A stretch of DNA of 54,828 nt. Source: a virus. Taxonomy: Duplodnaviria; Caudoviricetes. Positions 1 to 54,828 of the stretch are shown one piece after another. Position 1 is the stretch's first letter. Each line of letters starts with the position of its first letter. The notes under the pieces were generated by a model. The model did not search any database. It had not been told where the DNA came from and saw only the letters and a list, made by a program, of their open reading frames with translations. The stretch is from IMG/VR virus record IMGVR_UViG_3300030108_000328, positions 1 to 54,828 of that record, one strand, 5' to 3'. A program made the translations under genes and the position numbers.

Positions 1-238
1 CTGCAGTAGGTGTAACACCTGTAGGTGGATCAGGTGCATCTAATCCATCAGTGCCTATAAAACCACCGTTATATCTGGGCATTATTAATTACCTTTAGTC
101 TACTAGAAGTTCGTAACTAACCAAGTATGTTAAATCACTGTTAGCAGAAGCTGTAACAGCGAGTAGATCTGTTTCGTCTAAATAAAATCCGTTGTCTTTA
201 CCTACAACAACTAGAGTTGCATCAGCAGGTACAGATAT
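1..238. repeat. Terminal overlap copy 1 (matches 54591-54828)
   Basis: Direct comparison: 230/238 identical, mismatches at 8, 18, 23, 71, 75, 133, 149, 173. Confidence 0.95.
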
Positions 239-457
239 TGTGTTAGCTATCTTAACATAGTTTGATCCGTTATCTACACTTACCTCAACGGTAATGTCAG
301 CAGCATTTGTACCATCTATGTTTGATATCATTAACGTGTTTATCTTTGCACAGTTTTCTGCAGGTACATCAACGATGTCTGCTCTACTTGTTGTCACTGC
401 ACCAACTGCTACCTTTGGAGTAATAGTCGCTACATTAATTATATTTGGGGTTGCCAT
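95..457 (-). CDS. Small beta-rich virion protein, probable tail-fibre distal adaptor
   Basis: 120 aa, beta-strand pattern; lies between the long fibre and (across the junction) the putative receptor-binding genes. Confidence 0.6.
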   Translation of the reverse strand: MATPNIINVATITPKVAVGAVTTSRADIVDVPAENCAKINTLMISNIDGTNAADITVEVSVDNGSNYVKIANTISVPADATLVVVGKDNGFYLDETDLLAVTASANSDLTYLVSYELLVD

Positions 458-471
458 TTACTTTTACCTTT

Positions 472-3306
472 CTATCCAAATACTATTGCCATAGCAATGG
501 CAAATCCTTTAGTGGCAGCACTACCTGCAGCGTAAGTTTTTACATCTGACGCAGGAATAGTTTTCATTGTTCCACCGTCATTAACTACAAAACCGTCAGC
601 ATCTGCCAATGTTATTGAACCACCAACAGAGGTATCACCATCTAGTAAGTTTAGTTCTGACGCTGTTGCTGTAACACCGTCAAGTATGTTTAACTCTGCT
701 GCTGTAGAAGTTACACCGTCAAGTATATTTAGTTCTGCTGCTGTTGAAGTTATAGCAGTTCCGTTTATAGCTAGTTTATCTGTGACAACGTTAAACGTAC
801 CATTGTCTTCTATCCTAGCTACCTCTGTACCATCTCTTTGTTGAAAGATAATATCTTTAGCATCTACGACAGGTCTAATAATTACATCACTAGATGAGTT
901 AGTGATTCTAAGTATCTCTGTGCCACCATCTTGAAACTTAAAGTCACCACCGTCTGCGTCTAAGATAATATCCCCTGCAACATCTACTGTCAAGTCTCCA
1001 GAGCTAAGATCTATCTCTGTTCCATCAATAGTAATATTATCTATTACCACACCTGCGTTAGCAGTAACTACACCAGTAACACCTAGAGTAGATGCCATAT
1101 CAACTGCACCGTCAATATCAACAACATCTAAGTTAGTTGTACCATCTACATCAATGTCACCACTAATATCTAGAGAAGCAGCTATAAGTTGATCAACTTG
1201 TAAATCCTCATGGGATGAACCTAACTTCAACTCAAACTTTGGACCTGTAGTGTTATAGGTAAACGTAGCATCGTCACCACTACCACCCTCTATTGTAATA
1301 CCTGCACCGTTGATTACAGCAGATGTGCTGTTACCACTATCAAGAACAATGTTGTGATCGTTAAGATTTACAGTAGTAGAATTTACCGTTGTAGTTGTAC
1401 CTGATACAGTCAAATCACCTGTAACTGTAAGGTTGTCTGCTACTGTAACCTCTGAGGTACTGTGACCTAACGTAATAGCTGTACCAGATATACCTGTGCC
1501 GATAGAGACAGACTCACTGCTGTTAGCTGTATCAATTATAAGATAGGCATCTGAGCCTTGTTTAATTGTAAGTGCAGTAGCTGAGTTATCTGATACAGCA
1601 ACGTTAATGTCTGTGGCGTCAGCACTGATAGAGTCTAAAGCAATGTCACCAACGTTAGTAATGTCGTTGTCACCAAAGCTAGTAGCACCCATTGTTTTGT
1701 TTGTAAGTGTTTGTGTTGCTGTAGTACCAACAATCTCTTGATCACCACCAGGAGGAAGAGTTAATACGTTAGTAACAGAAGCTGAGTGTGGTTGTGACTT
1801 AACTGTTTGACCATGAGAGTTAGACTCACAGTTAAATACTACAGTACCAGGATTAGTATTACCCTTTACGACTACTTTACCTGTACCGTTAGGTGCAAGA
1901 TCAATATCAGCATTTGACGTAGTAACAATATCCTGACCGTTCATATCAAGGTTGCCACCTAACTGTGGAGTGCTATCCTCTACTACGTTAGATATAGCAG
2001 CACCACTAACAGCAAGACCAGAAACTATCGTGCTACGAGTGATCTTTTTAAGACCACCACCAGAAGTATCTACAGCAAGAAACACGTCATCGTTAGCAAC
2101 CGTACTAATCTCAGATAAGTCACCTACACCAGTAGGGTTAAAGTTTGTACCATCTGCAATAAGTAGATGTCCTGAAGTGTTGGTAGCCATAGTGAGATCA
2201 TCACCGCTAATAGTAAGATCACCACCTACAACTACGTCACCGTTAAACGTAGCCTTACCTGCAAGAGCCATGTCAATGTCAAGAGCAGTGATAGCACTAG
2301 AGCTATCTGTACCCTTAACGGTAAAGTTCTTATCTGCTGTGCTTACTGTAAATACTGCGTCACCAGAGTCATGTTTAAACTCAAGTATTGATGTTCCAGA
2401 AGATTTAAAAAATACCTCATTTCCTGCAGCATCTAATATGATGTCACCACCTGAGTCTAGTGTAATATCAGTTCCATCGTTAGTAATAGTGTCAAGAGCA
2501 ATACTACCAACATTTGTAATATCAGCATCTCCAAAAGAGGTAGCACCTAATGTAGTAGAACCAGATACAGTTAAGGCATCAACACTAGCCGTATCAATAT
2601 AAGCTGTGCCATCTATGTATAAATCTTTAAACTCAAAAGAGCTAGAACCTAAATCTACATCATCATCTGTTGTAGGTAGTATTGACCCATTGTTAAAAGT
2701 AATCTGTGTCTCACCACCTGCAGTAATTGTAATTACATCAGATCCACTAAATGCTATGCTTGTGTTAGAGTCAGCATCACCTGCAATACTATCTAGTTGT
2801 ACTGCACCTACGTTTGATAAAGCAGCATCACCAAAGTCTACAGCACCTGCAACAGTAAGTGTTCCTGATACATCTACATTACCATTGATGTCTACTGTTG
2901 TGGCAGCAATCTGTATTTCTGTATCTGCAACAAGATCAAGCTGACCATCTGCACTAGAGTTAATATAGATAGCTGTATCACGAAACTGTAACTTTTCTGT
3001 AGAGGCAATAAGAATATCATCAGAGAACTCAAAGTAGTCTTCGTCTTCCATCCATTTAAGTTCACCGTCATTAGTCTCACCATCAAAGGTTACTGTAATA
3101 TCAGTGCCTGATGTGCCATCACCAATGGTAATACCTGTGCCTAATAGCTTAGTAATAGGTCCACCTTCTGCAGCAGTACCATCGTGAGTGTGTCCTGTAC
3201 TTGCTGCAAACGCAGCTAAGAGTTGATCATATTCATTGTTGAACAGATCAGCAGTAATAACATCACCGTCTGTAAAACTGGATTGTCTCGTGTATGTATT
3301 ACCCAT
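472..3306 (-). CDS. Long tail fibre protein
   Basis: 944 aa G/D/T/S-rich, internally repeated modules, AELNILDG repeats, C-terminal AIAMAIVFG; follows the nozzle gene. Confidence 0.8.
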   Translation of the reverse strand: MGNTYTRQSSFTDGDVITADLFNNEYDQLLAAFAASTGHTHDGTAAEGGPITKLLGTGITIGDGTSGTDITVTFDGETNDGELKWMEDEDYFEFSDDILIASTEKLQFRDTAIYINSSADGQLDLVADTEIQIAATTVDINGNVDVSGTLTVAGAVDFGDAALSNVGAVQLDSIAGDADSNTSIAFSGSDVITITAGGETQITFNNGSILPTTDDDVDLGSSSFEFKDLYIDGTAYIDTASVDALTVSGSTTLGATSFGDADITNVGSIALDTITNDGTDITLDSGGDIILDAAGNEVFFKSSGTSILEFKHDSGDAVFTVSTADKNFTVKGTDSSSAITALDIDMALAGKATFNGDVVVGGDLTISGDDLTMATNTSGHLLIADGTNFNPTGVGDLSEISTVANDDVFLAVDTSGGGLKKITRSTIVSGLAVSGAAISNVVEDSTPQLGGNLDMNGQDIVTTSNADIDLAPNGTGKVVVKGNTNPGTVVFNCESNSHGQTVKSQPHSASVTNVLTLPPGGDQEIVGTTATQTLTNKTMGATSFGDNDITNVGDIALDSISADATDINVAVSDNSATALTIKQGSDAYLIIDTANSSESVSIGTGISGTAITLGHSTSEVTVADNLTVTGDLTVSGTTTTVNSTTVNLNDHNIVLDSGNSTSAVINGAGITIEGGSGDDATFTYNTTGPKFELKLGSSHEDLQVDQLIAASLDISGDIDVDGTTNLDVVDIDGAVDMASTLGVTGVVTANAGVVIDNITIDGTEIDLSSGDLTVDVAGDIILDADGGDFKFQDGGTEILRITNSSSDVIIRPVVDAKDIIFQQRDGTEVARIEDNGTFNVVTDKLAINGTAITSTAAELNILDGVTSTAAELNILDGVTATASELNLLDGDTSVGGSITLADADGFVVNDGGTMKTIPASDVKTYAAGSAATKGFAIAMAIVFG
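640..752 (-). repeat. Three ~39-bp tandem coding repeats (TSTAAELNILDGV)
   Basis: Visible in translation and DNA. Confidence 0.85.
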
Positions 3307-5046
3307 CTAACGTCTTGCTCCTACTTGATATTCTAATTGAAACCCTTTTAGGGAATATGGTGCTGTTTCCCCACCATCTTTAATTCTTAACGCTACAGAA
3401 AAACCTGATCCTTCTACTGACTGTCTTACAAGTGGCTGTGAAGGACCACCAAAAACAAACTGTGCAGCACTACTAGTTGTACTAAAAGTTGCAGAACCAA
3501 ACTGTGCCGCAACTTGAGAACTATCTAAAGGATATGCTGCAGGTCTTGCAGAGTCAGAAGCCTCGTTGTCGTAACGAACAAATAGATCTGCATCTATAGC
3601 TGACTCAGGTTTAAAGTTAAGGATAACTCTTTGCATGTGTTTTCTAACACCAGTATCTCCAAAACTTAAATCGGGACTTCTATATCTTGCTAATATTGCT
3701 GTGCCATCAAAGGTATTACCTGCTTCTTGTCTGTGGATGTAACCTGAAAAGTCACCATGTATAACTCTTACATCTCCATCAACAACTAAAGCATCTGTAG
3801 CTGCAGGTTTTACTCCACGTATTTCCGCAAACTCAAATTTGTCTGCTCTTCTAACACAGATGATACCTCTTGTTAAATTTTCACCTTGTCCTGCTTTTGA
3901 AAAGAATATTCTATATTGTGTTTTGTCTGGAATAACTACACTATCAAATACTGTAGAGTCTTTAATGTTAGCATCAAAAATAGACTGTACGTTTTGCGTA
4001 ATAGCACCAAGAGCCGTATCACCAATTCTTGCAGTAGCAGCAACAGTTCTGAGTCCATCAGGACCAAGGAATAACAAGTCACCTGCAAATTCCTGTATCG
4101 TGTCTCTATTTACACAACCAATATCTCTGGTGACTGGTTGTATAGCAAAGTCACTAAGAGTAGATCCTGTCATTTTAAATATTCTGTTTTCACAAAATAT
4201 AAATAAAGAATCCCTAAATACTTTTAGACCAACGATGTTATCATCTACTTTAATAGTTCCTGCACCGTCACCTGACTGAAAACCATCTTCATCAAAAGGT
4301 TCACTAAATACTAAGGTCTGTGGTGTAGTAGACTTACCTGCATAAAACATATGAGATTTAAAAGCTACAACTATTGTAGAACCTGCTACAGAACTCTCAC
4401 TAACATCTGTTGCTGATAAAGAAGAATTAAATATAGTTGGAGCATTTGTACCATCAACAACTATAATCTTTTCGTTACCATCAAAGTTGTATCTTTCAAA
4501 ACTATATTTACCTGCACTAGTTCTACCAGTATCTCTTTCAGTCCAAGACTCTGATACCACATCGTCAAGAGCATGATTGGCAGCAGTTGTACTTGTAGCA
4601 GCACGAGTTACACCTGTAAAAGTAGTAGAGGTAACACCAGTATAAGTAAACAACTCATCGTTGATCTGTAGTGTTCCACTAGAAGAAAATCCTGTTGTAG
4701 AGTCTACAGTTATAGTTCCAGAACCTGTCATACCTGTAGTAGAAACAATTTTAACTGCAAGCTCAGTAGATGCAGAACTAAATATCTTCTCACCTCTAGC
4801 TGCTAATACTTTATCTGCAAAGTTAGCAACCATTAATATTTTTTCACTAGCGTCAGATGTTTGGGGTACTTGTTGATTTACGTATTTACGAAAACCGTTT
4901 ATTCTCCTGTAACCACCCTCAATGTCAGGCTCAAAGTTTTCTAGTTCTAATGCTTCTCCTGGTTGCATTAAGAAAGTAGAACGATTTAAAACTAAGCCAC
5001 CCTCACAGTTAAATGCTGCAGGTTGTGCTTGAGATAGATCTGGCAT
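3307..5046 (-). CDS. Tail nozzle / tail tubular protein B-like
   Basis: 579 aa, propeller-like pattern (DIGCV...IQEF...LLFLGPDGLR); position after adaptor gene. Confidence 0.7.
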   Translation of the reverse strand: MPDLSQAQPAAFNCEGGLVLNRSTFLMQPGEALELENFEPDIEGGYRRINGFRKYVNQQVPQTSDASEKILMVANFADKVLAARGEKIFSSASTELAVKIVSTTGMTGSGTITVDSTTGFSSSGTLQINDELFTYTGVTSTTFTGVTRAATSTTAANHALDDVVSESWTERDTGRTSAGKYSFERYNFDGNEKIIVVDGTNAPTIFNSSLSATDVSESSVAGSTIVVAFKSHMFYAGKSTTPQTLVFSEPFDEDGFQSGDGAGTIKVDDNIVGLKVFRDSLFIFCENRIFKMTGSTLSDFAIQPVTRDIGCVNRDTIQEFAGDLLFLGPDGLRTVAATARIGDTALGAITQNVQSIFDANIKDSTVFDSVVIPDKTQYRIFFSKAGQGENLTRGIICVRRADKFEFAEIRGVKPAATDALVVDGDVRVIHGDFSGYIHRQEAGNTFDGTAILARYRSPDLSFGDTGVRKHMQRVILNFKPESAIDADLFVRYDNEASDSARPAAYPLDSSQVAAQFGSATFSTTSSAAQFVFGGPSQPLVRQSVEGSGFSVALRIKDGGETAPYSLKGFQLEYQVGARR

Positions 5047-5990
5047 TAGGAAACAACTCCACCCATAAAGTTAGCAGAACCTCTAGGGGCAATAATAACT
5101 GTAGATCGTACATACTCATATTTGTTAATAAGTAAGCTTTGCATATTTTTAATACCTTGCTCAAATCTAGCAAAGTTTAATTGATACTGTTGTGTTTCAC
5201 CACGATACTGATAAACAAAAGCAGCAGCCCCATCTACAATTACAGGTGCAAATCTGTCTGGAACACTTGTGGTATCTCCATGTGCTGATAGATCGGATGG
5301 AAATGTAAAGTAGTCAAAGATAAGTGTGTATTGTTTGTCTGGGTAAGGGTACAACAAGTAATTATTGTCGGGGGTTCTAACTATGTTTCTAGGAACACCA
5401 CCGCCATCAAACTGTGTTACTGTAGTACTATTTGCTATTGCTGCTGCTGTAGTACTATTTGCACCTCTGGTACATCCTGTAAAATCGTTACCCGATATAC
5501 CTGTGTAAGTTATTTGTTCTCCACCTATGTACAGAGTTCCTGTTGAACTAAAGTCTGTTGTAGATGCAACAGTTATTGTTGTTACGGATGCAGACAACCC
5601 ATCTGTTGCGTTAACGGTTGTTGTTTTAACTTGATCTTCTTCGTTAGGATAACCTTTTTCTATGTACTCGTTATAGTTAAGAAGTACTAAATTATTTCCT
5701 GCAGCGTTGACATCATCATCTTTTTTAATTCTGGCAGTAGCGTAGTCTATTGATTTAGTATCTGTTGGTGCAGTGTATCTACACACACCTGGAGTTAGAG
5801 TAGAAGTATTCTGTGCATGGTTAAAAGAATATCCAAACTCTCTTTGATTTATATATCTTATAGCTTCATTGACAGCGTTTTGACACTGTACTTGAACACC
5901 CCTAGCGTTAGCAAAAGTAGTGGAAGTAAGCGTTACTTCATTCATTCTTGTAATTACATCGTTAGTTAACGAGAGAAATGTCAAAGCCAT
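5046..5990 (-). CDS. Head-tail adaptor / tail tubular protein A-like
   Basis: N-terminal TFLSLTNDVITRMNE...AVNEAIRYIN, YPYPDKQY motif; position after the capsid genes. Confidence 0.7.
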   Translation of the reverse strand: MALTFLSLTNDVITRMNEVTLTSTTFANARGVQVQCQNAVNEAIRYINQREFGYSFNHAQNTSTLTPGVCRYTAPTDTKSIDYATARIKKDDDVNAAGNNLVLLNYNEYIEKGYPNEEDQVKTTTVNATDGLSASVTTITVASTTDFSSTGTLYIGGEQITYTGISGNDFTGCTRGANSTTAAAIANSTTVTQFDGGGVPRNIVRTPDNNYLLYPYPDKQYTLIFDYFTFPSDLSAHGDTTSVPDRFAPVIVDGAAAFVYQYRGETQQYQLNFARFEQGIKNMQSLLINKYEYVRSTVIIAPRGSANFMGGVVS

Positions 5991-6010
5991 ATTTTTTCCT
6001 TAGATAAGCT

Positions 6011-6036
6011 AAAGGGGCCAACCTAAGTCAGCCCCT
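6011..6036 (-). terminator. Intrinsic terminator after capsid operon
   Basis: AGGGGCUGAC-UUAG-GUUGGCCCCU hairpin followed by short U run. Confidence 0.75.
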
Positions 6037-6045
6037 AAAGTTGCT

Positions 6046-6582
6046 TTATGCTAGTAGATCACGATCTACTTCATTAGCAGATGTGGACTGTGTTATATCA
6101 TCCATCATTACGCATACAGCGTACACACGAATAATACCACCAGTTATAGTTCCACCTGACGCATGAATCTCTACGTCAATAGTGTCTGCTGATGCAGTAA
6201 ACACTGGTAAGTTGGAACATACACCTGAAGATGTAATAGCAGGAGTGTGATCTCCTACTGATGCACCGTCTAGGTCAAATGCCGTAGCAAAAATGTCTAC
6301 GTCTGTTCCTGTGATACCTACGTGGATCGAAGAGTCTGTAGTAGTACCTGCCATTGCAGTTACAACTTCAAAACCTGCGTGTAGGATCAAAGTGTTTGCA
6401 GGGACAGCAATAGCTTCAATGATATCATTGGCTGCTAGTGCAGTACCACCGTTTTGTAATATAGCATCTGCAAGATCGATGTCGTTTTGCAAAGTAACTA
6501 AGCTGCCACGAAGCTGCTTATTGCCAGTACCGCCATTGTTGGAAGTAGAGGCTGAGTTCGTGCTCATTGTAATAGTAGCCAT
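6046..6582 (-). CDS. Putative capsid decoration / minor capsid protein
   Basis: 178 aa beta-sandwich-like, directly after MCP and before the terminator. Confidence 0.55.
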   Translation of the reverse strand: MATITMSTNSASTSNNGGTGNKQLRGSLVTLQNDIDLADAILQNGGTALAANDIIEAIAVPANTLILHAGFEVVTAMAGTTTDSSIHVGITGTDVDIFATAFDLDGASVGDHTPAITSSGVCSNLPVFTASADTIDVEIHASGGTITGGIIRVYAVCVMMDDITQSTSANEVDRDLLA

Positions 6583-6598
6583 TATTCAATCTCCCTTC

Positions 6599-7672
6599 TT
6601 ACGCTGCGTTGTATTTAGCAGTTACGATTGCTTCTGGACGAAGAATCTTCCTACCATATAGATGCATACCACGAACAATGTCAGCAAAGCTGTCAGGGTC
6701 ACGATATGTTTCTGTCTTGTTGATCTGCTCTGCAGTTGCTACAGCAGAATCATGTCCAGCAACAATCACACCAAAGTTTGCATTTTGGTTTGCTGATCCT
6801 GTTGTACCTGGGCCTGTACCTACAGCAGGTAGGTTTGAGGACACGTACAAACGGAAGCCATGAAAGTTGTTGATTACAAGACCGTTACGAAGTCCACCAG
6901 ACTCACCGTAGTCTCCATTCATGAAGCGGCTGTCTTCGTCTGATAGGATTTCCATGAACACTGGGTCAATTACGAGCCAACGTCCTTGTGTATCAACTTG
7001 TTGTTGATCAAGCAATCTTTTCATTCTTGCAACAACCATTGCAGGTGAAGCTGTAGCTGTTGGCAAAGCAGTTGCACCTGGTAAACGTGCTACGACAGGA
7101 ATTGAGTGATCTCCTGCAGAGCTTGTTGTGATGTTACCGAATGAATCCTTACGGAGTTTCATGCTTGTAAGCAATTCGTCTGAACCTGCAGTAGTCACAG
7201 CTTTTGAACCGTTTACACTGTCATTAACTGTGTCTGCTTGTGCATGTAGAGAAGTTTGCTTATAACCTGACATATAGCCAAGAACTTCTTGGTCATACTG
7301 ATCAGCTAGTCTGTAAGCTGCACGATCTGTTGCAAGTTGCATGAAGTTCACATGTGAGTGAGCTTCTTCAATATCGTCCATCTTAAAAGCAAAGTAGTTG
7401 CTCTTGTCTACGACTAACTGAAAATCTTCATCGTCAAGGTCTTGTGCTGTGACTGTTGTGCCACGAGCATAAGATTGAACTGAGATTTCAGGCTCCTTGA
7501 TAATACGCACAGTATCACCTTGTGCGCTGATCTCTCCGAAATAATCGGAGTTAGTTATGTCTCCTACGGTAGCAGATTTGCGGAACGCAAGCTGTACCTT
7601 CTTGGAGTAGATTATAGGACTAAAATTACCGTTAGGTAGATTCCCATAACCCGATGCGGTTGTAAAAGCCAT
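6599..7672 (-). CDS. Major capsid protein (HK97 fold, P22 gp5-like)
   Basis: NFSPIIYSKKV...GDTVRI...DIVRGMHLYGRKILRPEA; GGAGG SD favours start at 7672 over 7687. Confidence 0.92.
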   Translation of the reverse strand: MAFTTASGYGNLPNGNFSPIIYSKKVQLAFRKSATVGDITNSDYFGEISAQGDTVRIIKEPEISVQSYARGTTVTAQDLDDEDFQLVVDKSNYFAFKMDDIEEAHSHVNFMQLATDRAAYRLADQYDQEVLGYMSGYKQTSLHAQADTVNDSVNGSKAVTTAGSDELLTSMKLRKDSFGNITTSSAGDHSIPVVARLPGATALPTATASPAMVVARMKRLLDQQQVDTQGRWLVIDPVFMEILSDEDSRFMNGDYGESGGLRNGLVINNFHGFRLYVSSNLPAVGTGPGTTGSANQNANFGVIVAGHDSAVATAEQINKTETYRDPDSFADIVRGMHLYGRKILRPEAIVTAKYNAA

Positions 7673-7723
7673 TGTTAAATCCTCCATGATATTTGGCTTT
7701 GGGAATAAAGCTTAAACACCTGA

Positions 7724-7878
7724 AAGAGGCTGTACGTTTTCTAGGGTGCAGAAAGTACTAGGTTGCGCTACCTAATACCACTGGGCCTATACTTGTCCAG
7801 GTAGTTCTTTGTAGTTTAGACTTTTGGGTTAAATGTATCTCTGAAGGTGGTCCTTTACGGAGGCTTCAAGTCAGATAC
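7724..7878 (-). promoter_or_regulatory. Structured 5' leader RNA of capsid gene
   Basis: Nested stems found by hand, three with C(Y)AC/CC internal loops. Confidence 0.65.
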
Positions 7879-7883
7879 GAGTA

Positions 7884-7911
7884 GTTATATAGATGACTTT
7901 AAATATGTCAA
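7884..7911 (-). promoter_or_regulatory. Sigma70-type promoter for capsid gene
   Basis: TTGACA-N16-TATAAC(TA). Confidence 0.7.
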
Positions 7912-7915
7912 CTAA

Positions 7916-8866
7916 TTATCTTGCAGAACCAGACATGTCATAAACAAATTTACCGTTACGGATAGCTTCGTTTATTTTGTCCTGCATTTCCTCAAACTCC
8001 TTGTTAGACATTTTGGCTACATCAGACTCTTTTATTTGTCCTTGTACACCCTCTGCGTCTACAGAAGTACGAGTTCCTTTAGCAACAGTAGATGCTGCAG
8101 CTTTCTTAGATTTCTTTTTAGCTGCTACGGTCATACCGTTGTCAATCTTGTATAGATCTATCACACGTACAACTGAGGCAGGATCATCCATGTTTTCATA
8201 GAGTGCATCCTTAACCCACTTGGGTTGTTCATCTGCCCAGTTATGAAACTTATCTGACTGTCTTAGTTCATCAAAGTCTTCGTGAGTCTTACGAATAACA
8301 TTCTCTGCTTTTACTCTTTGAGCTTCAGAATGTGCTTCATCTAATTCTTGTAGACGTGTCTCAGCTTTGTTAAACATCTCTTGAGCTTTCTTAGCTGCAA
8401 TTGTTTCAACAATACCTGCTACGTCTGGGTATTCTTGCGCCCACTTTTCTATGTCCTCATCAGACTTAGGAGGAACGATACCCTCGTGTTTACTCTTTTT
8501 CTCTAGAGCGTTAAACTTTTCTTGCCACTCTTTTTCTTTAGCAGCTAAGTGTTTGCGAATATCACCATAGCGTTTTTTAAAAGACTTCTCTTCAGCATCT
8601 AACTCGCTGTCATCGTCTTCCTGTGCTTTGGTTTCCTCTGGGGTTTCTTCTTGTTTGGAATCATCTGAGGCTTGAACTTCGGTGTTCTCAGTATCCTCGC
8701 TACTGGATTCCTCTTGTTCTTCGACTGTTTCACCACGAGCCTCTGCTTCTAGTCGGGCAATCTCTGCCTCTGCTTCTTCCATCTGTTTTTGTTTTTTAGC
8801 GTGGTTAAATCCACGATCTACAAAACCTGCTATTTTAGGTTTTTCCATTGCAGTTAGTTCAGGCAT
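7916..8866 (-). CDS. Capsid scaffolding protein
   Basis: Acidic coiled-coil, FKKRYGD motif, C-terminal helix (INEAIRNGKF); immediately upstream of MCP. Confidence 0.8.
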   Translation of the reverse strand: MPELTAMEKPKIAGFVDRGFNHAKKQKQMEEAEAEIARLEAEARGETVEEQEESSSEDTENTEVQASDDSKQEETPEETKAQEDDDSELDAEEKSFKKRYGDIRKHLAAKEKEWQEKFNALEKKSKHEGIVPPKSDEDIEKWAQEYPDVAGIVETIAAKKAQEMFNKAETRLQELDEAHSEAQRVKAENVIRKTHEDFDELRQSDKFHNWADEQPKWVKDALYENMDDPASVVRVIDLYKIDNGMTVAAKKKSKKAAASTVAKGTRTSVDAEGVQGQIKESDVAKMSNKEFEEMQDKINEAIRNGKFVYDMSGSAR

Positions 8867-8886
8867 TTAAAGTTCTCCTTTATGTT

Positions 8887-8913
8887 GGGGCCAGGAACCA
8901 TTCCTGGGTAGCC
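8887..8913 (-). promoter_or_regulatory. Hairpin in scaffold leader next to the SD
   Basis: GG-CUAC-CCAGGAA/UGG/UUCCUGG-CC-CC just upstream of AAGGAG. Confidence 0.6.
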
Positions 8914-8922
8914 TTATAGTTA

Positions 8923-11241
8923 TTATTTCTTTTTGCCCTTTTTATTCATTAGTCCACCTTCATTTATAGCTGCCATGTCTACCTTTGATGGATCTCTAGA
9001 TCTTGCTTCTAGATTTTTTGCTGCTGCTCTTGCACCAGGTTTTTCTACAGTACGACCACGACCTCCTGCCACACCTTTACCAGTTTTTACCCCAGACCTA
9101 GAAGAACGCACTGCCTTTGCTTTAGCTGCTGCTGCTCTTGCACCAGGTTTTTCTACAGTACGACCACGCCCACCACTTACAGGTTTAGCAGGTGCAGCAG
9201 GTAAACCACCAACTGGAACTGATTCTCTACCAGTTGAACTTGTAGATATAACAGAGGTAATAGGCTCTGATTTTGATTTATTTTGCTCCACTATGGTGTT
9301 CTTTACTTCTTGTTTGTCTTTACCAAATAGACCAGAAACAAAGTCTGTAATGTTGTCTAGAACAGTTCCTTCATTCTCTGGTGGTTTAATACCTTTAGCT
9401 TCCATTGCAGCTATTATATCTTTTTCTTGTGCTCTTGTTGCACCCTGACCAAATAGAGCAATCATAGGATTAACAGCACCCAAAGCTGTTAGTGCTATGC
9501 GTGTCTTTCTGTTTTGATCAAAAGCTTCTAGTAACTGCTCTGGACTGTACGTAGTGTAGTCTATCTTTTCAGGTGTTGGAGGTTTACTACCACCACCTCC
9601 TTTACGTCCACTTCCTGTAGTTACTGTGGCTCCTGTAAGATCTGTAGTTATTGGAGTGTCTGTAGTTGTTGGAGTAGTTTCTCCTTGTCCTGCAGGTCCA
9701 GTCATAGGCATCTGCTTGGTGTAACCCATACCAAGATATTTTTGATATATTTCATTATCTCTAGGAAGATAAAAAGTTTTACTTCTACCATTTGTAGCGT
9801 AGTCAGGATGGTAAAGAACTGTAAAGGTTTGTCCTGTAGGAGCTTGAGTGGTTGTTGTTCCTGCTTGCTGTGGCTGACCCATAAAACTGTAACCAAGACC
9901 AAACTGAGCAGGGTTAAATTCATTCTCAACAAAAGGAGGGATATCATCATCTGGTTGTGTAACATCACCACTGTCTTGATATCCTTGTACCTGACCACCA
10001 CTAGCCATGCTCTGCATAGGCATTTGGTTTTCAACAGGATTAACGTTGGTTATAGTTGTGTTTCTTTTCTCATCTATAGGTGCAGGTCTAGGTTGGCTGT
10101 ACAGTTGCTGTTGCTGTAAGTAAGGGTTTTGTACTTCACCACCTTCAGCCATACCCATCACTTCTCTGATAGCAGCCATCTCTTGCTCAGATAGTTCCTT
10201 GTCATTTACAGGACCACCATCAGGCACAGGCTCCCCACCTATACGTCCATTGGCTTCCATCTCAGCTAGACCCATCTTAGCTTGATCTCTTAGATCTTCA
10301 AAGAACTTGACACCGTAGTATCTGACAACATCAGCAGGAACGACATACTCACCCTCAGAGAGTTGTGCAGGAATATCATCTCGAACTTCTTCTGCGAGAG
10401 AACCAGGTGGTACTTCGTTTCCTGATACTGGATCTACGTCCAGATCATCATCTATTATTCCACCCTCTTGCATAAATGCCATTTCCATTTGATCATTCAT
10501 TACTGCACCGCCTTTAAACATTTTTTTTGGTATATTTATGTTTACTTCTCTACTAGGAGTATCTAAAAGATTAGCTAAGTATTCTCCTGCTAACTCAGGA
10601 GAGTACCTTATGTGTCTTAAAATACCTTTTAAATCTGTAGGTAAGTCTCTTTGTACTTTGTTAAAATCATACTCATCAGTTATTCGTAATCCACTGGGAT
10701 TCTTTTCTACATCAAATCTACCTAAACTAGTCGCAACTCTATACTGTGGATCAGTAAATGTTCTAATTAAAGAATCTTTGTATGACTCATCAACTCTTGT
10801 GGTAACTCCTTTAGCATCTGGATCACGAAAGTATGGACTAACAGTTGTTACGTTTTCTGGTTGATTTTTAAATTTTCTATTTCGTACATTTCTAAAATTT
10901 TCTTCTTGTTTTTCTGCTAGAAGAATCATTTCTATTAATTCATCATTAGTGAAATTTTTTTCAGTTATATCAGAATCTTTACCTAAAACATTTTCTATTA
11001 ACAGTCTCGCATTAGTAGGTATTTTATTGTACAAATTTTTAAAAGAAAAAGACTCATCGTTTAATTTGTATTCAGCCCTTACACGATCTCTTTCTTCTTC
11101 TTTTATGTCATCTAATGACACAGTTCTAAGACCTGTCTTAGGTTTTTTGTCTTCCCCTACAAACTTGTCAGCCTCCTGCTGTGCTCCTTCAGCAGTAAAA
11201 CCAAACATCTCCATTTGATCACTGGTCTGGTTTAGGTCCAT
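8923..11241 (-). CDS. Mosaic head-associated protein with multiple xxxGG motifs
   Basis: 772 aa between portal and scaffold; core DDIPAQLSEGEYVVPADVV; low-complexity C-terminus. Confidence 0.7.
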   Translation of the reverse strand: MDLNQTSDQMEMFGFTAEGAQQEADKFVGEDKKPKTGLRTVSLDDIKEEERDRVRAEYKLNDESFSFKNLYNKIPTNARLLIENVLGKDSDITEKNFTNDELIEMILLAEKQEENFRNVRNRKFKNQPENVTTVSPYFRDPDAKGVTTRVDESYKDSLIRTFTDPQYRVATSLGRFDVEKNPSGLRITDEYDFNKVQRDLPTDLKGILRHIRYSPELAGEYLANLLDTPSREVNINIPKKMFKGGAVMNDQMEMAFMQEGGIIDDDLDVDPVSGNEVPPGSLAEEVRDDIPAQLSEGEYVVPADVVRYYGVKFFEDLRDQAKMGLAEMEANGRIGGEPVPDGGPVNDKELSEQEMAAIREVMGMAEGGEVQNPYLQQQQLYSQPRPAPIDEKRNTTITNVNPVENQMPMQSMASGGQVQGYQDSGDVTQPDDDIPPFVENEFNPAQFGLGYSFMGQPQQAGTTTTQAPTGQTFTVLYHPDYATNGRSKTFYLPRDNEIYQKYLGMGYTKQMPMTGPAGQGETTPTTTDTPITTDLTGATVTTGSGRKGGGGSKPPTPEKIDYTTYSPEQLLEAFDQNRKTRIALTALGAVNPMIALFGQGATRAQEKDIIAAMEAKGIKPPENEGTVLDNITDFVSGLFGKDKQEVKNTIVEQNKSKSEPITSVISTSSTGRESVPVGGLPAAPAKPVSGGRGRTVEKPGARAAAAKAKAVRSSRSGVKTGKGVAGGRGRTVEKPGARAAAKNLEARSRDPSKVDMAAINEGGLMNKKGKKK
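9020..9168. repeat. 41-bp perfect direct repeat (9020-9060, 9128-9168) encoding RGRTVEKPGARAAA twice
   Basis: Direct sequence identity. Confidence 0.9.
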
Positions 11242-11422
11242 TCACTTCATCCCTTAAAAACTTTAGCCTACGGAGTGCTTTTGCTTCACCCTGCAGTCTA
11301 AACAAGTCTTCCTGTTTTATAGTTTGTTCCATTTGAATATGGACGTGGTTGAGTCTTCGATCCAGTTCATCGTTAAACGAGTTCCAGATCTCCATGTTAT
11401 TTACCAGTAGTTTTAATTTCAT
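11219..11422 (-). CDS. Small portal-adjacent hypothetical protein
   Basis: 67 aa helical, LFRLQG motif, directly after portal. Confidence 0.7.
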   Translation of the reverse strand: MKLKLLVNNMEIWNSFNDELDRRLNHVHIQMEQTIKQEDLFRLQGEAKALRRLKFLRDEVNGPKPDQ

Positions 11423-11431
11423 AAGTGTTCG

Positions 11432-13567
11432 TTATCCTGTGTTACCAGTGAACCCTTGTTCTCCTGGTAGTGGTGCTGTGCCTGTACCGATTTGACCACC
11501 ACCTGATCCCTGAGTGTCTTGTACTTGAGCACCTGCAGGAGGTTGTTCTCCCTGTTGAGGAGCACCCTGTTGCTGCTGTGGAGCGTTAGGGTCTACCTGT
11601 GGTGGTGGATTATCTGCTTGGAATTTCTTGAGAATCTCAGCCTGTATAGCTGCGTCACCCATAGAGTTTGTAAGTTTGTCAGGATCAAGATCCATAGACT
11701 TAGCAATCTCTCTGATAATATAATCCATTTTTGCAAAAGGTGCAAGCACTGGATTCTGTACAACACCAAGAAACTGCATAAGTCTCTGACTACGAACCTC
11801 GTTAGCCATCAAGCTTTCTGTTCCTTCAGCCTTTACAGACAAATCACCTTTTACACCATCATCATAATCAAACTGCATGTTAAAGTGAAAGAAAGCTCTA
11901 CCTAGTGGTGCTAACAGATAATCATCTATGTTCTTTACAACGTTTCTTATGCTACCGTTGGCAGCAGACATGAGCATAGAAATACCAGAGGCAGTACGCC
12001 CTACACCCTGTATGCCTGTCTGACCATGAGCAAAGGATGGAAAGCCTGTTGACTCATCTGCTAACACTCTTGCTTTGTCGAACATCTGCATGTTCTCGTT
12101 AGATACATTCGGGAACTTGGTACCAAAGATAGCTTGACCAGGTGCCCCTCCTTGTCTCCTAAACACTTTGCCTGGATACACAGAGAGGTCTTGCCCTGGG
12201 ACGAGATTAGTCTCGTCTACCTCTATAAGTAGATTACCAGACAATGCTGCGTTATCTACTGACATTCTCATAAATCCGTTCATAAGATTTTGTGTATCAT
12301 CCATATTTTCTGCAATACCTACTCCAAAGAATGAGTAAGGGTTTACCTCAAAAGGCACTGCGTAATATGGTAAGATAGAAGGAGTAAATGGATTCATAAC
12401 AAGACGTAACACTTGTCCGTTACAAACCCAGATGTTTACGGAAACCTGATCTTGGTTTTCTAATTCTTTGGGGATCTCTATGTCGTATTCTTTTAAAAGC
12501 TCTGTGTCAACATATCCCCAAAACTCTAACACTGAGTATCTCTCAGCTTTTGTTTCTTGATCAGCCTCTTCCATGACTTGTTCCCACCACTCTTTAGAGT
12601 AGGACTCTCCCATGCTGATAGCTGTATCAATAGCGTTTGATCTGAAGAAAGGTCTTTTCTTTAACCCACGCATTTGAGATCTAGACATCTTGTGTCTCTC
12701 AACTACGTACTCTGCCTCATCCATGTTATTAGCGTCTGGGTCAGGATAAAAGTTCCAGATACTTACACTAGATGTTTGTGGTACAGTTTTAATTGTGGGT
12801 GTGTATTCACCATCTTCTGACCAAGAAGGGTATTCCTTATCGTAAGCAAATGGACCCTTCATAATACCTGTACCAAACAGAGCAGTTTCAAATGCTGCTA
12901 TACGTAACTGCTTTCTAGCATTTGACTCTTCTAGTTGGTCATGTATTTTCTTTTCCATCTTTTTAGCTGCAACCATGGCAGGATGGAAAGTAACTTTACT
13001 TGGAGTTACTCCTGGCCCATCTTCTATAAGATCTTGCACAGGCTCTAGTTTATTACGAAGTGCTCCAAGTCTTTCTCGTAAATCAATAATTGTCTCACCA
13101 GGCTGTAGTCTTGTTTCATCTTCTGGCAACGCACCGTCAGACTCTTGAGCTTTACGCATGTTGCTGTCAGTCTCAAAGTTTACAGACTCTGATATACCTT
13201 CTGGTAAAACAGTAGGGTTGATAGAGATAGGAAATTTGTTAGAACCAAAGAGCACATCTACAATCTGACCATAGGCTGCAAGAACCTTGGTCTTAGTTAC
13301 TTTTACAAATACTCTAGACTTTTCTGTAGATGTAAACTGCACGTCTGATCCGTACACACCACGATAGTTTTGATAGGCTCTGATCCATCGTAGTTCGTCA
13401 GTGTATCTAGCTTTCTCAGCCTTGTAGAATTTGCCCTCGACAAGACCTACTACTGTTCCTACCTTTTCATCTCTACTACTATCAGCATCTTCTTTATCTT
13501 CTACAAAAGAGGATTCCTCTTCATCCATGTAAAGTTCGTCTGATTCAAAGATATCATCTTCTTCCAT
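11432..13567 (-). CDS. Portal protein
   Basis: 711 aa after TerL; FGTGIMKG, NFYPDP, FFGVGIAE, RTASGISMLM motifs. Confidence 0.9.
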   Translation of the reverse strand: MEEDDIFESDELYMDEEESSFVEDKEDADSSRDEKVGTVVGLVEGKFYKAEKARYTDELRWIRAYQNYRGVYGSDVQFTSTEKSRVFVKVTKTKVLAAYGQIVDVLFGSNKFPISINPTVLPEGISESVNFETDSNMRKAQESDGALPEDETRLQPGETIIDLRERLGALRNKLEPVQDLIEDGPGVTPSKVTFHPAMVAAKKMEKKIHDQLEESNARKQLRIAAFETALFGTGIMKGPFAYDKEYPSWSEDGEYTPTIKTVPQTSSVSIWNFYPDPDANNMDEAEYVVERHKMSRSQMRGLKKRPFFRSNAIDTAISMGESYSKEWWEQVMEEADQETKAERYSVLEFWGYVDTELLKEYDIEIPKELENQDQVSVNIWVCNGQVLRLVMNPFTPSILPYYAVPFEVNPYSFFGVGIAENMDDTQNLMNGFMRMSVDNAALSGNLLIEVDETNLVPGQDLSVYPGKVFRRQGGAPGQAIFGTKFPNVSNENMQMFDKARVLADESTGFPSFAHGQTGIQGVGRTASGISMLMSAANGSIRNVVKNIDDYLLAPLGRAFFHFNMQFDYDDGVKGDLSVKAEGTESLMANEVRSQRLMQFLGVVQNPVLAPFAKMDYIIREIAKSMDLDPDKLTNSMGDAAIQAEILKKFQADNPPPQVDPNAPQQQQGAPQQGEQPPAGAQVQDTQGSGGGQIGTGTAPLPGEQGFTGNTG

Positions 13568-13577
13568 TAGTTAATCC

Positions 13578-15056
13578 TTAATATCCAAATGTGGGATCTG
13601 ATGCTTGAAACCCTGTTCGTTGAGAGTCTGGGTTGAAATCAAATAAGTTGCTTCTGGGTCTAGTCATCACACCGTATCGCAAAGCATCGTACAGGTGATC
13701 TTCTGAGTTGGTGTCCACGTCTTCAGGGTTCTTTTTATCTAAAGGTATGGACGGTAATTGAGAGACAAGATTTGTGCAGTTATTAAATATAACAAGCCTG
13801 GGTTCCTCTGTAAACTCATCTACTTGTAGTCTTCTGTGTAGTTCGTTTTTACCTGCTACTCGTGAGCCTCTTGATCTATCTGCAGGACGCCATCTACATC
13901 CTTTCATGATCATCTGCTCTGCTAGGCTAGGACCAGTGTCACCTCTTTTGTGCCAGAGTGAAGAGTCTAAGACACCGTACCTTATTTTTTCTCCTTCTTC
14001 CAATTCCAGGATCATGTCAGCCAAGTCAGTCGCTATGATCTTAGAAACATATAACTCCCTGTAGACAATTAGCTGTTCAGACCCTGGAACTATTGCTATC
14101 CATACAACGCCTGTGTGAGATCCGTATCCGTAGTCACAGGCTCTAAAACGAGTCCAGTTTGAAGGTATATCGTAGGGGTCAACTACGTGTATCTTTCTGT
14201 TGAACTCTGGAAATGCTGAACCCTCGTTTATATCCCAGTCACCTTCTAGTAGTTGTCTCCTCTGGTGTTCAGGAAGAGATAGAAGGTTTGCTTCGTACAT
14301 CCCATCCTCAGATAAGTAGGGATTGTCAAACAGGGTAGCAGGTATAAACTTTCTTTTGAATAGAGGTTCACCCTCTCTTGAGTGACCTTTAGGCCATTGA
14401 ATTATATCACCGTTTTCGTCAGTTGCCCAGAAAGCACTTCCTGGAGGACTGGGTTCTATAAAGTGTTTTCGTACCCACTGGTGTCCTGGCCCCCCAGGGT
14501 TGCTAGTAGCTCTCATATAGAGTGGTAATCCACTTGCTTTTGTAGCACGTAACCTTGATCTCATGTAGGACCAAGCGTAACTGGAGGGCCATTGCGTTAA
14601 CTCATCAAAGCCTATCCAGTTAAAGGCTTGACCTTGATACCTCATAACGTCATCGTCACGATCAAGATATGACATCCAGAGTGTTGCACCGTTAGGTGCC
14701 ACCCAAGTCTTATCTCTTTCCATGAACTTTATTCCTGGAACAGCCTTTGGGTAAAGCTGTTTACTTACAGATATAAGTTCTCGTAACTCTTCTGTACTCC
14801 TACGAACAAGTAACATTCGTGCATGTGGATTCGTAAAATATCTAACTGGATCAGCCACCATCGAATACGACTTGCCACCACCTGCTGCTCCTCCGTATAA
14901 CACCTCTTGTTCTGTTGAAGCTAGAAACTTAGTTTGTGGACCTGGATTAGGCTCAAATATTACCTCTTGTTTGTCCACAGAAAGGGCATCGTTCTCCAGG
15001 TTCGAGTGAGATGTAGTCTTCGTCTTCGCTAAGATCTCTGGTGTTTCTACCACCAA
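13578..15056 (-). CDS. terL: Terminase large subunit (start uncertain; frame open to 15164)
   Basis: Walker A GGAAGGGKS, Walker B IGFDE, ATSNPGG coupling motif, nuclease DYG and DHLYDALRY. Confidence 0.95.
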   Translation of the reverse strand: MVVETPEILAKTKTTSHSNLENDALSVDKQEVIFEPNPGPQTKFLASTEQEVLYGGAAGGGKSYSMVADPVRYFTNPHARMLLVRRSTEELRELISVSKQLYPKAVPGIKFMERDKTWVAPNGATLWMSYLDRDDDVMRYQGQAFNWIGFDELTQWPSSYAWSYMRSRLRATKASGLPLYMRATSNPGGPGHQWVRKHFIEPSPPGSAFWATDENGDIIQWPKGHSREGEPLFKRKFIPATLFDNPYLSEDGMYEANLLSLPEHQRRQLLEGDWDINEGSAFPEFNRKIHVVDPYDIPSNWTRFRACDYGYGSHTGVVWIAIVPGSEQLIVYRELYVSKIIATDLADMILELEEGEKIRYGVLDSSLWHKRGDTGPSLAEQMIMKGCRWRPADRSRGSRVAGKNELHRRLQVDEFTEEPRLVIFNNCTNLVSQLPSIPLDKKNPEDVDTNSEDHLYDALRYGVMTRPRSNLFDFNPDSQRTGFQASDPTFGY

Positions 15057-15450
15057 TTCTTTTCTCTTCGATTTTCTGGCTCTTCCTTGCCGCTTCTTTG
15101 TATTTTTTGGCATACTGCTTGTAGTTCGAGGAAGCTCTACGCCTTTTTTCTTCCATTCTGACACGTTTGTATAACCCTACATGTGATATTTCTCTACCAG
15201 ATTGTTTAGATAACCAGACTGCTACTTTCCTGGTACTGTATTCTTGAAGAAATAGTTTAGCTTTTTCTAGTAACTCTAACTCTTCAGGGATAGGTAGCAG
15301 TAAGTCTGGATCTGTTTCATCCTGTTTGTAACCAAAGGGTACGTGTCTTCCTACTCTTATAACAGGATACCACTCTCCTAGTTCCCCTTGTAGTGGTATC
15401 TGCCAGTCAACTTTGGTTGGGTGGTCTGCTGTTGTAGCTCTTTTACTCAT
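14953..15450 (-). CDS. HTH/recombinase-domain-like DNA-binding protein overlapping terL
   Basis: VPFGY...YSTRKVAVWLS...ISHVGLYKR resembles a serine-recombinase DNA-binding domain. Confidence 0.65.
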   Translation of the reverse strand: MSKRATTADHPTKVDWQIPLQGELGEWYPVIRVGRHVPFGYKQDETDPDLLLPIPEELELLEKAKLFLQEYSTRKVAVWLSKQSGREISHVGLYKRVRMEEKRRRASSNYKQYAKKYKEAARKSQKIEEKRIGGRNTRDLSEDEDYISLEPGERCPFCGQTRGNI

Positions 15451-15805
15451 TATCTTTCGCAGGTAAAATAAATAAAGGCTCTGATGTCTTTACTTCTACC
15501 TTGTCTGTTTTAGTAAATCCTGCACGATCTAGAATGTCTTTAGCTGCTAACATCTTTTCTTTTACACCTAGATCAGTAGGATCTTTCATAACAGAAAACA
15601 TTGTGTAGGCTGCTTTGGTTGAAGACTGTGCTATAAACTTTTTTGTAACGTCTGCTATTTCATCTGTCAGACTGTTGACAACAGAAGTAGAGGCTACACT
15701 GTCAGCGTATCCTGCTAGTTTCTTAGCCTGTACAGGATCTCCTTGTGCCTCTTCAAACAGCACGTCTAAGAACTTCTGTTGTTTTTCTGTTAAGTTTCTT
15801 GCCAT
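15443..15805 (-). CDS. Putative terminase small subunit
   Basis: LTEKQQKFL...AKKLAGY HTH, AAKDILDRAG; start MARNL coupled by TAATG overlap. Confidence 0.7.
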   Translation of the reverse strand: MARNLTEKQQKFLDVLFEEAQGDPVQAKKLAGYADSVASTSVVNSLTDEIADVTKKFIAQSSTKAAYTMFSVMKDPTDLGVKEKMLAAKDILDRAGFTKTDKVEVKTSEPLFILPAKDNE

Positions 15806-16260
15806 TATGCCACCATGTAAAGTATAAATCCTAGAGTACCCACACCAACTAAAAGAATAACACCTGATATACCCCAAGTAATTATTGCTTCAATCATTTC
15901 TGCTTTTCGGTACTCTTGCTCTTTCTTTTGTTTACGTATTCTACCTTCAGTTGCCACCAGTTCATCCCAAACGGATGGTCCATACGTAAAACTAATCCAG
16001 TCTTTTAGCTCCTGACGCATAGCCTCTGCTTTCTTTTTAGCAGTAAATATCTCTAAAGCTTCTGCTTCAACAGAACCTCCCATAGCTTTCCACCAAGGGG
16101 GGTTCTTATTTTTCTGCTCTAGGTAGGCTAGATCGCTCATGCTACTAGCCCACTGATTTAGTTGACCACCCATCTCCTGAAGATCTTTTCCAAACTGGAA
16201 ACCTTTCTTCAGCGCATTGAACGCTACGGTGGCTCCACCGATTATTGTAACTGGGTCCAC
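15805..16260 (-). CDS. Membrane-anchored hypothetical protein
   Basis: 151 aa, GTG start with GGGAGGAGG SD, C-terminal TM helix. Confidence 0.75.
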   Translation of the reverse strand: MDPVTIIGGATVAFNALKKGFQFGKDLQEMGGQLNQWASSMSDLAYLEQKNKNPPWWKAMGGSVEAEALEIFTAKKKAEAMRQELKDWISFTYGPSVWDELVATEGRIRKQKKEQEYRKAEMIEAIITWGISGVILLVGVGTLGFILYMVA

Positions 16261-16311
16261 GAGCCTCCTCCCAAAGTACTCCTAGTATCATCAAAGAAGT
16301 GATTGTGCTTT

Positions 16312-16476
16312 TCAAAGGGCTTTACCTTTTAGTAGAACCCTTTCTATATCATGCCTACCAATACCTAAGTCTCGTAGTTCCCTGTCGGTCATTTGGTAAA
16401 GTTGCATACGTGCAATCTTACGTCTAGCTGACTCTGTTCTTGCTTCTATTATTTTGTTGAGTAATCTTTTAAACAT
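16312..16476 (-). CDS. DUF1127 (YjiS/CcaF1-like) small Arg-rich protein, not in ORF track
   Basis: 54 aa MFKRLL...QLYQMTDRELRDLGIGRHDI matches the LxxLxDxxLxDIGxxRxDI signature; GAGGA SD. Confidence 0.85.
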   Translation of the reverse strand: MFKRLLNKIIEARTESARRKIARMQLYQMTDRELRDLGIGRHDIERVLLKGKAL

Positions 16477-16516
16477 TATCTATCCTCTATTTGTGTTAGC
16501 CCTAACTGGGTGAGGA

Positions 16517-16561
16517 TAGTTATATTCAAGTAGTTATATCATAGTAGTGACAAATATGCAA
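16517..16561 (-). promoter_or_regulatory. Putative promoter for DUF1127 gene
   Basis: TTGCAT-N17-TATAAC plus a second tandem TATAACTA. Confidence 0.45.
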
Positions 16562-16566
16562 CTCCG

Positions 16567-16818
16567 TTATGATTTACCTGTTGCCTTCTTGACTACCTTT
16601 GTAGTCCAAGCTTCATTGACATCAGGAGTAGAGGGATCATCACCTTTTAACGTTCCATCTTCATTTCTAGCACGAACTTTTTTAGTTTCTGTTTTAGGTT
16701 TGTCTTGTTCCTGAATAAACTCTAAAACAGCAGGGTCTTTAGAGTGCCACTCTCCATGTACATATTCTGCTAAAACAGCACCATATTGATCTATTACTTT
16801 ATCATTTTCTATTTTCAT
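16567..16818 (-). CDS. Hypothetical protein
   Basis: 83 aa, RARNEDG...DDPSTPDVNEAW; coupled to upstream gene. Confidence 0.75.
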   Translation of the reverse strand: MKIENDKVIDQYGAVLAEYVHGEWHSKDPAVLEFIQEQDKPKTETKKVRARNEDGTLKGDDPSTPDVNEAWTTKVVKKATGKS

Positions 16819-17300
16819 CTTTTAACTTTCTTTCTTTTAGCTACGCCACCCTTAGATTGACCTGCAGCAGCAGCACCTGGGTTTGCAATAAATAGTAAAA
16901 CTTTTTTAGGTTTTTTATTTTTAATAGGATATTTTTTGTAATAATCTTTAACTCTTTTTTTAGCTTCTGCTTTTGTCAAAGCACCTTCAACAATTCTTTT
17001 AATTTCTCTTGTTGATAGTTCTTTGTTTGCTCTTTTTACTTCTGCAATTTCTTCAGGGTTTAAAACACTTTTTACAGAGCCTGGACGTACTCTAGGTTTA
17101 ATAGGTTTGATTGGCTTTTTAAGATCTTCTGCGTACACAGCAGCCATTACGTTACCATTTTTATCTGTGTAGTAAAGTGACCCTGCTTTCTTTGCTGCAG
17201 CAATACTTTTGTATTTACCTGCGTTCTTTTTAGCCTGGGTGAGAGTCAGACCTTTTGCTTTTAGTTTGCTGTTTAAATATTTACGCAGTGTTACAGCCAT
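16815..17300 (-). CDS. Lys-rich basic hypothetical protein
   Basis: 161 aa, GAGGT SD, C-terminal SKGG motif. Confidence 0.75.
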   Translation of the reverse strand: MAVTLRKYLNSKLKAKGLTLTQAKKNAGKYKSIAAAKKAGSLYYTDKNGNVMAAVYAEDLKKPIKPIKPRVRPGSVKSVLNPEEIAEVKRANKELSTREIKRIVEGALTKAEAKKRVKDYYKKYPIKNKKPKKVLLFIANPGAAAAGQSKGGVAKRKKVKR

Positions 17301-17302
17301 TG

Positions 17303-17737
17303 TTACTTACCTCTTCTGGACATACCACCATAAAACATTCCTGTTTTACGCATGTCATTCATCTTGCCACCCTTGGCGTAACCTTTTTTCTTAGGCATAC
17401 CACCCTTGTTTAGTTTTACGCCTCTGCCTTTTAATATATCTGCTTGGGTAACTTTACCGTCACCAGTCAAGTCTGGGAATTTTTTAGCCATACCGCCCTC
17501 ATTTGCTCTAAATTTTCTTGTTTTCTGTGCAATCTTTTTAGGTTGCTTAACAAACTGTTTGCCTTTTGCTTTGCCTTCTCTTTTAGCTTTTGTAGTTGCT
17601 GCATACTCAGCAGAAGACAAAGACTTTATGGCAGCTTCAGGCAAGTATCTTTCCCCAGTCTTAGCACTAGGCTTTCCACTCTTTGTACGCCACTTTTGTT
17701 TTGTCCAGTCTTTTAAACTTTTCTGAGGGGCTTTCAT
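17303..17737 (-). CDS. Basic protein, DUF5872-like C-terminal half plus GG motifs
   Basis: QKSLKDWTKQKWRTK...RYLP; four xxxGG motifs. Confidence 0.7.
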   Translation of the reverse strand: MKAPQKSLKDWTKQKWRTKSGKPSAKTGERYLPEAAIKSLSSAEYAATTKAKREGKAKGKQFVKQPKKIAQKTRKFRANEGGMAKKFPDLTGDGKVTQADILKGRGVKLNKGGMPKKKGYAKGGKMNDMRKTGMFYGGMSRRGK

Positions 17738-18027
17738 TATCTGTAACCCCCACCCTTAGCTTTGTATTGTTTTGCCAACATCTGTGCTTTTCTCGCAGAC
17801 CATTGTCCAGGTGAACCACCTTTTCCACCTGCTTTGATCCTGTTGAATAGGTTTTTACGCATAGTTGGTTTAGTGTAATTACCTGCTTTGTTGACTGTAC
17901 TACCACCACTAGACATCCCAACTGCTTTTTTTAAAGTCTTTGCTTGACCTGCATGAGTCTTCGAGGCTTTGCTTAAGCCTTTGATTACTTTCTTTACTTT
18001 ATTCTTATTTTGTTTAGATAAAGCCAT
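17737..18027 (-). CDS. Basic protein, DUF5872-like N-terminal half
   Basis: YTKP...GGKGGSPGQWSARKAQMLAKQYKAKGGGY. Confidence 0.7.
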   Translation of the reverse strand: MALSKQNKNKVKKVIKGLSKASKTHAGQAKTLKKAVGMSSGGSTVNKAGNYTKPTMRKNLFNRIKAGGKGGSPGQWSARKAQMLAKQYKAKGGGYR

Positions 18028-18031
18028 GACA

Positions 18032-18214
18032 CTATATCTTTACTAATTTATAACCCATTTTTTTAGCGGCTGCTCGTAGTTTAGCAAGTGTCATTTTTGT
18101 AGCACCACCCTTAGAGTAGCCCTTCTTTTTCATGCCACCTTTTGCGTAACCTTTTTTCTTCATGCCACCACGAGCCATACCTTTTTTCTTCATCTTGTTT
18201 CCATGCATTGCCAT
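18032..18214 (-). CDS. 60-aa Lys/Gly repeat protein
   Basis: Three ~10-aa units MKKKG(M/Y)(A/S)(R/K)GG. Confidence 0.75.
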   Translation of the reverse strand: MAMHGNKMKKKGMARGGMKKKGYAKGGMKKKGYSKGGATKMTLAKLRAAAKKMGYKLVKI

Positions 18215-18216
18215 AG

Positions 18217-18894
18217 TTATTTTTCCTTATATAAATTGTTAAAGACACGTTCCGTATCCCAAATATATTCAACATCTTCTTTAGAGTTAAAGATGTTCTG
18301 ATTAGGTCTAAAGTCTGGTGCGCCTTGACCAGTTTCAAACCAAGCAGGGTGAGTTACTCTCACTCTATTATTGGGTAACGCAACCATGTTACCTGTGTAC
18401 TCTCCTGCATCTAACAACTCCAGAACGTGTGACTGTTTGTGTTGTGCAGGATCATCTGCTACTTCGTTGTCTGTGTAGTCAACAGTGAAGTAATACTTTG
18501 CAGGATAAAACTCTCCATCTACTTTGGCAATCCAAGGAGCAGGAGAAGCCCTTTCTATTTTATATACTGAGTGCGTATGAGACATACAATCCCAGGGTTG
18601 TGCTAAGTATGGTGGTAACTCTGTAGGCCATTCCTCAAGGGGGGTATCTGCCACGAGTGCTGTTAGAGGCATCCTTGCCCACATTGCACCACCATGTATG
18701 TTAGGGCTGTCATCTTCTTCATCAGACTCGCAGCCTGTAAAGATAACCTGGAAACTCAGTGTTCTGTTTGGCATAGTCGTTACTGCTACCACCATACAGT
18801 GCAGGAAGTCTCCATGATATTCCTGCATATTCTTTGTGTATTCTCTTCTTACCCAAGCTTTAAAATAGGGTATGTTACTTTGTAGATACGCCAT
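18217..18894 (-). CDS. Hypothetical protein
   Basis: Probable start MAYLQSNIP; long ORF with GGAMWARMP and QHKQSHVL motifs. Confidence 0.8.
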   Translation of the reverse strand: MAYLQSNIPYFKAWVRREYTKNMQEYHGDFLHCMVVAVTTMPNRTLSFQVIFTGCESDEEDDSPNIHGGAMWARMPLTALVADTPLEEWPTELPPYLAQPWDCMSHTHSVYKIERASPAPWIAKVDGEFYPAKYYFTVDYTDNEVADDPAQHKQSHVLELLDAGEYTGNMVALPNNRVRVTHPAWFETGQGAPDFRPNQNIFNSKEDVEYIWDTERVFNNLYKEK

Positions 18895-19180
18895 CTTTTT
18901 TGTGTTTCCTTCGCAATTCTGCTTTAGCTTGTTTAAAGACATTTGCTATTGCTGTCTTGCCCATGACTTTAGCACGTTGCTCTGCTACGGTCAATATTTG
19001 GATCTTTCTTGCGTAAGGTTTCTTTAACTTTTTTACTTTGGCTACTGTGGCTTTAGCGTCAGCCATTGTAGCAAACTTGATAGATACTGTATCTTTTGGA
19101 TTCTCATCCGTATATAGTCTACGTCCAGACCCTTTTGGTTTTTTACCTGTTCCTACTTTTGGGTCTTTTTTCTTTTTCAT
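18875..19180 (-). CDS. Basic hypothetical protein
   Basis: 101 aa, RRLYTDENPKDTV; fits operon. Confidence 0.75.
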   Translation of the reverse strand: MKKKKDPKVGTGKKPKGSGRRLYTDENPKDTVSIKFATMADAKATVAKVKKLKKPYARKIQILTVAEQRAKVMGKTAIANVFKQAKAELRRKHKKDGVSTK

Positions 19181-19183
19181 TAG

Positions 19184-19279
19184 TTAAGCTTTGCAGTTAC
19201 AGTTAGGCCCACAATTTCTGTTTAAAATTGCACACACTATCCTTTTTAAATATCTCCATAACCATTTTACTATCTTCAT
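19184..19279 (-). CDS. 31-aa Cys-rich peptide, not in ORF track
   Basis: MKIVKWLWRYLKRIVCAILNRNCGPNCNCKA; GGGAG SD; ATGA overlap with upstream gene. Confidence 0.55.
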   Translation of the reverse strand: MKIVKWLWRYLKRIVCAILNRNCGPNCNCKA

Positions 19280-19470
19280 AGTGAAACTCCCATTTTAATT
19301 TCTTGACACTCTGGTATAGCTAGGTATCCCTGTTGTTGAAAATATCTAGCTACAACCAAAGCTTCTTTAGCACATGCTTCCTCTGTAGGAAACGTTGACG
19401 TTGTTTTTATCATCACCTCACAAGATATTGACGCAGGTGTTGCACAGAGAAGCATAAAGGCTATCCACAT
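19276..19470 (-). CDS. Small exported Cys-containing protein
   Basis: Hydrophobic N-terminus, FPTEEAC motif; TAATG coupling. Confidence 0.65.
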   Translation of the reverse strand: MWIAFMLLCATPASISCEVMIKTTSTFPTEEACAKEALVVARYFQQQGYLAIPECQEIKMGVSL

Positions 19471-19856
19471 TAGAAACTAACTGTAGCTCCTATTGTTACG
19501 TCACCAAACTCTAGGTCTGAGTCTGTTGATACTTCAGTGTACAAGCTTATGTTTGTGCTAGGAACTGTGTAGTCAACAGTGAAGTCCAGTCCTTGAAAGA
19601 TGTCTCCATCCTCTAACTCTAACATGTCAATGTCTGTAGCCATTGTGAAACCTAGACCCATAGCTGAAAGACCTGCTGATGGTGTTAGCTCCCACTCCCA
19701 GTCTTCTACACCTGTTGTGTAGTTAAGATCTGAGGATGCTCCTATTGATACTGTTTGTCCTGCTACAGAAAAATCTTTTCCGTAAGACGCTGTGGTTGCC
19801 ATCATTGCAGCCAAGCCTACCCATGCTGCTATCACAGCTACTTCTATTTTACTCAT
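19470..19856 (-). CDS. Putative outer-membrane beta-barrel protein
   Basis: Signal peptide, alternating amphipathic strands, C-terminal Phe (GATVSF). Confidence 0.6.
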   Translation of the reverse strand: MSKIEVAVIAAWVGLAAMMATTASYGKDFSVAGQTVSIGASSDLNYTTGVEDWEWELTPSAGLSAMGLGFTMATDIDMLELEDGDIFQGLDFTVDYTVPSTNISLYTEVSTDSDLEFGDVTIGATVSF

Positions 19857-19873
19857 TTACTTTTAATCCTTTA

Positions 19874-20170
19874 TTACCATTTAACTTTGTTAGCCCAATA
19901 CGCAGCAGACATTTTACCTTTTGCAATATTCTTGCTGTGTCTTGCTTTAAAACTTGCCCTCTTCTTTTTCATTCTATCCGATTCACCTGCTTTGGGTTTA
20001 CCTGCAGTAGAGGCTCCTTGCTGACCAAAGCGAATCAATTTATATTTGCCACCTTCTGATGCCATGACAACGTGAGACTTAGTTGGGTGATCAGGAGTCC
20101 TCTTTGGTTTGTTGACTCCTTTTAACCCTAGCCTTTTCATTGTCGCTTTGACACGCTCAGGTACGCTCAT
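19874..20170 (-). CDS. Basic hypothetical protein
   Basis: 98 aa, IRFGQQG...FKARH...SAAYWA. Confidence 0.75.
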   Translation of the reverse strand: MSVPERVKATMKRLGLKGVNKPKRTPDHPTKSHVVMASEGGKYKLIRFGQQGASTAGKPKAGESDRMKKKRASFKARHSKNIAKGKMSAAYWANKVKW

Positions 20171-20547
20171 TTATATCTCTCGTATTTAGGGTTATCTTTC
20201 CTTCCAAATAGTGTCAGTATAAAGTTCATTATACCTCTACCAATTTCTGTAGGTGTTGGCAAGAGCCAACCTAAAATAAGGAGCAACATAACCCAGGGCG
20301 GTATGTTTGTGTTTATAATATCTAAGCTTCCCACTGCACCTGTCTCTACTTCTTTTATTATTTCAGTTTGTATAACATCTCTACCTGCAGACACTTCTTC
20401 GGTCTGCTCAACACTCATTACTGACTGTCGGTTTTCTTTACCTATCTGTGCGTTAGAATTTACTGTAGGACCGTCTGATCCTCCTAGCAACCCCAGAGTA
20501 CTCAAACCACAACCAGATAAAAATAGAACGAGTATTAACCATCGCAT
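20167..20547 (-). CDS. Unimolecular spanin (u-spanin)
   Basis: N-terminal lipobox LSGC plus C-terminal TM (IPPWVMLLLILGWLLPTP), T1 gp11-type architecture, near endolysin. Confidence 0.75.
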   Translation of the reverse strand: MRWLILVLFLSGCGLSTLGLLGGSDGPTVNSNAQIGKENRQSVMSVEQTEEVSAGRDVIQTEIIKEVETGAVGSLDIINTNIPPWVMLLLILGWLLPTPTEIGRGIMNFILTLFGRKDNPKYERYK

Positions 20548-20757
20548 TTATTTCCACTCTCTATCGTCTTTGTTAAAACAGTCAAACTGCAAACCTAAGT
20601 ATTCATTCTCTTCGTACTTTTCCCAGTTTGCGTTCTGAGCAATTACTTCACACTGTTGCTCAGTAAACAGTTCCTGCATGATGTACTGATTGCCTGTGTA
20701 GATCCACTCCTCCCCAGTGTTTCCCCACAGACTTATAACCAGTATAAACTCTTTCAT
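20548..20757 (-). CDS. Hypothetical protein
   Basis: 69 aa, hydrophobic N-terminus, FTEQQC motif. Confidence 0.65.
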   Translation of the reverse strand: MKEFILVISLWGNTGEEWIYTGNQYIMQELFTEQQCEVIAQNANWEKYEENEYLGLQFDCFNKDDREWK

Positions 20758-20759
20758 CT

Positions 20760-21227
20760 CTACATCATCTCAAAATGTGGAGCATCTATAAAAGGTCTAC
20801 GTCCTTGAGATCTTCTTAGATCAACGTAAGCCATCATAGCTTCCTCTGAAGTTCCTGGATATGTTCTGATATCCCCTTCACTCCAGGCTGCTCCCCACTT
20901 GATAGCGCACTCGAACTCTTCTGCTGCTTCTTTAAAAGCGTCACAGATGTCATCGTATAAGTTCAACTCCCACGATACTTCTGGTCCTACGTAGGCTACA
21001 ACATCTACAGCCTGTGAATATCCATCCTCTTGAGGAAGGTGTTTGGATCGCATAGTTTGAGATCTTCCTGCAGCTACGTTAGCCTCTTGCTCTTCTATGG
21101 TTCTTACGCCACACGTCACTCCGAAGTCAACTTCGGTCAGTTCGATAGCTCTTTCAACAACTGAGACTAGATCAGGGTGTACGCCTATCAGTCTTTCTTG
21201 TGATCTTTTACTTAGGTTAAAACTCAT
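20760..21227 (-). CDS. Endolysin, peptidase M15 family (L-Ala-D-Glu peptidase-like)
   Basis: LIGVHPDL, GVRT..EQ, SKH, AVD, WG..W, D.PHFE zinc-ligand motifs. Confidence 0.9.
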   Translation of the reverse strand: MSFNLSKRSQERLIGVHPDLVSVVERAIELTEVDFGVTCGVRTIEEQEANVAAGRSQTMRSKHLPQEDGYSQAVDVVAYVGPEVSWELNLYDDICDAFKEAAEEFECAIKWGAAWSEGDIRTYPGTSEEAMMAYVDLRRSQGRRPFIDAPHFEMM

Positions 21228-21760
21228 GATCCTGGCCTTCTCTTTGGTCTAACTCTAGGAATAGGTTTCTTTGGTCTTGGTTTTGGCTTTGTAGCTTTTT
21301 TCTTAGGTGGACTAGCCACTGCTTTCTTTGCAGAATCTAAAGCTCTGTTTACAGGAGTACGTGCTTTGTTCCTACCTTTGTTACCAGTGCCTGTTTTTTG
21401 TTTTTTCTTAATCCCTGTTTTAATTCCTACTCTTACGTTGGGTTGAGCTTTCTTTCCTCCTGTATCTTTTGAGGCTGATAGTATACTCGTTACAAGGGTA
21501 GGCGTTAGAAGACCTGCTGCAAGACCACCTGCTCCAACCTTTGCTTCACCTGCAGCCATAGTCACACTTGATTTAATTGCACTAGATATCTTTTGTTCAC
21601 CTGCAGTCTTTGGTCCTTGAAGTAATTTTTTATACCTAACAGGGATGTTCATATTCTGAATCATCTTTTTAGTTACTTTAGCTAGAGGCACTCCTGCCTG
21701 TCTAGCTGCTGACTTTGCTAAAGCTAAAAGTGCTGCTGCTCCTAGTATTGGTGCTGCCAT
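21224..21760 (-). CDS. Lys/Pro-rich hypothetical protein
   Basis: 178 aa ORF coupled to both neighbours. Confidence 0.65.
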   Translation of the reverse strand: MAAPILGAAALLALAKSAARQAGVPLAKVTKKMIQNMNIPVRYKKLLQGPKTAGEQKISSAIKSSVTMAAGEAKVGAGGLAAGLLTPTLVTSILSASKDTGGKKAQPNVRVGIKTGIKKKQKTGTGNKGRNKARTPVNRALDSAKKAVASPPKKKATKPKPRPKKPIPRVRPKRRPGS

Positions 21761-22089
21761 TATCTCATATCCTTCTTCATAGCTATTTTGTTGCCCATTG
21801 GCTTCCCTGCCATGTATGCTGTCGCTCCCATGTAGGCTGCTACAACACCAGTCTGTGCAATGTAAAATAGCCCAAGCAAGTCTGCTAGGGCGTTAACTCT
21901 TGTGTCAGATAGTAAAGGAGTAAATAAAATAACTGTGAATACAATCATCATCCCCATTGCTACCCAGGCCATAAACTTTTGAGACTCAGCCTTTTCTTCT
22001 CGTAGCTCTACTTCGAGCATACGCTCTTTCATCGCTATCTCTTCTGCTGTGATCTTACCATCACCGTCTACGTCAAAGTCTATAACCAT
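21760..22089 (-). CDS. Putative holin
   Basis: Two TM helices, basic C-terminus, upstream of endolysin; N-terminal DVDGDGKITAEE loop. Confidence 0.55.
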   Translation of the reverse strand: MVIDFDVDGDGKITAEEIAMKERMLEVELREEKAESQKFMAWVAMGMMIVFTVILFTPLLSDTRVNALADLLGLFYIAQTGVVAAYMGATAYMAGKPMGNKIAMKKDMR

Positions 22090-22359
22090 CTAATCCCCCA
22101 CAACCTCTTTACTTCCACAGACACGTTCATACACCATGTCTCCAACGTAGGCTTCAGCCCACTTGTTCTCAGTGAAAGTGCAGAACTGCCATAAATCGTT
22201 TACGTCATCGTTCAACACGTTGATTATTTCTTGTTGTTCGTTGACTGTTTCCGTTAAGTGTTCAATATCGTGAACCATTTCACTGGCATACCAAACAACA
22301 CCTGCCAGTTGGACAGCCATTGCTACAACAAGAGCTATAGGTATTTTTAAAGTGTCCAT
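22090..22359 (-). CDS. Membrane-anchored coiled-coil protein
   Basis: N-terminal TM then heptads. Confidence 0.65.
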   Translation of the reverse strand: MDTLKIPIALVVAMAVQLAGVVWYASEMVHDIEHLTETVNEQQEIINVLNDDVNDLWQFCTFTENKWAEAYVGDMVYERVCGSKEVVGD

Positions 22360-22430
22360 ATAAAAACCATCGCTATAATAAATCCTAGAATAAAACCTAC
22401 TGTCAGTGTTTTTTTGTTAGCTAGGATCAT
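22347..22430 (-). CDS. 27-aa single-TM peptide, not in ORF track
   Basis: MILANKKTLTVGFILGFIIAMVFIWTL fills the gap between genes. Confidence 0.4.
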   Translation of the reverse strand: MILANKKTLTVGFILGFIIAMVFIWTL

Positions 22431-22437
22431 TTTTACA

Positions 22438-22731
22438 CTATACTTCAGCTTTCCCCACTGTTTCTTCATAGCTATCCTCCCACTTTCGTCTTCTATCTGG
22501 ATCTAGAACGTCAAATCTGGACAACATACCCTCCAGGTACATTGATCTTTCTATCCTATCCAGAGATTCCCAGTTTCCTGTGTGTTCAAAGTAGGCTCTA
22601 CGCACATAGAATACATCAGATCTGGGGATGTGTACTCTTCTGAGCTTCTTTTCGTCTTGGTTAGCTAGTGCGTTGTAGAACTCTTCTAGTACTGAGTCTG
22701 ACTCAAAGTACTTAATTCTATTTTTACTCAT
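22438..22731 (-). CDS. Hypothetical protein, first gene of late arm
   Basis: 97 aa downstream of a clear promoter. Confidence 0.75.
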   Translation of the reverse strand: MSKNRIKYFESDSVLEEFYNALANQDEKKLRRVHIPRSDVFYVRRAYFEHTGNWESLDRIERSMYLEGMLSRFDVLDPDRRRKWEDSYEETVGKAEV

Positions 22732-22744
22732 TTTGATTTCGGTA

Positions 22745-22772
22745 GTTGTACTTAAAGTAGTACCTATGTCAA
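22745..22772 (-). promoter_or_regulatory. Sigma70-type promoter for late arm
   Basis: TTGACA-N16-TACAAC(TA). Confidence 0.65.
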
Positions 22773-22929
22773 CATACTTTTATCTTTTTTTCCAAAAAAG
22801 GGACAACAAAAGCAGAATATGGGGTACTGTAAGTAATACTTTAAGTAGTTACTGTTAGTAATACTAATATTAGTATAAATAAAGGTATAAAAAATAAAGG
22901 TAATGATACCTTAAGTATTACTGTAAGTA
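22749..22929. repeat. Array of TAC-N5-GTA 11-mers
   Basis: Six copies at 22749, 22825, 22837, 22850, 22907, 22919. Confidence 0.8.
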
Positions 22930-23118
22930 TATACTAATAGTTATACACGCTTCAAGTATAAAACAACAGGATAATACACGCCATGACACTATGTCACACC
23001 CATAAGACGTAAGCATATACTTTTATATCTAGTTATAATTAGAACAAACCCCTTGTCATCCAGGACTATATACTTGTTCTTTACCTTATATAGTTTCATA
23101 TCGTTAGTTATATCCAAA

Positions 23119-23460
23119 TGTGATCACAACTCAAGTGTAAACCACTTGATTAACAATGTGGTTAACAGACCTAAAATACCCCTCTCTGTCATTGAGCATA
23201 CACGTATACGTATATACCCACCATGGACCATGCACGCTATGCCTTTATTACCTTTTGTTAGGCAGATAGTTTAATATTAAACTACTTTTTGTTTAGCGTT
23301 AACCGTTTCAGTATAATTTTAGTTTAACATTAAACTATTTTCTGCGGGAATACTGTTTAGTATTGAACTTTTATTTGTGATCACAGAATAACAGTGCGGA
23401 TGCATATCCCCCAGTCTCATTTGGTCACTCAGAATATACCCCTAGTTTTTTGTGATCACA
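23119..23460. repeat. Palindromic operator-like repeats (TGTGATCACA x3; GTTTA-N4-TAAAC-like x4)
   Basis: Read directly from sequence. Confidence 0.8.
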
Positions 23461-23476
23461 CTATAACCACCAGTTA

Positions 23477-23491
23477 GAACAGACATAGAAC
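23477..23491 (+). promoter_or_regulatory. Alphaproteobacterial LexA (SOS) box-like site
   Basis: GAAC-AGACATA-GAAC. Confidence 0.5.
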
Positions 23492-23709
23492 AAACAAAGA
23501 AATACCTCTCACACTCAATATAACGCCCACTGAATAACTTTTAATGTTCTGGCTGTTACTGGTCACAAAATAGTCTTTCCCTCAATTCTTAATATTTGTT
23601 GCAAACTTACAACACAATAAAAAATAATAATGTTCTGGATCTTGTGTGTGCTGCTTAAGCTGATAACTTGGATACATAATTTATATATATTTAAAAAGGA
23701 CACACTCTT

Positions 23710-23982
23710 ATGACTACTTCTATTGTAACAAACAAATATGGTGAGCAATTCAAAAAGGTTGCTTTGAAAGATCTTAAAAAAGGAGATGAATTTAAAAGAA
23801 AACCAGACGCAATTAAAAACTTTTATAAAGGACACTATAACAGAAAGTCTTACTTACAACCTACACCTAGTTATACTTGTGTAGCTGATAATGATGTATG
23901 GGGTTCTGGAATAGAGATAAATTCTAAAGCTTATGTCTATGTAGATATAGAAGGTCCAGTAAATTATAAAGGAGTACTTTAA
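23710..23982 (+). CDS. Early hypothetical protein
   Basis: AAGGA SD, first ORF of + arm. Confidence 0.75.
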   Translation: MTTSIVTNKYGEQFKKVALKDLKKGDEFKRKPDAIKNFYKGHYNRKSYLQPTPSYTCVADNDVWGSGIEINSKAYVYVDIEGPVNYKGVL

Positions 23983-23983
23983 A

Positions 23984-24724
23984 ATGGATAACTTTACTTT
24001 AAAAGAAACTATTGAGAATAGTGGCAAGGTTTCACTAGGTAACACTAAAATGCCTAGTACAACCTTTGCTATCAGTGCAAAGCATTGCAAGGTTGGCTCT
24101 AAGCTTGCCAAAATAGATGGTTCAACATGCTCTAAATGTTACGCTCTTAAACTACAAAAGCTTAGACCTAGCGTTGATCAAGGTTGGACTAACAACCTAT
24201 TTAAAGCTGAAAAGCTAATTGCTAGTAATCCTAAATTGTGGGCTAAACAAATGGCGTTTCAAATTAAAAGAGGTTGCGACAAGCTAGGTGTAAACTTTCA
24301 TAGGTGGTTCGATAGTGGTGATTTACAATCTGTAGAAATGCTACATGCAATTGTTTTGTGTTGTCTAGAGACGCCAGATATTAAACACTGGCTACCAACT
24401 AGGGAAGCTAAGATAGTGCAAACATATCGCAAGAGGCATGGTCTAGAGCCAGATAATTTAGTGATAAGAGTAAGTTCAACTATGATTAGCGACAAGCCTA
24501 TAAAAGGCCATAGTCACACTAGTACAGTCCACAAGCATAAAGAGACTGTATTCGGTAAAGAATGCCTAGCTTATAGAACCAACAAAGATAATATTGTTGT
24601 CGATTTAGAGACGTTCAAAGCTATGACTAGACCAGAAAAGAAACAACAAGACTTTGGACATTGTGGTGATTGTCGAGCTTGTTGGTCTAGAGACGTAGCT
24701 AATATTAGCTATCCATTACACTAG
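23984..24724 (+). CDS. Gp88-like Fe-S / radical-SAM-related protein
   Basis: C-x13-CSKCYA, RWFDSGD, WLPTRE, CGDCRACW. Confidence 0.75.
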   Translation: MDNFTLKETIENSGKVSLGNTKMPSTTFAISAKHCKVGSKLAKIDGSTCSKCYALKLQKLRPSVDQGWTNNLFKAEKLIASNPKLWAKQMAFQIKRGCDKLGVNFHRWFDSGDLQSVEMLHAIVLCCLETPDIKHWLPTREAKIVQTYRKRHGLEPDNLVIRVSSTMISDKPIKGHSHTSTVHKHKETVFGKECLAYRTNKDNIVVDLETFKAMTRPEKKQQDFGHCGDCRACWSRDVANISYPLH

Positions 24725-24736
24725 GAAGGATTAAAA

Positions 24737-24829
24737 ATGTTTTTAACTTGGATTATTGGAACGATAGCAATAACGGCTATACTAGGCATACTAGCATGGA
24801 TCATAACTTATTTAATTATGGAGGTGTAA
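24737..24829 (+). CDS. 30-aa single-TM peptide, not in ORF track
   Basis: MFLTWIIGTIAITAILGILAWIITYLIMEV; AAGGA SD. Confidence 0.6.
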   Translation: MFLTWIIGTIAITAILGILAWIITYLIMEV

Positions 24830-25012
24830 ATGATTATTGACGAAGAAAGAGGAACTATTTTTGGAACGTGGGATGAACGTGAAGAAATGCTTGAGAAAAT
24901 AAAAGAGATAGCTCTAAAAAAAGAGAGCAGAAAAATATGTTATAGGATTGAAGAACTAATGCAACAGATCAAACAACAAGAGAAAGACAATGGATCAATT
25001 AATTTATCATAA
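24830..25012 (+). CDS. Early hypothetical protein
   Basis: GGAGG SD; tight packing. Confidence 0.7.
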   Translation: MIIDEERGTIFGTWDEREEMLEKIKEIALKKESRKICYRIEELMQQIKQQEKDNGSINLS

Positions 25013-25208
25013 AGAAAAGCTATATAGATTTGGTGAACATATGGATGATTTAACAAGGAGGGCTAGTAGTCACTTTAGTACTGAGACTGAAAGAACAGAA
25101 GCACTAACAGAAATTTGTTTAATAAATAATTTTTTAGAAGGGATATTTAAAAATGCAATACATAACAACTCTGGACGTATGGGATCACAGCATAAAGAAA
25201 GCTATTGA
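24990..25208 (+). CDS. Early hypothetical protein
   Basis: Overlapping ORF in tightly packed array. Confidence 0.55.
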   Translation: MDQLIYHKEKLYRFGEHMDDLTRRASSHFSTETERTEALTEICLINNFLEGIFKNAIHNNSGRMGSQHKESY

Positions 25209-25386
25209 GACTGGACAAATAAAGCTACAGCGAGGGCAATGGTTGCGCTGTGGCACTAAAGGCAAACGCTGTAGATACATAGGTTTACTTAACGATAAAT
25301 CTATATGGGTAACACACTGGCAAGGATCGCCAGAAAGAACAAACGCAAAATTTTTAAACGCTGTTGAAGCATACAATGAAAGGTAA
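25153..25386 (+). CDS. Early hypothetical protein
   Basis: AGGGA SD; LQRGQW motif. Confidence 0.7.
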   Translation: MQYITTLDVWDHSIKKAIETGQIKLQRGQWLRCGTKGKRCRYIGLLNDKSIWVTHWQGSPERTNAKFLNAVEAYNER

Positions 25387-25390
25387 AAGA

Positions 25391-25651
25391 ATGACTAAAC
25401 AATTTAAATCTTGGTGTATTGTCTATGATAAATTTGAAGTAAAAGCAAATGTATCATCTAGCGAGTACTGGCAAACAGTGCCTACTGTATGGGCAAGGTT
25501 TACACATGATGGTTATTATCAATTACTTGATAGGTTAAAACCTCTAAAAGAATTAGAGGGTAGGGTAATAAAAAATTACAGGATAATTCCAAGTGAATTT
25601 GATATTGAAGAATTAGAGGGTAAACCACCAGTAAAAGGAATTAAAAAATGA
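25391..25651 (+). CDS. Early hypothetical protein
   Basis: AAGGT SD; start could be 25376. Confidence 0.65.
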   Translation: MTKQFKSWCIVYDKFEVKANVSSSEYWQTVPTVWARFTHDGYYQLLDRLKPLKELEGRVIKNYRIIPSEFDIEELEGKPPVKGIKK

Positions 25652-25848
25652 CTAAGAAAATATTAAAACACTGGGCGTTATTCTACAAACATGGAGAGCG
25701 ACAATTCATCAGCGCACCCACTAGGAAAGAGTTGGATAGTGCTATCTTTGCAGGAGCTTACGCACCTAGTCCTAACAACGTGACATACTATGTCGAGTAT
25801 GAACGTGACATAAAAGACACACAATATAACCAAGTTACTGAGGTGTAA
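25648..25848 (+). CDS. Early hypothetical protein
   Basis: AAGGA SD, ATGA overlap. Confidence 0.7.
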   Translation: MTKKILKHWALFYKHGERQFISAPTRKELDSAIFAGAYAPSPNNVTYYVEYERDIKDTQYNQVTEV

Positions 25849-25910
25849 TGACAACAACAATTCTATTTGATATTTAAAGGATAGAACAAATAAAAAAGGA
25901 GAATAAAGAA

Positions 25911-26255
25911 ATGATACAACTAACACTAGCAACAAACAACGAAGCACATCCTGAGTATAACAGCAATGAGATTGCACAAATTCTAGGACTACTACCGCTA
26001 TGGGTGGCTGAACACATAGGTAACGATGATGGTACGGACTTGGTACAATTTATGGAAGATCGTTACGGATTTGGTAAACTGTACAAGTTTGAGGGTGAGG
26101 TAAACGAAGATGGTGACTACGTGTCTAAGGATGACGCAAACTTACCGTACATGGGTAGGATGATTACCAAGGATGGTTACGCATACTTTTATGAATACGC
26201 TATCGTAGCACTACCACAGCCAGACGGTAAGCATTTTATAACAAGGATGGACTAG
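25911..26255 (+). CDS. Early hypothetical protein
   Basis: AAGGAG SD; ends in FITRMD. Confidence 0.75.
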   Translation: MIQLTLATNNEAHPEYNSNEIAQILGLLPLWVAEHIGNDDGTDLVQFMEDRYGFGKLYKFEGEVNEDGDYVSKDDANLPYMGRMITKDGYAYFYEYAIVALPQPDGKHFITRMD

Positions 26256-26259
26256 ACTG

Positions 26260-26409
26260 ATGTTGTACATCATAAAAATTATGGATGAGGATGGTAAGTT
26301 TTTTGCTTACCATACCACCAAAAGCAAAGTAGAATTAGAGACTTTATCTAAAAAGTATCTAAAGATGAAGGGCATAACAGTAGAAATTAAAAAGAAGGAA
26401 TTATCATGA
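26260..26409 (+). CDS. 49-aa hypothetical protein, not in ORF track
   Basis: MLYIIKIMDEDGKFFAYH...; fills gap, overlaps next start. Confidence 0.55.
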   Translation: MLYIIKIMDEDGKFFAYHTTKSKVELETLSKKYLKMKGITVEIKKKELS

Positions 26410-26582
26410 AATACAGAGAGATTGTGATAGCAGCAGAGGATTTGGAGTGTGATCAAATAGACACAATCTATAAAGCAATTAAAAATCATATCTTGGATGT
26501 TGGGATTGCAACACCTAAAACTTTAACAGGGTTTACTTGGAGACTAGACGTAAGAATGAGGATGGATAACTATGACACCTAG
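26406..26582 (+). CDS. 58-aa hypothetical protein, not in ORF track
   Basis: MKYREIVIAAEDLE...; AAGGA SD, ATGA overlap. Confidence 0.6.
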   Translation: MKYREIVIAAEDLECDQIDTIYKAIKNHILDVGIATPKTLTGFTWRLDVRMRMDNYDT

Positions 26583-26772
26583 AATAGAAAAGATATTTAA
26601 TTTAATCTACTACTCAGACTTTGATGAGGCAGAGATAAAACAACTAGCAATAGGTTTACTTGGTATGACATTGAACGATATGGCATGGCATCAAACATCA
26701 GACACTGTGAGTAGCTACAAATTAGATGATGAAATAGAACTGGACTTTGATGAAGGAGATAACCTGAGATGA
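26572..26772 (+). CDS. Early hypothetical protein
   Basis: Tight packing, GGA SD. Confidence 0.7.
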   Translation: MTPRIEKIFNLIYYSDFDEAEIKQLAIGLLGMTLNDMAWHQTSDTVSSYKLDDEIELDFDEGDNLR

Positions 26773-27089
26773 GACTATACAGATCAAGTAAAGGACAGTG
26801 GGTTGGTACTCAGAGAGATGCTCAGAGATACTTCCCTAAAGACTGGAAGCAAGTAGATGTACCAGTGTCTAAGGTTTACCTGATTGAGTTCCTTAACGAG
26901 AACAAGGTAGGTGCTACACAGACTGAACAACAACAGCCAGTGATGACTGCACCTGATCCAGAACAGATAGACCCAGAGGCTTACAGTTGGGTATCATGGG
27001 CATACGAAACGCTCAAGCGTGGAGATAAACAGGAAGCAATCAAGATGCTTGAGAACGGATTGAATAAACAAAAGGAGTTAATGAAATGA
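26769..27089 (+). CDS. Early hypothetical protein
   Basis: AGGAG SD, ATGA overlap. Confidence 0.75.
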   Translation: MRLYRSSKGQWVGTQRDAQRYFPKDWKQVDVPVSKVYLIEFLNENKVGATQTEQQQPVMTAPDPEQIDPEAYSWVSWAYETLKRGDKQEAIKMLENGLNKQKELMK

Positions 27090-27298
27090 AAACTGAAAAG
27101 GAACTAGACGCTGAAGTGCGAGAAGCTTTTGACAGGGCAATAGACGCTATCATGTTTGACTACATGTACATGGGTACTGAGAAGGGCAGAGATGATCTTG
27201 AGTATATGGGGTTCAAACACATTGAGACTAGGGAATACATAAAGATACCCAAGTGTGGTGTAGCATTTATGAAAAAGAAGGAGACAGAAAATGCTTGA
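27086..27298 (+). CDS. Early hypothetical protein
   Basis: AAGGAG SD, ATGA overlap. Confidence 0.75.
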   Translation: MKTEKELDAEVREAFDRAIDAIMFDYMYMGTEKGRDDLEYMGFKHIETREYIKIPKCGVAFMKKKETENA

Positions 27299-27545
27299 TA
27301 TGACAGCAATAGATAACATTGACCGATGGGTAGTTTTCTACACGACTAGAAGTGACACTGGTGAACCTGACCAACAGTGGGGAGATCCAGATAACCCAGT
27401 GTACCTGACTGATAGTTGGGAGATTTGTTACAACAAGAAGGAAGCAATAGAACGCTACAAAGAATTGTTTGACAGGTATCCCTTTATGGATATTCACAAC
27501 GCAGGGATCGCACCAGTAGATCCAGAGTACAGCACAGGGTGGTAG
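27291..27545 (+). CDS. Early hypothetical protein
   Basis: AGGAG SD. Confidence 0.75.
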   Translation: MLDMTAIDNIDRWVVFYTTRSDTGEPDQQWGDPDNPVYLTDSWEICYNKKEAIERYKELFDRYPFMDIHNAGIAPVDPEYSTGW

Positions 27546-27547
27546 GC

Positions 27548-27718
27548 ATGGATAAAAATATACACAAATTAATCATACCAAATGTGGATTATGATGAACT
27601 GCATAAGCAATACAAGTGGTTGTTAAATGTAGAAACAGTCTTTCACGAGGATGAAAGAGAAGGATTACTATATTTATTAGAAGATATGTTAGGTAGAATG
27701 AATTGGGGGAGAAGATGA
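27548..27718 (+). CDS. 56-aa hypothetical protein, not in ORF track
   Basis: MDKNIHKLIIPNVDYDEL...; fills gap, ATGA overlap with next gene. Confidence 0.6.
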   Translation: MDKNIHKLIIPNVDYDELHKQYKWLLNVETVFHEDEREGLLYLLEDMLGRMNWGRR

Positions 27719-27951
27719 ACACTAAAATATTTAACTACAAAGATAAGTCAGTCATGTTTATGAACTACGACTTGGACTACTGCTACAAGGTAGCTGACTA
27801 CATGATTAAAAGACCAGATACCAAAGGTTACTGGAGGCCAAGATTGTTTGAAGAAATTTATGACTGGATAGAAATAAATGATGATGATGATGATGAGCTA
27901 GTGCCTGTCACTGCTGAAGAGATAGAGAGAGCGTATAATGACTTGTGTTGA
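27715..27951 (+). CDS. Early hypothetical protein
   Basis: GGAG SD; ATG at 27715. Confidence 0.7.
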   Translation: MNTKIFNYKDKSVMFMNYDLDYCYKVADYMIKRPDTKGYWRPRLFEEIYDWIEINDDDDDELVPVTAEEIERAYNDLC

Positions 27952-28501
27952 AGAATGGAAACCTATGCCAAGACTAGATTCTTTATCTGACGAACAAAAT
28001 GATGAGTGGGTAAAAAAATATCAAATATCTAATCATGGTAGGGTGTGGTCTAATGCTACAAACAAGATACGTTCTTGTTCAAAGAATGATGGTTACGTTA
28101 TAGTTAATGCAGCCGTAGGTAGTAAGTCTAAAGGTAATTACAAAGCAATACATCAAAGAGTACATCGTATGGTTGGTATGCAGTTTATCGACAATCCAGA
28201 AAACAAACCACAGATTAATCATATTAACTTTATTAAAACAGACAACAGAGTTGAGAATCTTGAGTGGTGTACCCTACAAGAGAATATAAAACACTACTTA
28301 GACACATCTAACGATGATCATTTAAAGAGTAGGTGGGAAAGCCCTTACTCACGTTTTACAGAGGAGCAGTACAAATATATATGGGATAACTACAAGGAAA
28401 GACACAAAGAGTTTGGTGCTAGAGCTTTGGCTAGAAAGTTTGGAGTGCACCACTGCACAATATTAAAAGTTTTAAAGGAAAAAGAAAATGAGCTACGATA
28501 A
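27938..28501 (+). CDS. NUMOD4-HNH homing endonuclease
   Basis: EEWKP...YQISNHGRVWS (NUMOD4); VHRMV...QINHINFIKTDNRVENLEWCT...N..H (HNH); C-terminal HTH. Confidence 0.9.
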   Translation: MTCVEEWKPMPRLDSLSDEQNDEWVKKYQISNHGRVWSNATNKIRSCSKNDGYVIVNAAVGSKSKGNYKAIHQRVHRMVGMQFIDNPENKPQINHINFIKTDNRVENLEWCTLQENIKHYLDTSNDDHLKSRWESPYSRFTEEQYKYIWDNYKERHKEFGARALARKFGVHHCTILKVLKEKENELR

Positions 28502-28895
28502 ATGGATCATGATTGAGGGTGGCACAAAGAGCCAACAGAAACACGCCATAAGTATGATCATGTTCTTTAAGAAGAAGTTCAACATAGATCCTTACATAGA
28601 GGTGTGCTTCCGAAGACAGGGTTACGGTCTAGGTGGGTGTGTTCAGATGGAAAAGGGTGAGTACATGATAGACTTAGATAAATCTTTGAAGCTCAAAGAT
28701 ATGCTTACGACACTGGCTCACGAACTGGTACACGTTAAACAATACGAGTGTGGAGAGCTAACGCAGAACAGTGAGGACAACATACCATACTGGGATAAAC
28801 CCTCAGAGATCGAAGCCTATGGACGTGAAGTAGGATTGTTTATTACTTGGGCAGAAGAAAATAACTTAGGCAATAAAGCCTGGACACAAAATTAA
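28488..28895 (+). CDS. Zincin-type metallopeptidase
   Basis: LAHELVH (HExxH) and downstream PSEIEAY. Confidence 0.75.
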   Translation: MSYDKWIMIEGGTKSQQKHAISMIMFFKKKFNIDPYIEVCFRRQGYGLGGCVQMEKGEYMIDLDKSLKLKDMLTTLAHELVHVKQYECGELTQNSEDNIPYWDKPSEIEAYGREVGLFITWAEENNLGNKAWTQN

Positions 28896-28909
28896 AAAGG
28901 AGAACTAAA

Positions 28910-29224
28910 ATGTTAGAAGACAAAACATACAAAGTAAAAGTAGGTGAGTATTGTGATGCGGTTATATACGTGTACGAAAGACATCGTAAATGTTTGAACC
29001 CGAAGGATGAACCAGAAAAACACAAGTGGAAACACTGGAAAGAAGTAGTGACAGTAATACCTGTTACTCACGATGATTATGATGACTATCAAGATAAATC
29101 AGGTAACTTTCACAACAACGTAAGGGTAGTGGTTGATGCATTGTCAGAGTTGTACGGTAACAATCCTGACTACGAGATGGGTATAAGTTACACCATGAAC
29201 ACACACCAGTACATCAACGTATAG
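28910..29224 (+). CDS. Hypothetical protein
   Basis: AAGGAG SD. Confidence 0.75.
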   Translation: MLEDKTYKVKVGEYCDAVIYVYERHRKCLNPKDEPEKHKWKHWKEVVTVIPVTHDDYDDYQDKSGNFHNNVRVVVDALSELYGNNPDYEMGISYTMNTHQYINV

Positions 29225-29356
29225 TAGGAGGTATAATCTTTGGCACCATATATTGCGTTAGTATGCTGTATAGTTTTTTACATCTGGGTTTTCTATATGT
29301 TAAAATGAGGGTGACAACGTGTCTCACTTGAAATAAAAACAACAGTTGCCAACTAA

Positions 29357-29435
29357 TAACTAAAGGTTATACCTAAAGTATACTTATATTTATTATTACT
29401 AATAGATAATAATACTATAGGTATTACTTAAAGAA
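29357..29435. repeat. Second AT-rich TAC-N5-GTA cluster
   Basis: TACCTAAAGTA 29370, TACTATAGGTA 29413, degenerate copy 29425. Confidence 0.6.
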
Positions 29436-29448
29436 AGGAACTAACAGT

Positions 29449-29679
29449 ATGGATCATGATGAGGAAGATGATTTGTTGTATCTAACAACGTTTGAAGTTG
29501 GATCTCTCCTCGACAAATTAGAAAAAGAAGACAGAGATATTGTTGAAGTTATCATGGAACAAAACTCTACTTTGTTGAATTGTATTCTTGATATGCAAGA
29601 CTTTATGAAGGAGAAGGGTTACGGTACAAAAGAATTTAAGAAATGGATAGATCAAAAAGGGGAGGTAGTATATCACTAA
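29449..29679 (+). CDS. Hypothetical protein
   Basis: AAGGA SD. Confidence 0.75.
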   Translation: MDHDEEDDLLYLTTFEVGSLLDKLEKEDRDIVEVIMEQNSTLLNCILDMQDFMKEKGYGTKEFKKWIDQKGEVVYH

Positions 29680-29864
29680 TGAGACACTTGAAATACGAAG
29701 ATGAAAAAGTGGTAGCTGTTGAATCTTACATCAAAGATTTGCAAAGAGACATTGACGATCTTGAGTGGGATGGTGAACAGTACAAAGCAGACAAGTTAAA
29801 GATCTTGTTAAAAGAAGTTAAAGAATACAGAGATAGAGGTGAACTATGGTATCCAATGTTTTAA
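29679..29864 (+). CDS. Hypothetical protein
   Basis: TAATG coupling gives start MRHLKY. Confidence 0.7.
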   Translation: MRHLKYEDEKVVAVESYIKDLQRDIDDLEWDGEQYKADKLKILLKEVKEYRDRGELWYPMF

Positions 29865-30016
29865 AAGAAAAGAATGTAGTAAATATTAGTCGAGAAGATT
29901 TAGTTAAAAATTTATGTAGTAGATATTCTCAAGAGGAACTAGCAAAGATAACAGTCAGCATGTTGGTAAAGAACAGTGACCTATCCCAGAAGTTAAAAAG
30001 TTTGGAGAGTGAATAG
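29846..30016 (+). CDS. 56-aa hypothetical protein, not in ORF track
   Basis: MVSNVLKEKN...; GAGGT SD. Confidence 0.55.
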   Translation: MVSNVLKEKNVVNISREDLVKNLCSRYSQEELAKITVSMLVKNSDLSQKLKSLESE

Positions 30017-30017
30017 C

Positions 30018-30191
30018 ATGATGTACATACTAATATGGATGCAGTTGTTCAGCACACAATCAGTCGAATACTACCAGTTGGGTAACTACGCTACACTGGA
30101 GGAGTGCCAGATTGAATTGAGCAAAGCAGCCAAGATGATAACACACAAGTCAGAGACAGTGGCTTGTCTAGAAGTAGAGGTACAACAATGA
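30018..30191 (+). CDS. Small exported Cys-containing protein
   Basis: MMYILIW..., YATLEEC motif; GGAG SD. Confidence 0.65.
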   Translation: MMYILIWMQLFSTQSVEYYQLGNYATLEECQIELSKAAKMITHKSETVACLEVEVQQ

Positions 30192-30382
30192 CACCAAGTG
30201 AAGCAGCAGAGGTAGAAGCAAAGAAAACATTTGAAGGGTTTATCAAGTGGATGAAGACATCCTTCTACTGGATCATGGCAATCCTAGTTATACTGGCATG
30301 GTGTAACTTTGGAACAGACACTGAGACAGGTAGCCAGTACAACGGTGAGGTGTACGCACCCAGAAATATAGGAGAGAAGTAA
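30188..30382 (+). CDS. Small single-TM protein
   Basis: GAGGT SD, ATGA overlap; EAKKTFEGFIKW then TM helix. Confidence 0.65.
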   Translation: MTPSEAAEVEAKKTFEGFIKWMKTSFYWIMAILVILAWCNFGTDTETGSQYNGEVYAPRNIGEK

Positions 30383-30612
30383 TGCAACCAAAGAACGTAC
30401 CAGTACATGTTCGGATCAAAGTAGAGCCGACAGTAAAGCAGAGGGGTAGACCTTGCCGTTTACATGGCAAAGACTTCAACAGCATAGCTGACGCAGCACG
30501 ATACTTTAACGAGAACTATTCATGGGCAGCAGAGCAAGTTCAAAAGGGTATGAACAGAGAAAGTTTTCCAAAGAAATATAAGGTTAAAAAAGATGAACTG
30601 TTGGCACTGTGA
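30382..30612 (+). CDS. Small HTH (NUMOD1-like) DNA-binding protein
   Basis: GKDFNSIADAARYF motif. Confidence 0.55.
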   Translation: MQPKNVPVHVRIKVEPTVKQRGRPCRLHGKDFNSIADAARYFNENYSWAAEQVQKGMNRESFPKKYKVKKDELLAL

Positions 30613-30775
30613 TACTAAATTAACTTGGGGTGGTAATCACGACATTGACGAGGATCAAACTTCCCTCTTTGGGGAATACAGCATAGTAACTAACCTAACC
30701 TGTCCTAACTGTGACACATATGTTTTAGTATACTATCCAAGGGAAGAGGAAGAAAATGACAAAAAACTGCACTAG
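30593..30775 (+). CDS. Zn-ribbon protein
   Basis: CWHC...CPNC. Confidence 0.7.
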   Translation: MNCWHCDTKLTWGGNHDIDEDQTSLFGEYSIVTNLTCPNCDTYVLVYYPREEEENDKKLH

Positions 30776-30929
30776 TGATACGAGTGAGAACTACTGCACA
30801 ACAAAAGGACTGGGGTGGGCATTTATTATCTGCTCATTTTTAATCCTGGGATTACCTGTGCTGATGTGGTTAGCTCTGGAAGGGGCTGACTGGTACACCA
30901 AGTTTGACTTAATGAACCCGATGTGGTAA
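30756..30929 (+). CDS. 57-aa single-TM protein, not in ORF track
   Basis: MTKNCTSD...GWAFIICSFLILGLPVLMWLAL; GAGGA SD. Confidence 0.6.
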   Translation: MTKNCTSDTSENYCTTKGLGWAFIICSFLILGLPVLMWLALEGADWYTKFDLMNPMW

Positions 30930-30933
30930 AGAT

Positions 30934-31071
30934 ATGGATGAAGCAAAAGAATGGCACGTTGACAGGAGGAAGGGAATCTCGAAAGAGATAAGGCCAATGA
31001 CCAAGGAAGAACGACAAAGAGCGAAAGAAAAGGAACAACAGAATGACAGCAGCAGTGAACAGCAACAATGA
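30934..31071 (+). CDS. 45-aa hypothetical protein, not in ORF track
   Basis: MDEAKEWH...; fills gap before primase. Confidence 0.45.
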   Translation: MDEAKEWHVDRRKGISKEIRPMTKEERQRAKEKEQQNDSSSEQQQ

Positions 31072-32638
31072 GATTATACATCAACCATGTCCTTTCGAGG
31101 ATTGTGCAAGTTCAGATGCTTTCAGCTACAATCTAGTAACTAAAGTTGGTAAGTGCCACTCCTGTAACAGGGGTTATCCAAACTCAGCAAAAAAGTTTGA
31201 CTGGGCAGAGGCAACATATCCACCACCACTACCCAAGGTAGACTTACGTAACGTCAACGTAATCTCAGGCAGATACGAGGGTATCAGAGGATTAGATGAA
31301 GACGTAGCTAAACTCTACAACATCCAACTACAAATAGGTGAGGGTGGTGAGCCAGTACGGTACGCTTTCAAGTACAAAGATAACGTAAAGTATCGTGGCT
31401 ATCACGAGAAGAAGTTCTGGACTAAAGAGCGTGGGTCACTGACAGAACTATTTGGGCCTGAGTTTAACGCAGGATCTAGTAAACGTATCTACGTTACAGA
31501 GGGTGAGTTTGACGCAGCCAGTCTGTATCAGGTCTTAGGTAAATCCTATCCTGTAAAGTCACTGCCAAGTGCAGCCCTATCAGATAAATTTATTAAGGAT
31601 AACTTTGACTACCTCAACTCTTTCGAGATGGTAGTCTACGCAGGTGAACTAGATCAAGCAGGTCAGGGTGCAGCACAGAAACTGTACAGCATAATGCCTG
31701 AGAAGTTTTACTACGTGCCTATGTCGAAGCACAAGGATGCCAACGAGTTTCTCATGAAGGGTGACGAGTCGGATCTCAAGTGGGCAGCACTCAAGCCACA
31801 GAGATTTGCACCAGACAACTTCTTTGTTGGAGACTTGGAGGTAGAGAAAGCTATCACCACAGAGAACCCTTACGAGTATGTGCCGACAGGACACACTGGT
31901 ATTGATGATAAGATCAGAGGACTGGTGAAGGGTGGACTTACATTCATCAAAGCACTCAGGGGTCAGGGTAAGACTGAGCTAGTCAGATACTTTGAGGTAG
32001 GACTGCTCAAGCAGAACACAAAGCTTGCCCTGTTACACATGGAAGAGATGAAGTCTACAACCTACAGGGCTATGGCAACCTACGAACTAGGATGGAATGT
32101 CAGAACCAAAGAGGATGCAGTGACCACAGGGTTCAGTGAGGATCAAGTTATCAAAGCAGCACAGAAGATGGCAGGTGGTGAGAACACAGTTATCTTTGAA
32201 ATGCGTAGTCATGATGATCCAATGCAACTCTTGGACTACGTTAGACTTGCAGCTACAGTCTATGGTGCAGAGTACATCTTTATAGATCACGTTCAACGTC
32301 TAGCCTACCTGTCAAACTCTGGGGTTGACGCAGCTACTAGCACGTTGACAACTCTTGGATCACGAATGGCGCAGCTTGCCAAAGAATTAAATATAGGTGT
32401 GGTATTTATATCACAGGTCAACGATGATGGACGCACCAAGTATGCAGCATCTCTTGAAGAGGAGGCTATCGTCTGCATAAAACTGAACAGGGATACTGAG
32501 TCAGATGATGATGTGGAAAGAAACACAACACATTTTATTGTAGATAAAAACAGACCTTTTGCCAAATTAGGCAGAGCAGGGTCAGTCTACTACGATCCTG
32601 AGACAACAGTCCTCGAAGAGGTAGTGTTCAACGTATGA
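31043..32638 (+). CDS. DNA primase/helicase (T7 gp4-like)
   Basis: Zn finger CPFEDC/CHSC, TOPRIM TEGEFDA and KDANE, Walker A GQGKT, IFIDH, KNR arginine finger. Confidence 0.95.
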   Translation: MTAAVNSNNEIIHQPCPFEDCASSDAFSYNLVTKVGKCHSCNRGYPNSAKKFDWAEATYPPPLPKVDLRNVNVISGRYEGIRGLDEDVAKLYNIQLQIGEGGEPVRYAFKYKDNVKYRGYHEKKFWTKERGSLTELFGPEFNAGSSKRIYVTEGEFDAASLYQVLGKSYPVKSLPSAALSDKFIKDNFDYLNSFEMVVYAGELDQAGQGAAQKLYSIMPEKFYYVPMSKHKDANEFLMKGDESDLKWAALKPQRFAPDNFFVGDLEVEKAITTENPYEYVPTGHTGIDDKIRGLVKGGLTFIKALRGQGKTELVRYFEVGLLKQNTKLALLHMEEMKSTTYRAMATYELGWNVRTKEDAVTTGFSEDQVIKAAQKMAGGENTVIFEMRSHDDPMQLLDYVRLAATVYGAEYIFIDHVQRLAYLSNSGVDAATSTLTTLGSRMAQLAKELNIGVVFISQVNDDGRTKYAASLEEEAIVCIKLNRDTESDDDVERNTTHFIVDKNRPFAKLGRAGSVYYDPETTVLEEVVFNV

Positions 32639-34596
32639 GGATTGTCATCAGCGACATAGAAACAAACGGTCTTAACGACAGCGACAAGCTTTGGATCTGT
32701 GGTGGTAAGGATCTTACTACTGGTAAGATTTCAAGGTTCGATAACTGTCACGAAGATCCAGTTGCTAGGCGTGAAGCTATCAAATGGTACGAGTCAGCAG
32801 ATCTAATTGTTGGTCACAACTTTGTACAGTTTGATGCACCCATGTTAAACAAACTACTTCAACCCAGACTGATAGATCCAAGAAAGATTGTAGACACTCT
32901 CCTGATTAGTAGGTTGGTGGACTACGACATTGAGACACCCAAGGGTGCTAAGTTTCCTCACAGCCTACAGGCTTGGGGTATCAGGTTAAACAAACATAAA
33001 GGAGACTTTCATGAGTTTGATAAATTCAGTATCGAAATGGTTGACTACTGGTATCAGGACATCGAGGTTACAGAATCTTTGTTCAATCATTTCAATGATA
33101 TTGTTTGGAGTCCTGATTGGCGTAAGTCTTTAAGGACAGAGCACGATGTACAAATAGAGTTAGTTCGTACACAACACTACGGTTTCTTCTTTGATAAAAC
33201 AAAGGCAGAGTTTCTTCTTAACTCAGTCAAGACAAAAATGGGTACACTAGAGGAGCAGTTCCAAGTAGACTTCCCACCCAAACTTACTGAGGTCAATCGC
33301 ATCAAGTATCGACTCAAGAAAGATGGTGGTGAGATGGCTACAGTTACAAGGGCAAAAGAAAAATATGCCATGACAAACGTAGAGGATGATGACCTCGTTT
33401 GCTTTGACTGGATAGAGTTTAATCCAGGATCTGCAAAGGACAGGATAGATGTTCTCTGGGATGCAGGGTGGAAGCCAGTAGATAAAACAAAGACTGCTAT
33501 CAACTTCTCTCGAAAGAAGATAGGTGATCCATACGGCAAGTCAGTAGCCGCTATGGACGAGGATTTTTACAATCAAAAGAAGAAAGACTTGGACAGGTAC
33601 GGATTCACTGTATCGGAGGCAAACCTTGGCACACTGCCTGAGACAGCACCTACAGGAGCGAAAGCTCTAGCCCAGTGGTTGACACTCGAAGGACGCAGAA
33701 GCTCACTGGTTGAGTGGCTAGGGCAGTGTGGTGACGATTTAAGGATTCATGGTAGGATAAATAACATTGGAGCATGGACTGGACGGTGTGCTCACAAAGA
33801 TCCTAACACTGCTAACATATCCTCTCCGTTTCATGGTGAACCTAAGTCAGCAGTAGATGAAGTAAAGAAACAATTTGATGTGCATCTACGTGCTTGTTGG
33901 ACAGTTCCTTCTGACTCTTGGTTGGTTGGTACAGACGCAGACGGTATTCAACTACGTGTGTTAGCTGACTATCTTTGGAGACACTTTGAAGCAGATCAGT
34001 ATGCACAAGCCATTATGAAGGGAAAGAAAGAGGACGAGACAGACATACACAACGTCAACAAAAAAGCTTTGGATGTACCCAATGGTACGAGGGATATGGC
34101 AAAGACTTTTATCTACGCTTGGTTATTGGGTGCAGGTGTAGCAAAGACTGGTCAGATACTAAAAGTAAACATGAAGGAAGCACAGGCGGCACGTACTCGT
34201 TTCGAGATGAGCATTGATGGTTTGTATAACTTGAAGAATCAACTCGTGCCTTACATTGCAGAGCAAGGGTACTTTACGGGTTATGATGGACGTAAAGTTC
34301 CAGTACCCAACGCACACAAAACACTGGCAGGGATATTGCAGAACGGTGAGGCTTGCTTGATGAAACACAGCCTACTCAAGTGGCATAGTAGAGCCAGACA
34401 GGAAGGGATAAAGTTTAAAATGGTTGGGTTCATCCACGATGAATACCAAGTAGAAGTAACAGGAACAGAGGAGGAAGCTAAAAGATTAGGACAGATACAG
34501 GCAGACTGTATGTTAGAAACTGGTCAAGAGTTAGGGTTTAAAATACCTACTCCAGGATCTTACGACATAGGAAAAAACTGGGCTGAAACCCATTGA
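32635..34596 (+). CDS. Family A DNA polymerase with 3'-5' exonuclease
   Basis: DIET, GHNF, TGR, motif A DADGIQLR, motif B KTFIYA, motif C IHDE. Confidence 0.97.
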   Translation: MRIVISDIETNGLNDSDKLWICGGKDLTTGKISRFDNCHEDPVARREAIKWYESADLIVGHNFVQFDAPMLNKLLQPRLIDPRKIVDTLLISRLVDYDIETPKGAKFPHSLQAWGIRLNKHKGDFHEFDKFSIEMVDYWYQDIEVTESLFNHFNDIVWSPDWRKSLRTEHDVQIELVRTQHYGFFFDKTKAEFLLNSVKTKMGTLEEQFQVDFPPKLTEVNRIKYRLKKDGGEMATVTRAKEKYAMTNVEDDDLVCFDWIEFNPGSAKDRIDVLWDAGWKPVDKTKTAINFSRKKIGDPYGKSVAAMDEDFYNQKKKDLDRYGFTVSEANLGTLPETAPTGAKALAQWLTLEGRRSSLVEWLGQCGDDLRIHGRINNIGAWTGRCAHKDPNTANISSPFHGEPKSAVDEVKKQFDVHLRACWTVPSDSWLVGTDADGIQLRVLADYLWRHFEADQYAQAIMKGKKEDETDIHNVNKKALDVPNGTRDMAKTFIYAWLLGAGVAKTGQILKVNMKEAQAARTRFEMSIDGLYNLKNQLVPYIAEQGYFTGYDGRKVPVPNAHKTLAGILQNGEACLMKHSLLKWHSRARQEGIKFKMVGFIHDEYQVEVTGTEEEAKRLGQIQADCMLETGQELGFKIPTPGSYDIGKNWAETH

Positions 34597-34621
34597 CAAC
34601 TACAACAAAAAAGATTAAATG
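34593..34621 (+). promoter_or_regulatory. Putative promoter for ssb
   Basis: TTGACA overlapping polymerase stop, TTAAAT/TAAATG 16-17 bp downstream. Confidence 0.4.
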
Positions 34622-34650
34622 TAAAAACAGTAAAAGAAAAGGAGGGCAAT

Positions 34651-35163
34651 ATGCCATCAACACAAATTGATATTAAAGGTACACTCGAATGGGCAAAGGT
34701 CTTTGAGTTAAACAGAGATCACAACGAGTGGAACGAAGATAAAGGGGGTGAGTATAAAGTCACTGTCACCACCGACAAGAAGACAGCAGATGCTTTGAAG
34801 AAAGCAGGATGTCAAAAGAAGATAGAGGAAGTATCTGGCGGTCACAAAATAACCGTAGTGCGTCCTCACGTTGGTTCACAAGACTGGATGGGCGGTGCCC
34901 CAATAGTCGCTGACAAATCAGGTAAAGAATGGAACTTCGAGGAGAAGGGTTTTATCGGAAATGGAAGCAAGGGTATTGTGAAAGTTGAGATATATCCTAC
35001 TGCGGTTGGTTCAGGAACACGCCTAGTAGGACTTCAAGTTCTCGATCATGTGGTTTATGAGGTTGAGGCCCAGTCAGCCTCTGATATGTTCTCAGACCAC
35101 ACGAAGAGTTCTAGTGGTAAGTCTTCCTCCCGAAAAGAACCACAGGACTCTATCCCCTTCTAG
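34651..35163 (+). CDS. Single-stranded DNA-binding protein (T7 gp2.5-like)
   Basis: GTLEWAKV, IGNGS, QVLDHVVY, C-terminal DSIPF. Confidence 0.8.
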   Translation: MPSTQIDIKGTLEWAKVFELNRDHNEWNEDKGGEYKVTVTTDKKTADALKKAGCQKKIEEVSGGHKITVVRPHVGSQDWMGGAPIVADKSGKEWNFEEKGFIGNGSKGIVKVEIYPTAVGSGTRLVGLQVLDHVVYEVEAQSASDMFSDHTKSSSGKSSSRKEPQDSIPF

Positions 35164-35230
35164 GTTTTCGTTCCTTTTTACCCTAGAAGAATAAGCCCCC
35201 ATCTTTTTCGTTCATTTTTAGGTGGGGGCT
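35157..35230 (+). ncRNA. Twin-hairpin RNA element / terminator with near-identical loops (candidate sRNA)
   Basis: Stems CUUCUAGG/CCUAGAAG and AGCCCCCAUCU/AGGUGGGGGCU; loops UUUUCGUUC(C/A)UUUUU. Confidence 0.55.
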
Positions 35231-35250
35231 ATTTTATAATAACAAGGCAG

Positions 35251-35337
35251 ATGATAATGAAACTATTATTACACGTTTTATTTTTGATGTTTGTAGCAGC
35301 TTTTCCATTCATATATATGCTTGTTGCGAGTATTTAG
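35251..35337 (+). CDS. 28-aa hydrophobic peptide, not in ORF track
   Basis: MIMKLLLHVLFLMFVAAFPFIYMLVASI; AAGG upstream. Confidence 0.45.
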   Translation: MIMKLLLHVLFLMFVAAFPFIYMLVASI

Positions 35338-35349
35338 ATAGAGAGATAC

Positions 35350-36135
35350 ATGGACTACAAAAAAGAAATCATAACAGATTTGTCTAACGAAGAGTATCAC
35401 TCTAGAGGTGGTGTATCCTCAAGTGCTGTAAAAGCAGTCTACAAAAAATCACTGGCACACTGGAAGGGTGAGAAGCGTAACTCTAGCAACGCAGCCTTTG
35501 CTATGGGTAGTGCAGTACATGCCAACCTGTTAGAGAAAGAACGCAACCTGGTGGTCAAAGGACCAAAGACTAAATCCAGTGCAGCGTTTAAAGAAATGCA
35601 AGCCAACCTAACTGAGGATCAGATCTTACTCACTGAGGTAGAGTTTAACGTAGCCAACTGTATAACTAGGGGTGCTCTAAACAATCCTGTATGCGCCTCT
35701 CACTTAAATCATCCTAACAGATTAAACGAGATCAGTATCTTTGTAGAAGATCCTATCTCAGGATTAACTTTAAAAACTAGACCAGACTTACTGATAGAAG
35801 AAGAGAACACAGTCTTTGATGTAAAGACAACACAGGATGCTAGTCCAAGAGGTTTCTTAAAAGAGTGCTTAAAGTATGGCTACCTTTTACAAGGTGCTCA
35901 CTACGTTTACACATGTAAGTTAGCAGGTTATGACGTAGATAAATTTTCTTTTATCGCCTGTGAAAAGACTGCACCCTTTCTTTCACACGTACATGTAATG
36001 GGTCAAGACATCATGCACTGGGGTATGAAACAACTGCACAAAACTTTAGCTGTTATTGCAAAAGCAGAAAAAGATTCTGACTACAGCACAGGTTGGGGTG
36101 ACTACACCGTTATTCAAAAACCTGATTGGTTGTAA
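35350..36135 (+). CDS. PD-(D/E)XK exonuclease VIII / RecE-like (DUF3799)
   Basis: LSNEEYH, SSSAVK, GSAVH, KTRPD, DVKTT, YLLQGAHY, EK.AP. Confidence 0.85.
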   Translation: MDYKKEIITDLSNEEYHSRGGVSSSAVKAVYKKSLAHWKGEKRNSSNAAFAMGSAVHANLLEKERNLVVKGPKTKSSAAFKEMQANLTEDQILLTEVEFNVANCITRGALNNPVCASHLNHPNRLNEISIFVEDPISGLTLKTRPDLLIEEENTVFDVKTTQDASPRGFLKECLKYGYLLQGAHYVYTCKLAGYDVDKFSFIACEKTAPFLSHVHVMGQDIMHWGMKQLHKTLAVIAKAEKDSDYSTGWGDYTVIQKPDWL

Positions 36136-36141
36136 TCTAAC

Positions 36142-36528
36142 ATGAGCACTAGAGCCAGAGCTTTGAGAGCAGGGTATCGTTCTGGTTTTGAAGATGATAC
36201 GGCAAAGTATCTAAAAGAAAAAGGTGTTGAGTTTACCTACGAGAAAGAACGTATAGAGTGGCTAGACATTAGAACTCGCCACTACACACCTGACTTTATT
36301 TTAAGTAACGGTATTGTCATAGAAACCAAAGGACGTTTCGTATCTAACGACAGACGTAAACATGTTGAGATACGGAAACAGTATCCTGATTTAGATTTAC
36401 GTTTTGTGTTTCAGAACAGTAGAGTTAAGTTGTACAAGGGTGCTAAGTCTTGTTACGCTGACTGGTGTAAACGTCATGGATTTAAATATGCTGATAAGGT
36501 AATACCTGATGAGTGGCTTGAAGAATAA
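36142..36528 (+). CDS. Endonuclease I / Holliday junction resolvase (T7 gp3-like)
   Basis: YRSGFE, YTPDF, IETKGRF, DLRFVF, IPDEWL. Confidence 0.93.
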   Translation: MSTRARALRAGYRSGFEDDTAKYLKEKGVEFTYEKERIEWLDIRTRHYTPDFILSNGIVIETKGRFVSNDRRKHVEIRKQYPDLDLRFVFQNSRVKLYKGAKSCYADWCKRHGFKYADKVIPDEWLEE

Positions 36529-36530
36529 TC

Positions 36531-36558
36531 TTGACGGAATGAATTTAATTCTTATAAC
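36531..36558 (+). promoter_or_regulatory. Sigma70-type promoter for nucleotide-metabolism genes
   Basis: TTGACG-N16-TATAAC(T). Confidence 0.65.
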
Positions 36559-36570
36559 TTGGAGATTCCT

Positions 36571-36732
36571 GTGTTGTTTGAAATAACAATGCTAGTTAAT
36601 TTAGATCCTGATGCTAACTTTATAGCTTCAGATAAAGACGGTGCAAAGATAGGGCTTGAACAAGTCGTGTCGGATGCAGTGTATGATATTGATGATGTTG
36701 AAATAGTAGAAATATATGTAAAGGAAAAATGA
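36571..36732 (+). CDS. 53-aa acidic hypothetical protein, not in ORF track
   Basis: GTG start with GGAG SD; ATGA overlap with MazG-like gene. Confidence 0.6.
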   Translation: MLFEITMLVNLDPDANFIASDKDGAKIGLEQVVSDAVYDIDDVEIVEIYVKEK

Positions 36733-37109
36733 TGCTAACACGACAAGACTTGGAAGACATGGGATACTTTGAGGCTTTTGAACAAAAAAAACCAATACAC
36801 TTAGATGATTACGCTGAGTGGGTTGAGAACAAGATCGTAACCACTGGTGACAAAAGAATACTAGAAAACACTATGGGATTTATTGGGGAGACTGGTGAGT
36901 TCTTTGAGAAGATAAAGAAACATGTAAGAGATAACACACCACTGGACAAGGATAGTGTTACACTAGAAGCAGGTGATGTAATTTTTTACTTTGTTGCTTT
37001 GTTGAACGTGCTAGATATAAAAGTAGAAAACGTTCTAAGAAAAAATATGGAAAAGTTAGATAGTAGAGAGAAGCGTGATAAAATAAAAGGATCGGGAGAC
37101 TATAGATGA
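36729..37109 (+). CDS. MazG-like nucleotide pyrophosphohydrolase
   Basis: GETGEFFEKIKK...EAGDVIFY...N..KL.SR...GSGD. Confidence 0.85.
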   Translation: MMLTRQDLEDMGYFEAFEQKKPIHLDDYAEWVENKIVTTGDKRILENTMGFIGETGEFFEKIKKHVRDNTPLDKDSVTLEAGDVIFYFVALLNVLDIKVENVLRKNMEKLDSREKRDKIKGSGDYR

Positions 37110-39004
37110 ATAACTATTTACCAACGGACTATCAATCATTTATTCACACATCAAGGTACGCTAAATACTTCGATGGTAAAGGCAGAGAATCCTGGTCTGA
37201 AACAGTAGACAGATATATGGGTAACGTTGTAGGTTACGACATTGACCACGAAGTTTACAACGAAATAAGAGAAGCTATCCTTGGACTAGAGATCATGCCT
37301 AGCATGAGAGCCATGATGACAGCAGGTGTAGCTTTAGAAAGAGACAACACTGCAGGATACAACTGCAGTTACTTACCCGTAGATGACCCAAAGTCCTTCG
37401 ATGAAGCTATGTTTATTCTCCTCTGTGGTACTGGTGTTGGCTTCAGTGTTGAGAGGCAGTTCATTAACAAGCTTCCCGAAATCCCTGAACTCTTCCAAAG
37501 TGATACTACCATTGTGGTAAAGGACAGCAAGGAGGGGTGGGCTAAAGCGTTCAGACAACTACTGGTGCTCCTATGGGCAGGTGAGATTCCATTGTGGGAT
37601 GTAAGCAGGGTTAGACCTGCAGGTGCAAGACTCAAAACATTTGGCGGTAGAGCCTCTGGCCCTGCTCCTCTTGTGGATCTGTTTAACTTTGCAGTTAAGA
37701 TGTTCAAGGGAGCAGAAGGGCGTAAGTTATCCTCAATAGAGTGTCACGATCTAATGTGTAAGATCGGAGAGATAGTAGTTGTAGGTGGTGTTAGACGTAG
37801 TGCTATGATTAGTCTGTCTAACCTCAGTGATGATCGTATGCGTCACGCTAAGTCTGGTAACTGGTGGGATAACGAACCCCAACGTGCCTTGGCTAACAAC
37901 AGCGTAGCTTACACAGAGAAACCAGATAGTCTGTCCTTCATGCGTGAGTGGATGGCACTAGTAGAATCAGGGAGTGGTGAACGTGGTATATTTAACAGGG
38001 AAGCATCTAAAAAACAGGCTGCAAAAAATGGCAGACGTGATTCGGACTACGACTTTGGAACTAATCCATGCAGTGAAATTATTCTTAGACCGTATCAGTT
38101 CTGTAATCTTACGGAAGTTGTGGTACGAGCCACAGATACGGTGGATGACTTGGCTAGAAAAGTCAGACTCGCCACAATACTTGGGACGATCCAAAGCACG
38201 TACACGAAATTTCCATACCTGCGAAAAGTGTGGACAACGAATACTGAAGAAGAACGTTTGTTGGGTGTGTCACTAACTGGTATTATGGACAACCCAATAA
38301 TGACTACAAAAAATAAAGGACTGGATAAAACACTTGAAAACCTACGTAACGTTGCTGTTGTTACTAACGCTGAGTGGGCTGATCGTCTTGGTATTCCACA
38401 ATCAGCAGCTATCACTTGTGTTAAACCATCAGGAACAGTCTCACAGTTGGTTGACTCTGCCTCTGGTATCCATGCACGTCATTCACCTTATTACATTAGA
38501 ACCGTTAGAGGAGATAACAAAGACCCTCTTACCACCTTCATGAAAGATCAAGGTATTCCTAGTGAGCCTGATGTGTTTAAACCAGATCAGACAACAGTGT
38601 TCTCGTTTCCTGTGAAAGCTCCTAACAAGGCTGTGGTTACATCTGATCTATCTGCTGTTGATCAACTCAATATGTGGTTGATGTATCAGAGAAACTGGTG
38701 TGAGCATAAACCTAGTGTAACAATCAACGTCAAGAAAGATGAGTGGTTTGAAGTTGGAACATTTGTGTATGAACACTTCGATGAAATGTCTGGTGTATCT
38801 TTCTTACCCTACAATGAACACACCTATCAACAGGCTCCGTACCAGGAGATAGATAAAGAAGAATACAAGAACATTCTATCCACTATGCCAAAAACTATTG
38901 ACTGGTCTAGACTCAGCGAGTATGAGAAAGAGGACACTACTAGTTCGAGTCAAACATTTGCTTGCACTGGTGATGTCTGCGAGGTAGTAGATATAGGAGC
39001 ATAA
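37106..39004 (+). CDS. nrdJ: Class II (adenosylcobalamin-dependent) ribonucleotide reductase
   Basis: YNC, GGVRRSA, TNPCSEI, TCVKPSGT, C-terminal CTGDVC; no nrdB partner. Confidence 0.92.
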   Translation: MNNYLPTDYQSFIHTSRYAKYFDGKGRESWSETVDRYMGNVVGYDIDHEVYNEIREAILGLEIMPSMRAMMTAGVALERDNTAGYNCSYLPVDDPKSFDEAMFILLCGTGVGFSVERQFINKLPEIPELFQSDTTIVVKDSKEGWAKAFRQLLVLLWAGEIPLWDVSRVRPAGARLKTFGGRASGPAPLVDLFNFAVKMFKGAEGRKLSSIECHDLMCKIGEIVVVGGVRRSAMISLSNLSDDRMRHAKSGNWWDNEPQRALANNSVAYTEKPDSLSFMREWMALVESGSGERGIFNREASKKQAAKNGRRDSDYDFGTNPCSEIILRPYQFCNLTEVVVRATDTVDDLARKVRLATILGTIQSTYTKFPYLRKVWTTNTEEERLLGVSLTGIMDNPIMTTKNKGLDKTLENLRNVAVVTNAEWADRLGIPQSAAITCVKPSGTVSQLVDSASGIHARHSPYYIRTVRGDNKDPLTTFMKDQGIPSEPDVFKPDQTTVFSFPVKAPNKAVVTSDLSAVDQLNMWLMYQRNWCEHKPSVTINVKKDEWFEVGTFVYEHFDEMSGVSFLPYNEHTYQQAPYQEIDKEEYKNILSTMPKTIDWSRLSEYEKEDTTSSSQTFACTGDVCEVVDIGA

Positions 39005-39005
39005 T

Positions 39006-39494
39006 ATGAAACCTTACGTTAGACCGTTTCAAAAGGATGTTTACGATGAAGTTGACACACCATCTAAACAAGCCTTGATAAAGGTTCTACTGTCTGAGGG
39101 TCATAAGATAGTTTCATCCAAAGAAGATTACTATGCTGACGTAGTATCTGAGAAGGACGGAGTTACTTATTATCATGAGGCAGAACGTAAAGCACAGTGG
39201 GGTCAGGATTATTTAAAAGAAAAGAACTATGATGTTCTTCCTGATAGTGGTTGGCCTCCATCCTGGAAAGAAGTTAGAATACCAGGAAGAAAGAAAAGGT
39301 TAATAAATAAATACAAAGATCAAATAGAGAATCTTTTCTTTTACGTGTTTAACTTTGAGTATGATAAAGCTTGGAAGATCAAAGCAACTCAGATGACTGA
39401 TGACGTTAATCACAGACCAGACTTCGCAAGAGTCCACAGGTCTGAAACGTTCTTTCACATTCCTTACGAAGAAGCAGAGCTAGTAACAGTATGA
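39006..39494 (+). CDS. Hypothetical protein, possible PD-(D/E)XK nuclease fold
   Basis: AD...HEAERK spacing; AGGAG SD. Confidence 0.55.
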   Translation: MKPYVRPFQKDVYDEVDTPSKQALIKVLLSEGHKIVSSKEDYYADVVSEKDGVTYYHEAERKAQWGQDYLKEKNYDVLPDSGWPPSWKEVRIPGRKKRLINKYKDQIENLFFYVFNFEYDKAWKIKATQMTDDVNHRPDFARVHRSETFFHIPYEEAELVTV

Positions 39495-39838
39495 AGTGTA
39501 AGAATTGCGGTTTCCTTTTAGATGATGATGGTCACTGTGGAGAGTGCAACAAATATAGTATTTCAGACATAATAGACTTAGCAGGAAGGAAAGAAATGAG
39601 TTCTAAATTTAATCCAGTTGATAGACCTTTTCATTATAATCATGCAGACGATGGCATAGAGTGTATCGACTACATAAAACAAGTGTTAGGTCTTGATGGC
39701 TTTATAGACTACTGTCATGGCAACGTAATCAAGTATCAACACCGTCACAAATATAAAACTAATCCTGTAGAAGATATGGAGAAAGCACAGTGGTATCTTG
39801 CCAGGATGTTAGAGTCGTTAAAAGAAAAACATAAATGA
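39491..39838 (+). CDS. DUF3310 (T7 gp1.7-like) protein with N-terminal Zn ribbon
   Basis: VDRPFHY...IECIDYI...GNVIKY...EDMEKAQWYL. Confidence 0.85.
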   Translation: MKCKNCGFLLDDDGHCGECNKYSISDIIDLAGRKEMSSKFNPVDRPFHYNHADDGIECIDYIKQVLGLDGFIDYCHGNVIKYQHRHKYKTNPVEDMEKAQWYLARMLESLKEKHK

Positions 39839-40059
39839 CTAACAAAGATAATAAAAAAACCCTTGAGCAAGAAGCCCAAGAGTTTGTGTCAAAGAAAGAC
39901 ACCACTCAGATAAAGGTGGAGACTGACGATTTTTTTGCAGGTCATGCCTTGTCAGGACTCCTTGCTTCTGGTAAGTATGTCAGGTCTGAGGAGATAGTTG
40001 AAGAAGCATTTTCTTACTCAGACAAAATGATAAAGTACAAAAAAACTAAAAAGAAATAA
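39835..40059 (+). CDS. Hypothetical protein
   Basis: DFFAGHALSGLLA...AFSYSDKM; ATGA overlap. Confidence 0.75.
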   Translation: MTNKDNKKTLEQEAQEFVSKKDTTQIKVETDDFFAGHALSGLLASGKYVRSEEIVEEAFSYSDKMIKYKKTKKK

Positions 40060-40065
40060 CAAACT

Positions 40066-40101
40066 AAAAAACCCCCAGTTAATTTCTGGGGGTTTCTTTT
40101 T
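40066..40101. terminator. Bidirectional intrinsic terminator between convergent arms
   Basis: A-run, CCCCCAG/CTGGGGG stem, T-run. Confidence 0.85.
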
Positions 40102-40103
40102 AT

Positions 40104-43100
40104 TCATCTCAATCCCGATTCTGCTTCTAGCATTCTATTTCTAAAACCCTCATCGTCTAAGAATGAAAGTATTAGTTCTAGTTGAGGAGGGTCTAACTCC
40201 CACAGATTCTTTTCTGAAGTTCCAAATGATTCTAAGTATTGTCTTAGTTTAGATTTCTTTATATTTTTATTTGTAATTGAGAATATTAATTCTGCTTTTC
40301 TGGGTTCATCTTTTTCAGAAACTCTCAGAACTTCTCTAACATCTTTCTTTGCCGCAACAAGAACGTCACTTAAAATCTTTTCTTTTTCAGCTAGTGTTCT
40401 TTCATCCCAGTTATTTTTAACAACAGTGTCTGCCCACATCTCTAGGTATGGAAAGATATAATCGTTGATAACGTTGGTTGCCTCTGGAATACTATACAAG
40501 TTTGTTTTCCACTGTGATCTACCTACATCGTTAAATAACTTTTCTATTGTTGATGGTGCTTCTATTGCACGATAACCAAGTATCCTTCCTATTGGAACTG
40601 CAGGTGTGTCCTCTTGGGTAGCTATCTTCTTTTCTACTGCGTTCTTTTTAAGAGCACCACCTGTCATTATATCAAATATTTCATCAGTATATCTCAAAGC
40701 ATTATTAAATTCTTTTACACCTTGTTTTTTGTCTGCATAAACGTAATCCTCACCTCTAGAAAATGCAATAATTTGATTAGCAGGATCAGCAACTCTACTA
40801 AAACCAGATGCGTACATACCCAAAGCCTCACCAAGAAGCTTCATACCGTTATCACCTGCTGCAGTTCCATCAAGATCAAGGATGCTTGTTCCTAGATCAC
40901 TGAGCACTCTACCCTGTGTACCAAGGTTTCTTATAAATCCTTGCACACCCACTTGCTCTGATATTACTCTCTTTAAATCTTGAGGCACGTCACCATCCCT
41001 TAACTTGTGTGCCATCGCTCTACCTAAAACTTTAAAGTGGCTGTACGGAAAGTCGTATTGTCTACTTACAATCTGTCCATCCGATTGTCTCTCCTCATGC
41101 CAAGCTAGGTTTTCATCAAGATTCTTTTTTTCTTTCATTGTTACTAGAGCCAGAGCACTCCAACCTGCAGCCATTCTAGCAATACCTTCATAAGGGTCTT
41201 GTTCAATACCTGCTGCTTTTCTGTAAACCATAGTTGCCCCTGAGTGTTTAAAGGTAAAAGCCAGGGTGTTGTTAAAGAACTGACCGAATGGAGCGATAGC
41301 TCCTATAACAGGTATCTTTCTTGTCTCTTCAATAATACCTGCAAGCATGGCAACAGGATCACCTTTTCTTGCCTGTACTACATTTGTGAAAGATCTAGAA
41401 AAAGTGTTATCAAGGGCTTCTGTTACAGCAGTTGTTTCTATTTTAAGAAACTTTTGATAAGCATCAGACGCAGGATCAGACAAGTACTCCCACACGTTGT
41501 CCTGTGTCATAAACTCGTTAAGGGTCATGTCATACTCAAGTCTTATTTGTTTATCAAGAGAATACATAAACTCTTGAGTTTTAGTAAGAAGATCTTGAGC
41601 TTTAACTCCGTAAAGTGTTTGTAAGTTTCTCGTTATCTTTTCAAAACTAGTTTCAGTTAACTTCTCACCAGGATTTAGTTGTAACTCTTTTAATACATCA
41701 TCTATTTCTACACCACCATTTATGTACCTAAATAATTCTTTCCTAGCCTCTGGTCTAAAAGTAAGATAATCCATAGCAGCTTCATAAGTCATGTAAGGAT
41801 CAAGAATATTTCTAGCTTTCTGACTCTGTAAATGGATCAGTTGTTTTGCTTTATTCCGATAGGATACTGCTGAATCTTTTCCGTCAAAGATTACATCTGC
41901 AAGACCGTAAAGACCTGCCTTTAACATGTCTGAGTAAGACTGCATACCAGATGCTTGAACCCAACCCTTTACGTTGAGGGCTGTAGTTCCAGGGTGCATA
42001 ACTAAATACTTAATAAAGTTCTTTTGAAAAGGTGCAGACTTTTCTGTAATTGTTTTGTATATACCTTTTTTAGCAGGATCTAACACAACATTGATAGCTT
42101 GTTCATTAGTAATATTATTTGTCTCTTTACCTGCTACTGTAAAAATAGAATTTAATTGTTTTGAAAGCTGTAATGTTTTACCTGCCTCACTTGCTTTAGA
42201 TGCAAAAGCTTTCATAAAATCTTCAAAAGAAATTTTACTTAATCTTTTATCTAATGCGTTACTAAATATTTTATCAAAAGATTTTTGAATGTTATCTAAT
42301 GTATTTTTATCTAACTTTTCAATTACTTCCCCTAGATATAAATTAAATCTATCGTCTGGAGATCTTGCACTCCACCTTTGTACACCTGCATCATATAAAA
42401 TATCTCTAAGACCTGTTACCGTTTTTTCATCACCAAATAAAAAGTATCTTACTAATTCAAGATCATGATTAAAATCAAATATATTTTCATCTATTTCTTT
42501 ATTATCTAATCTTACTTGTAGACCTTCTTTTACTCTTTCTGCCCACATATCAGCGAAAGAGGAGAGCCTTGCTGTTCCGTCTTCAATAACTTTTATATCT
42601 AGTTCATCGACAGACTTGGCTACATCAATAAGTCTAGCGGCCTCCTCCATGTTTGCTTGTCTAGCTGCGAGAGTTACTTGCTCTGACTGATCTATCAGAG
42701 TAGAGTAAAGAGGTATCTTAGATGTTCCTCTTAACTTGTTTAAAGCAAAGGCAAGACCACCTCCACCAATGCCACCCACTCCACTAAACAACAAAGCAAC
42801 AGGATCATACTCCTCCTGTGCTCCTGCTTTCATTCTTGCTTTTTGATTTAAAGCTTCAACTCCTATACCTGCTGCAGAATCAACACTAGCTGTAGCCACA
42901 ACCTCTTTATTAAGAGCTTTGTTAAGAGCAGTCTTATAACCTGCATCATTTATTATATTTTTTGTGTAGGCTTTACGAGCTTCTTTAGCAATCTTTTCCT
43001 GACCTCTTTTTGTTAGAGCTTTCTTACCAAGAGTTTTAGTAGCTGCTTCAGCAGCCTCTACTGCAGCTTGTTTAGCTACCTGACTAGCTGCTTTGGTAGC

Positions 43101-43580
43101 ACCAGATGCTGCAAGTTTACCAATACCAAGACTAAGAATGTTTACAGGGTCAACGATAAGAGCACGAGCATAGTCAAAAACAGCGTCAGCTTTCTCACCT
43201 ACCGTTCTTCCCTCACTGAACGCTCCATCAAGACTGTCAAATAAATTATAAGCATCTCCTGCAAGTTTTCTTCTACGAGCCAGTGCTTGTTCATCACCCT
43301 TGTTAAGATAGCTAAGTTCACCAACTGTAACAAGAGACTGACCAAAGTTAAACTTACGCATGTTGTTTACGTAAGAGTCTATGATCTTTTCCTTATCGTA
43401 CTGGTCTGTTGTCATACCAAAACGATCATCCATATATCTACTTATAACTTTAAAGTTTTCATCCTGACTTAGTTGAGCCATCAAAGAACCAGACGGTGCT
43501 TCTTTTTCTCTATCTTTCTTTACAGAAAAGAGATCATCATATTCTTCTTGAGAGTATGTTCGATACTGTGTTTGAGACAT
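40104..43580 (-). CDS. Large internal virion (ejection) protein
   Basis: 1158 aa helical, last gene of late arm. Confidence 0.7.
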   Translation of the reverse strand: MSQTQYRTYSQEEYDDLFSVKKDREKEAPSGSLMAQLSQDENFKVISRYMDDRFGMTTDQYDKEKIIDSYVNNMRKFNFGQSLVTVGELSYLNKGDEQALARRRKLAGDAYNLFDSLDGAFSEGRTVGEKADAVFDYARALIVDPVNILSLGIGKLAASGATKAASQVAKQAAVEAAEAATKTLGKKALTKRGQEKIAKEARKAYTKNIINDAGYKTALNKALNKEVVATASVDSAAGIGVEALNQKARMKAGAQEEYDPVALLFSGVGGIGGGGLAFALNKLRGTSKIPLYSTLIDQSEQVTLAARQANMEEAARLIDVAKSVDELDIKVIEDGTARLSSFADMWAERVKEGLQVRLDNKEIDENIFDFNHDLELVRYFLFGDEKTVTGLRDILYDAGVQRWSARSPDDRFNLYLGEVIEKLDKNTLDNIQKSFDKIFSNALDKRLSKISFEDFMKAFASKASEAGKTLQLSKQLNSIFTVAGKETNNITNEQAINVVLDPAKKGIYKTITEKSAPFQKNFIKYLVMHPGTTALNVKGWVQASGMQSYSDMLKAGLYGLADVIFDGKDSAVSYRNKAKQLIHLQSQKARNILDPYMTYEAAMDYLTFRPEARKELFRYINGGVEIDDVLKELQLNPGEKLTETSFEKITRNLQTLYGVKAQDLLTKTQEFMYSLDKQIRLEYDMTLNEFMTQDNVWEYLSDPASDAYQKFLKIETTAVTEALDNTFSRSFTNVVQARKGDPVAMLAGIIEETRKIPVIGAIAPFGQFFNNTLAFTFKHSGATMVYRKAAGIEQDPYEGIARMAAGWSALALVTMKEKKNLDENLAWHEERQSDGQIVSRQYDFPYSHFKVLGRAMAHKLRDGDVPQDLKRVISEQVGVQGFIRNLGTQGRVLSDLGTSILDLDGTAAGDNGMKLLGEALGMYASGFSRVADPANQIIAFSRGEDYVYADKKQGVKEFNNALRYTDEIFDIMTGGALKKNAVEKKIATQEDTPAVPIGRILGYRAIEAPSTIEKLFNDVGRSQWKTNLYSIPEATNVINDYIFPYLEMWADTVVKNNWDERTLAEKEKILSDVLVAAKKDVREVLRVSEKDEPRKAELIFSITNKNIKKSKLRQYLESFGTSEKNLWELDPPQLELILSFLDDEGFRNRMLEAESGLR

Positions 43581-44779
43581 TATCCAACCTCTTGTACAGA
43601 TATTCTTTTATTTCTTCCTGTTCCAGACTCTATTTTTCTAAATCTTTTTTCAGATCCATCAGGTAATGTTACAACAAGAGACTCTGAGTCTGGATTATTT
43701 CTAAAATATTCTTCCGCTTGTTCTTGAGGGTTTTGATAATCTTGAATAGTAATTACAGGAACTTGTGTGGTTGGTGGTGGAGTAGTTGTTTCATCATCCT
43801 CATTTCTTTCTTGATTTGTTTCTTGAGTAGGTTGATTGTAAGTTTCATCACCAGATATAAAAGGTAACAAGTCGCTATCTATAAAGCCAGGTTGATTTAT
43901 AAATAACTGAGGTGTCGTGTTATAAAATTGTTGAGCTATACCAAAACCAAGATCAGGATTTTGCATCATTTCTCTAAGCTGTTCTTTTGGATTATCTATT
44001 TCAGATATTCTCTCTAATTCTAATCTTCTATTTTGTAGATTACTTCTTTCATCTCCTGTTGCATCTTCAGCAGCAGCAACTAGACTTGCTATTTTTCTTT
44101 CTAATTCATCCCCATAGTCTAGCATTATTTGTCTTTGGTCCTGACGTATCTCTGTTGTGGATATAGCACCCAGTCCTGTGTAGTCAGTGTCAACACCACC
44201 TGCAGCATCTCTAGCCCTTATAGTAGGTTCTGAGATACTTGCCATAATGTCTGATCCTTTTCTACCCATGATCTCAGACGAATAAACATCATACCTAATC
44301 TCATCCATAGATGGAGTTCCAAACAGTTTCCCTAAGAAAGATCTTTCCTGTGCAGGAGGATCTAACTCTGCACCCTCTATAAAGTCAGGTGCTGCTTTCT
44401 TAATTAACTCTGAAGCAGTCATGTCTGGTGCTTCGTATCCCTCTGCCATTGTCACTGCACTATTTAAAATATTAGAAGAAAGTCTACCAGATTTTAACTT
44501 GTAGTTTTGAGCAACTTTATACAGACTTAACATTTCTTTTGGATCTGTGTCTAAAAGAGCTAAAGCTTTGTCTTCGTCAAGTCCGTTACCTGTTAAGTAA
44601 TCAAAAGCTTCTTGCAGTTGTACTTTAGATTTTTTTACTTCGTTACGTCTGTTAAGACCTGCTGTCCACAGGTACTCCTGCATGGCGTCAGATGTTTTTC
44701 GAGTGTATTCTCTGTTCTCTGCTAATCTATCTGAGAGAGCACCAAAGAAAGCACCTCTTTTTACTGCTGCTAATACCAT
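43580..44779 (-). CDS. Putative internal virion protein
   Basis: 399 aa helical; TAATG coupling. Confidence 0.6.
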   Translation of the reverse strand: MVLAAVKRGAFFGALSDRLAENREYTRKTSDAMQEYLWTAGLNRRNEVKKSKVQLQEAFDYLTGNGLDEDKALALLDTDPKEMLSLYKVAQNYKLKSGRLSSNILNSAVTMAEGYEAPDMTASELIKKAAPDFIEGAELDPPAQERSFLGKLFGTPSMDEIRYDVYSSEIMGRKGSDIMASISEPTIRARDAAGGVDTDYTGLGAISTTEIRQDQRQIMLDYGDELERKIASLVAAAEDATGDERSNLQNRRLELERISEIDNPKEQLREMMQNPDLGFGIAQQFYNTTPQLFINQPGFIDSDLLPFISGDETYNQPTQETNQERNEDDETTTPPPTTQVPVITIQDYQNPQEQAEEYFRNNPDSESLVVTLPDGSEKRFRKIESGTGRNKRISVQEVG

Positions 44780-44780
44780 T

Positions 44781-45296
44781 TTATTCCCTCGCCATTAAAC
44801 CTTTTGGTTTTTCTTCTATCGTTTCTTCTTCAGGTTTGTCTTGCGCTGACTCAGCAGCTTGTTTTAAAACTTTAAAACCTTCATCTCTTTTTTCTTTTGG
44901 TGTTGCCTCTACAGCACCCATAAGCACAGCAGCACGTTCCTCAGTACTCATTGCATCACCTTTAAAAGTTTCTTTATATTCTACACCTGCCATGTCAGCA
45001 GCTTTCATAATAAAAGATCTAATCACAGGCTCTGCTATCAAACTAACATCTATACTGTGTATTCCCTCAGATACTGCGACTGTCATCATAGACTCAGACA
45101 ATACCTTTGCAGGTACTCCAAACTCAAGAGCGTCAAGAACGTTGTCTATTACATCCTCTTGAGATACCCTGTCCATGTGAAATTTTATGGCATCGTTAAA
45201 ATCTGTTAACTCAGGAGGTCTTTCCCAAGGATAGTTCTTAGGATAGTCCGTAAGAGATTGTCCTGGCACTGCTGCCATAAGTGCTGCTTCTGTCAT
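44781..45296 (-). CDS. Virion-module hypothetical protein
   Basis: PGQSLT...YPWERPP; C-terminal KPKGLMAR. Confidence 0.7.
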   Translation of the reverse strand: MTEAALMAAVPGQSLTDYPKNYPWERPPELTDFNDAIKFHMDRVSQEDVIDNVLDALEFGVPAKVLSESMMTVAVSEGIHSIDVSLIAEPVIRSFIMKAADMAGVEYKETFKGDAMSTEERAAVLMGAVEATPKEKRDEGFKVLKQAAESAQDKPEEETIEEKPKGLMARE

Positions 45297-46067
45297 CTAG
45301 TAACCCTCGTTAAATAATTTAAGTTCTGCTGCTCTTCTTTTTATAAGACCATCACGAACTTTACCACCTGCGTACTTGTATTCTGGCAACATATCAGCAA
45401 TCTCTTCGTCACCTCTTGTGCCGTCCTCTGTTAACTTTCTTAAGTTACCTGCCCCTAAATTATAAGTAAAACTTGTAAGAGCATCCACTTGGTTTTCGTT
45501 CCAGTCATAACCTGCTGTTTCTTTTAGTTTTAAAACAGTTTTACGTGCAGCATCTAAATCTTTTTCTAGAAGTTTTCTAGCTTCTGTTTCAGTTATTGTT
45601 TGATCTTTACTACTAGCTTTTGTTCCATAACCTATAGATGTTTGTTTAAAATCATCGTAAGCAGTTGAACTAAACTTTTCATATTCCATCACAAACTCAA
45701 CTAAGTTAGAGGGTGTTTTAGAACCTTCTTTATTAGGTGAAAATGTGCTTTGCGTAGGCTTTATACCTAACTCTTGTTTTTTTTCTGATAACTCTGGTGC
45801 TTCATCTAAAGCAGCTATAGCTTCCATCCATCCACCTACTGTAGCAAGGAGATTATCAGAATCCTTTTCACTAGAACTTTTTTTAGAAACATTGTCATCT
45901 CTAGTCATACCCTCCCTGACAGTGTCAGCGTCTGGAACTGAAACTTTTTGAGCACCAAGACCTGACCCTGATTTAGCTTTGCCACCTGGTTGTGCAATAT
46001 TCAACTCAGGATTAAGCTGTTGACTTAAATTTCTTTTTGTTATTCTATCTTGTGCTCTACTTAACAT
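45297..46067 (-). CDS. Virion-associated GH24 lysozyme with N-terminal extension
   Basis: E-x8-D...TSIGYG, ALTSFTYNLG, GLIKRRAAE. Confidence 0.88.
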   Translation of the reverse strand: MLSRAQDRITKRNLSQQLNPELNIAQPGGKAKSGSGLGAQKVSVPDADTVREGMTRDDNVSKKSSSEKDSDNLLATVGGWMEAIAALDEAPELSEKKQELGIKPTQSTFSPNKEGSKTPSNLVEFVMEYEKFSSTAYDDFKQTSIGYGTKASSKDQTITETEARKLLEKDLDAARKTVLKLKETAGYDWNENQVDALTSFTYNLGAGNLRKLTEDGTRGDEEIADMLPEYKYAGGKVRDGLIKRRAAELKLFNEGY

Positions 46068-46077
46068 ATTTTAATTC

Positions 46078-49000
46078 CTACTTAAATGGAAGTATACTTA
46101 TGGCTGTGTCAATTATATCAAAAAGACCTCTGCCCTGTTGTTCTGCAGCTTTAATTTGAGCCTGTAACTCTGCCACATCTATTGAAGCATCTGCAGCCAT
46201 CTTCTGAAGTATGATACTGTTAGCTCTTTCAGCGTTACTCTCTGACACTTGGAAAGCCATAGACATTATATCTCTTTCTCTCTGCCATATTGCATCAAGA
46301 TTAGTAGATGTCAAAGCGTTTATAGTCTGAGCAAAAGCCATGTTACTTTCGTTTTGTGCAGCAGTGTTAAGTGTGGCTAAGTTCTGCCTCCACTGAGCGT
46401 TAGCTTGTGCTATCACCAAACCGTTCTGTGCGTTAAACAAGTCTCTTTGCTGTTGTATCTGTGAGTTAAACTCTCTCAGTGCGTTGACACTGTTGACGTT
46501 GAACTGATCCATAGCGTTTGCTTGAACAGCGTTAAACTGTGATGTTTGACCTGCCAGGTTAGCAAAGAACTGATCTGTTTGATTTTGGTTTGCTGCGTTG
46601 AATTGTTCAGCAGCGTTCTCTGCAGCTTGATCAGTAAACAAAGCCTGTATGTTTTGCTGTGCTTTGAACACCTCTGTCTGCTGTCTGTTTGACAGGTTAG
46701 CCATGTCCATCTGTAAGAAGTTAGATGCGTTCTGTACAGCAGCCTGTTGCCTGTTGGATAGGTTAGCCATATCTAGTTGAGATAGAGCAGCAGCCTCTGC
46801 CATTACCATAGACTGTCTGTTAGACAGATTGTTTAAATTTACTGTGTTAGCTGCACGAGAATCCTCAAGAGCTATCTGCTGTTCAGCAGTAAAGTTCATG
46901 TTAGCTATGTCAGAAATCTTAGCTGCATTTTGTACACGAGCCTGAAACGCTTGGTCAAACTCTTGCCCTATAAACTGAGCACGTTGTTGTGCTGCAAGCA
47001 TAGCACGTTGCTGTCTGTTAGACAAGTTCTGTGCTTCAAACTGAGCCTGTGTAGCAGCATCTATTTGTGCGATAGGTATTGCAGACTCCATAGCAGCCTG
47101 TACGATAGCCTGTCCTGCTATAGAGGATGCACCAAGACCTCTTGAGATCATAGCGTTAGTAGCAGATCTCATAGCTCCTGCAGCCCAAGAAGGTGTGTTA
47201 TCACCCTCGAACTGAGCCATCAATCCTTCTAGCTGACCTTGAACTGTAGCCTGTTTACTTGGTGTAGCCTCTTCAGCCTGTTTAGCTTCAGTAAAAGCTG
47301 CAGCAGTCTCAGCGTTAGCAGCACCAGAAATAATCTCACTCTCACCTGATACAGGATCTGTCTCTAGTTTTCTAGCTGTTGGTCCTTCTACTTTTATTGC
47401 TGCACCTTGAGCAGCCTCCATACCTGTCACAGAGGTAGTAGCTTGTTGAGCAGCACCCACTTGTGCTTGCTCTGATAAAGTTCCTTGAGCAGGTTGTAAC
47501 GCACTAGTTGCAGCCTGTACACCTGTAGCTGCAGTAGAAGGTGTCATGGTTGCCGTAGGTGTAGTTAAAGGCATTGGTGCTTGCTGTGTTGTGCCTGTTG
47601 TAGCAGCTTGAGCAAAAGGAGCCATAGGCACAGTCATACCTGCATCTACTGGTATAAACTCTGCAGGTGTAGGTTGTATCCCTGCTATCGGTGCTTGGAT
47701 AGGTTGCATTGTTTGACCTACCAAGTTAGCACTCTGTTGGGCTAGGGGATTATATACAACAGGAGCAGGAGTAGGAGTAGGAGTAGGAGTAGGAGTAGGA
47801 GTAGTTAAACCTACATCGCTTGGATAGGTTGTTGAAAGAGTACCTGCTTGAGCACCCATACGCATACCGCCCATGTTCATCATAGCCTGTCTGTATTTAC
47901 CCATACGTGCAGCAGCAGCAGGACTAGACTGTAAGAAGTTATCAAGCTGATTATCAGGTGCGTCCTCTGGGAAACCTAAAAACTTTCTAGCTAGGGTAAC
48001 ATCCCCACCCTGTGAAAAAAACTTTCCAGGAATAAATCTATCTGGAAAACTATTTTCTGGAGAAGGCTCTTCATATGGAATATCAGAACCAGGAAAAGAT
48101 CTATCTGAAGGAGACTGAGGAGTAGGTTGAGGTGTTGGTTGTTCAACTACTTGTTGTTCTGCTACTGGTGTTTGACGTACAAATCCAGGTGGTATGTAAG
48201 TAATTGGTTTACCGTTAAATTCAGTAACAATTATTGTTTGATTAGTTTGTGGATTTATGTACGGAACTTGCTGATACCCTGAAGTAATCTCCTCACCTGA
48301 TCCTGGAGTAGAGGTAAGCACTGTTTGTGGCACTGCACCTGCAGTACCTGCGTAACTTGTTTTGTAAGTCACTTGTCCAGGAACAGCAGATAGTCCTGCA
48401 GTCTGCACAGGTGTAGCAACAGTTCCTGTCTGAGGCACAGAACCTGGCATTACAAAAGGTGTAGCCTGTGGTGTTTGTGTCTGTACCACAGGAGCTTGTG
48501 TTACAGGTGCAACCTGTTGAACAACAGTCTTTGGTGTGCTTGGATCTATGGGGGCCACTTCACCAGGTTTTAACTGCAACACCTCTGTTGAGGGTGTAGT
48601 CTGCACGATCTCAGGTCTATCCACAGTTCTATCAACAAAAGCTGTGTCTTGCAGACTAGGACTTCCTCCTGCACCTGGACCATCAGTAAGACTAGTATCT
48701 GTAATAGGGGTAGTAGTAGTAGTGTTTGTAGTAGGAGTATCAGTATCAGTAGTTTTATTATCGTCTATATCTAACGAACTTTTAAATCTGTCAAAAGCAC
48801 CTAAAACTCTTTTTTTACCTTTAGATTTTGTACCACCTTCGTCTCTTGCTCTGGTTGAGGCTCTGTAAACACTTTCAACTCTTTCATGAGTGCCATCAGG
48901 GTTTATTTTTTGAATAAAACTAGAGTTCTTACCTCCAACAGCTAAATATTGTGTGCCATCAGCATCTGTAACACTGTCATAAACAGCGTAACCTTTTTGA

Positions 49001-49284
49001 ATTCCCTCTACACCACCTGTGCCAAGAGTTCTGTCATAGTTTGTGTGTTCATACAACATGGGGGCATCTTTACTAGCACCACTATAGTCACCAGTAGTAG
49101 CACCCTTCAAAGCGTTTTCTTGTTTAAGTAACTGAGCACCTGCATTTTGAAGATTCTTTAACTGCTCATTTGCACTAGTCATGTTAGCAGGTATTTGACC
49201 ATAACGATCAGGGGTGTTCATTATTGCAGAGTAGTCTCCGCTTTTAGCAGCCTCTAAAAGTTGCTCATTTGTTGCTTGTGCCAT
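46078..49284 (-). CDS. Internal virion protein with Q/A/N-rich coiled-coil repeats
   Basis: NLSNRQQ-type repeats, P/T-rich linker, variable N-terminus. Confidence 0.7.
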   Translation of the reverse strand: MAQATNEQLLEAAKSGDYSAIMNTPDRYGQIPANMTSANEQLKNLQNAGAQLLKQENALKGATTGDYSGASKDAPMLYEHTNYDRTLGTGGVEGIQKGYAVYDSVTDADGTQYLAVGGKNSSFIQKINPDGTHERVESVYRASTRARDEGGTKSKGKKRVLGAFDRFKSSLDIDDNKTTDTDTPTTNTTTTTPITDTSLTDGPGAGGSPSLQDTAFVDRTVDRPEIVQTTPSTEVLQLKPGEVAPIDPSTPKTVVQQVAPVTQAPVVQTQTPQATPFVMPGSVPQTGTVATPVQTAGLSAVPGQVTYKTSYAGTAGAVPQTVLTSTPGSGEEITSGYQQVPYINPQTNQTIIVTEFNGKPITYIPPGFVRQTPVAEQQVVEQPTPQPTPQSPSDRSFPGSDIPYEEPSPENSFPDRFIPGKFFSQGGDVTLARKFLGFPEDAPDNQLDNFLQSSPAAAARMGKYRQAMMNMGGMRMGAQAGTLSTTYPSDVGLTTPTPTPTPTPTPAPVVYNPLAQQSANLVGQTMQPIQAPIAGIQPTPAEFIPVDAGMTVPMAPFAQAATTGTTQQAPMPLTTPTATMTPSTAATGVQAATSALQPAQGTLSEQAQVGAAQQATTSVTGMEAAQGAAIKVEGPTARKLETDPVSGESEIISGAANAETAAAFTEAKQAEEATPSKQATVQGQLEGLMAQFEGDNTPSWAAGAMRSATNAMISRGLGASSIAGQAIVQAAMESAIPIAQIDAATQAQFEAQNLSNRQQRAMLAAQQRAQFIGQEFDQAFQARVQNAAKISDIANMNFTAEQQIALEDSRAANTVNLNNLSNRQSMVMAEAAALSQLDMANLSNRQQAAVQNASNFLQMDMANLSNRQQTEVFKAQQNIQALFTDQAAENAAEQFNAANQNQTDQFFANLAGQTSQFNAVQANAMDQFNVNSVNALREFNSQIQQQRDLFNAQNGLVIAQANAQWRQNLATLNTAAQNESNMAFAQTINALTSTNLDAIWQRERDIMSMAFQVSESNAERANSIILQKMAADASIDVAELQAQIKAAEQQGRGLFDIIDTAISILPFK
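47761..47803. repeat. (AGGAGT)n hexamer repeat encoding a Thr-Pro linker
   Basis: Read directly. Confidence 0.9.
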
Positions 49285-49294
49285 ACTTTATTCC

Positions 49295-49549
49295 TTATTT
49301 ACCCATTGTCATCCACACTGCACCTGCAATAAACGTCAGCAGTGCGACAGTGGTTACTTTAACTATTGTTGACCAGACAGATTTACGTGTGTCTCTCCAA
49401 GCCTCTAACAAACTTCTCATCTCTATAATATCTCTAGCTGCATCATCATCAAGCAAACCTATAGAACGCAGAGCCTCCTTTGCCCCACGTCTAGCTGCGT
49501 TGTCTAACATCTCCTCTAGATCATCAGGAGTAAGTTTGATGTCAGCCAT
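49295..49549 (-). CDS. DUF6127-like small membrane protein
   Basis: AARRGAKEAL..IGL.D..A..DI.E.RSLLEAWR plus C-terminal TM. Confidence 0.65.
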   Translation of the reverse strand: MADIKLTPDDLEEMLDNAARRGAKEALRSIGLLDDDAARDIIEMRSLLEAWRDTRKSVWSTIVKVTTVALLTFIAGAVWMTMGK

Positions 49550-50405
49550 CTGTCTTATCCTCTAGCTGTGGTGTGTTTGTTAAAGATGTTTTATCTAATA
49601 TGTTAAATCCACGACTGTTAGCAAAGTCACCTGGACAGTGCGCCCACTTGTCTGCACAAGCCTCTAGCCACTGTACTGTGTGGTGATGCTCTGGTGCTTT
49701 ACCTTCCTGTATTACTTTGTTTTCCCACTCTAGGTAAGCAAACACTTCAGCCTGTGCCTGTGCTGCGTTGATACCTAAATCAAACAAGTAGATCATGTTA
49801 CCTTCATCAATAACACCCTGTCGTGGTCTTGCACTGTTGAGTGCTTGTTTCATGCAGGTCATAATGTGATACTTAATTTCTTCTAACTCGTAATCTTCTT
49901 CTGTCAGTTCCTCTTTACCTATCTTTTCCATTAGGTTGTCGTACTGATTCGTAAAGAAGTTTAGCTTACGTACTGCACCTTCAACATAACCACGAGAGCT
50001 TGCAGCCTGTGCTTGCTTCTCTGTTATCTTAATCTCTAACATCTCTTGCTCTAGTGGGTCAGTCTCATCCAGTAGTTTACGTTCTAGCTTCTTTAGTTTT
50101 ACTTCATCCTTCTTCATCTTAAAGTAAGACTCTTGTAGTGCAGCTTTAGTTTTTTCTATCTCAGCTAGACTGTGTTTGATAGAACGGATAGGTGTAATAG
50201 CTGTAACGTCCAGTGTTACACTCATCATCTGTGAGTGAGACTTATAGAAGTTGCTTGATGCCTGTCGTATAGCAGGAGCATGATCTTTAATGTTAGCCAA
50301 CATAGATTTGTATTCAGGCTTTGACATTGGTAGCTGAATGTCTATGTCTTGTGTGACCAGTTGTGTCTGATCCTCATTGTAAGTTTTTGATAAGTCTTTT
50401 AACAT
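49542..50405 (-). CDS. Coiled-coil hypothetical protein in tail-fibre cassette
   Basis: 287 aa, AAGGA SD. Confidence 0.75.
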   Translation of the reverse strand: MLKDLSKTYNEDQTQLVTQDIDIQLPMSKPEYKSMLANIKDHAPAIRQASSNFYKSHSQMMSVTLDVTAITPIRSIKHSLAEIEKTKAALQESYFKMKKDEVKLKKLERKLLDETDPLEQEMLEIKITEKQAQAASSRGYVEGAVRKLNFFTNQYDNLMEKIGKEELTEEDYELEEIKYHIMTCMKQALNSARPRQGVIDEGNMIYLFDLGINAAQAQAEVFAYLEWENKVIQEGKAPEHHHTVQWLEACADKWAHCPGDFANSRGFNILDKTSLTNTPQLEDKTDG

Positions 50406-50420
50406 TTTATTCCTTTGTTG

Positions 50421-52526
50421 TTATGCTATTGCGTAGAAGATATATGTTTCACCAGATTCATTTAAAACTACCCCTCCAGTTTGATTAATTGTAAAACCAC
50501 TTTCAAGAGGATCTATAAAATCATATCCACCACCTTCAGCATTAGTTACGTCAAGTCTTAAATAACTATCATTACCTGCAACAAGCCCACGATATGTATC
50601 AAAAATTACCCAACTACCTGTAGCATCTACATTTTTGATTAAAACAAACTTAGCACCAGTGCCGCCACTAAAACCACAGTCTATGTTTTGACTAGAGCCG
50701 TTTCCAGTATAGCTTCCCAACTTGGATACACCTGCTGCAGTAGCAAAAAGGTAGGCAATATAGGTTTTTGAACTTCCATTTGTTTTTCCTGCTGTTCCTA
50801 CAGTAAATACTGACGATGTTGGTGCAGTGTCATTCCAAAAGTTTGCTGAGTTTACTCTTGATGCGGTATCATTTAAATATATACCATAGTCTTCAGGAGC
50901 ACTACTATCTATGTTGTTATGATACACAGCCCAATCCTGACTGTCACTACGACATTTCACCCACATCATCTCAGGTGCAACCCCAAGATTATGAGCTACA
51001 GTTCTTGCACTTCCTGTGCCTGTGTATGCTACAACGTCACAAAAACCTCTGGCTCTTTTCCAATGAAGATCAAAAGCAGGTTGATTACCCCAAAGGTCTT
51101 TCCACTTTATACCGTCTTGATGATCTAATTCCATATAACTAGAATAATCATCAGACTGAACGGCATTAGAATTTGTTTTAAGTATACGATTACCCATAAG
51201 TCTTGTTGCAACTGTTTTATTACCTGTTTCATCTGTTTTTGATGTAATTGCAAAATCAGTTGTAAAACCAGGAGAAACAATAACATTACTAGAATCATTT
51301 GGATGGTTTACTACATTAAACACATCAGAAGCTAAAGTTGGGGTTTGCATACCACCACGTCTGATTGCCATGTAGATGTAGTTATGCCCAGACTGGTTGT
51401 TTTGAGCACCCGACCCACTAACTCTGAAACCAGTAGATGTTGCAGAATGAGACTCAACTCCCAGATTGTTACTTTCCGTTCCCTCTGCTGAACTTGAATC
51501 AGCATATAGATAACCATCAGACGTATCAAGGCTCATTCCTCTCATGTTGTCTATTATGTACCATCCAGCACTATTGGATGTGTTTTTTATAAGAACCCAC
51601 TGGCTTTCAAATCCTAAATTTATATCTTGAGAAGAACTATCACTAGAACCATTCCCAGTATAACTCCCACACTTGATAATATCCTGATCTCCAGGTTCAC
51701 CAAACCCACCGTCATCATTGTTGTGTGCGAATAGGTAGGCTACATAACCACCTCCAACTTCACCAGAAACTTGGTTATTACCACCAACAAAAAACTGTGT
51801 TGAAGTAGGCGTTAAGTAATTGCTTCCATTACCAAAAAGACCTGCGCTGTCCGTTTTAGCTGCTGTAGTGTTTAGCTTAATATAGTCGGTACTACCTGTA
51901 AACTCTCTGTGCCAAACAGCCCAGTCATATGTTGCGCTTGTAGATTTAACGATAATCATACCTGGAACTTGACCAAGGTTGTGGTCAATAGTCATTGCAC
52001 TTCCAGTACCTGTCCACGTCACAACATCAAAAAATTTAGGCTGCTTCCTAAAGGTCCACCCTACATATTCGTAAGTATTGCCATTAACAGCAGTTGAGCT
52101 ACCTAAAGCAAAACCATTTGAGTTAAATGCACTTAATCCATCAGCTAGTTCAGATTGTGCATTTGTATCATCAGACAATAATCTATAAGCAAAGCTCGAT
52201 CCTTTTCCTCTTACAGTATCAAAAAGACCGTTAACAAGTGCTTGATCTCGTGATTTAATCCAAACTAAACCACCTTTATTAGATAGATCAATATTATTTG
52301 TAATTGTTTGAGTTGAACCATTACCATCCCACAAATCACAAGAAAACAAAGCATCAACAAAAGCAGCAGGGTCAATGTTAGCTGCGTTAGGCCAGTTACC
52401 ACCTTTGATAAGATCTAGTGCTTCATTAATATCCCACACACCTGACGCTTTACTAGTTTTAAAGTTACCATCAGGTACTACTTTACTAGCAGATATAACG
52501 TTAGCTGTGAAGTCTCTAGTTGTCAT
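50421..52526 (-). CDS. Putative receptor-binding / tail fibre protein with duplicated domain
   Basis: Two copies of DVV..TGTG...HNLG..P.M..VK and GSYTGNG...GF...VLIK modules. Confidence 0.7.
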   Translation of the reverse strand: MTTRDFTANVISASKVVPDGNFKTSKASGVWDINEALDLIKGGNWPNAANIDPAAFVDALFSCDLWDGNGSTQTITNNIDLSNKGGLVWIKSRDQALVNGLFDTVRGKGSSFAYRLLSDDTNAQSELADGLSAFNSNGFALGSSTAVNGNTYEYVGWTFRKQPKFFDVVTWTGTGSAMTIDHNLGQVPGMIIVKSTSATYDWAVWHREFTGSTDYIKLNTTAAKTDSAGLFGNGSNYLTPTSTQFFVGGNNQVSGEVGGGYVAYLFAHNNDDGGFGEPGDQDIIKCGSYTGNGSSDSSSQDINLGFESQWVLIKNTSNSAGWYIIDNMRGMSLDTSDGYLYADSSSAEGTESNNLGVESHSATSTGFRVSGSGAQNNQSGHNYIYMAIRRGGMQTPTLASDVFNVVNHPNDSSNVIVSPGFTTDFAITSKTDETGNKTVATRLMGNRILKTNSNAVQSDDYSSYMELDHQDGIKWKDLWGNQPAFDLHWKRARGFCDVVAYTGTGSARTVAHNLGVAPEMMWVKCRSDSQDWAVYHNNIDSSAPEDYGIYLNDTASRVNSANFWNDTAPTSSVFTVGTAGKTNGSSKTYIAYLFATAAGVSKLGSYTGNGSSQNIDCGFSGGTGAKFVLIKNVDATGSWVIFDTYRGLVAGNDSYLRLDVTNAEGGGYDFIDPLESGFTINQTGGVVLNESGETYIFYAIA

Positions 52527-53461
52527 TATTGAAGTCCTCCATGAGCAGAACTAAACCCACTATTACAGCTATCTGTAGTTGCTAATAAATTACCAAAACT
52601 AGCAGAGTTACCTGCACTAGCTATTGTTATAAACTCTATTGATGAACGCAAACCAGAACTGTCACCTCCTCCCATAACTCCACGAGTTGCATTAGAAGTA
52701 GATGCAAGCCTACGTGTAGCTGCTGAAAGATCACCAAAATCAGTAACGTTACCAGTAGTGTCTGTAGTAACAAACTCTAGTACATTAGAGTTATAACCCC
52801 CTGTAAAAACAGTTCTAGTTGCATTAGAAAGAGCATCACCTTGTTGTCTAGCAGAACTCAAGTCACCAAAGTCTGTGGAGTTACCTGTAGAACTTATAGT
52901 AAAATATTGAATACGGTCAGTAGCACTTGATTCAATACCACCACCTACTAACATACGGACACTACTTCCTGCTCCTGAAGGAGAGGTATTTGCTGCTGCA
53001 AGGTCACCGAAGTCTGTAGCATTACCTGCACTAGCTATTGTTACGTAATCTACCACATCTGATTTACTACCTGTATCACCACCTGCAACCATACCTCTAG
53101 TAGAACTTGAGTGACCTGCACACTCTTCTCTAGCCACTGTTAAATCACCGAAGTCTGTAGCATCTCCTGTAGTTACAAAAGTTATAAAATCTATTATGTT
53201 TACTGGGCCACCATCACCGCCTCCAACTACACCTCTGGTTGTACTACCAAAACCTGCACCTTTACCTCTTTGAGTTGTAAAATCACCGAAGTCTGTAGAG
53301 TTACCTGCTGTAGCTATACTAAATGTTTGTAGCCCACTAGCGTTACTAATAATAGCAATACCATTTGCAGTACGAGTTGCAGGACTTATATTATCTGCAC
53401 TCCAATCTGAAGAGTATTGTATTTGTGTTGTGAGTGACCACACGCCATTATAGTTAGGCAT
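52526..53461 (-). CDS. Beta-propeller protein with TGNxTDFGDL repeats
   Basis: Six ~45-aa repeats. Confidence 0.75.
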   Translation of the reverse strand: MPNYNGVWSLTTQIQYSSDWSADNISPATRTANGIAIISNASGLQTFSIATAGNSTDFGDFTTQRGKGAGFGSTTRGVVGGGDGGPVNIIDFITFVTTGDATDFGDLTVAREECAGHSSSTRGMVAGGDTGSKSDVVDYVTIASAGNATDFGDLAAANTSPSGAGSSVRMLVGGGIESSATDRIQYFTISSTGNSTDFGDLSSARQQGDALSNATRTVFTGGYNSNVLEFVTTDTTGNVTDFGDLSAATRRLASTSNATRGVMGGGDSSGLRSSIEFITIASAGNSASFGNLLATTDSCNSGFSSAHGGLQ

Positions 53462-54672
53462 TAACCTAGTCCTCCATGTACAGATGAAGCACCACCATTT
53501 ATTAATCTACGTGCTACAGTAAGATCACCAAAGTCTGTAGCATTTCCTGTCGTACCAATTGTTATTTGATCTATTATATTTGTAACCCCTGCACCAATAT
53601 TGTTCAACGCTATACCCATTTTTGTAGATCCTGTAACACCACCAGTACATTCACAATTTTGAGTTAAGTTACCAAAGTCAGTGGTATTACCTGTTGAACC
53701 TATAGTTATGTACTCAATTGTATCACTAGATCCATTTGAGACATTAGCAAAAATACCTCTTGTAGCACTACTACCACTCGCCATAGCACCTGTGTTAGTA
53801 CCAAGTGACCCAAAATTAGTTGAGTTTCCTGTTGAAGATATAGTAATGTACTCCATAGGAACTCCTTGACCGTTGGAAACACTTCCAAATACGCCCCTTG
53901 TTGAAGAAGAAACACCTGCCATTTGTTCACAATTTGTGCTTGTATCACCAAAGTCTGTTGCATTACCTGTTGATGCTATTGTTACATATTGGATTACATT
54001 TGTGCTGTCACCCCCACAACAAACACCTCTTGTAGAACTTCCTACTGCTGCACTTTTTGTGGGTGTATTAGCTAAGTCTCCAAAATCTGCAGCGTTACCA
54101 GTTGAAGCAAGACCTATGTATTGTATTACATTAGTTTTTGCACTAGGTGTTTCACCACTAAATATAAGTGCTCTTGTACTTGACCCTACATTTCCATTTG
54201 CACCCTCTATCATTCCTTGAGTAAGATCACCCCAATCACTTGCATTACCTGCACTTAAAAGATTTATATAATCAATTATATTTGTATTAGTGTTACCACT
54301 CCCAGGGTTATAGTATCCTCCACAAAACAAACCATATTGAGGAGCAAGAGGAGCTACCGCAGAACTAGCATCACTGGGAGCAGATGTGCCATAAGCGTTA
54401 ATAGCCCATACTTTAGCCGTATAAGATGTACCGTTAGTCAAACTACTTACAACAATAGGAGAAGATGAACCTGTGTTAGAACCCCCACTATAATCTGTGC
54501 CATCTGTGCTAACCTGTGCAACAAACCCTGTGATAGCAGACGTGCCTGTATCAGTAGGAGCAGTAAACGCTATACTAAGTTGTGCATTACCTGCAGTGGG
54601 TGTAACATCTGTGGGTGGATCAGGTGCATCTAATCCATCAGTGCCTATAAAACCACCGTTGTATTTGGGCAT
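53461..54672 (-). CDS. FN3 domain + DFGDL beta-propeller protein
   Basis: PDPPT...LTNGTSY..KVWAINAYGTSAPS (FN3) then six repeats. Confidence 0.78.
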   Translation of the reverse strand: MPKYNGGFIGTDGLDAPDPPTDVTPTAGNAQLSIAFTAPTDTGTSAITGFVAQVSTDGTDYSGGSNTGSSSPIVVSSLTNGTSYTAKVWAINAYGTSAPSDASSAVAPLAPQYGLFCGGYYNPGSGNTNTNIIDYINLLSAGNASDWGDLTQGMIEGANGNVGSSTRALIFSGETPSAKTNVIQYIGLASTGNAADFGDLANTPTKSAAVGSSTRGVCCGGDSTNVIQYVTIASTGNATDFGDTSTNCEQMAGVSSSTRGVFGSVSNGQGVPMEYITISSTGNSTNFGSLGTNTGAMASGSSATRGIFANVSNGSSDTIEYITIGSTGNTTDFGNLTQNCECTGGVTGSTKMGIALNNIGAGVTNIIDQITIGTTGNATDFGDLTVARRLINGGASSVHGGLG

Positions 54673-54828
54673 TATTAATTACCTTTAGTCTACTAGAAGT
54701 TCGTAACTAACCAAGTATGTTAGATCACTGTTAGCAGATGCTGTAACAGCGAGTAGATCTGTCTCGTCTAAATAAAATCCGTTGTCTTTACCTACAACAA
54801 CTAGAGTTGCATCAGCAGGTACAGATAT
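54591..54828. repeat. Terminal overlap copy 2 (matches 1-238)
   Basis: Direct comparison. Confidence 0.95.

Follow-up and report, generated by a model that had tools for sequence, protein, structure and literature searches.

The window, meaning the whole 54,828-nt stretch of DNA that was analyzed, belongs to an HMO-2011-type podophage, and the genes considered here are encoded on its minus strand (on which all coordinates below are to be read unless stated otherwise). The major capsid protein gene (6599–7672; phrog_267 major head protein, E = 5.9e-63; Pfam Phage_capsid_4, E = 5.9e-8) carries an SD sequence, GGAGGA, at 7685–7680 and an AUG at 7672–7670 (7670–7685 as a single feature, read in the sequence), and alignments of the leaders place the start conserved in relatives at the second in-frame ATG. 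Upstream of the capsid unit is a sigma-70-type promoter (7884–7911), with TTGACA at 7911–7906, a 16-nt spacer, and TATAAC at 7889–7884. Downstream, 3′ of a 178-aa gene that follows the capsid gene, a terminator-like GC-rich hairpin (6010–6036; AGGGGC ... GCCCCU, then UUAGCUUAU) is likely, judging from its sequence, to mark the end of the capsid transcription unit. A motif match at 6038–6009 was rejected as an extra copy of the element described below and is better read as this hairpin.

The second gene of interest (7916–8866; SD AAGGAG at 8880–8875 and AUG at 8866–8864, together 8864–8880) encodes a 316-aa protein assigned to phrog_13678, a family of unknown function. The protein is acidic, its N-terminus is conserved (MPELxxxExPKxAGFV) with a basic patch immediately after this stretch, and its AF2 model is all helical (mean pLDDT 74). 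It had no match in Pfam and no fold match in the PDB, and none of the 120 matches listed, from at least 8000 database relatives, is a named homologue. The designation of the protein as a putative scaffold comes from the position of its gene and the predicted all-helical fold.

Between the promoter and the capsid gene lies a structured 5′ leader RNA of about 205 nt (7673–7878) with four helical elements, P1–P4, delimited by a covariance model (R1) and by covariation. The 5′-terminal hairpin P1 (7835–7878; sequence and fold) begins at the predicted 5′ end of the transcript, has an outer extension (GUAUCU/AGAUAC), and contains the internal loop UGAAG-CC-UCC/GGA-CCAC-CUUCA (copy 1; 7868–7842). In P2, the 5′ strand AAGA-ACUAC-CUG (7809–7798) supplies the long strand of copy 2 and the 3′ strand CAG-CC-UCUU (7732–7724), part of a pyrimidine tract (CCUCUUUCA, 7729–7721), supplies the short strand. 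Nested within P2 and in the opposite orientation, so that the two form a dyad pair, the P3 hairpin (7742–7789) holds copy 3 (UAGG-CC-CAG, 7789–7781, with CUG-CAC-CCUA, 7751–7742) and ends in a variable distal stem-loop (7752–7780). The P3 apical loop, AGCGCA, contains the self-complementary GCGC, and of 73 distinct P3 distal inserts, 49 include either GGCC or GCGC. P4 (7691–7717; GUUU-AA-GCUUU ... AAAGC-C-AAAU) is located directly 5′ of the SD.

The promoter of this leader is distinctive, as the perfect form TTGACA-16-TATAACT occurs once in the window, and it is conserved: among relatives, 75 of the 77 distinct upstream regions contain TTGACA-N16/17-TA(T/A/C)AAC, and TATAACT is invariant in all 63 aligned leaders. 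The metatranscriptomic runs are available as contigs, from which presence can be read but not starts, ends, or levels, and in which uncovered parts carry no weight. A 205-nt contig (run X1, record 7) corresponds exactly to 7674–7878, though contig ends cannot show RNA ends, and a second contig (run X6, record 31) spans the capsid promoter (7703–8116), so that either read-through transcripts or DNA carry-over must exist. Neither P1 nor the scaffold-leader hairpin is followed by the U-run of an intrinsic terminator, and a terminator scan found no minus-strand site at either leader, the sole nearby match being on the plus strand (7781–7800).

The leader of the scaffold-position gene is simpler and consists of a single hairpin (8887–8913; GG-CUAC-CCAGGAA-UGG-UUCCUGG-CC-CC) that contains copy 4 and ends 7 nt 5′ of the AAGGAG of the 316-aa ORF. 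Thus all four of the CC/C(Y)AC internal loops in the original prediction can be read in the sequence where they had been placed, including the copy beside the SD; the stem proposed to cap copy 3 is also present, with a length of 10 bp in the MFE fold rather than 9 bp. The assignment of the motif to the capsid and scaffold-position leaders likewise held, with R1 matching the window once (7670–7889, 195.8 bits) and a second model, R2, matching once, at the scaffold-leader hairpin (38 bits). A search for further copies within 100 nt upstream of the 73 window ORFs found a convincing copy before the scaffold-like gene only. Collectively, the module can be described as an asymmetric internal loop in which CC faces (N)C(Y)AC on the opposite strand, in most cases with a G-C closing pair.

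Within a single sequence the module does not stand out. A strict scan of the window (GCC/CYACC, at least 3 bp on each side) returned one match on the minus strand and four on the plus strand, and a relaxed scan of the minus strand returned 41 matches against 62.9 ± 7.2 in 20 dinucleotide shuffles. As the window shows no excess over shuffles, the claim for the motif depends on comparison among relatives, where 75 distinct capsid leaders contained 2.87 relaxed matches per 231-nt leader against 0.26 in 1500 shuffled leaders, an 11-fold higher density, and only 0.7% of the shuffled leaders reached three matches.

Alignment of homologous leaders revealed covariation above that of shuffled alignments. 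When 63 leaders were aligned with MAFFT, the paired cells amounted to 82.3% (74.2% in shuffles) and the covariation to 0.287 (0.148 in shuffles, with 0 of 500 reaching 0.287). In a model-fitted alignment of 78 distinct leaders these values are 88.4% (70.2%) and 0.439 (0.151, with 0 of 500 reaching 0.439), slid controls stay at or below 0.09, and 32 of 37 base pairs show compensatory changes. RNAalifold on the raw MAFFT alignment recovered P1 and an invariant GGC/GCC pairing only and was replaced by a structure set by hand and the covariance model. Compensatory changes occur in 8/8 pairs of P1 helices 2 and 3 (95.5% and 91.1% paired), in 3/3 pairs of P3b (97.9% paired) and 3/4 of P3a, and in 9/9 pairs of P4 (helices 8 and 9); P2b also covaries, with one pair occurring as GC (45), AU (16), and CG (13). 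Across the leader helices G-U pairs outnumber A-C combinations (170 vs 88), which favors a sense-strand RNA over a DNA signal, as does the occurrence of the leader in metatranscriptome contigs.

As predicted for a recognized loop, the letters of the loops are fixed across relatives where the flanking helices vary. Of the 58 rows that have P1, 57 have CC as the short strand, and for both P2 and P3 the short strand is CC in 78 of 78 rows. The long strands end in AC and are otherwise more permissive: CUAC (47) or CCAC (6) in P1; ACUAC (40), CUUAC (12), CCUAC (9), AUUAC (5), or ACCAC (4) among the 78 rows of P2; and CAC (54), ACUAC (11), or ACCAC (5) in P3. The scaffold-leader hairpin covaries across relatives as well, with UACG or UUCG apical loops in many cases and a module-flanking pair that is A-U in 13 of 46 hairpins and otherwise G-C. 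Six divergent scaffold hairpins have the arrangement stem-CUAC-5 bp-CC on both strands, which constitutes a dyad. These comparisons support the modules as conserved RNA-level elements of the capsid and scaffold-position leaders, with variable stems and fixed loops.

The elements are retained over a considerable range of phages, including HMO-2011, the CRP phages, a freshwater phage, and the rhizobiophages phiM6 and RHph_N3_19, over which the identity of the scaffold-position protein drops to 45%. R1 matched once per source in 88 of 99 sources. The hairpin pattern of copy 4 occurs in at least 120 IMG/VR stretches and in phages of SAR116, Roseobacter, rhizobia, and a freshwater spring, and in all 78 newly fetched loci the hairpin lies 12–21 nt before an ORF of 260–320 aa (71 complete and 7 truncated). 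HMO-2011-type phages are themselves very common in marine data, with at least 599 IMG/VR matches to the capsid. Among actinomycete prophages with distant capsid homologues, R1 had no match in 10 loci and R2 had none in 4, and the relaxed-motif rate in 68 GC-rich upstream regions of such prophages (0.72 per 350 nt) is uninformative. Searches for a host analogue with R2, using a first-look filter that scores few candidates, returned two weak matches in 151 Rhodobacteraceae genomes (E = 0.10 and 0.14) and only matches with E above 3 in three MAGs. The whole window had no match in Rfam 15 at gathering thresholds, and at E up to 10 the region 7600–9000 had four weak matches, all within the scaffold-position ORF (8182–8820) and in neither leader. 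No description of the element was present in the literature searched, though supplements to the CRP-phage papers could still hold transcript or proteome data. On comparative sequence evidence, the leaders are a well-supported new structured RNA that is not in Rfam 15 or the literature searched.

Predicted folding of 79 capsid leaders suggests how the structure could be linked to translation. The mean probability of the SD being unpaired is 0.24, with 87% of its pairing probability directed to the P2 3′ strand and pyrimidine tract, and the mean predicted probability of P2 is likewise 0.24, despite the covariation of P2b. Enforcing P2 and P3 carries a mean computed cost of 4.4 kcal/mol and increases the fraction of unpaired SD from 0.21 to 0.56, with the SD mostly free in just 18 of 79 leaders. 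P2a shares UCUU with the anti-SD tract, and pairing of P2 and pairing of the SD are therefore predicted to be mutually exclusive. The anti-SD:SD helix, predicted from nearest-neighbor energies that do not score structured internal loops, is 79% paired and has a single compensatory case, in one of its six pairs; essentially no covariation is seen since both sides are conserved. A conserved anti-SD element is absent from the scaffold leader. As the pyrimidine strand of P2 is predicted to pair alternatively with the capsid SD, the leader is read as a translational switch that probably acts through SD sequestration, and with such a switch activation of capsid synthesis would be a likelier outcome of binding at the capsid leader than repression.

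The proposed likeness of the modules to the C-loop applies in part. In published descriptions, the motif (RNA 3D Motif Atlas group IL_73276.5; rRNA helices such as 16S h15 and 23S H38/H50/H96, and viroid loop 26) is described as protein-binding or architectural, with three core unpaired nucleotides on a longer strand that usually starts with C, 0–2 inserted nucleotides on the short strand, and two cytosines separated by a stacked or unpaired base, often A; one rRNA C-loop is reported there with a nucleotide inserted between the cytosines. The modules share an asymmetric loop of 2 × 3–5 nt within a stem of covarying helices, a long strand with C-(Y)-A-C (CAC in 54/78 rows of P3, CUAC or CCAC in 53/58 of P1, and C-Y-A-C with one extra 5′ base in P2), two extra nucleotides on the short strand (CC), and a sequence constraint on one flanking pair. 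The size of the long strand fits in copy 3, while copies 1, 2, and 4 are longer, with 4–5 nt (CYAC, ACUAC), and the short strand is always CC. Further, the C-loop is defined by crossing non-Watson–Crick pairs and two base triples, whereas the window loops are known at the level of sequence. We know of no C-loop described as a repeated mRNA operator.

A parallel drawn in the original prediction with P22, in which scaffolding protein limits its own synthesis, stands as a functional analogy and fails as a homologous RNA element. The head modules are related: annotation places the coat gene of HMO-2011 in the P22 coat family, to which the window capsid has only a weak match below the Pfam cut-off, and in both systems the gene between those for portal and coat encodes a helical protein in the scaffold position. 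In the window protein the conserved basic end is the N-terminus. There are no leaders in P22, where gene 8 begins 13 nt beyond the portal gene and the stop of gene 8 lies within an overlap with gene 5; the relaxed scan gave nothing before gene 8 and a single minimal match (2 + 3 bp) before gene 5. The likeness would be one of logic, not of RNA element.

Parallels in mechanism come from the leaders of ribosomal proteins, the MS2 coat operator, and T4 RegA, in which SD sequestration or binding of a protein at an operator controls translation. The capsid leader resembles these in the predicted competition between an upstream partner strand and the SD for a complementary pyrimidine tract, as does the scaffold hairpin in its position at the edge of a ribosome-binding region, but the use of one small internal-loop module four times over two genes, partly as dyads, is different, and the elements lack an Rfam match. 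The T7 gene 10 leader is comparable in that a podovirus capsid gene there has a promoter to itself and a specialized leader that gives high expression, as are the T7 RNase III sites as internal-loop hairpins between late genes. In contrast to T7, the window promoter is of host type rather than for a phage polymerase, the leader has about 205 nt and four covarying helices, and these helices fall short of the length that RNase III needs.

Together, the comparative sequence data suggest that the repeated internal-loop module probably serves both leaders as a common element controlling the synthesis of head proteins, and the best explanation, a tentative one, is that the modules are sites for one trans-acting factor that switches translation of capsid and scaffold. 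Such a factor would recognize the C-loop-like modules and would most likely be a protein, and most likely dimeric because the modules often come as dyad pairs. The short strand of module 2 (CAG-CC-UCUU) would pair either with the opposite strand of P2 or with the SD; occupancy of the capsid modules would stabilize P2 and P3, release the SD, and turn capsid translation on. At the scaffold gene, a factor bound to the module, which ends 21 nt 5′ of the AUG, would impede the ribosome. Were unassembled scaffold protein the factor, scaffold synthesis would go down, capsid synthesis would go up, and the ratio of the two would be set.

Scaffold autoregulation through the leader modules is a plausible candidate role. 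The full feedback circuit, in which an unassembled scaffold dimer binds the dyad modules through its conserved basic N-terminus, blocks its own initiation, locks P2/P3, and frees the capsid SD, is unlikely in this specific form; in such a circuit the palindromic apical loop of P3 may contribute leader–leader kissing. That the loops are invariant alongside a scaffold at 45% identity suits the scaffold protein no better than it suits some other, highly conserved factor or a fold intrinsic to the RNA. A DUF1127 protein was considered as a binder and set aside, as the gene is present in six Roseobacter phages but absent from HMO-2011 and CRP-13, which have modules, and it remains a lead only; in the CcaF1 paper the binding site is undefined.

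An intrinsic fold could also dispense with a factor altogether. The modules would then be architectural, building a compact, nuclease-resistant 5′ domain that keeps the SD available and gives a long-lived, highly translated mRNA for the two head proteins in greatest demand, with no sensing of assembly. This is somewhat unlikely, and has in its favor the published description of C-loops as architectural, the failure to find an RNA-binding partner, the position of P1 at the predicted 5′ end, the placement behind the strongest promoter-like site in the window, the invariance of the loops while the phage proteins diverge, and the chance that the predicted instability of P2 is an artifact of energy rules that ignore structured loops. 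It leaves unexplained, however, the recurrence of the loop letters beside another SD, that of the scaffold-position gene, in a hairpin of a minimal 9 bp, the dyad pairing of modules, and the complementarity of the P2 strand to the SD in nearly all leaders. The modules could instead mark cuts by a host or phage endoribonuclease in a late polycistronic RNA covering the upstream, scaffold-position, and capsid genes. The elements occupy both of the intergenic gaps that flank the scaffold-position gene, in the manner of T7 RNase III sites, which are hairpins with internal loops between genes, and one metatranscriptome contig ends at 7878 and 7674, though such ends cannot show RNA ends. RNase III needs roughly two helical turns, and the 9 bp in total of the scaffold hairpin and 3–7 bp of the module-flanking helices fall well below this; moreover, the conserved promoter of the capsid leader already supplies a 5′ end, for which no processing is needed. 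Processing is accordingly improbable.

A riboregulator of a different type, such as a riboswitch for a small molecule or an RNA resembling put that modifies RNA polymerase to read through the hairpin at 6036–6010, would account for a long, conserved, covarying leader directly behind a promoter, the predicted alternative SD-pairing state, and the terminator-like hairpin downstream, but would not account for a simple module used four times, once in a bare hairpin before a promoterless second gene. To our knowledge, neither aptamers nor put RNAs are built as a simple module repeated four times, and with no Rfam match even at E up to 10 and no metabolite that has an obvious connection to head proteins, this reading is quite improbable. 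That the motif is no more common in the window than in shuffles would suit a resemblance due to chance or a signal that acts in the DNA, for instance an inverted repeat bound by a protein. The comparative data already contradict this, in the form of the compensatory changes, the roughly 2:1 excess of G-U over A-C, the UNCG-type loops on the scaffold hairpins, the motif density in the leaders, and the invariant position before the scaffold-like ORF at 78 of 78 loci, and it is barely credible.

The leader family brings an old question within direct experimental reach, namely how tailed phages balance the synthesis of scaffold and coat, and culturable phage–host pairs exist in which to address it (CRP phages with Roseobacter RCA strains and phiM6 with Sinorhizobium meliloti). 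It is also a natural test bed for the recognition of a small internal-loop module. If true, the feedback circuit driven by unassembled scaffold would represent the first defined cis-element for scaffold-mediated translational control, and the C-loop would have gained a new role in nature, that of a repeated mRNA operator, in a phage group that is among the most widespread in the sea.

The 54,828-base virus record has an estimated completeness of 99%, and its nearest named relatives are the Roseobacter phages CRP-9 (74.6% DNA identity across the head region) and CRP-13 and the Puniceispirillum phage HMO-2011. The head genes, all on the minus strand, run from the large terminase (13578–15164) and an SU10-type portal (11432–13567) through a 772-aa ORF without a Pfam match and a 316-aa ORF in the scaffold position (7916–8866) to the major capsid gene (6599–7672), which starts at the second in-frame ATG (7672) preceded by GGAGGA, and a 178-aa ORF. 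The C-terminal part of the 772-aa ORF (9020–9200, minus strand) contains a repeated stretch of ~45 nt, ggtcgtggtcgtactgtagaaaaacctggtgcaagagcagcagca. A GC-rich hairpin, AGGGGC...GCCCCU followed by UUAGCUUAU (6010–6036, minus strand), lies 3′ of the 178-aa gene and would close a short promoter-to-terminator unit of the capsid and 178-aa genes within the late region. Whole phage-sized contigs (54–68 kb; loci L209–L216) with this capsid gene have been binned into MAGs labelled Neomarinimicrobiota, Methanobacteriota, Bacteroidetes, Blastopirellula, and Rhodospirillales, assignments that are probably binning artefacts and not hosts.

The original prediction described four asymmetric internal loops, a short strand CC facing a long strand C(Y)AC, and all four are present on reading the sequence: three in the ~205-nt capsid leader (7673–7878, minus strand; helices P1–P4) within P1 (7842–7868), P2 (7724–7809), and P3 (7742–7789), and one in a scaffold-leader hairpin (8887–8913). 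The frequency of the motif within this one sequence is nothing unusual, with one minus- and four plus-strand matches in a strict scan and 41 minus-strand matches in a relaxed scan, compared to 62.9 ± 7.2 in shuffles. The minimum free energy fold of the intergenic region (z-score −2.43) formed the P1 and P3 copies, with P2 absent.

A capsid search of IMG/VR gave at least 599 matches, from which 80 loci (83–99% protein identity) were retrieved. A long upstream ORF ends 212–335 nt ahead of the capsid start in 72 of 81 loci, the other nine being too short to show its end, and the leaders align as invariant blocks with variable stems between. TTGACA-N16/17-TATAAC (or TAAAAC, TACAAC) occurs in 75 of 77 distinct upstream regions, and the capsid promoter is the sole perfect site of this type in the window. 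An unusual −10, TATAACT or TACAACT, is common to the capsid promoter and three promoter-like sites at 36531 (+), 23059 (−), and 22772 (−).

Covariation among homologous capsid leaders, the check proposed with the prediction, is present on two alignments, at a level reached by none of 500 shuffles of either. With a hand-set structure, a MAFFT alignment of 63 leaders had 82.3% of cells paired (74.2% shuffled) and a covariation of 0.287 (0.148 shuffled; slid controls ≤0.092). The covariance model built from it, R1, matched once in each of 88 of 99 sources and once in the window, and the derived alignment of 78 distinct rows, which is biased towards the model such that the MAFFT alignment is the independent check, had 88.4% of cells paired (vs. 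70.2%), compensatory changes in 32 of 37 pairs, and a covariation of 0.439 (vs. 0.151; slid controls ≤0.09). Two pairs of P3a are nearly invariant and changes in P2a (AAGA/UCUU) are almost all one-sided; a three-way constraint on AAGA, UCUU, and GGAGG would account for the missing covariation of P2a. G-U pairs exceed A-C pairs in the leader helices (170 vs. 88), as expected of sense RNA.

The expectation that stems vary while the loop recurs was borne out, with the short strand CC in 78/78 rows for P2 and for P3 and 57/58 for P1 (absent from 20 divergent rows) beside covarying helices. The long strands end in AC, predominantly as CUAC (47) or CCAC (6) in P1, ACUAC (40), CUUAC (12), or CCUAC (9) in P2, and CAC (54), ACUAC (11), or ACCAC (5) in P3. 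A direct scan found 2.87 matches per capsid leader and 0.26 in shuffles; requiring ≥3 bp on each side, 45 of 75 leaders scored for P1, 66 for P2, and 67 for P3, the unscored P1 copies mostly having a 2-bp inner stem.

Several leaders carry further elements. Six (L040, L061, L108, L129, L082, and L160) have an extra 50–100 nt inserted within P4 or 3′ of it, downstream of the module domain and upstream of the Shine-Dalgarno (SD), and are still matched end to end by R1. In one subclade (L024, L027, L028, L046, L010, and L020), whose inner P1 stem is weak at 2 bp, the P1 loop and 3′ strand are able to pair with the P3 5′ strand (UAUAUG/CGUAUA in L024, UGUAUG/CGUACA in L028, CUUUUG/CAGAAG in L046; L027 is a mismatch intermediate), a possible alternative structure or long-range interaction. 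The apical loop of the P3 distal stem-loop (7752–7780, minus strand, and aligned relatives) holds a self-complementary, A/U-flanked GCGC, GGCC, or UGAUCA, with GGCC or GCGC in 49 of 73 distinct inserts; the palindrome could allow loop-loop kissing of two leader RNAs, and restriction or methylation enzymes also commonly target these words.

In relatives, the scaffold leader reads AAGG-CUAC-YCRG...CYGR-CC-CC followed by AACAUAAGGAG. At least 120 IMG/VR stretches contain the exact hairpin pattern. Across 78 newly retrieved loci, it lies 12–21 nt (mode, 17) before a 260–320-aa ORF (complete in 71, cut by the contig end in seven); the hairpins there comprise 38 different sequences, and many of them have UACG or UUCG as the loop. 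The loop-adjoining pair is C-G in 32 and U-A in 13 of 46 hairpins and, with divergent phages added, the outer stem GG/CC becomes CUAG/CUAG, CUGG/CCAG, or UUGG/CCAA and covariation reaches 0.268 (vs. 0.122; 0/500). Four IMG/VR loci (L056, L063, L073, and L075) have a different hairpin at this site without a match to R2, the scaffold-hairpin covariance model.

The P2/P3 and scaffold modules are kept in HMO-2011, CRP-1, CRP-2, CRP-13, CRP-345, a freshwater-spring phage, and the soil rhizobiophages phiM6 and RHph_N3_19, across which identity falls to 45% over 72% of the length for the scaffold-position protein and to 59–80% for the capsid protein. For phiM6 and RHph_N3_19, R2 returned E-values of 4e-5 and 3e-5, respectively, while R1 matched RHph_N3_19 weakly (E 0.02) and had no match in phiM6. 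In the spring phage (L087), an inserted HNH/PacI-like endonuclease gene (1342–1911) separates the scaffold-position gene from the capsid gene, with the P2/P3 part of the leader retained downstream.

The P2 and P3 modules are nested in opposite orientations, and six divergent scaffold hairpins (L015, L054, L070, HMO-2011, CRP-1, and the spring phage) have stem-CUAC-(5 bp)-CC-stem on both strands, two modules about one short helix; this dyad pattern suggests a binder with two-fold symmetry. In folding ensembles computed for 79 distinct leaders extended by 30 nt into the coding sequence, mean predicted helix probabilities were 0.71 (P1), 0.68 (P3), and 0.24 (P2), and P2b covaries despite the latter. 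The mean unpaired probability of the SD was 0.24, and most of its pairing probability (87%) involved the P2 3′ strand region, CAGCCUCUU; this SD:anti-SD helix is 79% paired with both sides conserved, and covariation is thus unable to prove it. With P2 and P3 enforced, the fraction of the SD left unpaired was 0.56 instead of 0.21, at a mean cost of 4.4 kcal/mol (median, 4.0); a predicted gap of ~4 kcal/mol could be closed by factor binding or by loop structure outside the energy model.

Among known systems, the module resembles the C-loop in letters and, at least for the P3 copy, in size class, as matched by description and sequence, and no Rfam family matches the leaders. RNase III cleavage needs longer helices than those of these modules, which are too short for such sites, and there are no U-tracts 3′ of the leader helices. 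For the P22 scaffolding protein, offered as a precedent, inspection and scanning of the P22 sequence found neither the leaders nor the motif; the scaffold-position protein here has a conserved N-terminus, MPELxxxExPKxAGFV, with a basic patch and then an acidic disordered stretch. As a possible partner, the window encodes a 54-aa protein (16315–16476, minus strand; Pfam E 1.2e-7) of DUF1127, a small arginine-rich family. One member, CcaF1, is described as binding RNA in Rhodobacter. By tblastn, the gene was found in only six Roseobacter phages (CRP-9, CRP-345, CRP-2, CRP-603, CRP-1, and CRP-738) and not in HMO-2011 or CRP-13, and R2 had no credible match in 151 Rhodobacteraceae genomes.

Metatranscriptome data, consisting of assembled contigs, include a 205-nt contig of run X1 that spans exactly 7674–7878 and adjoins the predicted start near 7877. 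In run X6, a 419-nt contig extends across the promoter (7703–8116), and further contigs cover the scaffold leader. Such coverage hints weakly at a primary transcript and also points to read-through or DNA.

Collectively, the analysis confirms both the leader elements, as conserved RNA structures, and the module repeated among them. The best-fitting mechanism, which we infer, is that the module acts as a shared operator of head-assembly feedback.
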